From positions 1 to 36,582 of IMG/VR virus record IMGVR_UViG_3300005077_000058: a stretch of 36,582 nt of DNA; one strand, given 5' to 3'. This stretch comes from a virus (Duplodnaviria; Caudoviricetes). Below are positions 1-36,582 of this stretch, piece after piece. The notes beneath the pieces are model-generated. The model saw nothing but the letters and a program-made list of their open reading frames with translations, searched no databases and was not told the DNA's origin. Numbering within the stretch: the stretch's first letter is position 1; the number at the start of each line of letters is the position of its first letter. The position numbers and the translations under genes were made by a program.

Positions 1-99
1 TACTACTCCGCACTGCTTTCATGGAACCGGAAAGATAAAAAGGCCGAAATTAAACCAAAAACACTTTTAGAAAAAACACTTAAATCGTTTACAACATGA
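1..99 (+). CDS. C-terminal end of phage replication initiator (likely continuation of 36058..36582)
   Basis: Frame 1 reads YYSALLSWNRKDKKAEIKPKTLLEKTLKSFTT*. The TGA overlaps the helicase ATG (ATGA). The YY..LL.W.RKD motif is typical of initiator C-termini. Confidence 0.65.
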   Translation, partial: YYSALLSWNRKDKKAEIKPKTLLEKTLKSFTT

Positions 100-1319
100 T
101 TTACCCACACAATTTACAACTTGAAGCGGAAATTTTATGGCTATGTTTTTTTACAGAATCATTGCCACGCATAGCAAGTCTGTTATCCCCATCTGATTTT
201 TATAATAACATCAACAAAGAAAACTTTGTTGAAGCCATAAAGTCGTATAAAGAAAAGGGGTTTATAGATTTAAAAAACATTAAAAGCCTATATGCCTATG
301 ATGCAGAGTACGTAGCAGAATACATGGCAGACAAGCTATGTGCTGACTTACGAGATTTATCGAAACAGCGTGCATTGATGATCATGGCTGAAAAAGTTCC
401 ACAAGTAATCAAAGACAAAGGCTCAAAAGAAGCCGTTGAAAGCATTTTAAAAACTATAATTCATCTTACAAGAGCAACACAAAGCAAAAAAACAGATGCC
501 AAATCAGTTGCTGCAAAAGTGCATGAAATTTGGGTAAAAACAAAAGATCAGGAAATTGTTGGTATACCATGCGGATACAGTGAATTAGATAACTTTATCG
601 GAGGTATTCAGAGGGGTCACTTATGGGTTCTTGGTGGATATACTAACTACGGAAAAACAACACTGGCAATCAGCTTTATTACCCACCTAATGCGGATTAA
701 TGAACCACTTCTGTTTTGCTCTCTTGAAATGTCACAAGAACAGATTTTTGAAAAAATAGTTGCGAACATGACAAGGGAAACTCCTAACTGGAATCGCAAG
801 AATTGCTATGACAGAAAGGTTGTTGATGCTTACACCAAAGCCTCAAACAGCAATTTGGAAATTACTGATGACTTGTACACAGTCGAACAGATCGGAATGA
901 AAATTCAAGAGATGTCAATACGAGGCAACAAACCGCTGGTGGTGTTTATTGACTTCATCCAGAACATGCAGGGTGACAAAAAAACTGAATACGAACGCAT
1001 TACTAACAACATGATTGAACTGCAAAAAATGGCTAGAGAAATGGATGTTTGCATCTTTGTTCTATCCCAAGTTAACAATCAATCAGCTGAATTTAAATCC
1101 GAAATAATCGGGTTTAAGTCAAGCGGTGCCATAGCGGCGGCTGCTGATATTACAATTCAAATAATCAGAGACAAAGCGAAAGAACTGGAAAACGCAATAG
1201 AAGAAAAGAATATAACGATTGTTGATTTAGGGCTACTTGTACAAAAAAGCCGTCATGGTCGAGGCGGCTTTATGAAGCTTGATTTCGATATTACAAAGGG
1301 CCTCATTGTCGGACATTAA
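96..1319 (+). CDS. dnaB: Replicative DnaB-family helicase
   Basis: Walker A GGYTNYGKT, SLEMS, FIDFIQ (Walker B), LSQVN, SGAIAAAAD, KSRHG; N-terminal LSPSDFY; directly follows the initiator. Confidence 0.92.
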   Translation: MIYPHNLQLEAEILWLCFFTESLPRIASLLSPSDFYNNINKENFVEAIKSYKEKGFIDLKNIKSLYAYDAEYVAEYMADKLCADLRDLSKQRALMIMAEKVPQVIKDKGSKEAVESILKTIIHLTRATQSKKTDAKSVAAKVHEIWVKTKDQEIVGIPCGYSELDNFIGGIQRGHLWVLGGYTNYGKTTLAISFITHLMRINEPLLFCSLEMSQEQIFEKIVANMTRETPNWNRKNCYDRKVVDAYTKASNSNLEITDDLYTVEQIGMKIQEMSIRGNKPLVVFIDFIQNMQGDKKTEYERITNNMIELQKMAREMDVCIFVLSQVNNQSAEFKSEIIGFKSSGAIAAAADITIQIIRDKAKELENAIEEKNITIVDLGLLVQKSRHGRGGFMKLDFDITKGLIVGH

Positions 1320-1346
1320 ATATAAATATTTTTAACCATTTTTCAC

Positions 1347-2321
1347 ATGTTAATCAAAACATTTACACCAGAAACCCATAAAATCAAGGCATTAATTTAT
1401 GGGGCCGCAGGAAGCGGAAAAACTGTATTTACCGGAACAGCTGAAAAAGCAATCTACGCTTCAGCGGAAGGCGGTTTGTTATCTATTGCAGATAAAATGC
1501 CGCAATACACAGACATAAAAACACTAAAAGATTTACAGGATTTATATTTTTATTTGTTGAGCGAAAAACACGAATATGAAACAGTCATAATTGATTCAAT
1601 TACTGAAATAAATGAAATCATCAAGCTTGAAATAGAAAAACGATTAGGTCGCCCTATGCAGCTTCAAGACTGGGGAGAATTAAGCAAAAAAATCAGAGAT
1701 TTATTTAGAAAATTTCGTGATTTACCTATGAACGTAATTCTGATTGCCCAAGAATCATATGTAACAGATGAGGATAAAATCAGGAAAATTGTACCGTCAA
1801 TGAATGGTAAAGCCGCGACAGAAATAGCTTATTTCATGGATATTGTAGGCTATCTACACGTTGAATCTGACGGCAGCCGTTGGATTGAAACTTCATCAAA
1901 CAAGAAGTTATTGACTAAGGACAGATCAAAGATGATTGGGAATGACGCTCCTTTGAATTTCCCTGAATGGATTAATCGCATCCAAAAAATCAAGACAGCT
2001 AAACAAGAAACGGTTGTTGACTATACACCTGTACAGTCCAAACCTCAAAAGGTGGCTGCAACTAGCAATAATCAACACCTTAGAAGTCTACAATTGGAAC
2101 TAAAAAAACGTGGAGCAATTGACGCTGCGTCTGCTTTAAAAATGTTAAATGAAACACTTAAAACAGAATATATAAATTTGGCTTTAACTGAACAGGAAGC
2201 TAGCAAGGCTTTAATTCAATTATTACAAATCCCCTTACCCTCTGAATCAACTGATGAACCTATCGACAAAGAAAAACTGTTTAACATAGGAATGAAGAGG
2301 TCAAAAAGAACAAAAAAATAA
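1347..2321 (+). CDS. Sak4-like / AAA_24 P-loop ATPase (single-strand annealing recombinase)
   Basis: KALIYGAAGSGKT, ETVIIDSITE, QDWG, NVILIAQE, MDIVGYL, KDRS motifs. Confidence 0.85.
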   Translation: MLIKTFTPETHKIKALIYGAAGSGKTVFTGTAEKAIYASAEGGLLSIADKMPQYTDIKTLKDLQDLYFYLLSEKHEYETVIIDSITEINEIIKLEIEKRLGRPMQLQDWGELSKKIRDLFRKFRDLPMNVILIAQESYVTDEDKIRKIVPSMNGKAATEIAYFMDIVGYLHVESDGSRWIETSSNKKLLTKDRSKMIGNDAPLNFPEWINRIQKIKTAKQETVVDYTPVQSKPQKVAATSNNQHLRSLQLELKKRGAIDAASALKMLNETLKTEYINLALTEQEASKALIQLLQIPLPSESTDEPIDKEKLFNIGMKRSKRTKK

Positions 2322-2343
2322 ATATAATTTTAATTTAAAAAAA

Positions 2344-3132
2344 ATGGCAAACATAGAGATAACCTCACATTATAACGACACAGTGAAAATCAAATTTTAT
2401 GTCGATTCTCATCGTTACCAGATCGACGGACGGAAAGATTATTTGATAGGAGTGACAACAGCGACCGGACAAATGGATAAAAGCCGTGCATTGCTTATAT
2501 GGGCTTCACGCCTCACAAGGGATCATTTGTTGGAAGCCTTAAATAAAGAACAACAAATAACCCAACAACTCATAGAAGAAGCTTGCAATCTTTACAACGC
2601 AAAACGTGAAGAAGCTGCAACATCCGGCACGTTGGTACATGATTGGGCTGAAAGGTACATCAAGGGTGAAAATCCTGAAGTTCCGGAAGATGAAAACGTG
2701 AGAAATGGCGTTATTGCTTTCCTGAAATGGGTTAATGAAAACGGCATTAAGTTTTTAGCTAGCGAAAAAAGAGTTTATAGCAAAAAACATGAATATGCTG
2801 GAACTATGGATTGTATTTTTACTATGGCTAAGGAGGATCACAAGATTATTCATGCTGGAGATTTCAAGACTTCCTCCGGATTCTACATAGAAATGCCCAT
2901 GCAGGTTTCAGCCTATCAAGAAGCAGAGACTGAAGAACACGGAACTCAATACGATGACAAATACATCATCAAATTTGATAAAACTACAGGAGAATTTGAA
3001 GTTAAATGTTTCCCTGCTTCCGAACACAAACAACATTTTCAAGGATTTCTGGCTTGTTTGCAACTTAAAAAGTTGGCTAAAGAATGGGATAAAATTCATG
3101 GCTACTATGCCAAGAAACCCGCATTAATTTAA
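2344..3132 (+). CDS. PD-(D/E)XK exonuclease (phage recombination nuclease)
   Basis: HRY, GVTT, GTLVHDWAE, YAGTMD, DFKTS, QVSAY motifs; adjacent to Sak4. Confidence 0.85.
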   Translation: MANIEITSHYNDTVKIKFYVDSHRYQIDGRKDYLIGVTTATGQMDKSRALLIWASRLTRDHLLEALNKEQQITQQLIEEACNLYNAKREEAATSGTLVHDWAERYIKGENPEVPEDENVRNGVIAFLKWVNENGIKFLASEKRVYSKKHEYAGTMDCIFTMAKEDHKIIHAGDFKTSSGFYIEMPMQVSAYQEAETEEHGTQYDDKYIIKFDKTTGEFEVKCFPASEHKQHFQGFLACLQLKKLAKEWDKIHGYYAKKPALI

Positions 3133-3167
3133 ATAAATCATTTTATTTTTTAACTAAATCAAAAAAA

Positions 3168-3605
3168 ATGATTAATTACAAACCCACAAAATACAAAGAA
3201 CTCAAAGGAGAGTTTCAAGCAATAATCACTTCAGTAGAAGTTGAGGAAAACAGGTTTTATGACCCCTTAAAAGAGAATTCAACAGAAAATGTTTTAACCT
3301 TAGTTTTTGAGTTAATAGACCCTATATCTCTTGATCCGCTTGAATTTACACAAAAATTTGTCGCTCCTCTTACTGGAGGAAAGGGATTATTCCAAAAGCT
3401 TATGGATATAAAAGGAGAACTTCCTGACATGGACGGCGGTAGTTTTGATGAACAAAAATTTGTAGGAATGAGGCTAGTTGTTACATTCGATAAAAATAAA
3501 AAAGGATATGACACGATTACTGACGTAAAACCAGCCACTATCGGAAATGTGAAGGAATCAGCTCCAATTATAGAGGAAGGCCCTACAGATTTACCTTTTG
3601 ATTAA
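3168..3605 (+). CDS. Putative single-stranded DNA-binding protein
   Basis: Beta-rich OB-like pattern, acidic C-terminal tail ending DLPFD, position in recombination module. Confidence 0.65.
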   Translation: MINYKPTKYKELKGEFQAIITSVEVEENRFYDPLKENSTENVLTLVFELIDPISLDPLEFTQKFVAPLTGGKGLFQKLMDIKGELPDMDGGSFDEQKFVGMRLVVTFDKNKKGYDTITDVKPATIGNVKESAPIIEEGPTDLPFD

Positions 3606-3854
3606 ATGATAGCCACTGAACAAGCCAAAAACAGAACATTAAAAGAAAATAAATATTATCACGGCGTTATGTGCGCGTTGATAATCAGATATAGAAATCT
3701 GAAAAAAGATGAAGCGCATGAATGGATAAAGTTTACTTTCGGGATAGAAAGCACCGCTTCACTTACAACTACAGAATTTGAGGAACTAACAGAGAACGTA
3801 AGACGACATACAGAGAAATATTGGAATTTAATTATTCCACTACCAAACGAATAA
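3606..3854 (+). CDS. NinB/Orf-like small protein
   Basis: RTLKENKYYHGV and STASLTTTEFEEL...IPLPNE pattern. Confidence 0.6.
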   Translation: MIATEQAKNRTLKENKYYHGVMCALIIRYRNLKKDEAHEWIKFTFGIESTASLTTTEFEELTENVRRHTEKYWNLIIPLPNE

Positions 3855-3889
3855 GAGGCAATCGACCGCTCATTGACAATCCGGATTAA

Positions 3890-3963
3890 TGCTGCCCTGT
3901 ACGAGCGATAGCGGAGGTATCAGCTAGTCGCTGGTATGTACTCAATCACACGGCAGGGCGGCA
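3890..3963 (+). ncRNA. Candidate structured intergenic RNA
   Basis: Outer helix 3890-3900/3953-3963 (11 bp, two G-U); inner helix AGCGATAGC 3904-3912 / GCTAGTCGCT 3923-3932 with one bulged G. Confidence 0.45.
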
Positions 3964-3985
3964 CTTTATATCTTAACACTCACTT

Positions 3986-4087
3986 ATGGACAAACTAATA
4001 CGTACCATCAAGGACATCATGCTGTACAGCATGGCAGCAATGTTGATCTGGATGGTGGCCGAAAGGCTTGTACTCTTATTTATATAA
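3986..4087 (+). CDS. 33-aa hydrophobic microprotein (MDKLIRTIKDIMLYSMAAMLIWMVAERLVLLFI)
   Basis: Hand-translated; fills the gap in a tightly packed + strand operon; one TM-like stretch. Confidence 0.5.
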   Translation: MDKLIRTIKDIMLYSMAAMLIWMVAERLVLLFI

Positions 4088-4096
4088 TTATTAAAA

Positions 4097-4309
4097 ATGA
4101 AAATCGTAATCACAGACAAAAAAGCAAAAATGGATGGCCATCCAGCACAACTAGCAGCAATCCTGACATTAGTACTCAGTCAGTTGCTGGATAAAATTCC
4201 ATCTCTACGCAAGGATGTCATCGAACAACTCCAGTGTAAAAACAATGCAGAAAGAATTTCTGCAAGCGATAAAAAACTAAAACAAATCGCCAAAAAGCTC
4301 AAGCAATAA
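4097..4309 (+). CDS. Hypothetical protein
   Basis: ORF track; operon packing. Confidence 0.6.
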   Translation: MKIVITDKKAKMDGHPAQLAAILTLVLSQLLDKIPSLRKDVIEQLQCKNNAERISASDKKLKQIAKKLKQ

Positions 4310-4318
4310 CCAATCACT

Positions 4319-4390
4319 ATGTGGATTTTCGGTTTACTGGCAGCCATATATTGGACTGTCGGAATTATCATATTAACAAAACAAAAATGA
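4319..4390 (+). CDS. 23-aa membrane microprotein (MWIFGLLAAIYWTVGIIILTKQK)
   Basis: Hand-translated; ATGA overlap with the next start at 4387. Confidence 0.45.
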   Translation: MWIFGLLAAIYWTVGIIILTKQK

Positions 4391-4782
4391 CTAACGCAAA
4401 AAATATCTCCCCAGAAGATAATCAATTATCTCTTGAGGAGAAGGGCAACGAACCCAGGTTATCTAACCAGAAAAAGAAACTAACTGCAAGACAAAAAGAC
4501 ATCATAGGAGTGGCAGTGATCATTCTCACATGTGTCTGGTTATATTTCTTTCTGGGATTCACGCAGGAACTAAAAGGCCAGCATAAGGCAGCGCTGGATC
4601 AATGGGAAGTCTCACACATGCAAATCCAAGAAACTAAAAGAGCTTTACTGCTACAAGAATGCGAATCGGAGAAGACCGGAGCTTCATTAAAACTCATAGC
4701 AGCTTCACATGACGAGATCGTATTGTCTTCTGGTGATTTTCAAAGGTTGGCAGATAAAAAGGGTATGGCGTGCGATTTTTAG
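4387..4782 (+). CDS. Single-TM coiled-coil protein (start revised from 4321)
   Basis: ATG at 4387 is coupled to the upstream stop; TM segment IIGVAVIILTCVWLYFFLGF then a helical region. Confidence 0.65.
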   Translation: MTNAKNISPEDNQLSLEEKGNEPRLSNQKKKLTARQKDIIGVAVIILTCVWLYFFLGFTQELKGQHKAALDQWEVSHMQIQETKRALLLQECESEKTGASLKLIAASHDEIVLSSGDFQRLADKKGMACDF

Positions 4783-5147
4783 CCGCCAGAACCGAGGCTC
4801 TAAAACCTACTGCACCTGAAGCTACAAAGCTAGAGCCGCAATCATATGATATAGACAAGCTCGCCTACGCTGTAGCCATGGCAGAGACAAAGGATTGCAC
4901 CAAGGGTATGGGTGTAACGAAAAATAACTGCTTCGGCATCATGCAGTTTCGGAACGGCAAAAGAATCGGCGGAAAAACGTATGCAACTAAAGAGGCGAGC
5001 TATGTTGATTTTAAGGATTTATGGCAACGCAAGTATAAAGCATACCCCAACGAATATTTAGCTAAATGCTGGGTAAATGGATGTAGCAGTAAGGAGGTTC
5101 CCTACGACTGGCTATATCGAGTTAATTATTATTACAACAAACAATAA
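4770..5147 (+). CDS. Lysozyme-like / glucosaminidase (GH73-like) domain protein
   Basis: AVAMAET (catalytic Glu helix), KNNCFGI and C-terminal W..RV..YY pattern; weak GTG start. Confidence 0.65.
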   Translation: MRFLAARTEALKPTAPEATKLEPQSYDIDKLAYAVAMAETKDCTKGMGVTKNNCFGIMQFRNGKRIGGKTYATKEASYVDFKDLWQRKYKAYPNEYLAKCWVNGCSSKEVPYDWLYRVNYYYNKQ

Positions 5148-5148
5148 A

Positions 5149-5361
5149 ATGCGTGAATTATTAAAGGCTGCTGGTACTGTATTGGCACTGTTGCTTATGA
5201 TTGGAGTACTGGGCTTGTTGATCAATATTACAATAGACATTACATATCTATTATTCAACAATTACAGAGTAGTAGTGATTGTAACTATTGTGTTTTGGGC
5301 GTTTGTGCTTTTTACTCCTTTAGTTTATTTCCGTAATAAAAAAAATGAAATTCAAGATTAA
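5149..5361 (+). CDS. Two-TM membrane protein (start revised from 5077)
   Basis: ATG at 5149 just after the upstream stop; two hydrophobic segments. Confidence 0.6.
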   Translation: MRELLKAAGTVLALLLMIGVLGLLINITIDITYLLFNNYRVVVIVTIVFWAFVLFTPLVYFRNKKNEIQD

Positions 5362-5692
5362 CACCAAACCAGTAAACTTCAATCACGCCTACAGGAAGCG
5401 TGGCAACGGATATGGGATGTTCATGACGCAGGAAGGACAGGATTATAAGGAACTCTTACGCCTATCAGCAATCAACGCCGGAGGTACTATGTACAGCACA
5501 CCAGTAGTGTCACTCACATTTACCTTCGGCGATAAAAGAAAACATGATATAGACGGCTGTATCAAACTGACGCTCGATTCATTTGAGGGCGTACTATATG
5601 AGGATGATAATGACGTGCAGGAATTACATGTTTATAAGCAATACGACAAAAATAATCCATCGGTAGAGGTCGAAATCAACCATTTACAATAA
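5345..5692 (+). CDS. rusA: RusA-family Holliday junction resolvase
   Basis: N..YR, DIDGCIKLTLDSFEGVLYEDDNDV matches the RusA D.DN..K...D.L.G....DD..V motif. Confidence 0.9.
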   Translation: MKFKINTKPVNFNHAYRKRGNGYGMFMTQEGQDYKELLRLSAINAGGTMYSTPVVSLTFTFGDKRKHDIDGCIKLTLDSFEGVLYEDDNDVQELHVYKQYDKNNPSVEVEINHLQ

Positions 5693-5704
5693 TAACTCAA
5701 AAAC

Positions 5705-5923
5705 ATGAAAATCGAAAAAACCATAACCGCCATTGTTCTTGGCTTGATAGGCAGCTTTGCATTTTTTGGCCTAATATCATTTATTGATGATGTTTATGTG
5801 GCTTATTTTACGAAGCACTGGAATCATCGCGTGGTAATACAGGCGGATGCGGTTACCTCCTTGAAAGCCACATATATTGTTGACGGCACAACAAACCAAT
5901 ATTCATATAACCAACAACCATGA
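5705..5923 (+). CDS. Small membrane-anchored hypothetical protein
   Basis: N-terminal TM; ATGA coupling. Confidence 0.6.
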   Translation: MKIEKTITAIVLGLIGSFAFFGLISFIDDVYVAYFTKHWNHRVVIQADAVTSLKATYIVDGTTNQYSYNQQP

Positions 5924-6198
5924 ACAAACTAACAGAAGCCAAGCGCGAGGTACTGATCGCGCAGGAGATCATCAACAAGGAGCCGGACAATGAAACTACG
6001 CTCCGGCGCAGGATGGAAATCAGGAACAAAATCCAGATCCTCACCGGTATAGAGCACGGCATCAAGTATGAATATGTAGATGCTCAATGGGTGGAAGAAG
6101 GGCTGGCCGAGGTTATCCAGATAGTCCGCAGGATGATTGAGGAACGGGATTATGTCGGACATTCTACAGGAGCGTTACCGTTTAACAATCTCAAATGA
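5920..6198 (+). CDS. Hypothetical protein
   Basis: ATGA coupling on both sides. Confidence 0.65.
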   Translation: MNKLTEAKREVLIAQEIINKEPDNETTLRRRMEIRNKIQILTGIEHGIKYEYVDAQWVEEGLAEVIQIVRRMIEERDYVGHSTGALPFNNLK

Positions 6199-6434
6199 AA
6201 ACCTATAAAGAATACAAAGACATTGTTATGAATGATGAAGCAGATGAAAAACAGGCGGCCATAATGGAAAAAGCATGGGAGAAAGATATTTGCTACGTGG
6301 ACGGCACTATTAGACAAGATTTACTTAAACAGTGCGGTAAGGGCTTGAAAGCTTTTATCCGCAACGAGAAAGCCAAATCCAGAGAAGAAGGCTACAATGA
6401 AGGCTATCAGGCCGGAGCAATGGAAAGAATTTAA
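6195..6434 (+). CDS. Hypothetical protein
   Basis: ATGA coupling; C-terminal EEGYNEGYQAG motif common in phage small proteins. Confidence 0.65.
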   Translation: MKTYKEYKDIVMNDEADEKQAAIMEKAWEKDICYVDGTIRQDLLKQCGKGLKAFIRNEKAKSREEGYNEGYQAGAMERI

Positions 6435-6453
6435 TTTATAACCAACAATCAAT

Positions 6454-6702
6454 ATGATAACGCATAATTTAAAAATCGAAGAAAGGTGGGGAAGAAGAAT
6501 CGAGAACGGAACAAAAACCTGTGAGCTTCGGAAAAATGATAGGGATTTTCAATGTGGCGATTTAATCCATTTTACCAATACAAATGGAGAGCCATTGCAG
6601 CATATTGCCCTTCATGTAATTACTCACGTTTTGCAGGGCGTGTATGGGTTGCAGGACGGATTCTGTGTCTTATCTTTACAAAGTTACAACCAGTCAACAT
6701 GA
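6454..6702 (+). CDS. ASCH/PUA-like (DUF3850-type) protein
   Basis: HNLKI...GTKTCELRKNDRDFQCGD...ITHV...GL..GFCVLS. Confidence 0.85.
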   Translation: MITHNLKIEERWGRRIENGTKTCELRKNDRDFQCGDLIHFTNTNGEPLQHIALHVITHVLQGVYGLQDGFCVLSLQSYNQST

Positions 6703-6917
6703 CCAACAATAACTGGGAGGAGCTTTTCCAAGCTGAACGTGAGAGGGTTAAGCTAACCAATAAAGACTGGATTCAAATCCTCAAGACAGCCATAGAATCA
6801 CGCCCGACATCATGGGTGAAAAACCCTGTGATAGAATGGAGAAATGCCGCGGATGAGCTTATGCTGGCGCATGAACAAGCCATTAACCAACCCGCCAAAC
6901 CCTCAGCGGAATTATGA
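6699..6917 (+). CDS. Hypothetical protein (start revised from 6552)
   Basis: ATG at 6699 overlaps the upstream TGA. Confidence 0.55.
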   Translation: MTNNNWEELFQAERERVKLTNKDWIQILKTAIESRPTSWVKNPVIEWRNAADELMLAHEQAINQPAKPSAEL

Positions 6918-6934
6918 GGGGTAACTAATTTTTT

Positions 6935-7063
6935 ATGGCAAAATATGGATATTGTGAAAATTGCGGTTGCACCATTGAGGCTGTTGGGTGTCCGAACTGT
7001 GATGAAATAGAAGTTTCCGAATATTATGATAGATTAAGCGAGAAAAATAGAAACGAGTATTAG
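6935..7063 (+). CDS. 42-aa Zn-ribbon microprotein (MAKYGYCENCGCTIEAVGCPNCDEIEVSEYYDRLSEKNRNEY)
   Basis: Hand-translated; CxxC-x8-CxxC. Confidence 0.65.
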   Translation: MAKYGYCENCGCTIEAVGCPNCDEIEVSEYYDRLSEKNRNEY

Positions 7064-7306
7064 ATCCCCCCTCGGCTCTACGGAGTCGGGATGTGGAATA
7101 AACGTACCTATGATGATGCTTTCGGCGCTTAATAGAGAAGCTACTTACCATTATAGGTCTCCACACGCCAGCTCGACAAAACGCCTATAAGGCGAAACAA
7201 AAAGCTGGTAATATTAAAACAGTGGACTCCCACTAAATAAGTAGCCAGCAATAAGTGGGATCGGCCATCGAAGACGAAAACAAGTCCATCTGGCTATCAT
7301 GGGGGT
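7064..7306 (+). ncRNA. Candidate ~240-nt multi-helix structured RNA with pseudoknot
   Basis: At least seven nested helices with G-U pairs on the + strand, a C(UACG)G tetraloop and an 8-bp loop-tail pseudoknot (see findings). Confidence 0.6.
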
Positions 7307-7668
7307 GTGAACGTGTTCGGCTCGGATTCTTTGATCAGACTACCGCCCACTGGTTGAAGCAGTATCTAATTAGGAGGCATGATAACGAAAACTGTTTGTG
7401 GATTAATTTAAGGGCAATAAACGGCAGCCAAAGACTCTCTATAGTATCGATGCAGCGGATAGTTAGATCATACTGTCAAATCTTCGATAAACACGTTACA
7501 TGCCACACTCTCCGGCATTCGTACGCTACCAAGGTTTATGAAAAAACAAACGATATTCGTTTGACTCAAGATCTACTCGGCCATAAGAACATAATGACCA
7601 CGCAGATTTATACCCACATCAAGGATTCTCGGAAGAAAGACGCTTATAATACCGTTTTCGAAGATTGA
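7255..7668 (+). pseudogene. Truncated XerC/D-like tyrosine recombinase (C-terminal half only)
   Basis: HTLRHSYAT, LLGH and TTQIYTH are present; the first catalytic Arg motif and N-terminal domain are absent; the GKG.K motif is degenerate. Confidence 0.75.
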
Positions 7669-7780
7669 AGTCATGTTTCTCCACCACCTCGCGGATACGT
7701 CTTTGCATTAACCAATCGGCGCGTCTCAAGCCAATAGTCCGGGGATCTTCAATTTCGGGTTTGTAGGGTTTTATTATCAT
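7619..7780 (-). CDS. 53-aa basic hypothetical protein (MIIKPYKPEIEDPRTIGLRRADWLMQRR...)
   Basis: Hand-translated; ATGA-coupled to the peptidase stop. Confidence 0.5.
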   Translation of the reverse strand: MIIKPYKPEIEDPRTIGLRRADWLMQRRIREVVEKHDFNLRKRYYKRLSSENP

Positions 7781-8265
7781 TTTTTTGACTTAATCCATGT
7801 TGGAACTGGGATTTTAAGTTTACCTATCCATGAAGGTTCTGGAATGGACTGTTTTTGTGGCAGAAAAGAAGCATACCCTGTTATATTGTCGTATCTGGTA
7901 GACAAAGCCTCCTTTCCATCCCAAGGATCTAAAATCTTATAAATGCCTTTATCAAGCCCAACTCCAACAACCCAATGGCAATGGTCCACTTCAAGTAACA
8001 AGGGTAATTCAGATGTTTTTGGTGCGCTGTAACCTCTCCAAATGAACTTAAACCCCATTACCTTTTCGATTGACTGCCAGATAATCAGACCTTGTTTCGT
8101 AAATGTGAGCTTCTTTGCGAGTACCGGAGGCGTGATATACGGCCCCCATTGAGACGAGAGCATGGACAAGCTCGTGATGGTGCAACCGTATCTACCAATA
8201 GTGAGTCCTGATTTACCGATTGTTTCCTTGGCCCAAAGCGGATCTCTTTGACAAAGTATTTTCAT
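7777..8265 (-). CDS. Peptidase C39-like cysteine peptidase, probable endolysin
   Basis: QRDPLW...IGRYGCTITSLSM (Cys), HWVV (His), ILDPW (Asp). Confidence 0.8.
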   Translation of the reverse strand: MKILCQRDPLWAKETIGKSGLTIGRYGCTITSLSMLSSQWGPYITPPVLAKKLTFTKQGLIIWQSIEKVMGFKFIWRGYSAPKTSELPLLLEVDHCHWVVGVGLDKGIYKILDPWDGKEALSTRYDNITGYASFLPQKQSIPEPSWIGKLKIPVPTWIKSKK

Positions 8266-8717
8266 AAAATTTCATACTTAATAATATAAAACTTATTCCC
8301 TAGTGTCTTCTTCCACACCGTTCTGAATTGACGCTTGCTTTGAGAGTCGACAATCGTCACCATCTCCCCCATCTCACTAGCTACAACAACCGCATGGCTG
8401 CCTATAGTAGCCAGCATTGAATACTTACCTATAGTTTTCTTGTATTCAACGGCTTGCAGCTCACGTAATCTAACTGTGACCTCTTTATCGTCGATTATAA
8501 CGGTTATTTCTGGCTGGACGGCTATTATGTCATGAAAGCTCCAAAATAGAGAACGGAATACTTGCAAATAACCACGTTTTTTAAAAAACACCTTGATGAG
8601 CTGCCAAGGCGAAAGGTCGACTGTTTTATGAGTCCTTAGAATATCGAGCATCAGCCAGTTCGAGATTGCAAAAAACGTACAAAAGTTATTCTTGATCTGG
8701 CGATAGTGTTTGAACAT
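8262..8717 (-). CDS. Papain/C39-like cysteine peptidase
   Basis: Q..NNFCTFFA (Gln/Cys), SHAVVV (His), IVDSQ (Asp). Confidence 0.55.
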   Translation of the reverse strand: MFKHYRQIKNNFCTFFAISNWLMLDILRTHKTVDLSPWQLIKVFFKKRGYLQVFRSLFWSFHDIIAVQPEITVIIDDKEVTVRLRELQAVEYKKTIGKYSMLATIGSHAVVVASEMGEMVTIVDSQSKRQFRTVWKKTLGNKFYIIKYEIL

Positions 8718-8817
8718 TTGCTGGTTGATTATGAGTCAACCAGACAGGGCAGATACACTGTTGCATATCTGACGCTAGTAGTCAACATAAGAACTCATCC
8801 TGTCAACATAAATACAT

Positions 8818-8847
8818 TTGACTTTCTGGCACGTGACGTGCTATGAT
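8818..8847 (+). promoter_or_regulatory. Sigma70-type promoter of the Csf/Ibr cassette with a palindrome in the spacer
   Basis: TTGACT(8818-23), 18 bp, TATGAT(8842-47), with extended -10 TG; palindrome GCACGT-G-ACGTGC at 8829-8841. Confidence 0.7.
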
Positions 8848-8886
8848 AGATACGTAAGCTACTTCATATTATTTAACCCAATCACT

Positions 8887-9291
8887 ATGAAGACTCAAAT
8901 TACAAAATTCTACAACGCTCAAGTCAAAACAAACGAAAAAAACGGTTTAAATTTCATGGATGCAAAAAAAGAGGCATATAAAGAACTTTACGACGAATTT
9001 TTTACAGAGCTTGATTCAAAGTTTGGCCAAGATGTCAAAGATTCCGCCTTCTGGGATGCAGTGAATGAGTGTGACGGAAATTCCCAGGAAATGGTCACAG
9101 ACTGGGAAAGTGAAGAAGGTCAAAAATTTGAAGATCTTTCAGATAAAGAAGTAGAAAATATTTTCAAAGATAAATGGGAAGAAACGTTTAGCCCTTGGAC
9201 AGAGAACCCTTGGCTTTTGGGCCCCGCTAAAGAAGAAGAAAAATATAAATATTTTGACCTGCTTCTTGAAGCTGCAGGCGTAAGCATCTAA
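8887..9291 (+). CDS. Acidic hypothetical protein (start revised from 8818)
   Basis: ATG at 8887 lies downstream of the promoter; D/E- and aromatic-rich. Confidence 0.7.
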   Translation: MKTQITKFYNAQVKTNEKNGLNFMDAKKEAYKELYDEFFTELDSKFGQDVKDSAFWDAVNECDGNSQEMVTDWESEEGQKFEDLSDKEVENIFKDKWEETFSPWTENPWLLGPAKEEEKYKYFDLLLEAAGVSI

Positions 9292-9307
9292 ATACTGTTG
9301 TCAAACC

Positions 9308-9337
9308 GGCCGCGACCCAATCACGAGCGCGGCCTTT
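9308..9337 (+). terminator. GC-rich hairpin, possible weak terminator or processing site
   Basis: GGCCGCG(9308-14), 13-nt loop, CGCGGCC(9328-34), then TTT. Confidence 0.45.
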
Positions 9338-9356
9338 CATATTTTCACATAAAATC

Positions 9357-9701
9357 ATGAAAAAAGAAACAATCAAAGAAATAGTAGACCAGATAATCAA
9401 TCACGGCCATGAGGGTGAATATCTGATAATAGATGGTGAGTCATGGAGAATAGAGCCTGAACCTATTGGCGGCTCGTTTGTCTTCAAGATACCGGAATAT
9501 GACGGATTCGTTGAAAATATGAAAGAAGACCTGATGCTTGATCTCATGCACCTAATCAGCGTATGGGAAGCCAAAGCACCGGCAAGAGACAGGGCCAGTA
9601 AAATGAATGAAACGTTAAGGAAAAACAATCCTGGTCATTACAAGAAAGCGGGGCGGAAAAGATGGAATAAGATCAAGAAAAATATTAAAATATATCCATG
9701 A
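9357..9701 (+). CDS. Hypothetical protein with acidic N-terminus and basic C-terminal helix
   Basis: ATGA-coupled to csf1; C-terminal HYKKAGRKRWNK suggests nucleic-acid binding. Confidence 0.7.
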   Translation: MKKETIKEIVDQIINHGHEGEYLIIDGESWRIEPEPIGGSFVFKIPEYDGFVENMKEDLMLDLMHLISVWEAKAPARDRASKMNETLRKNNPGHYKKAGRKRWNKIKKNIKIYP

Positions 9702-10312
9702 AGACTTTTCTTCAAAAAAGAATCACCTTTGAAGGGGGAAAAAGTATTGGCTTAAATATTTGTGGTATATGTAAAGAATACCTTGAATGCTTTGATGTGC
9801 TTAAAGATACTTTCACGAATCTTGATGAAGTTGGAACAGGTGTGTTTTGTGCTGAATGCGCACCTTTATTCACAACAGAATGGCTAAAAACAGCTTTTTA
9901 TTTCACTGAAAAAGAAATGCGAAAATTAAAACAGGCAGAGTTCGAGGATTTGTTATTTAACAATAAACTTGAATTTCCTTGTGTTCTTTCGTTTTCTGCG
10001 AGTAGAAAAAAACACAGACTTTATCGCAGTAATATAAGCAATTCACCAGAGCACGTCTATATATCCACAGATAACGGAGAAGTTGACTTGAATATTGAAA
10101 AAGATAAAAAGATTTTTGATGCCATGAAAAAACTTTATTCATTCAAAATCTCAAAAGAATGGATAAAGACCGGTAATTATCCATCTGGCGCTATTGCTGT
10201 AATCGGACTTCAACAGTTCATGAAGCTGGAAAAAGAACTTAAAAAACACAGGGGAACAGAAAAATTTAATTTACTTGTAGATTTTTTAAATAAACCAAAT
10301 GGAAATATATGA
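9698..10312 (+). CDS. csf1: Type IV CRISPR large subunit Csf1 (Cas8-like)
   Basis: CGIC...TFTN...CAEC Zn motif and P.VL...S.KKH motif; in an operon with Csf2/Csf3. Confidence 0.75.
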   Translation: MKTFLQKRITFEGGKSIGLNICGICKEYLECFDVLKDTFTNLDEVGTGVFCAECAPLFTTEWLKTAFYFTEKEMRKLKQAEFEDLLFNNKLEFPCVLSFSASRKKHRLYRSNISNSPEHVYISTDNGEVDLNIEKDKKIFDAMKKLYSFKISKEWIKTGNYPSGAIAVIGLQQFMKLEKELKKHRGTEKFNLLVDFLNKPNGNI

Positions 10313-10619
10313 AAAAATAGCAGATGTCCTTGAGGATGTCTGGATAAATATTGACTGGGATAACATCGATTCACGCCGGAGGATGAAAATATGGAGTGAA
10401 TTTGAAGCGCAGGTAAAAGCTTTGGCAAAATGTTATTCGCAATTACAGCCGTTCTTGGATAAATTATGCAGACGGTTTAATTCGCGGCTTACAAAACAGC
10501 AAACAAAATCTATATTAGAAGATCAAAAAGGTACATTAAATATATTACGAAATGAAACTACAATACCTGTTTTAATTCTTAAACTTAGGCAAGATGCAAA
10601 GAAATCAAACAGTTTATGA
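10299..10619 (+). CDS. Type IV-B small subunit (Cas11-like)
   Basis: About 106 aa, all-helical (IW..FE.QVK..A, FLDKLCRRF, L..LRNET); directly after csf1. Confidence 0.6.
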   Translation: MEIYEKIADVLEDVWINIDWDNIDSRRRMKIWSEFEAQVKALAKCYSQLQPFLDKLCRRFNSRLTKQQTKSILEDQKGTLNILRNETTIPVLILKLRQDAKKSNSL

Positions 10620-11883
10620 GGCTGCGAAGGAACGAATTAAATTCACATTTGACCACTTTGAAAAAATTAGTCTCTCTTTTTCAGGTGGCAAGGATAGTAC
10701 GGTGATGATGCATTTGGTTTGCGCTGAAGCTAGAAAAAGAAAACGTAAAATAGGATTGTTGATAATTGATCTTGAAGCCCAATATAAAGCCACCATGGAA
10801 CATGCTGTTGAAATGGTTGAAAAATATAAAGATGTACTTGAAATATATTGGGTGGCTTTACCGATTCATTTACGTAATGCAGTAAGCGTTTTTGACCCGC
10901 AATGGATTTGTTGGAATGATAACCAAAAAGATAAATGGGTACGACAACCTCCTGAATTTGCAATTACAAATAAAACTTTTTTCCCATTCTATCAATATGC
11001 AATGGAATTTGAAGATTTTGTTGATGAATTTAATAAATGGTATGCATATGAAGATGGCAGGAAAAGAATAACAGCGTGCTTCATTGGTATTCGTACACAG
11101 GAAAGTCTCAATAGGTGGAAGGCAATACATCGACACGAGGATTGTAATTTTCTTGGTAAAAAATATCTCAACAAAATTGAAGAACATATAATTAATGCCT
11201 ATCCAATATTTGATTTCAAAACAGAAGATATTTGGAAGGCTATAGGAATAAACAGTTGGGAGTACAATAAAATTTACGATCTTATGTATCAGACAGGAAA
11301 AACAATAAATGAATGCAGGATATGTCAGCCTTACGGAGACGATCAAAAACGAGGGCTGGATTTATTTCGGCAGTGTGAGCCTGAAACTTGGGAAAAAGTA
11401 GTGCAAAGAGTATCAGGAGCTAATTACGGCAATATTTATTGCGGTACTTACCTGCTTGGAAATAATAAAGTCATACTTCCTCCAAATATGACATGGCGTA
11501 AATATTTAGATTTTCTTCTTGAGACAATTCCTAAATGGCAAGCTGAATGGTACAAACATAAATTCAAAATATTCATGGATAATTGGGATAAATATTTTGA
11601 AGATTATATACAGGGGAATGCTTATAAATACGAAGGAAAAAAGATTTATGACAAAATAAATGCTTTTGCTGAACGTTGGCGAAGTCAAAAGGAAATTCCA
11701 GTTGAAGACCGTATAGCTGATGAAGAAGACCCACAGCTTGAAGGATTACCATTAGCACCGAGTTACAGACGAATGGTCAAATGCGTGTATAAAAATGATC
11801 TAGTCTGTTTTGGTCTAGGGCATGGTAGAACGCCAAATCTTTATTACGTTTTAGAATCTTACAAACAACAATATGGAGAATAA
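10594..11883 (+). CDS. ibrA: PAPS-reductase (CysH)-family protein of IbrA/YbdN (DUF3440) type
   Basis: PP-loop SFSGGKDS, IDLEAQY, RNAVS, GIRTQESLNR, YPIFDFKTEDIW, YN.IYDLMY, RICQPYGD, RVSGAN. Confidence 0.88.
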   Translation: MQRNQTVYEAAKERIKFTFDHFEKISLSFSGGKDSTVMMHLVCAEARKRKRKIGLLIIDLEAQYKATMEHAVEMVEKYKDVLEIYWVALPIHLRNAVSVFDPQWICWNDNQKDKWVRQPPEFAITNKTFFPFYQYAMEFEDFVDEFNKWYAYEDGRKRITACFIGIRTQESLNRWKAIHRHEDCNFLGKKYLNKIEEHIINAYPIFDFKTEDIWKAIGINSWEYNKIYDLMYQTGKTINECRICQPYGDDQKRGLDLFRQCEPETWEKVVQRVSGANYGNIYCGTYLLGNNKVILPPNMTWRKYLDFLLETIPKWQAEWYKHKFKIFMDNWDKYFEDYIQGNAYKYEGKKIYDKINAFAERWRSQKEIPVEDRIADEEDPQLEGLPLAPSYRRMVKCVYKNDLVCFGLGHGRTPNLYYVLESYKQQYGE

Positions 11884-12433
11884 ACACCCTGTTAATAATG
11901 TTCAGTGGATTCCAATAGATAAGGTATTTTCAAACGATTATAATCCAAACAAGGTAGCGCCACCTGAAATGAAGCTTTTGGAAAAAAGCATACGTGAAGA
12001 TGGATACACGCAGCCGGTGGTATGTTTTTATGATAAAAAAAACGATAAATATGTTATTGTAGATGGATTTCATCGATACAGAGTCTGTAAAGAAAATGCT
12101 GATATACAAGAAAGTACAGGAGGGTGCTTGCCAGTGGTGATTATAGACAAGCCAATAAGTAATCGTATGGCAAGTACAATTAGGCATAATAGAGCAAGGG
12201 GAACACACCAAATAGGAAATATGGCTGATCTTGTATCACAGTTATATCTTTCAGGATGGAGCAATAAACGAATAGGAGAAGAATTAGGGATGGATTTAGA
12301 TGAAATTAACAGGTTAAAACAATTTAAAGGGCTAGGGATTTTGTTTAAAAACTATGAATTTTCCAAAGCAGAACAAGATGATCAAACGTTTCATTATAAA
12401 TTTAGAAAACCAGTATTTAATCAACCTCAATGA
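11873..12433 (+). CDS. ibrB: ParB/Srx-domain protein of IbrB/YbdM type
   Basis: NDYNPNKVAPPEMKLL..SI.EDGYTQPVV, IVDGFHRY, MASTIRHNRARGTH, C-terminal HTH. Confidence 0.9.
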   Translation: MENKHPVNNVQWIPIDKVFSNDYNPNKVAPPEMKLLEKSIREDGYTQPVVCFYDKKNDKYVIVDGFHRYRVCKENADIQESTGGCLPVVIIDKPISNRMASTIRHNRARGTHQIGNMADLVSQLYLSGWSNKRIGEELGMDLDEINRLKQFKGLGILFKNYEFSKAEQDDQTFHYKFRKPVFNQPQ

Positions 12434-13290
12434 AACAATATCAGATAAAAGCTAAACTCCTTTCCTCTGCTATCCATACAGAAGAAACAAATAGTAATAT
12501 AGCCAACATATTCAGGGAAAGAATCTTAAAGGAAGATGTAATTTATGACGTTCCATGTATTCATGGGAACTCTATCAGAGGACATTTACGTAACATTGGA
12601 GCTGAACATTTTTTACAGAAAATTGAAGCTGAACCTAATTCACTTCCTACTAGTTTATTCCACATCCTTTTTTCCGGTGGAGCGCTTGAAAAATCAGAAG
12701 TCATTATTGATATAATGGCAAAAAAGAAACTACGTGAAACAGTTCCCTTTCTTTCTGTTTTTGGCTCTGCTGTTGGAGATGAAATGCTTGATGGTAAGCT
12801 AATTGTTTCTTCTGGCGTACCAGTATGTAAAGAGCTTCAAACAGGTAATACTTCAATCTATGATATGGTACAGCTCATTAGATATACCCGACAGGATGAC
12901 ACAAAAAAGTATTGTGGCGAGGCGTTTTCACAAGGAAACGAAATCACGCAGCAGATGTTTTATGACATTGAATGCCTGATTGCCGGAACGGAATTAAACT
13001 TTGAAATAATTTTGAAAAATCCTTCTGAAATAGAAGTGGGAATGATGGAAACTGTTTTGTCATTATTCCATGACAAATATCCATATTTAGGCAGCAAATC
13101 ATCAGCAGGCCATGGAAAGATAGAATTTGATTTTAAACCTGAAGCTGAACTGATAGAAAAATATAATCAGTATTTGATTAACAATAAAAATGAAATCAAA
13201 GAATACCTTGCAGAAAGATTCAATGGAAAGGTTATTAATAACCGCACACCTGAAATCAAACCCGATCATCTATCACAACATGTATCTTGA
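12430..13290 (+). CDS. csf2: Type IV CRISPR backbone subunit Csf2 (Cas7 RAMP)
   Basis: VPCIHGNSIRGHLR, LFSGGAL, PFLSVFGS, G.L.V, C-terminal G-rich loop LGSKSSAGHG. Confidence 0.88.
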   Translation: MKQYQIKAKLLSSAIHTEETNSNIANIFRERILKEDVIYDVPCIHGNSIRGHLRNIGAEHFLQKIEAEPNSLPTSLFHILFSGGALEKSEVIIDIMAKKKLRETVPFLSVFGSAVGDEMLDGKLIVSSGVPVCKELQTGNTSIYDMVQLIRYTRQDDTKKYCGEAFSQGNEITQQMFYDIECLIAGTELNFEIILKNPSEIEVGMMETVLSLFHDKYPYLGSKSSAGHGKIEFDFKPEAELIEKYNQYLINNKNEIKEYLAERFNGKVINNRTPEIKPDHLSQHVS

Positions 13291-13840
13291 TGGTATTCTT
13301 CATCATTTCGTACATGAACAGATGAAAGAAATCATGCATCGGCCACGCAAACCAAATGAACCACCATTGGAGGTTGTTATCCCCATTCAACGCAAAGGCG
13401 ATACGTATTTATGCTCTAAAGCACGCTATAAACCAATACAGCAGTACATTAATAAATGGCGCAAACGTTTCGATATTCAGCACGCAGAACACTGGAAAGA
13501 TAAACAAAAATTTAGAGTGGATTCAACCAAAACCAAAAACTATGACATGCCAGTACAAGTAACTATCTGTAAGGACAACAAGGTAAGCTGGATATGCATT
13601 GGAGACAAGGAGAAAATCAAAGAGATACTGACCAAAGTACACGGAATAGGTAAAAAGAACTCACAAGGATATGGATTAATAGAAAAATGGACAATTGAAA
13701 AGACTGATCATATTGGTGTGAGACATTTTCCTGTAATGTATAAAAAAGGGCTACCAGATGGTGAAATAACAGAATATATAACTTGTAATCCCCCTTATTC
13801 TGCTGGACAAAAACGGCTGTGTGTGATAAGAAAATTCTAG
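13223..13840 (+). CDS. csf3: Type IV CRISPR subunit Csf3 (Cas5 RAMP); start revised from 13190
   Basis: L.ITAHL, YLDGIL, G-rich loop GIGKKNSQGYGLIEKW, C-terminal PPY. Confidence 0.82.
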   Translation: MERLLITAHLKSNPIIYHNMYLDGILHHFVHEQMKEIMHRPRKPNEPPLEVVIPIQRKGDTYLCSKARYKPIQQYINKWRKRFDIQHAEHWKDKQKFRVDSTKTKNYDMPVQVTICKDNKVSWICIGDKEKIKEILTKVHGIGKKNSQGYGLIEKWTIEKTDHIGVRHFPVMYKKGLPDGEITEYITCNPPYSAGQKRLCVIRKF

Positions 13841-13927
13841 TTTTACCATTTTTTTTAATAAAATGGCTTATCTTTGAGGTCTTGATGTGGCGTTACCCTA
13901 CGATAAAAGGGGCTTAGAAATCTAACA

Positions 13928-13957
13928 GGGGGTATTTGGGAACAAATGCCCTTTTTT
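13928..13957 (+). terminator. Intrinsic terminator closing the Csf/Ibr operon
   Basis: GGGTATTTG-GGAA-CAAATGCCC followed by T6. Confidence 0.8.
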
Positions 13958-13974
13958 AGTATTATTTAAAAACC

Positions 13975-14003
13975 TTGACAACCGTCAGTTCTATGTATAT
14001 AAT
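13975..14003 (+). promoter_or_regulatory. Perfect-consensus sigma70 promoter
   Basis: TTGACA(13975-80), 17 bp, TATAAT(13998-14003). Confidence 0.85.
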
Positions 14004-14092
14004 AGCTCCTTGTTTGGTGTTGACCCAGCAACAATTAATGATATTAGAAAAAACAAAAGTTGGAAGTATATTTTTAATTCTTAATTTTAAGT

Positions 14093-14242
14093 ATGTTAAT
14101 AATTTTTATTGTTGGATTAGCAATATTAGCTGGAATTCTATCATTTATACCGGGGCTTAATATCCTCGGATGGATAACTTTTGCAATTATTGTTCCATTA
14201 GGGGCTTGGTGTTGGTATCAAGAGAAGAAGTCCCATACTTAA
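14093..14242 (+). CDS. 49-aa two-TM membrane microprotein (MLIIFIVGLAILAGILSFIPGLNILGWITFAIIVPLGAWCWYQEKKSHT)
   Basis: Hand-translated; the most plausible ORF downstream of the consensus promoter. Confidence 0.6.
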   Translation: MLIIFIVGLAILAGILSFIPGLNILGWITFAIIVPLGAWCWYQEKKSHT

Positions 14243-15827
14243 CTAATGCTTTTACTACACTATTAACGGCTTTTGTTGATTGACCACTTTCCTTTGCCAG
14301 TACTTTTGCTATTCTTGTTTTCCAAAGCGGTGACCTTATTAATGCAGGCAAAGCAGCTCCAATTAATGTATTTCGTACCCAATCTTGAGGATTGCCACTT
14401 GCAGCTGCTGCGCTTCCTCCAGCCAATGCTCCCACTCCAGTCATCAAGGCATTCGTATTTCTTGTTGCTACCGCCGCTCGTGCTGTTGCAGCTTTTTCAG
14501 CACCAAGAAAATTTGCATATCTTAACTGCGCTTCTTTTGTGCCCGGAGCAAGTTCATCAAGTCTGTCTCCAATCGCCCTGTAAAGTTTGTGTAATTGCTT
14601 ATTAGCTTCATTTTCTCCAACTTGATTTGTCCATTTTGTAAGTTTACCTATTTTCTTTTGGAATTCCCAAAGCTCTTTTGCATTCATATTTTCAACTGGC
14701 ACTTGACCGACAATCTTCACTTCACCAGAAGCCACGTCTGGAACAGTCTTATTGACCAAATCTTGAATTTTTTGTATATAAGTTTTCTGTGTTGCTGTAT
14801 CTGCATTCTTTTTAGCGAAATCATCAAGGTTATTTTTCAATAAATCTGATACTGAAACAGTTTTTGCGTCATCAGCAGTACTTACTATTGTTTCAACTGC
14901 TTTTCCTGCGTCATTTTTCACAGTTGAAATCTTTTTAACCAGATCATCCCATGAATTAGCAACAATCCCTTCTTGCGCCACTGCCAAGGCTGGATCTTTA
15001 CCAAATGTATAAGCGTTTTTATCAGGCTTAATAAGTTTGGCAATTTCATTTCTTGCAGCTTTTACTTTACCGTTTTTAATTAAATTTTTAACAGCCCCTA
15101 ATCCTTCTGCGACAAATGGTATTGCGGCACTTATAGCAGCGGTTTCTAGTGTATTTTTACTAATTTCTCCTTCCTGCATAGCCTCTGTTGCACCTGCCGC
15201 ACCCCCTGCCAGAACAGCCTCTGTTCCTAATTTAGCACCAGTGGACAACACCTTGCCAGCACCGCCAGCTTTCGCTGCTGCTTCGGCCGCTTTACCCGCT
15301 TTCCCTATCTTTGACATTGGCAAAGCAAATTCTGCCACCTGCTCACCAATAAAACCAATATTCTGCTCCAATCCCTTTGGCGCTATAGCTTCATCAATCT
15401 GCTGATTAACACCTTCATCAATTTGTGCCTTTACACCTGTAACAGCTTCCAACCCCTTCACTCCCAATTCTGCCGCTCCTTTAACGGTATTCAATGCACC
15501 TTTTGCAACTCCAACGCCTACGCCTCCGAAAGGATTCATGGCGTTTTCTGCCTTGATTTTCATTTCTTCTTCCTGCTTTGCTGCCTGCTGTAATCCTTCC
15601 TTTAATTTGGGCTCTAAAGCCTCCTGTTCACTTTGCGGTAACATCCCATGCATCATTTGGTATTGAGCAGCTGGAATAGTTGTAGTACGTTCTTCTAGCC
15701 TAACTTTACCTCTGTATTCAGGGTATTTCTTCACTATAGCGTCAGCAAGTGTTTTGTCATCTACATTCCTATATTCAGGGTATTTTGCTTTTATTTTTGC
15801 AGAAAATTCTTGTACTGATAATGCCAT
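14187..15827 (-). CDS. Putative DNA ejection / internal virion protein
   Basis: Ala/Gly-rich amphipathic helices, N-terminal KYPEY repeat, last gene of the podovirus virion module. Confidence 0.6.
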   Translation of the reverse strand: MALSVQEFSAKIKAKYPEYRNVDDKTLADAIVKKYPEYRGKVRLEERTTTIPAAQYQMMHGMLPQSEQEALEPKLKEGLQQAAKQEEEMKIKAENAMNPFGGVGVGVAKGALNTVKGAAELGVKGLEAVTGVKAQIDEGVNQQIDEAIAPKGLEQNIGFIGEQVAEFALPMSKIGKAGKAAEAAAKAGGAGKVLSTGAKLGTEAVLAGGAAGATEAMQEGEISKNTLETAAISAAIPFVAEGLGAVKNLIKNGKVKAARNEIAKLIKPDKNAYTFGKDPALAVAQEGIVANSWDDLVKKISTVKNDAGKAVETIVSTADDAKTVSVSDLLKNNLDDFAKKNADTATQKTYIQKIQDLVNKTVPDVASGEVKIVGQVPVENMNAKELWEFQKKIGKLTKWTNQVGENEANKQLHKLYRAIGDRLDELAPGTKEAQLRYANFLGAEKAATARAAVATRNTNALMTGVGALAGGSAAAASGNPQDWVRNTLIGAALPALIRSPLWKTRIAKVLAKESGQSTKAVNSVVKALVKYGTSSLDTNTKPLMEQ

Positions 15828-15839
15828 GTTTTTTTATTA

Positions 15840-18278
15840 TTAAATTCCTAATCCTAATGAATCACCACCCAACCCAAGATTTAGGCTGTCTTGTTTATAA
15901 ATATCTTGTGCTTCTTCACCAATCAACGTCTTAAAATAATCCGAGCCGCTATATTCAGGATATAATGAGTTCAGCTCATTAACAGCTTGAGATTTTCGCT
16001 GCTTACTTAAGTCGGCAGCCGTTGCAAGTGAATTCAGTACGCCCTGTTTACCACCCTCTAACCCAAATTGTGCTTGGCCGGTTAAATCCCATACGTCTTT
16101 AGTCATCGGTTTTATCGCCCCTTCAATCAATGGGACATCTGCCGCTGTAATTGCTCCCAATTCAGAAGCATTTTTAAATTGAATTTTAAGGTTAGTATAT
16201 GCAGCGTCAAGCTTTGTCTTATTTGCTCCCCATCTTTCGAGGTCAGGTGTAGCCTCAACTAAATCTTGATATGCTTTCAAAGCCATATCTAAATTATTGG
16301 CAGCTTTAACCTTTTTAACAGAATCATCATTTTGTAGCTTCGTTCTTACTTCTGGGGGGATTACTGTTGAAACAGTTGCCCCTGTGGTCTTTGGTGCAAA
16401 TTCTTTCAATTTTCCCTCATATTCAGGTTTAAACGTTGAATCAGTGAATCCCCAATTGTCACCATATTTCTTTTTTAAATCTTCAATCTTGTAACTCTGG
16501 ATAGTTTGACCACCTTTTAAATCCCTATTATATGAAACCGTCTGAATTTCACCATTCACATTATTAACACTTATTACCGTTTCAATGTGTCCATACTTAC
16601 CTGCTCCCGCTAAAGGTATTACAAGACCATTACCAACTTTAGGATTATCAGTCTTTGTGACTAATTTCATCTTGCTGGCATATGAATCACCCGCCCCACC
16701 TTCATTAGTGTAATCATTATAAGCTTCTGCGCACTGTTTCTTGCCTTCACCAAATGAAGGAGTAACCCTGCTTTTACCAGTTAATGCCAAGGCTTGCTTT
16801 GCATCATTAGCTGGTATTTCATTCGCAAAACTCTGTTCATACTCGTTCTTCTCAAGCTCATTCTTTCGCACCTGTATCTTAAGCTCTTCAAGCTCAAGTA
16901 TTTCCCTTTCGTCTGCGTGTTGCGCTTTGGCATTTTTGATCATATTATCCAGATCATTACTTGTGATCTGTTGGTTTCCCATCGTCAACGCCTGTTGCTT
17001 TTCAGCATCCAAGTACTTCAACCCGATCTCTTTAGCCTTTAAATCCGCCGCCTGTGACTGCATTTCCAATCTGGTAAACGGATTTAGACTACTATCAATT
17101 TTGAGTCCGGCAAAGAGTTCTCCCGCCTCTGCTTGTGTGATCTTTCCAGACTTGACCATATCAGTTATCCCTTTGATCTGTTTGGCTTGTTCGGTTCGAT
17201 ACCCCTGCCATTCCAACTGCTTATTATAAGCCAAATCTTCAAGTGCTATCTTTTTTTCGTTTAAATCAAGCTGTTTATCAGTCCTGATATCTTCCGCTGC
17301 CTGATACCATCCCATAGCCATATCGACAGGGATTTTCAATTGCCCTGCCAAAGACATCAAAGCTTTATTATCCAAAGTCACCCCGCTATTAATCAGGCCT
17401 GTAAATGATTCTACATTCGCTCTTGTAGACTGTTCTGCAAGCCTCGCCTGTTCATTGGCTTGTGTAAGTGCATTGAGTACATTTGCCCTGGAATTATCTA
17501 TCTGTACTTGAGCATTTGCCAAAGCACCTGATATTGATTCAATTAAATCGCTATTCCCTGATTTTTGCGCTTCTTCCAATTGAAGCATTAAATTGTTACG
17601 TTGATCTTGAGCGGCTTTTAGTCTGATTTGATTCTCATTAATCCTCTTGTCCATTTCAGTTGTAAACTCACGATTCAGACTGGATGCGCTACCTGCTACA
17701 GCTCCTTCACGTCCTTGTGCATAAGCTGCGTTTGTAGCTCCTTTTGCGCCTTGTGCTTGTTCGTTGAACCTATCAGCCTCCGCTTGATCAAGTAAATTCT
17801 GTGAGTCTATTTGCTTTTGTGTATAGCTTTTCTGCTGTTCATATTTCTTTTTTTGTTCTGCTACAATTTCTTCGATAGTAGTCGGGCCAGATTGTAACCC
17901 CAGTTTATCAGCCAACCATTTTTCTTCCTGCATTTGACCTTCTACAACTCCTTTCTGGTTATTATAATCCCATTCTTTGATTTGCTCTGCTGTAGCATTG
18001 GCCGGAAACTGCGTAGGGTCATTAGATTGAATAGGCTGCACTGCAGGCTGCTTTGGTTGTTGTACTACTGGTTGTTGTACTACTGGTTGTTTTGCAGTCG
18101 GCTGTACCGTAGTCTTTGGCGTTCCACCTATCCACGCCCCATTCGATTGATACGATTTGCCGTATTCAGTATTTACTTTCGACATGGCATCAGCGTTGCT
18201 CAAACCCTGCGTTTTATATCCGGATAATGCCTTATTTCTTGCTGTCGACCATTCGGCCTGTGATGAATATGTTGCCAT
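15840..18278 (-). CDS. Putative ejection protein with coiled coil and CHAP peptidoglycan-hydrolase domain
   Basis: Q-rich coiled coils; QCAEAYNDY (Cys), PKVG, YGHIETV (His), SYN. Confidence 0.7.
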   Translation of the reverse strand: MATYSSQAEWSTARNKALSGYKTQGLSNADAMSKVNTEYGKSYQSNGAWIGGTPKTTVQPTAKQPVVQQPVVQQPKQPAVQPIQSNDPTQFPANATAEQIKEWDYNNQKGVVEGQMQEEKWLADKLGLQSGPTTIEEIVAEQKKKYEQQKSYTQKQIDSQNLLDQAEADRFNEQAQGAKGATNAAYAQGREGAVAGSASSLNREFTTEMDKRINENQIRLKAAQDQRNNLMLQLEEAQKSGNSDLIESISGALANAQVQIDNSRANVLNALTQANEQARLAEQSTRANVESFTGLINSGVTLDNKALMSLAGQLKIPVDMAMGWYQAAEDIRTDKQLDLNEKKIALEDLAYNKQLEWQGYRTEQAKQIKGITDMVKSGKITQAEAGELFAGLKIDSSLNPFTRLEMQSQAADLKAKEIGLKYLDAEKQQALTMGNQQITSNDLDNMIKNAKAQHADEREILELEELKIQVRKNELEKNEYEQSFANEIPANDAKQALALTGKSRVTPSFGEGKKQCAEAYNDYTNEGGAGDSYASKMKLVTKTDNPKVGNGLVIPLAGAGKYGHIETVISVNNVNGEIQTVSYNRDLKGGQTIQSYKIEDLKKKYGDNWGFTDSTFKPEYEGKLKEFAPKTTGATVSTVIPPEVRTKLQNDDSVKKVKAANNLDMALKAYQDLVEATPDLERWGANKTKLDAAYTNLKIQFKNASELGAITAADVPLIEGAIKPMTKDVWDLTGQAQFGLEGGKQGVLNSLATAADLSKQRKSQAVNELNSLYPEYSGSDYFKTLIGEEAQDIYKQDSLNLGLGGDSLGLGI
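18054..18091. repeat. 15-bp tandem repeat (2.5 copies) encoding a PVVQQ linker
   Basis: TGGTTGTTGTACTAC at 18054 and 18069, partial at 18084. Confidence 0.8.
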
Positions 18279-18298
18279 GTTGATTTTTTATATGATTT

Positions 18299-20050
18299 TT
18301 AAAATCCGCATTCTATTATCCAAATTATATTACCTGCGGCCCCTCCTCCTAGTGTCCTCGAAATAGCAAAACTCACGTTTGTTGCGTCAATAGCCGAAAC
18401 AGTCATTTGATATTGTATGTCGTCTGTTGATCCTGAATTTGCCCATTCCATATATGATATACCTACTGCTGTTGACTGCTGAATACTGGAAAAAGCAGGT
18501 GGATTTGCAGAAGTCCACGCAATGTAAAAAGTAGAGTATGCGGCACCCTTGTAATATCCGACACTTTGAGTGACGGCTGCTGCTGCCAGCACTTTATCAT
18601 GTATCGCTGTTACCTTGACCCACGTTGGCGCAACGCCTAAACCATGAGCGAAATCAAAACTTGCAGGAATTGCGGACATAGCATACTTTACCACTCCCCC
18701 CGCTTGGCTGTTGTGTGTATGCAGCGTCGTAGCGCCACCACCTGTCAAAGTATTCAAATTCGCCGCTGTTACGTTTGCGCTTGCGCCGTCCAGTTTATTT
18801 AACTCTCCTGCATCTGCTGTTATCACCGAAGGAATCGGGACTAATTGATTGTTAAATTTGCCTGTAGAATCCAGTAATGCAACCTTCCCTTCATCCGCTG
18901 TCTGGTCAAGTACCGCCGCTGTTGCTACTCCGTTCCCTGTATCAGCGTCCATCCAGTCACTTGCTCCGGCTCCTGATATGTCTGTTCCGACTGTGCCTGT
19001 CGAAGTAGTAAGCACTGATATTGCGCTTGTGGAAGCTGTCGAAGCAGAAGTAATAACAAAATGATCTGTTGACCATACGCATGTCTCTGTTGAGCCTGTG
19101 GCCGCTCTGATTGCTGCCTGAATGACAGCTGCTACATCGTCCATGTCACCACCAACGCATGAGGTAAAATCTATACCATCAATATTTCTTGCCGTTCCGT
19201 TAATCGTTACCCTAAACGACCCATCCGTCACGCTATCCCATGCCGCAACGCTTGATTCCGCACTTCCCCCACCAGTTAAATATCCGGGTGTGTATGTGGA
19301 CGGTTCTGTTATCTGTTCCGGTAATGAGGTTGAAATAACCAGCGTTTCATTACCCCCTGTACCTGTTTGAGTTATAGTAATATTTGAACCTGCCACTATC
19401 TTAGTCAAAGCGTACCCAGGTGTTGTGTCAGTAGCTGATACTTTGAATAGTACACTTGCAACCGTATCATCTATATTTACCCAATCAGTACCATTGTTTG
19501 AATATTGCGTTTTGCCGGTTGTCGTATACCACCTCATAAATCCTACAGACGTTCCTGTGCCTGTTGATCTCTTTACAGTGACCGTACCAGCGGCATCTAC
19601 ACCAATAATGAAGTCAGAACCGCCTGAAGCAATTAAACCCTGTAAAACACTTCTAATGAGTTCAGGGATGATAGCAGGAATATTACAAAATACAGGCTCA
19701 TCAGCGTCATGTGAGTCTGCGAAATCCGAACTGCCAACTGTGAAGTCGTATCCGTTAGGTTTAACGCCTCTAACAACCGGAATTAATGAAGTACCGATAG
19801 TCAATCCGTCAACACTCACCGCGCCGGCCGGAACCCAGATTGTTTCCGTCCATCCGTTCGTTTTTTTAATGCCCATCAGAAATCCTCCTGTCACAACTGT
19901 ACCGGCACTGTTTTTTAAAGGAGCTGTAACCGATAAAATCGTATCATCAGTATCTATTGGAGAAGCTAACTTGGGAGCTGGAGCGTCAGGGTTTGACCAC
20001 TGGCCTATATACAGCTCTGAACTGGTTTTTAACTTGGTTTCATTCGCCAT
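18299..20050 (-). CDS. Tail fibre / tail-associated virion protein
   Basis: T/S/G/A-rich beta protein; TADAGELNKLDG fibre motif; C-terminal HGLGVAP motif. Confidence 0.65.
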   Translation of the reverse strand: MANETKLKTSSELYIGQWSNPDAPAPKLASPIDTDDTILSVTAPLKNSAGTVVTGGFLMGIKKTNGWTETIWVPAGAVSVDGLTIGTSLIPVVRGVKPNGYDFTVGSSDFADSHDADEPVFCNIPAIIPELIRSVLQGLIASGGSDFIIGVDAAGTVTVKRSTGTGTSVGFMRWYTTTGKTQYSNNGTDWVNIDDTVASVLFKVSATDTTPGYALTKIVAGSNITITQTGTGGNETLVISTSLPEQITEPSTYTPGYLTGGGSAESSVAAWDSVTDGSFRVTINGTARNIDGIDFTSCVGGDMDDVAAVIQAAIRAATGSTETCVWSTDHFVITSASTASTSAISVLTTSTGTVGTDISGAGASDWMDADTGNGVATAAVLDQTADEGKVALLDSTGKFNNQLVPIPSVITADAGELNKLDGASANVTAANLNTLTGGGATTLHTHNSQAGGVVKYAMSAIPASFDFAHGLGVAPTWVKVTAIHDKVLAAAAVTQSVGYYKGAAYSTFYIAWTSANPPAFSSIQQSTAVGISYMEWANSGSTDDIQYQMTVSAIDATNVSFAISRTLGGGAAGNIIWIIECGF

Positions 20051-20054
20051 AGTT

Positions 20055-21623
20055 TTATGTTAATTGTGTATAATTGCGTCTTCTAATAACGTTCTTGCGT
20101 TCGGTCTTGACTGCGAGCCAACTTATAATATGTCTCAATTTGTCGCCTCCTGTGATTTTGACTCTTAATCTTTGAAGATTATTTATCCGGACACTCCCCC
20201 CGCCAAAACTCTCTACAAGTCCGGCTTTGTCAAAGCCCCCACCAAACGCACTTTCGCCGAATCTGGCACTGCCCCATTCGTCATATTCTGAATTTGAACT
20301 ATTGGCAGTCCATAAGTATTTAGCTTTGTCGGCCGCATAATCACCATCAATATCATAAATAGAGAATCGTACCGTCAATTCACTGGAAGGGCTTAAAAAG
20401 CCTCCTGAATACGCTCCTAGGAGTTTATGAGCATGGAATAACGCCTTTAGTGGTATTTCCTGCTCATATTCAGTCGGTATCGCCAGTCCGTCATCAGTAT
20501 ATCCATCAAACAACTGATAAACTGTTGTTTTTACAGAACTTGCGCCGTAAATAGTGTCTCCACTCTTAGCGAATCGGTTAATATTCCAGTTTGTTATCTC
20601 AAAAAATGCTTTTAAATCTAATTGTAGCCCGATAACCAGATTATTTGATGCTGAATCTTTGGCTACTGCTGCCAAAATGCAGTTCTGTTGGACATCATAG
20701 ACCAAATCGGAGCTTGTTTGATCAACTCCTTTGAAATATTTACTTCCAAGTAATGTAGAAGTGAGCATCTGTTGCTTGCTCATAGGTGTATCCGTGCTGC
20801 CAGCGGCTACCAGCTGCCATAATCCGGCTTCATTGAGATAAAAAATTCCTTGAGGTGTCGATATCGCACCCCTTGCGCCGCCATAATCTTCTGTATAGTT
20901 TTGAATTACCTCGACTTTCTTCAAAGTACCTGCTGAATCGATTGTATTGATTAAAAATGCGAAAAAACCTTTATCTGATAACGCTACTGTCAATTCTCCA
21001 AGCTGTAATACTGATCTGATCGTACCAGCGTTGCGATAACTCACTCTACCCCCTGTATCAGCAGCGGTTGTTTCAGTCCATCCATCAAACGGCGGGTTTG
21101 AACCGTCGTCTACTTCAGAATATCTGATAGTATCACCAAACCAGCCATACAATCTTGAACCAATAACTTTCAATCCAGAACATACCGGAGAACTTGAGAC
21201 TTCCGTAATAGCCAAATTAGTTCCTATCCTCCATATCTTTTCAATTCCGTTACACACAAAGAAATAATCACCGTATCTTTCGCCATCAAACGTGCCGGAA
21301 GTGAAATCGCTTTTGATCGTAGTCCAAGTGTCTGTAGTCGTATTGTAGGCTTCAATTTTTGTCCCATATCCAACAATCCACACGCCAGCGGTAAACTCTT
21401 CCAATAATGTGACAGGTGTTGCACCTGTTCTTTCAAAAAGGTTATTTAATCCTTTGCGTTTTTCTAGTCCGTACCTGTGAGGGATATAATTTTTGATCGA
21501 CAACGCAAACTCTGTATCCATCATTTGCGGTAAATCCTCAAAGTTTAGACCTTTGTGGGGCATCATTGAGCTTGTGTAACCGGAATCCGGTCTTGCCTTA
21601 ATGTCTAATGGCGGATAGCTCAT
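20055..21623 (-). CDS. Tail nozzle / stabilisation protein (P22 gp10 or T7 gp12-like)
   Basis: Beta-propeller-like pattern, KGLN...N..P....LEKRKG N-terminus; follows the adaptor. Confidence 0.65.
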   Translation of the reverse strand: MSYPPLDIKARPDSGYTSSMMPHKGLNFEDLPQMMDTEFALSIKNYIPHRYGLEKRKGLNNLFERTGATPVTLLEEFTAGVWIVGYGTKIEAYNTTTDTWTTIKSDFTSGTFDGERYGDYFFVCNGIEKIWRIGTNLAITEVSSSPVCSGLKVIGSRLYGWFGDTIRYSEVDDGSNPPFDGWTETTAADTGGRVSYRNAGTIRSVLQLGELTVALSDKGFFAFLINTIDSAGTLKKVEVIQNYTEDYGGARGAISTPQGIFYLNEAGLWQLVAAGSTDTPMSKQQMLTSTLLGSKYFKGVDQTSSDLVYDVQQNCILAAVAKDSASNNLVIGLQLDLKAFFEITNWNINRFAKSGDTIYGASSVKTTVYQLFDGYTDDGLAIPTEYEQEIPLKALFHAHKLLGAYSGGFLSPSSELTVRFSIYDIDGDYAADKAKYLWTANSSNSEYDEWGSARFGESAFGGGFDKAGLVESFGGGSVRINNLQRLRVKITGGDKLRHIISWLAVKTERKNVIRRRNYTQLT

Positions 21624-22270
21624 AAGTACATTGTTGAGTTATCGGGTAAATTATAAAAATTAGGACTTTGTTTAATGTCCGCTAACATCTCATCCATTAC
21701 TCTCGTGAATCGGAAATCAGATAATGACTCACTCCCGGGGTTTTCATCCCATTGGTTATACAAAACATCCAAAGCTTTTATAACATAATCCTCATACTCA
21801 TCAGGTATAATCTCTTTTCCTGTTTGAGTGGTGTCCAGCGTAAAATAATCAGTCAAAGCGTCAATCGCTGTCTGCTTAGGAATGTATTTTAGAGTATAAG
21901 TTTTTGTGAAATTGAAATTAGAAGGAGTGATATTTATATTCCCTCCCTCAAAATAATAACCAACATCACCCGACCCGAATCCTGTATATGTCATTGCTTG
22001 GTCTGTCTGTAGATTGTCATCATTCACATGAAACAGCCCACATCCGTATTCTTTGGTTGATTTAAAAGTTGCAGGTAACGCATATGCTGTTGTACCCGCA
22101 GAGAATGTATAAGATTGCGAAGTGATGAATCTTTGAGTATCAATCCCCAAAAGCTTGCGATAAACGTATTTGTTAATTTGATCGCACCAGTCAAAAAATA
22201 AATCATTCGAAACATCAGAAATGTCTTTCTTAAAACGTGAGAACCGATCATATATTGTTTGTACTTGCAT
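21620..22270 (-). CDS. Head-tail adaptor (tail tubular A-like)
   Basis: Size, G...Y.LP..F and IP..Y motifs, position. Confidence 0.6.
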   Translation of the reverse strand: MQVQTIYDRFSRFKKDISDVSNDLFFDWCDQINKYVYRKLLGIDTQRFITSQSYTFSAGTTAYALPATFKSTKEYGCGLFHVNDDNLQTDQAMTYTGFGSGDVGYYFEGGNINITPSNFNFTKTYTLKYIPKQTAIDALTDYFTLDTTQTGKEIIPDEYEDYVIKALDVLYNQWDENPGSESLSDFRFTRVMDEMLADIKQSPNFYNLPDNSTMYL

Positions 22271-22308
22271 AATGATTGTTAATTATCTTTATCCCTTTTT
22301 TTTGTCTA

Positions 22309-22524
22309 TCATACTGCTTCATTAGGAATTAATTTATTTTTCAAGTAATCAAGTTCCTGCTCTTTCCGTAAATTCGGGCCAGCATCCATAGAGCATAAAA
22401 CAGCCCTTATCTTTTCGCAGATCATTCTCTGCCGTGCTGATTCGTCACCGGCTGGCATCTCTTGTATCCGTAGTTCTTCGGCTTCCAGAAAATCCAGCTC
22501 GTTCATGATTAATTCTTTGTTCAT
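22309..22524 (-). CDS. Hypothetical protein
   Basis: ORF track; operon packing. Confidence 0.55.
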   Translation of the reverse strand: MNKELIMNELDFLEAEELRIQEMPAGDESARQRMICEKIRAVLCSMDAGPNLRKEQELDYLKNKLIPNEAV

Positions 22525-22529
22525 AGTGA

Positions 22530-22781
22530 TTATGATTTAGAGAAATCTGTAGGCGAATCCAACCGTGCATTTTCATAATCCGGCCTCATAAGCCTGTCAC
22601 CGCCCTTTATCCCCCCGAGCGGATATTGGTGTTCTTTCATTTCCTGATCGTAAATCACCTTCATGAGTTCAAAGCGGATCCTATCTAACTGATTCAGCAC
22701 CTTGATAGCGTCCTGTCTATCTTCGCCTGCATCTCTGGCGTCTATTGCTGCAACGTATAGTTTTTCCGATATTTCTTTCAT
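22530..22781 (-). CDS. Hypothetical protein
   Basis: ATGA coupling. Confidence 0.55.
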   Translation of the reverse strand: MKEISEKLYVAAIDARDAGEDRQDAIKVLNQLDRIRFELMKVIYDQEMKEHQYPLGGIKGGDRLMRPDYENARLDSPTDFSKS

Positions 22782-23011
22782 GCGTGGTTTTTAGTTTTAC
22801 AATATTCAACTGCTTGAATCATCTGGCGATCTACTTCCCGAAATGACCTCATCGTCTCAGTCATTTCGCGTGTTGCCATGGTATTTTCCTTGATATTATC
22901 TGTCATCTTCGACATCAATTTCATTTGGTAGATAACCACTATAACCAGAGCAATAATCGCTCCAACACCCAACCCGGCCTCTGCTACAGCCTTAATCATT
23001 GTTTCACTCAT
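22778..23011 (-). CDS. Holin-like single-TM coiled-coil protein (BhlA/UviB-like)
   Basis: N-terminal TM followed by a coiled coil. Confidence 0.5.
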   Translation of the reverse strand: MSETMIKAVAEAGLGVGAIIALVIVVIYQMKLMSKMTDNIKENTMATREMTETMRSFREVDRQMIQAVEYCKTKNHA

Positions 23012-23213
23012 TTTCGCCTCCTTTCGATACCACCCTCAAAGTGTTTACTACCCATGTCATTATCGCCGTAAAACCTGCGTTTAAAGCTGGCCGCCAGTCG
23101 ATAGGTGAACCGTCTACAATGTAGTCGGATATTTCCGGCTGTAACATAATCAGCGACGCAAGTACCGCACCTGCTAAGGCTATTTGCGCTGATTTAAAGA
23201 TTTTGTCTTTCAT
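23004..23213 (-). CDS. Holin-like two-TM protein
   Basis: Two hydrophobic segments flanking IDW; charged C-terminus. Confidence 0.5.
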   Translation of the reverse strand: MKDKIFKSAQIALAGAVLASLIMLQPEISDYIVDGSPIDWRPALNAGFTAIMTWVVNTLRVVSKGGENE

Positions 23214-23216
23214 GGT

Positions 23217-24875
23217 TTATAGGTTAGGAATTTCGCCATTTAATGGATTTAAAACACCCTGAAAAATGCCAAGCGGTCTGACCTTATCGCCTGCATCTAA
23301 ATCAAGAATCATGTATCTTGATGTTGTTGTTGTCGTATCTGTGAACGGATTTGTACCTGTACCACCAGACATATCAACCGAAGTCCATACGCCGTTTAAT
23401 TGGATATACAGAGTGAATACTCCAGCTGATGTTCTTGAAATTGGAATCTTATGGTCTGTTGCAACAGGCGTATACCCTGCGGCAGTAGAATTCTTAAAAG
23501 ATGCTGACCCTGCCACTGACTCTTTCATGCCTATCAGTTCTGCGTTTGTCTCAAGTACCCAGTAAGCATTTTGCCCTGTGGCTGTTTCATCGCCTGCTAC
23601 CGAAGCCATGAAACCAATACGAGGTATTGTGCCATCTGGTTTATTTAACTCAAATAACCACGTTGCTTCTGCGTATGTCATGGGAGCATATGCTACCCCA
23701 GCTGTCACGCACTCAATCCATTTCTTTTTGTTAGCATCCTGTGAAATTTTATAACTTCCAGTCAAAACACTAAAATCCGTATTCGATAATCTGCCTGCGG
23801 TTACATTTGCAAGCGTCGGTAGCCAGAGTTCGGGTTGCGGATAATACAACAATTTATTTCCTTGATGCACTTTGATATATTCAACGCTCCCCACAAAATC
23901 CGCATCCGCTCTTAGTATTATTTTAGTATTTCCAGCACATACAAGCCTTTCAGTATATACACCGTCTGCGCTTTTTGCTGTTCCTACTGTAGTTCCCGCA
24001 AGCACGTTAATCGTACCCGCTGAACGTCCTGAAACTTTGTACTCAATCGTGTAAAGCCTCCCGACTTCCAACATACCTGACTGCTCCAAATCACTATTCG
24101 CCGATTGACTCCCATCACTTGAAGCCTTGCCGTTCGCAATTGTCCACCCTGTACCTTTAGTCCAGTATGAATCTGTACGAAACTCATTATTAATGGGATT
24201 GTTTAGCCATTTGAAGTTTTGCGGCTTTGGATCGCCTGAACTTCGCCTTAACATTTCTTCATTGTAGAACTCTGAAATCTCTTCAGAAGTAATCGCATCC
24301 GTATCAAGTACCACTACACGATAGTGAGGGAAATTACAGGAATTACCGATTGCCGGAGTTGTGAGATAGTTCCCGATTGAAATCGTGTTGGTCGTGCCCG
24401 AAAGAGTGTTTGTATTACTGGCTTCACCTGCTACGCTACCGTCTTTAAAAATCGTTGCTCGACCACCTGTTACCAAACGGAATCCGAACATCTTTGCGCC
24501 TTCCATTGAAACAGCAAGTGTTGAGTCATTATTGGAAACAAGATGTAAATTAGTACCGTCATGGTAAAGCTGAAAAGGGTAAGTAGTGCCACTCGTCCAT
24601 GCATCCATGAAATGTTGATTAGTCGCCCCTGGTGTTCTTTTGAAATCAGCAAAAATTAAAACCGTACATCGGGTTATCGTGAGATTTAAACTTGTTGCTG
24701 CAACATACCCATTCGCACCCATAGCCACACCTACTTTCTTGCTTCCGTTTCTCCAAGAAACTACTCCGGTAGCCGTAGGCGTGCGTGAATTTCCAGACTG
24801 ATCAAGCAATGTTTTCGCCTGAAAATCCCAGTCAAGAATGATATTAGCCTTGTATTTGTCGATTATGCTGCTCAT
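23217..24875 (-). CDS. Virion protein with LamG/concanavalin-like and CBM-like domains
   Basis: WDF...TLLDQSGN, LamG strands, WTKGTGWTIANGKA CBM-like segment. Confidence 0.7.
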   Translation of the reverse strand: MSSIIDKYKANIILDWDFQAKTLLDQSGNSRTPTATGVVSWRNGSKKVGVAMGANGYVAATSLNLTITRCTVLIFADFKRTPGATNQHFMDAWTSGTTYPFQLYHDGTNLHLVSNNDSTLAVSMEGAKMFGFRLVTGGRATIFKDGSVAGEASNTNTLSGTTNTISIGNYLTTPAIGNSCNFPHYRVVVLDTDAITSEEISEFYNEEMLRRSSGDPKPQNFKWLNNPINNEFRTDSYWTKGTGWTIANGKASSDGSQSANSDLEQSGMLEVGRLYTIEYKVSGRSAGTINVLAGTTVGTAKSADGVYTERLVCAGNTKIILRADADFVGSVEYIKVHQGNKLLYYPQPELWLPTLANVTAGRLSNTDFSVLTGSYKISQDANKKKWIECVTAGVAYAPMTYAEATWLFELNKPDGTIPRIGFMASVAGDETATGQNAYWVLETNAELIGMKESVAGSASFKNSTAAGYTPVATDHKIPISRTSAGVFTLYIQLNGVWTSVDMSGGTGTNPFTDTTTTTSRYMILDLDAGDKVRPLGIFQGVLNPLNGEIPNL

Positions 24876-26431
24876 ACATTTAACATTTTAAGAAGTCTGG
24901 CGTGTTCGATACGTGCTTGTTCTGCGGTTAATGTTCCTCTGAATATTTTAAATGCAAACAGTCTCATGGTCGCTAAAAATGTAAAATCATAGCGTCCCCC
25001 GATAACCATTCTATCCAGTACTTCACCTGCCATTCCTTGCACAATAAGAGTATTTAATTTTCCAAGATCGAAATTATTGGTTGCGATTCCATTTACATAA
25101 TTTGTTAGCCCGCCATTGGCGGTAACCGTGCCTGAACCCGTGTAATAACAATATCCTGCTCCTGCTCCAGCTAAATTTCTAAAATCAAAAAGATACCTTG
25201 CATCGGTACTCGTAAGCTTTAAAGCCATGACTATCGAATATGTATCAGAAGGCAACACCTGAACTATGCGTGCATGGTCTCCTCCATCAAAAATAAGTTC
25301 ATGCGGTTTAACGAAAGTCGGGAAAGCGGAAGTTATCGAACCGTCACTTAAAAGCGCATGCCCTCCCAGACTGCCTTTGTTTTCTGTTTGCGCTTCCAAC
25401 CGCTCAATTCGGAAGTTGTAATAATCAACATATTCCCCGACAGTCCCTGCCGCATACCAGCGGAATTGAGAATTGGTAGATACGAATTCAGAGTCTATGT
25501 GCTGCCACTCGGTCGAATCACCTCCGAAATCTATTAAATCAAGATTGGAAACCTGCCATGTGTTCACACCTCCGCTGCGAACCCAGCCTGTCACTCTGTA
25601 TCTTGCTCCAACAGTTGTAATCGGTTGCGTGGCAGAAGATGAAGAACCTGTGCGTGTAACCCTTAAAACTAACTTTTGACCGTCAGGTGTATCGGTTAAA
25701 ACCTTGCTGAGAGTGGCATTGATAGTTCCGTATGCGCTGGTGTCAGCCGCCTGCATATCCAAATCAGTTCCCAGCGCAACACCATTTGGTTTCCAGAAAG
25801 AACTCCTGAAATCCAAATCAACCAAAGCTCTTGAAGCGTCCAGCTCGGACAGGGTGTCGCCCTCAAAATAATCAACCAATTCCGCTTCTGTCATTGCGCT
25901 GTCAGAAATAACGAAATCATCAAGACTAAAATCCCCAGAATCAGACGTATTAGGAATCAATATACTACCTCTACTTGTTGGACTTGAAACCATCGCAACT
26001 GTTCCGGTAATTGCCGTATTGACAAAATATGAAACAGTGTTAGAGGGGTCGTCAAAAACTACAGCTATATTGTACTTCACACCAGCGGTCAAATTAGTTG
26101 TGTCGGGCGTTGCGCTAGCAGGAACAGAAGGAATTGAGAACACCAGTTTATTGGAAGAATTAAGCGATATACTCACCTGCGGACTGTATATAATCCTTTG
26201 GGTTGCCCCAGATAAAGCATTAAATGTAATTCCTTTGAAAAGGTATGTAACCGCTCTTCCTGTTACTCCTTTATCAGGCAAAGTAACATAATTGGCATTA
26301 CTTACGCCTGAAAGCTGCCCATTAATTGTAGGTGAACCTGTAACAACACCCCCATTTCTCGCCACACTGGCAGGGGATGTGAAATCAGAACAGAATATTA
26401 TTTTTGACCCGGCTGGTGCGAGTAATGACAT
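24872..26431 (-). CDS. Virion protein with LamG-like and CBM4/9-like domains
   Basis: YNIAVVFD...YFVN, LDDFVI, GARYRVTGWVRS...EWQHI. Confidence 0.7.
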   Translation of the reverse strand: MSLLAPAGSKIIFCSDFTSPASVARNGGVVTGSPTINGQLSGVSNANYVTLPDKGVTGRAVTYLFKGITFNALSGATQRIIYSPQVSISLNSSNKLVFSIPSVPASATPDTTNLTAGVKYNIAVVFDDPSNTVSYFVNTAITGTVAMVSSPTSRGSILIPNTSDSGDFSLDDFVISDSAMTEAELVDYFEGDTLSELDASRALVDLDFRSSFWKPNGVALGTDLDMQAADTSAYGTINATLSKVLTDTPDGQKLVLRVTRTGSSSSATQPITTVGARYRVTGWVRSGGVNTWQVSNLDLIDFGGDSTEWQHIDSEFVSTNSQFRWYAAGTVGEYVDYYNFRIERLEAQTENKGSLGGHALLSDGSITSAFPTFVKPHELIFDGGDHARIVQVLPSDTYSIVMALKLTSTDARYLFDFRNLAGAGAGYCYYTGSGTVTANGGLTNYVNGIATNNFDLGKLNTLIVQGMAGEVLDRMVIGGRYDFTFLATMRLFAFKIFRGTLTAEQARIEHARLLKMLNV

Positions 26432-26434
26432 AAG

Positions 26435-26701
26435 TTATTCTGTTATTGGTTTCAGCGTTTGGACATCCAGATATTCAGATGTCGGCTCTGGTAAAGATTC
26501 TTCAAGTTCGAGACTGACCAGATGTTCAGTCCACGCTTGTTTAACCCTATTTCTCTCTACTAGAGCAGGCTCTAAAACATCTCTGAGGGAATACCCGTGA
26601 ACCGTAAATATCTCTGAACTTGAACCATGACGAGATTCAATCTCATCGTATAAATCAAGTACGACTTGGCAATTTTCGGGAGTTAATATTTCATAATTCA
26701 T
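26435..26701 (-). CDS. Acidic hypothetical protein
   Basis: ORF track; operon packing. Confidence 0.6.
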   Translation of the reverse strand: MNYEILTPENCQVVLDLYDEIESRHGSSSEIFTVHGYSLRDVLEPALVERNRVKQAWTEHLVSLELEESLPEPTSEYLDVQTLKPITE

Positions 26702-26719
26702 AATTTTGATTTATTAAAA

Positions 26720-28075
26720 TTAATAACCCATATCGGCATAAAGAGCGTCTATTTGTCCCGCTGTACCTCCTACTGTTCCGGCATAAGTTTGAAGTTGCAG
26801 ATAATCGAAAGAGTTATCCACAGGCACACGAATACAATAAAGTGCGTCTGCGTCCTGCGAGACTTCGATACAAGTATCATCAGCGGCTGCGGCTGGTATA
26901 TTAAACAAAGCCGAGCCTGTCGAAAGTCCGCAGTTAGCTGCCAAAATCTGTGCTGGATCAATTACATATTCTTCCGCACCCGCGCTTGTGTGCTTGGCTA
27001 GAAACTTAAATCTGACATTGTTGGAATCGTTTATATCAACAGTCACAAAATATCTGACCCATTTGGCACGCCTGACATACAATTCACCGCCGACATCTGC
27101 CGCTGTATCGGTTAAGTTTTGGGCTGCGGACAAAAGTGTTTGCACTCCGGTAAAATTGTCCGACTCGTCCCTTAAAGGCATGTTCTTCATCGCGTCGTTG
27201 GCTGTGTCTGTCCTCTTTGGCGGACCAGCCATGATCGTTACCACAAACGTGTCACCTGCCGCAAAAGTAGCACCTGTTACAGTCAAAACGCCTGTAGAGG
27301 AGTTGTAACTCATAATGTTTACGTCCGGCGTGTAAGTGACTGCCGCTGCTCCTGCTGTGACCTTTTTAACTGATGCAAATTGAGCATTTGTCGGTGTAAA
27401 AGGTATTCCTGTTAAGGTTAATGTCGTTCCACTGGCGTATGTAGCCGTAAAATCAGCCGGTGAAAGATATGTGTTATCACCTGAGCTTGTTGAACCTGTT
27501 GAAGCCGGAGCGTCCGAAGGAAGCACTACCGGAATTGAATTTGCGCTTGTTTTTTGGCCGAGTGTGACTGCCGTACCGCCGACTTGATTTAAATTTACAT
27601 TAGATGTCGGCCCGCCACTACCTGCTACAGGGGCTGCGTATGAATATGAAGCTGAATCGTTGGCGACTGTATCCTTAGATTTCGCCCAAACCTGACCACG
27701 CCTGTGATCAACGCAATACATACCCTTGTGAGGTAAATGAGGCGTTATCTTAGTTATTTGATCGGTTGGAGATAAAAATTGCAGATCAGACAAAACATCT
27801 TCCGGTATCAATACTGGAATAGATAATCTTGTTGCCGCTGCAAGACTAAAAGAGCTGTCACCAAAATGACCTACAGCACTTTTAATAGAATTTAAAATAC
27901 CGGTAAATGCTAATTTACCAGTTACAATAGTGCCTGCTGCTTGCCCTGTTGCGGAAGCCCATGCGCCACTAGATAGATAAAACCACGTTAGGGCTTCTCC
28001 TGTAACAGCCGTGACCGTTGATGCATCATCAACTCTATCTGTTGGCATCGGCACTTGAGGAGTCATTTTAATCAT
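26720..28075 (-). CDS. Virion structural protein (tail/fibre-associated)
   Basis: A/T/S/G-rich; LGQKTSANSIPVVLPSD motif seen in phage tail proteins. Confidence 0.6.
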   Translation of the reverse strand: MIKMTPQVPMPTDRVDDASTVTAVTGEALTWFYLSSGAWASATGQAAGTIVTGKLAFTGILNSIKSAVGHFGDSSFSLAAATRLSIPVLIPEDVLSDLQFLSPTDQITKITPHLPHKGMYCVDHRRGQVWAKSKDTVANDSASYSYAAPVAGSGGPTSNVNLNQVGGTAVTLGQKTSANSIPVVLPSDAPASTGSTSSGDNTYLSPADFTATYASGTTLTLTGIPFTPTNAQFASVKKVTAGAAAVTYTPDVNIMSYNSSTGVLTVTGATFAAGDTFVVTIMAGPPKRTDTANDAMKNMPLRDESDNFTGVQTLLSAAQNLTDTAADVGGELYVRRAKWVRYFVTVDINDSNNVRFKFLAKHTSAGAEEYVIDPAQILAANCGLSTGSALFNIPAAAADDTCIEVSQDADALYCIRVPVDNSFDYLQLQTYAGTVGGTAGQIDALYADMGY

Positions 28076-28092
28076 TTTTCAAATTGTTAAGG

Positions 28093-28122
28093 AAATCCCC
28101 CCCCATCCGAAGACAGGGGGAT
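28093..28122 (-). terminator. Hairpin with cUUCGg tetraloop after the capsid/decoration genes
   Basis: Minus strand reads ATCCCCCTGTC-TTCG-GATGGGGGGGGATTTCCTT. Confidence 0.65.
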
Positions 28123-28128
28123 AAAAAT

Positions 28129-28695
28129 TTAACTTGCCGGTGTGTATACCGGAGCAGTTGCACCGTCTACAATGTTGTAGAGGGCTACAGGAACCCAGTC
28201 TGCACCATTCCAGATCAGTTCTGCCGTGTCTCCAACATCAGCAAATACGATTGTTGCAGTGGTGTTGAAGGTCAATGTTGAATCACTGCCCGGATCAACT
28301 ATCATCTGGACTTTTTTCATGAGTCCAGGCTGAGTAGCATCCGCCAGCGTCAATGCATTGGCTCCATTATTGGTTAATGCCGTATAATATGACGTTAGAT
28401 TGACAGCACCCGCGCCTGTTAAGGCTTGCTGTACTGTTGTCAGCATGACAGGCATGACCGTATTAGATAATGCAGTGGTTATCTTTTTGGTTGTCGCGAC
28501 AGTAACATCACTGGATACAGTAGCGTTAACAGTCAATGTATCAGCACTTGAGTCACCAATTGTTGTATTTCCAGAAGTCGTAAGGTTTGTCGTGGTCACA
28601 GGAGCGTCAATGTTGCCGGAAGCATCTGCCACCGTTACACCGTTGACGGTTATAGCGCCTTTAACCTCCAAACCTGTTCCAATTACTTTACTCAT
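28129..28695 (-). CDS. Probable capsid decoration protein
   Basis: Directly after the MCP and before the terminator; TLADA..PG..K...GDTAELIWNG..W fold. Confidence 0.55.
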   Translation of the reverse strand: MSKVIGTGLEVKGAITVNGVTVADASGNIDAPVTTTNLTTSGNTTIGDSSADTLTVNATVSSDVTVATTKKITTALSNTVMPVMLTTVQQALTGAGAVNLTSYYTALTNNGANALTLADATQPGLMKKVQMIVDPGSDSTLTFNTTATIVFADVGDTAELIWNGADWVPVALYNIVDGATAPVYTPAS

Positions 28696-28720
28696 TTTTT
28701 TAGCTTGGTTAAAAGGTTAA

Positions 28721-29911
28721 TTAAGCAGTCTTCCTGAGTCTGTACATTCTTTGAGCACCTTCAACAAAAGTCTTCTTACCGTATAAAGCCCAAGTAAGAA
28801 TATTGGTACCTAGTTTAGGTGAAGTGTCTCCGGTTGTACGTGCAAATTCAGACTTAACATCTTTTTGCATGACCAGATCGAAGTTACCCATTTGACCCAT
28901 TGGAAGATCAAGTACCTGTGTTGAACTTGTACAAGTGTCTTGAGTCCCGCCAATAGTCATCTTACCTGCTGCTGTGATAGTCAATGTGTTTGTTGAAGCT
29001 GCATAAGTAGCAGTTACACCGCGTCTTTTGAGTTTAGCTCTATCAGCTGCGGCAAGCGGGTAGTAGATAGAACCTGCTGTTGTGCCGTTGATCGCTGCAA
29101 CAAGGTTTGTTCCAAGAGTAACATCAACATCAGACCCAGCATCAATCAATACGTTGCCTGCTGTTGTTCCAAGAGAAGAAACAAAAGTGAATGTTACACC
29201 ATTGATTATCAATGTGGTTGCGTTTGTTGGATCGTCAGAATAAACCAGAGTAGCTGTTGATTTGACGTTTTGGGACTGGAAACATTTAAGACCTAAGAAG
29301 TCTCCCATATAGCCTCCAAGTCCATATCCGTTTACAAGAGTTTCATCTTGTTTTCTGAATCCGTTAGCGGAAAAGTACTGTTCAATAATAGATACAGTGT
29401 CCGGATCAAGTACAGCATACCAAGGTGCATTGCTTTCGCATCCGTTGTTTACCAAAGCCGCCTTGGCCTCACTTAAAGCCTGAACAATGTTGTTTGTTGC
29501 AAGTGTCCATGCTGTTGAGTTGTACAGACCAGCGTTTGCCACTTCAGCAAGACAAGCTCTGTCAACAAGATCTCTCAGCTCGTAAGCTGCTCTCATTGAA
29601 AGCTTATCCATTGTCTTGTATTTGTTTTGAATATCGTCAATGTCATCAACATAGATAGGTAGTATCTTTGCCTGATCGACATCCAAGTATTCGTCAGTAG
29701 TAGAAACATCCAGAATAGTTGCAGCAGTACCTTTTGTGTAGTCCTGTGCATATAACTCTGAATGATATGGGCGGCGTATTCTATCGCCATAAATGAGGGT
29801 TGATCTCTCTTCGGTATTAGCGATTGCCCCAGAAACTAAATTGTTTTTCAGGAGGTTTTGAACACGAGCACTCCAAAGCTCGGATGAAAAATGTTGTAAA
29901 TCGTTAGCCAT
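28721..29911 (-). CDS. Major capsid protein (P22 coat-like, HK97 fold)
   Basis: F.SELWS..V...L, GDRIRRP, VDDID..Q, AAYEL...VD, G..G...G...FQSQN, LYG.K. Confidence 0.85.
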   Translation of the reverse strand: MANDLQHFSSELWSARVQNLLKNNLVSGAIANTEERSTLIYGDRIRRPYHSELYAQDYTKGTAATILDVSTTDEYLDVDQAKILPIYVDDIDDIQNKYKTMDKLSMRAAYELRDLVDRACLAEVANAGLYNSTAWTLATNNIVQALSEAKAALVNNGCESNAPWYAVLDPDTVSIIEQYFSANGFRKQDETLVNGYGLGGYMGDFLGLKCFQSQNVKSTATLVYSDDPTNATTLIINGVTFTFVSSLGTTAGNVLIDAGSDVDVTLGTNLVAAINGTTAGSIYYPLAAADRAKLKRRGVTATYAASTNTLTITAAGKMTIGGTQDTCTSSTQVLDLPMGQMGNFDLVMQKDVKSEFARTTGDTSPKLGTNILTWALYGKKTFVEGAQRMYRLRKTA

Positions 29912-29961
29912 TTTAAGAAAAAATTACAGATTATTAATCTGTCTTTTTTCTCAAGTTAGAT

Positions 29962-30585
29962 TTAGAGCTTGTAGCCATTGCGCTGGAATTGCGCCCATTT
30001 CTTTTCGTCTCTGGCTATTGCAAGCACATCATCCTGCTTCTTTTCTGCCGGTCTTCCACTTGGCGGCAAAGACATTCTTCCGCGAGCTTCCCTTTTTGAT
30101 TCGTCCGCATTGATTCCAGTAATTGCCAGAGCGGTTTCTAACGCCTTATAATTCCCAAGAGGTTTATACTCTTTGAATTTTGCCTTTAGAAGCTCAGCCT
30201 TTAACTTCGGCAGCGCGGGTATAGTATCGAGTAACGCTTTAAATTGCTTTTGCTCCTCCTTTTGTGCAAGTTTTTCCTCAATTATCTTCTCAACATCAGG
30301 TACCTTTTCAATCACCTCAAGTTTTTGTGATAATTTGGCCTGCATCCATGAAGGTGCATCTGCAACATCAGCTTTACCTGCCACTACCTTGGCATACCAG
30401 CTGTCAATTTGCTGTTTAGCGGACTTCTCAGCTGGTGTCAGCTCAGAATCCGACGTGTCCTCGGTTGAGTTATCCTCAACATCGAGGTCTAACTCCGCAG
30501 TCTCTGTAGACTGGTCATCGGCGGACTCGTCTTCTATTGTGTCTATTTCTAGTTCATCATTAGAAGCGGAACCATCGCTTGGCAT
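29962..30585 (-). CDS. Capsid scaffolding protein
   Basis: Very acidic N-terminus, helical, immediately upstream of the MCP. Confidence 0.7.
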   Translation of the reverse strand: MPSDGSASNDELEIDTIEDESADDQSTETAELDLDVEDNSTEDTSDSELTPAEKSAKQQIDSWYAKVVAGKADVADAPSWMQAKLSQKLEVIEKVPDVEKIIEEKLAQKEEQKQFKALLDTIPALPKLKAELLKAKFKEYKPLGNYKALETALAITGINADESKREARGRMSLPPSGRPAEKKQDDVLAIARDEKKWAQFQRNGYKL

Positions 30586-30640
30586 AGGAATTTGTATAAA
30601 GAATTTTTAAAAGATCTACCCCGATTGAACTAGAAAAAGT

Positions 30641-30940
30641 TCACTTGTCAATAGATTTTGCTGCTTTTTCTAAAATATCTATTTCGTTTGAGGACTCCTC
30701 AAACAGCTTACACATTGCAGTCACCCCTAGACGATAAGCATCGTACTGTTCTTTGTTGAAAGACTGGCTTTTTACAAAATCTAACAATAAGGAAGCTTCA
30801 CCCAGCCTGATCACGTCCTGATAGTTACGCCATACATACGACATCTTTGAGACGTTTTTGCGGCTTCCTAGTATTTCCTCCATTCCGACTTTACCGTTAC
30901 GCTGTGCCTGTTCCCTGTTTTTTAATATTTGCTCTATCAC
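30641..30940 (-). CDS. Hypothetical protein between portal and scaffold
   Basis: GTGA overlap with the portal stop. Confidence 0.6.
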   Translation of the reverse strand: MIEQILKNREQAQRNGKVGMEEILGSRKNVSKMSYVWRNYQDVIRLGEASLLLDFVKSQSFNKEQYDAYRLGVTAMCKLFEESSNEIDILEKAAKSIDK

Positions 30941-32649
30941 ATGATCGGGTCAAAAGGTAATTTATTTCCTTTTTGTCTTGCGCCCATCTCTGTTTCGCTC
31001 AATCCACCCTCCGGCATACCTTCCATGCCACCTTGCGGCTGCTGTGGAGCCTGAATATCATCAAGCGAGATATCCTGATCATTTAAGTTAGCACCCTTAA
31101 TCACAAGCTTATTAAACGCCGGACTTCCGGGCGGTAGCATTGCCAAGGTCTTTGCTATTTGAGCTTGCTTCATGACGTTTGACGGAATAGCCCCTGATCT
31201 GGAATTGACTTTGACAAAATATTTTCTGTCTCTTAACTCTTTGGCCAACGCACCTAAAGTCACACCCTCAATTGGCACCTCCTGCCCGTCATCCATCTTG
31301 ATCTTTGTCGTAAGGTTAAGAGGCGTATCGTCATCATCATCAACAGTTTCTTTGATTATCTCAATAACAAACTCAACTAAAGCCTTACATTCAGAGGCGT
31401 TGTATTCCATTATCTGCTTGATTGTCATGTCAGCGTTTTCCTCCTCACTGATTATCTGTGTAGCGGTCACACTTGCGCCTCTGTCTACTGAATCCAGAGG
31501 AAACCCTAAACGCGTAACTTGCTGTTCTAAACGTGTAAACGCTCTTTCCCATTCGTTTGTGATTGGAGCTGTCTGTAATGGCTGGACATTAAATTGTCCT
31601 TTGTCCATATTTCCCTGCTCAAACACAGCAAACCCTTTACCTCCGGCTTTCTTTTGCTCGTACGCCATCAGTACCTTGTTGAAGAATGTAGAAGCTCCGC
31701 CATTAGGCAGTGATATGAAATTAATCGGGTCTATATTGTCCCCGGCGTGTGAATAGGCCATATTATCCATTTGGGCCGCTACCACCACTATATCATAAAG
31801 TAAATGCACTATACCGTAATTGTAGTAACCTTCAGTTGATGGGAAACATTTTAAATGAATTACCGGTATGTAAGCTTTACCGTTCTTCATAAACGGATAA
31901 TCTTTGCCTTTCAACATTTGGATTTTAGTGCATGAAGCACCTGCAAATACGACATACGCTTTCTTGGAAATCGAATAGTAATGCGCAACCTCTATTTCCT
32001 CATCTTCATTAAAGGTTTCTTGCTGCCATGTTTTCTCAAGCTGCTTGGAATCATACGCTCTTGGGATCTTACCTTTTGCTACTTTCCCTTCCATATCTGG
32101 ATAGGCGTTCTCGAACTGTGATTTTGAATACGAATAAATAATCAAAAGATCATCAGCTGACAACCCAGCAACAGAATCTCTGATATCATTCGCATTATGA
32201 TCAATGTATATGTCTGATAGTGAAGTTGATCTAAATTTAATCGGAAACGGACTTTCTTCATCAGTACCTAACTGAATATGCGCGTCCCCGAACGGTAACA
32301 TTTTGTGAAAAGCACCGCCTTTGTCTCTCAAACAACTAGCTAACCCTCCCTCATCAAGTACCGTTGCCACTCCATCAGTCACTATTTTTTCATTTGCTTC
32401 AGGCGCACCCGACCCCTGAATGTCAAAATCCAAAAACTTCATCTTTCCAACAGCTTTCCAGATCACTTGTTGAAGTAATTTTGAACTAATTTTTTCTGTA
32501 CCTTGTGGGTTCCAAATCTCAAATTGAGACTCAAATAAATCTTGTATGAGTGTCCACTCATTCACTTTCTCGTTGTGGGTTGTATTGCACCTTTCGGCCA
32601 GTTTAAGCGCCTGTTTGATAACAGGATCGCTTGCGTTTGATACGATCAT
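30937..32649 (-). CDS. Portal protein (P22-like)
   Basis: 570 aa after TerL; IYID..A, YPF, YYNYGI...L, TATQI motif, Q/P/G/M-rich tail. Confidence 0.8.
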   Translation of the reverse strand: MIVSNASDPVIKQALKLAERCNTTHNEKVNEWTLIQDLFESQFEIWNPQGTEKISSKLLQQVIWKAVGKMKFLDFDIQGSGAPEANEKIVTDGVATVLDEGGLASCLRDKGGAFHKMLPFGDAHIQLGTDEESPFPIKFRSTSLSDIYIDHNANDIRDSVAGLSADDLLIIYSYSKSQFENAYPDMEGKVAKGKIPRAYDSKQLEKTWQQETFNEDEEIEVAHYYSISKKAYVVFAGASCTKIQMLKGKDYPFMKNGKAYIPVIHLKCFPSTEGYYNYGIVHLLYDIVVVAAQMDNMAYSHAGDNIDPINFISLPNGGASTFFNKVLMAYEQKKAGGKGFAVFEQGNMDKGQFNVQPLQTAPITNEWERAFTRLEQQVTRLGFPLDSVDRGASVTATQIISEEENADMTIKQIMEYNASECKALVEFVIEIIKETVDDDDDTPLNLTTKIKMDDGQEVPIEGVTLGALAKELRDRKYFVKVNSRSGAIPSNVMKQAQIAKTLAMLPPGSPAFNKLVIKGANLNDQDISLDDIQAPQQPQGGMEGMPEGGLSETEMGARQKGNKLPFDPIM

Positions 32650-33938
32650 TTCATTGTTGTTAAGTTGATGTTAAAGGGATTGCCGCCTCTAAGTGATCTT
32701 AAATACTCATTAGCTTGCTCTTTATATTCTATCTGTGTGTTTTTTGGCTTTACACCTACTGCCAAATACCGCCATGCATCAGCAGCATGTGAGTGTTCAT
32801 CGTGCAATGGGCCTCTTGATATTCTAAGCTTGTCATCAAAGTTTTCTCTGTAAGCCCTCAAATGCTTCAATCCATCAGCACAATTAAATGAATCAAACCA
32901 ACACTTCTCCATAAACGCACGGCCATTATCTATCCCGTCTTTTATTGGAATATTCGGACAAATAACTGTATCAAAGCCATAACCACGCAATATCTCTTCA
33001 ATACTTTTACCTGTTCCAAGGCTTCTTGCCCTTGCGTCATGCGGCAATATCACGTCAGCATACACATAAGGCTTTGCCCCTAACTCTTTAGCGTACCACT
33101 CAATCGGCTGGCCGGAGCTTTCAAGAAAATCAATAATATGCACCTCTTGTCCGACAAATTGAGCAAACCAAATCGAAAGTGAATCTGATATACCAAGATC
33201 AAACGCCAAATAGACCGGAACATGTGAATCATATGGAACGCGCGTTATTCTGCCATCCGCTATAGCTTTTGAGATCTGTTTTGCATAGTACGCGCCCTCA
33301 CTGATCAACCTATATCCACCTTCCCATACATGAATAAACTTTTCTAAATCTATTTGTTTATCAAACAACATCTCTTTTTTTAAAACCTCGCTAAACCAAG
33401 GATTGTCACGCCATGAAACCTGCTTAACAATACTGTTTGGTGGTGGTGTTTTACCCCTAAACATCATGTCAACCGGATCAAGCTCATTCTCCGGATTCCA
33501 ACTAAACCATATTTCCGAGCCTTCTTGCCTTATAGTCGGAATTAGTAAATCCAACGACCTCTGGCTTACATAATTAGCTTCTTCAACCCATGCAATATTA
33601 ATACCTTCCATTGATTTGATAGACTCTACATTATTTTTCAGCCCCGCAAATATGAACAAAGTCCCATTCACACCCCTTATTTCAGTATCAGTAGAACTAT
33701 AAAAATCAGACAATCCATAATCTCTTATCTTGTCATCAACCAATCTTTTTACTGAATCTTTTATCGACTTCTGAATTTCACGGGCACACAAAACCCTTAA
33801 AGGTTCACTTGTACCTTTCGCAACTAAAGCACCTGCAAATGAATGACTTTTAGCAGAACCTCGGCCGCCATAATAGGCTTTATATCTGGAAGGCTTAAAT
33901 AAATCCTGAAAAACATCAGGTAATTGGATTACTGCCAT
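32646..33938 (-). CDS. terL: Terminase large subunit (PBSX family)
   Basis: YGGRGSAKS, CAREIQKSIKDSV, WVEEA, SWNP, DLG..D, SHAADAWRY. Confidence 0.95.
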   Translation of the reverse strand: MAVIQLPDVFQDLFKPSRYKAYYGGRGSAKSHSFAGALVAKGTSEPLRVLCAREIQKSIKDSVKRLVDDKIRDYGLSDFYSSTDTEIRGVNGTLFIFAGLKNNVESIKSMEGINIAWVEEANYVSQRSLDLLIPTIRQEGSEIWFSWNPENELDPVDMMFRGKTPPPNSIVKQVSWRDNPWFSEVLKKEMLFDKQIDLEKFIHVWEGGYRLISEGAYYAKQISKAIADGRITRVPYDSHVPVYLAFDLGISDSLSIWFAQFVGQEVHIIDFLESSGQPIEWYAKELGAKPYVYADVILPHDARARSLGTGKSIEEILRGYGFDTVICPNIPIKDGIDNGRAFMEKCWFDSFNCADGLKHLRAYRENFDDKLRISRGPLHDEHSHAADAWRYLAVGVKPKNTQIEYKEQANEYLRSLRGGNPFNINLTTMK

Positions 33939-34353
33939 TGATAAATTCTATCTTCAAATTATGATTAATCTCTCCTTTCTGATCTATTTCCGACTTATCA
34001 GCCATCCCATGATTAGAAGCCAACAACAATTTTGCAATCAACGGATTATAATCTCCAGATAGCCCATTATTGATTAATCTATCGGCTTGTTTGACCTTTA
34101 TCATGCGAATTGCGTCGGAAAACTCTGCGTATAATTTACCCCATTCATAGATAGTGTCCTTAGACAAATCAAGATAATCAGCCAATCCCTCAATAGACGG
34201 GAGTTTGACTCTCAGCTTCAACATTGGCCACCCTTTGGCACTCTCCCCGACTTGAACCTCTTGGTCTCGACATTGATCAATGTATGCACCTATAGCGTTT
34301 TTCCATTCGGCTGGTGTTCTTGTAGTATATTCTGTTGGTCTTCCACCTGCCAT
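33916..34353 (-). CDS. terS: Terminase small subunit (P22 gp3-like)
   Basis: MAGGRPTEY, SIEGLADYL.LSK.TIYEW, EFSDAI, GLSGDYN..IAKL.L. Confidence 0.88.
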   Translation of the reverse strand: MAGGRPTEYTTRTPAEWKNAIGAYIDQCRDQEVQVGESAKGWPMLKLRVKLPSIEGLADYLDLSKDTIYEWGKLYAEFSDAIRMIKVKQADRLINNGLSGDYNPLIAKLLLASNHGMADKSEIDQKGEINHNLKIEFINGSNPIT

Positions 34354-34505
34354 ATTAACTGTTTTAAAAAAAATGTTCTTCGCTTGTAACTACTATGGCT
34401 GCCAACATGCAGGACTAGAGTTATTTCCTGCTTTGTTTGTTGCCCCGACTTTATGGCTTGAACCAAATAGTCTTTGTAATCCAACGCAAACGTATTAAAA
34501 AAAGT

Positions 34506-34715
34506 TTAGTTGTCAAGTTCTTTTTCGATTTCTGTTTGGGTGATGACTTGATCACACTCGAAGCAGGCCAAACCTACCCTTGGAACTCTGATTTTCCGCC
34601 AGCCTATCTCTTCAATCTCGTAGTGATAATACTTACCGAACTTCTTTGGGTCTTCATTCCCACATGAACACTTGAATTTCTGTAGCTTATTTTCTTTTTT
34701 AAAAACTTGAATCAT
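34506..34715 (-). CDS. Zn-ribbon protein
   Basis: CSCG...CFEC; ATGA coupling. Confidence 0.6.
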   Translation of the reverse strand: MIQVFKKENKLQKFKCSCGNEDPKKFGKYYHYEIEEIGWRKIRVPRVGLACFECDQVITQTEIEKELDN

Positions 34716-35029
34716 TGTGTTTTTTTAAGCTTCGCAAGCCTTAAGTAAGCCATTAATTCAGGATCGTCAAAATGCTCTTGACTTTCAGATAATGGCTGTG
34801 TAGTGTCAAAACCTTCTTTCCCAAGAAGAACGGAGGTTACCTCAAAATTCAGGTCGCCTCCGTTTTGCCCTGCCTGATTTGTAAGTCCTGGATAGCAATT
34901 AGTACACCAAAACTCCGGATACATAATTTTTCCGGTGTATCCTCCGGTTAATTCTCCTAGAACCTCGCCGCAACCTGAACATGATATTTTCATTTGTTTT
35001 TCGAAAGATTGCTGTGTTTTACCCGACAC
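34712..35029 (-). CDS. Zn-ribbon protein, first gene of the leftward arm
   Basis: CSGC...CTNC; true start may be the internal ATG. Confidence 0.6.
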   Translation of the reverse strand: MSGKTQQSFEKQMKISCSGCGEVLGELTGGYTGKIMYPEFWCTNCYPGLTNQAGQNGGDLNFEVTSVLLGKEGFDTTQPLSESQEHFDDPELMAYLRLAKLKKTQ

Positions 35030-35061
35030 GGCGGCGGATTGACGATAGCAACGTCAACTGT

Positions 35062-35090
35062 GTCATACCAAAATCGAAAATCAATTGCAA
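35062..35090 (-). promoter_or_regulatory. Leftward promoter candidate
   Basis: Minus strand TTGCAA(35090-85), 17 bp, TATGAC(35067-62). Confidence 0.45.
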
Positions 35091-35107
35091 CAAGCGGCAA
35101 AAATCTA

Positions 35108-35136
35108 TTGCTTTTCATAAAATTACCCTGTATGAT
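35108..35136 (+). promoter_or_regulatory. Rightward (early) promoter candidate
   Basis: TTGCTT(35108-13), 17 bp, TATGAT(35131-36). Confidence 0.6.
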
Positions 35137-35171
35137 GTATGTATACGTGACCTTTCACATCATCCCTCCCC

Positions 35172-35300
35172 TTGCGATAGCAACAAGGCAAAACAATTAT
35201 CTCAATTTGTCTACAGTTAGTTTCAACTTTGTATCTTGTGCAGACCTGTAGCCTCAATTGTACCTTAGTCGCTAGTCGCAATCAATAGCGGCTATTTTTT
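35172..35300 (+). ncRNA. Structured early leader RNA / attenuator candidate
   Basis: Rod of four nested helices 35172-35281, overlapping an alternative terminator hairpin 35266-35300. Confidence 0.5.
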
Positions 35301-35310
35301 AATTTTCTTT

Positions 35311-35472
35311 ATGCATCACTACGACGAAATCCCAAGACCCTTTCAGGTTTATGCCAAGTACTCAATCAGAGACAAGTTCAAGAATCTAGCGAAGTACAAC
35401 GGCATGACAACCAGCCAATACTTCGAACATATCGTAAAATCTTTAACCCCAAAAAAAAATGATAACCCTTGA
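35311..35472 (+). CDS. 53-aa ribbon-helix-helix (Arc/CopG-like) regulator
   Basis: Hand-translated: FQVYAKYSIRDKFKNLAKYNGMTTSQYFEHIV, i.e. strand, helix, G-x-T/S turn, helix. Confidence 0.65.
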   Translation: MHHYDEIPRPFQVYAKYSIRDKFKNLAKYNGMTTSQYFEHIVKSLTPKKNDNP

Positions 35473-35551
35473 ATTCTTACTCCAGTTATTTATCTGTTGC
35501 GGCCTGATGACAGCATTAGCTCTCATGCTATCCCTTAAACTCACAAAATGA
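35459..35551 (+). CDS. 30-aa TM microprotein (MITLEFLLQLFICCGLMTALALMLSLKLTK)
   Basis: Hand-translated; ATGA-coupled to the next gene. Confidence 0.5.
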   Translation: MITLEFLLQLFICCGLMTALALMLSLKLTK

Positions 35552-35697
35552 AAAATCAAAAAACATGCGCTATGTGTGGCAAACACATAGACAGCCAATT
35601 CCCCTACTGCTCGCAGAAATGCGCAGACGCTCATTACCGGACTTCATGGGAAGCCATGAGGGAAGACCGGATAGAATCTCTAACCGAATCACGATGA
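35548..35697 (+). CDS. 49-aa Zn-finger protein (CAMC...YCSQKC)
   Basis: Hand-translated; treble-clef CxxC-x10-CxxxC; ATGA coupling on both sides. Confidence 0.65.
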   Translation: MKNQKTCAMCGKHIDSQFPYCSQKCADAHYRTSWEAMREDRIESLTESR

Positions 35698-35849
35698 ACA
35701 TATACCGCTGCCGCACATGTAACTGCTTTGTCCGGTATGGATGGGACTACTGCGACGAGCATTACACCGAAGACCACATCGGAGACTATGACCCGCTAGG
35801 CGATCTGTATCGCCAAGAACAAATTACAGCATTAAACAATTCACGATGA
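35694..35849 (+). CDS. 51-aa Zn-finger protein (start revised from 35565)
   Basis: CRTC...CDEH; ATGA coupling. Confidence 0.6.
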   Translation: MNIYRCRTCNCFVRYGWDYCDEHYTEDHIGDYDPLGDLYRQEQITALNNSR

Positions 35850-36010
35850 AATACACACATCTTACCGATCAGGAACTAGAAGATATGCGGAAAAACGTAC
35901 GTCTTCAGCAAGAAGCACTGGAACAACTGGACGATGCGCTGATTGAAGAACAGTCCAGAAGGCACGGTAGAAAAATAGCAAAAGACCTCTGGAAAATGTT
36001 CAACTTCTAA
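35846..36010 (+). CDS. 54-aa coiled-coil microprotein (MKYTHLTDQELEDMRKNVRLQQEALEQLDDAL...)
   Basis: Hand-translated; ATGA coupling. Confidence 0.6.
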   Translation: MKYTHLTDQELEDMRKNVRLQQEALEQLDDALIEEQSRRHGRKIAKDLWKMFNF

Positions 36011-36057
36011 GAGCTCCTGACTCGCTTCAGGAAGGGCAAAAATAACAACTGGGAAAG

Positions 36058-36582
36058 ATGGCAAATGCAGGATGGATATTAATTTATAAAAAAATCACAC
36101 AATGGGAATGGTGGGATGACATACCTACACGAAATTTATTTTTATATTTACTGATAACAGCTAACTACGAAACAACAATACATAGAGGCATAGAAATACA
36201 AAGAGGACAACTACTAACAGGGCGTAAACAACTCGCATTAAAGGCTGGTTTATCTGAGCAACAAGTCAAACGAGCACTTAAGAACCTACAAACAACCAAC
36301 GAAATAACCAACAAAACAACCAACAGATACTCGCTTATTACCGTCATAAACTACGACCTCTATCAAACAAAAGAACCAACAAAGAACCAACAAACACACC
36401 AACAAAAAACCGGAAAAGAACCACATATAAAAGAATATAAAGAAATAAAAGAAGAAAAGAAGGGGGAAGAATTCCACCTCCATGAAAATTTTGTCTCCTT
36501 ATCGGAAACTCAATATGAAAAATTAAAGGCCGCAATTCCGGCGGTGGATGAACTGATTGAAAACATGAACCTGTATTGCGCT
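36058..36582 (+). CDS. Phage replication initiator (N-terminal winged helix), runs off the window end
   Basis: Hand-translated: MANAGWILIYKKITQWEWWDD...LFLYLLITANY...RGQLLTGRKQLA...GLSEQQVKRAL..L...NEI...TTNRYSLITVINYDLYQ; no stop in 175 codons. Confidence 0.85.
   Translation, partial: MANAGWILIYKKITQWEWWDDIPTRNLFLYLLITANYETTIHRGIEIQRGQLLTGRKQLALKAGLSEQQVKRALKNLQTTNEITNKTTNRYSLITVINYDLYQTKEPTKNQQTHQQKTGKEPHIKEYKEIKEEKKGEEFHLHENFVSLSETQYEKLKAAIPAVDELIENMNLYCA
36294..36403 (+). repeat. Iteron-like repeats, probable replication origin inside the initiator gene
   Basis: AACCAAC at 36294, 36306, 36318 (12-bp period), 36374 and 36385, ACCAAC at 36398, followed by an A-rich tract. Confidence 0.6.

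Follow-up and report, generated by a model that had tools for sequence, protein, structure and literature searches.

A phage type IV-B Csf locus carrying the IbrA/IbrB enzyme pair, and the recurrence of this pairing

The window analyzed here, a 36,582-nucleotide stretch of viral DNA (Caudoviricetes; IMG/VR record IMGVR_UViG_3300005077_000058), carries a type IV-B-like Csf effector operon that includes genes for the IbrA/IbrB enzyme pair, and 14 distinct loci, among them loci on plasmids of two cultured haloarchaea, were found to have IbrAB within or adjoining a type IV-B operon. To our knowledge, type IV-B is a CRISPR subtype without an established function, and we know of no reaction assigned to the widespread IbrA/IbrB pair. 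Since the pairing recurs in other viruses, we tentatively propose that the nuclease-free, array-less Csf complex serves as an RNA-loaded aiming partner, bringing the predicted ATP-adenylating site of IbrA to a chosen nucleic acid. Phage-borne IV-B has been published previously, viral copies being those of the Fuxiviridae and of a Methanoperedens virus; the link between IbrAB and type IV-B was not found in print.

Gene content of the locus

All features of the locus lie on the plus strand. Six overlapping ORFs in the order csf1-cas11-ibrA-ibrB-csf2-csf3 had been described from the sequence alone, and both the coordinates and the HMM identities bear this out: csf1 (9698–10312; a 204-aa Cas8-like large subunit with N-terminal Cys pairs; PADLOC Csf1_0_IV, E 2e-20), cas11 (10299–10619; a 106-aa small subunit; PADLOC Cas11_1_IV, E 8e-16), ibrA (10594–11883; a 429-aa ibrA/ybdN-like PP-loop enzyme), ibrB (11873–12433; a 186-aa ibrB/ybdM-like ParB/Srx protein), csf2 (12430–13290; a 286-aa Cas7 backbone; PADLOC E 1e-55) and csf3 (13223–13840; a Cas5 of 205 aa from its likely start; PADLOC E 4e-33). 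Successive overlaps are 14, 26, 11, 4 and 68 nt, the last of these, where the C-terminal tail of csf2 overlaps csf3, being counted from the likely csf3 start at 13223; the longest csf3 ORF begins at 13190, and the PADLOC match starts at its residue 11. Because ORF B (9357–9701; 114 aa with a basic C-terminus) overlaps csf1 by 4 nt, the overlapping ORFs total seven.

The claim of one promoter and one terminator stood in part. An intrinsic terminator-like hairpin with a T run closes the locus (13927–13960; 12-bp stem at 13927–13954), but the sigma-70-like promoter candidate (8818–8847; TTGACT-18-TATGAT with TG, a 10/12 match) precedes two extra ORFs, ORF A (8887–9291; 134 aa, acidic), which is the first gene 3' of it, and ORF B. 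Promoter-like sites in the region number 19 against 21.5 in shuffles, and with no excess over chance a single promoter is plausible and nothing beyond that. Between ORF A and ORF B, a G+C hairpin has a T-rich run 3' of it (9308–9334; z −2.1 over a 76-nt stretch), possibly an attenuator or a processing stem; the word ACCCAATCAC, shared by the hairpin loop and the sequence upstream of ORF A, occurs at chance level. It is plausible that ORF A and ORF B are on the same transcript as the six-gene set. Neither ORF gave a match in family searches or the Atlas. Elsewhere in the window are phage genes for terminase, a major head protein, DnaB, Sak4 and RusA; the best matches of the capsid are only about 27% identical. 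The genome is near-complete, and its ends do not overlap.

The best PDB match of the Csf2 profile was the type IV-B Csf2 7jhy (E 2e-32) and the Csf1 profile matched Csf1 structures, which together with the PADLOC HMMs confirms the proposed type IV-B-like identity; the core genes csf1, csf2 and csf3 and the small-subunit gene cas11 are all present. Like canonical type IV-B (the Mycobacterium sp. JS623 complex, PDB 7jhy), the locus combines Csf1-Cas11-Csf2-Csf3 genes with a PAPS-reductase-family gene in an operon on a mobile element, and is without array, Cas6, helicase and nuclease. In contrast to canonical IV-B, whose CysH is short (220–280 aa), the PAPS-reductase-family gene of the window is ibrA (PF01507, 54.6 bits against a cut-off of 22.5), so that cas11 and csf2 are separated by the genes of a 429-aa DUF3440 enzyme and its ParB partner. 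A six-frame CysH profile search of the window gave ibrA as the sole match; because the short Cas-clade CysH orthologue, a canonical IV-B feature, is absent, we file the locus as a IV-B variant and not as a canonical member. The reported lack of an array, cas6, cas1/2 and dinG was upheld: the window has no CRISPR array or mini-array, the scan at 50–90 nt spacing finding only low-complexity repeats within a replication gene, and none of these genes was found among 32 other scanned ORFs of the window or the 8 of the locus. An Rfam scan of the window for guide RNA gave no notable match, and 110 flanks of 59 IV-B loci shared no non-coding element beyond short A-rich matches. Types IV-A, IV-D and IV-E were ruled out, there being no DinG or RecD helicase, Cas6/Csf5 or array, as was type IV-C, since the large subunit is a 204-aa Csf1 and not a Cas10-like protein with an HD domain.

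Recurrence, inheritance and partners of IbrAB

A survey of csf2 neighbourhoods for ibrA and ibrB was a check set by the sequence-only reading; with Csf2 and IbrA loci both examined, the pairing was seen at the 14 loci, so the linkage is conserved and a one-off insertion is rejected. IbrAB occurs in 4 of 53 viral Csf2 loci, the other 49 being without it, as compared with IbrA in 136 of 50,697 phage records. Among the 80 IbrA loci closest to that of the window, csf genes were found at nine (one repeats L015, and two are near-identical); in a second IbrA sample they were found at just 1 of 76 new loci, a repeat of L065. The placement of IbrAB between effector subunits, described as unusual, is real, but IbrAB lies between cas11 and csf2 only in the window, its position within IV-B operons being variable. 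Short CysH, which is nearly invariant across IV-B, is kept in 12 of the 14 linked loci, the window being one of two without it, and the full CysH-plus-IbrAB set is carried by the two haloarchaeal plasmids, those of Natrinema thermotolerans A29 and Halomontanus rarus KZCA124. IbrAB is thus usually an addition to CysH and not a replacement of it. Near-identical Csf2 proteins are encoded with IbrAB in L017 and without it in L007.

The expected co-phylogeny of csf2 and ibrA was not seen across loci. IbrA distances did not track those of Csf2 (Mantel r 0.22, p 0.18, n 12), Csf3 (−0.06) or Csf1 (0.24); in the same comparison Csf2-Csf1 gave 0.78 and IbrA-IbrB 0.81. We therefore reject a stable co-evolution of IbrAB and Cas for type IV-B as a whole, and since co-variation would be expected of a fixed protein interface, this result counts against the aiming proposal. 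Taken together, the retention of CysH at 12 of 14 loci, the varied positions and a tree discordant with that of Csf2 mark IbrAB as a repeatedly recruited accessory and not a fixed subunit.

Within the window's own lineage, the two genes appear to travel together. Close relatives of the locus were absent from the viral collection; metagenomes gave one more distant locus, L054, with CysH, and genomes three Methanobacteriaceae loci. In each of three relatives, csf2 and ibrA were paired by exact match of carrier-contig sizes (six exact matches among 24 Csf2 and 22 IbrA values, against 0.03 expected), and these relatives form one clade with the window in both trees (SH-aLRT 98 and 100), a compatible split. 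Judged from the equal contig sizes, csf2 and ibrA appear to have been inherited together in these three close relatives. In the window's IbrA clade (support 0.87), 8 of the 9 members of known context are Cas-linked, three of them through carrier-contig size only; a check of ten more Csf2 clusters brought no additional size match to this clade.

Outside Cas loci, IbrAB has other company. Of 81 viral IbrAB loci without Cas genes, 75 carry a SNF2 helicase or one of two small proteins, family X and family Y, nearly always just one of the three; of 12 Cas-linked loci, 1 does. This comparison is partly circular, since the partner families were themselves picked from these loci for being the most frequent neighbours. 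It rests on about six independent events, omits 53 non-Cas loci whose flanks are short, and counts L064 with its upstream slot outside view. L065, L134 and L136 are without family Y, which their nearest non-Cas relatives have, and ORF A and ORF B of the window matched none of the three partner profiles. Since the usual partners are missing from all but one of the Cas-linked loci, the Csf complex likely takes the partner slot of IbrAB.

These same data bear on a possible but doubtful alternative, in which the two sets share an operon and have separate jobs: modification genes requiring common timing would accumulate in the IV-B operon as a landing site, with IbrAB marking phage DNA alone and Csf soaking up host small RNAs or blocking transcription. 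The many gene orders and the lack of a global IbrA/Csf co-phylogeny fit this, as do the frequency of IbrAB without Cas and the diversity of unrelated enzymes inserted in IV-B operons (methyltransferases, GNATs, SpoU methylase and radical SAM genes), and an RNA sponge has been suggested in PMC7038947 and PMC7937560. However, separate jobs would leave unexplained why a third partner near-universal for IbrAB elsewhere is missing in Cas loci; the co-inheritance of csf2 and ibrA in the window's lineage and the position of IbrA as the sole PP-loop enzyme in a window without CysH also speak against it.

The IbrA and IbrB proteins and their possible chemistry

The assignment of the pair holds: IbrA scores above the cut-offs for PF01507 (PAPS_reduct) and PF11922 (DUF3440) with its SGGKDS motif intact, and the adjacent ibrB product matches PF02195 (E 3e-7) and phrog_2159 (E 1e-76). 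Structure comparison of the predicted model (pLDDT 93) likewise agrees with the proposed PP-loop fold, the modelled residues 1–260 matching the FAD synthase/CysD/PAPS reductase fold with Z about 15–16. A sequence search for a solved structure of IbrA found none, and the DUF3440 part, searched within whole IbrA, gave no clear fold match. IbrB consists of a ParB/Srx nucleotide-binding domain and a helical C-terminus, and its motifs NDYNPN, DGFHR and TIRHNRARG show conservation of 95% or more across 86 homologues. As in known IbrA/IbrB (E. coli prophage regulators; K-12 YbdN/YbdM; COG3969; annotated in Streptococcus and Flavobacterium phages), a PAPS_reduct and DUF3440 gene is followed by an overlapping ParB_N gene, and IbrA is 37–42% identical to phage genes annotated IbrA; the window's pair differs in sitting in a cas operon without a SNF2, X or Y partner. 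The E. coli phenotype, activation of prophage gene expression, is alluded to in PMC8813620 and PMC4541368. The short Cas-linked CysH can be aligned to residues 161–273 of IbrA (probability 98%), making IbrA a plausible stand-in for CysH. The short CysHs branch apart from IbrA, and IbrA as a simple CysH orthologue is rejected.

An improbable alternative places IbrAB upstream of the complex, adenylating, capping or otherwise maturing the RNA (or a Cas subunit) loaded by Csf and so making up for the absent Cas6/array pathway. RNA is the substrate of several proteins related to IbrA by the PP-loop fold (TilS, TtuA, NcsA), the window is without Cas6 and array, and in the JS623 work the complex was purified with no protein other than the four Csf subunits and bound heterogeneous RNA (PMC7937560). 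Against this, the SNF2-type motor that accompanies IbrAB in non-Cas loci points to DNA, and CysH is kept in at least one Cas6-bearing locus (L031, L047, L055).

The sequence-only reading took DndC as its example of PP-loop adenylation chemistry. A DndC-type reaction, in which sulfur would be inserted under RNA guidance (as phosphorothioate or thio-base) with the help of a host desulfurase, is very unlikely: the PP-loop and ParB pairing echoes DndC/DndB (PMC10853773) and IbrA has conserved C106 (112/122 sequences), C244 (119/122) and C405 (109/122) where short Cas-CysH is reported without catalytic Cys (PMC8175902), but the DndC model scored 22 bits against a cut-off of 290, the most divergent IbrA proteins (3/122) have Ser at position 244, and IbrA has no conserved CxxC pair. 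A Dnd phosphorothioation system is likewise rejected, the window having no DndC orthologue and no dndA/D/E. DndB/DndC, type 4 BREX BrxP and SspD share with the window a PAPS-reductase-fold enzyme, accompanied in Dnd by a ParB-family protein, but their HMM similarity to IbrA is weak and the cysteine pattern differs; compared with Dnd-type systems, the window is without desulfurase, ABC ATPase and DndE.

The Csf complex as a possible aiming partner

The reading that we tentatively favor, in which the Csf complex aims IbrAB, is based on what is directly seen: the gene content, the IbrA fold, the loss of CysH, the recurrent pairing and the missing usual partners. Csf2, Cas11, Csf3 and Csf1 would assemble on a short RNA in the manner of the JS623 complex and bind a target without cutting it; the IbrB and IbrA pair would then dock on or near the complex, and IbrA would split ATP to give an AMP-substrate and pyrophosphate and leave a covalent mark. 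This mark may silence the target or protect it, with host defence or rival elements as the most plausible opponents; in other viruses the aiming would instead fall to the SNF2 motor or to one of the two small proteins. Speaking against this reading, the JS623 complex showed no sequence preference in its RNA binding (PMC7937560), and the scans for a guide RNA described above gave no candidate. PP-loop adenylation and crRNA capture have already been put forward for IV-B in PMC8175902 and PMC7038947; according to PMC7937560, the sole IV-B complex tested showed no crRNA capture. A broader and rather unlikely extension is that type IV-B supplies an RNA-guided carrier on which nucleic-acid-modifying enzymes can be exchanged (CysH, IbrAB and, elsewhere, a TGT-like, radical SAM or methyltransferase gene), the window's lineage having swapped CysH for IbrAB to give a programmable 'writer' that marks its target and does not cut it.

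The pairing joins two questions, the function of type IV-B and the reaction of IbrA/IbrB, and the window's locus is its minimal version, with six genes and one PP-loop enzyme. If true, the aiming of a modifying enzyme by a Cascade-like complex would add a new output to those of CRISPR and might serve as a tool, and the recurrent pairing is a testable lead on what type IV-B does.

The operon and its phage genome

The six overlapping reading frames proposed by the sequence-only reading at 8818..13957 (+) were recovered at those positions, with mutual overlaps of 4-68 nt, and profile searches bore out their identities: Csf1, Cas11, Csf2 and Csf3 were assigned to type IV, the ibrA-like ORF matched PAPS_reduct and DUF3440, and the ibrB-like ORF is a ParB_N protein. 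The best solved-structure match of the Csf2 profile was the type IV-B Csf2 7jhy, and the Csf3 and Csf1 profiles matched the solved structures of their respective proteins. Between the promoter candidate and csf1 lie two ORFs without assignment, the second overlapping csf1. The contig carries the tailed-phage genes for terminase, head protein, DnaB, Sak4 and RusA, and because the window starts just ahead of dnaB and stops within a replication-initiator gene, with termini that do not overlap, the phage genome is near-complete. The effector had been called array-less, and searches of this near-complete window for an array, a mini-array, Cas6, Cas1/2 and DinG indeed found none. A six-frame profile search of the window likewise found neither a short CysH, the PAPS-reductase-family protein usual in type IV-B operons, nor a remnant of one. 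Third-position GC is 0.25-0.28 in the five leading genes of the operon, lower than the 0.30-0.41 of six core genes, with csf3 at 0.35; this hints that the operon was acquired after the core-gene bias arose.

Directly past the operon terminator is a perfect TTGACA-17-TATAAT promoter (13975-14003, +), followed by a 49-aa hydrophobic ORF (14093-14242, +) that overlaps the end of a convergent gene and resembles a membrane moron with its own expression. A 137-aa ORF (7255-7668, +) encodes just the catalytic C-terminal portion of a tyrosine recombinase, and iteron-like AACCAAC low-complexity repeats (36280-36418) lie inside the replication-initiator gene. By eye, no Shine-Dalgarno motif precedes the 35 gene starts inspected in the window, and the leaders are A/C-rich, which would fit a Bacteroidota or Patescibacteria host; two relatives, P0036 and P0179, carry the label Bacteroidota MAG.

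Recurrence and inheritance of IbrAB in type IV-B loci

Fourteen distinct loci, the window included, combine type IV-B with IbrAB, so that the linkage is conserved rather than a one-off insertion. As for the placement of IbrAB between effector subunits, the association recurs while its position varies widely, and the cas11-ibrAB-csf2 order is unique to the window among the compared loci. IbrAB was present at 4 of 53 viral Csf2 loci (some of them near-duplicates), each time together with CysH, and short CysH was present at 42. Conversely, csf genes occurred at 9 of the best 80 of 463 viral IbrA loci, and at 1 of 76 new loci in a second sample from 9/64 parts of the viral collection, that one repeating locus L065. 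Among 50,697 phage records, 136 contain IbrA and a single one contains Csf2, so their co-occurrence is far above chance. CysH is absent at only two of the 14 loci, the window and L092. Two haloarchaeal plasmids, NZ_CP135527.1 and CP031299.1, carry csf1-cas11-csf2-csf3 with IbrAB and CysH. These operons (L218 and L219), from the cultured Halomontanus rarus KZCA124 and Natrinema thermotolerans A29, are plasmid-borne and unannotated.

Csf2 and IbrA protein clusters could also be paired, indirectly, by contigs of exactly equal length: P0002 and P0028 (15,977), P0008 and P0147 (20,141), and P0015 and P0031 (2,304, 2,332, 8,299 and 14,033), where simulation predicts 0.03 such matches; 7 of 10 related IbrA clusters had no Csf2 contig match. 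The 2.3-kb contigs leave no room for a complete ibrB separating ibrA from csf2; even among close relatives, therefore, gene order differs. The window and three relatives form one clade in both the Csf2 and IbrA trees (support 98 and 100; split compatible). Across the subtype, co-phylogeny was absent: IbrA gave a Mantel r of 0.22 with Csf2 (p 0.18, n=12), -0.06 with Csf3 (n=11) and 0.24 with Csf1 (n=10), as opposed to 0.81 between IbrA and IbrB and 0.78 between Csf2 and Csf1. Thus, IbrAB has been recruited repeatedly and retained within lineages.

Dereplication left 146 IbrA loci, 134 of them non-Cas; the 81 with at least 2 kb on each side were used to test partners and 53 were left out. Family X occurred at 39, an SNF2-like helicase at 24 and family Y, with a weak Gp111 match, at 15; at least one was present at 75 of the 81 and two at only 3. 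Both families, which alternate with the SNF2 helicase beside viral ibrAB, are small and uncharacterised (L158:6597-6995 for X; L093:7585-7992 for Y). Only 1 of 12 Cas-linked loci, L092, has such a partner; none was found among the genes tested at either haloarchaeal locus, and Y is missing from three Cas loci that nest among relatives bearing it. The nominal p of 2e-9 for this exclusivity is an overstatement, because the families were picked from the same loci, the Cas cases represent about six events and the upstream slot of L064 is off its contig.

Other enzymes in type IV-B loci

A scan of 84 type IV-B neighbours, the majority without match, revealed operon methyltransferases (L012, L055, L056), GNATs (L020, L101), SpoU (L050) and, in the CysH-less loci L003 and L030, a radical SAM gene. 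The latter genes (L003:9522-10961; L030:9685-11226) lie immediately 3' of csf3 in type IV loci, L003 additionally having cas6. The CysH slot of L025 (8669-9328) and L049 (8680-9387) is occupied by a protein whose TGT-like DSGA motif is invariant in its family of 52 homologues. Its TGT/DpdA-like label was given by eye; PF01702 matched only 1 of 42 homologues (E 8e-4), and a PDB search gave the label no support. Its homologue P0204 and Csf2 P0393 have contigs of equal size (4,442). A Cas11-like part is fused to Csf2 in one ORF of ~400-430 aa at L015, L025, L031-L033, L035, L036, L038, L040, L041, L049 and L136.

Possible activities of the Csf-IbrAB pair

Residues 1-260 of the IbrA AlphaFold model (122 sequences; pLDDT 93) match the FAD synthase/CysD/PAPS reductase group (Z 15.9, rmsd 3.1, 173 aligned), a fold that suggests an ATP-adenylating reaction. 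SGGKDS is conserved at ≥90%, three conserved cysteines are arranged without a CxxC pair, and IbrB retains NxYNPN, DGFHR and TIRHNRARG. Although the short Cas-linked CysH aligns to IbrA 161-273 with 98% probability, the CysHs branch apart from IbrA; orthology was therefore rejected in favour of related clans.

Tentatively, and at somewhat under even odds, we favour a reading in which the Csf complex would direct IbrAB onto a nucleic acid, which would then be marked through an adenylated intermediate. The one type IV-B complex examined, that of Mycobacterium sp. JS623, reportedly bound heterogeneous RNA (PMC7937560); no guide RNA was found for the window operon. The phage is depleted of CCWGG (8 against 54 expected per strand word) and also of GATC and GGWCC, a slight argument against blanket protective marking of the phage's DNA. 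That Csf and IbrAB are co-regulated without contact is somewhat less likely, and RNA maturation by IbrAB is improbable. Sulfur insertion can be given very little credence.

Earlier work defines type IV-B, notes its association with CysH and puts forward a hypothesis of AMPylation (PMC8175902; 10.1101/270033; PMC7038947), describes viral type IV-B with CysH (PMC10848311; 10.1101/2023.08.02.551345) and supplies Dnd and BREX context (PMC10853773; PMC12839542); 10.64898/2026.04.06.716658 proved to have no bearing on the locus. In the portions available, IbrAB/YbdNM figure solely as annotated genes or as members of regulons (PMC9068703; PMC8813620; PMC4541368), and the main text of the 2025 classification (PMC12669027) mentions no IbrAB-type IV-B variant. 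No published link between IbrAB and type IV-B was found in such portions of the literature; supplementary locus tables of type IV-B surveys and subscription papers such as Faure 2019 may list IbrAB neighbours. IbrAB-bearing loci are a real, recurrent and apparently undescribed variant of type IV-B, for which the CysH-less operon of the window is the cleanest test case.
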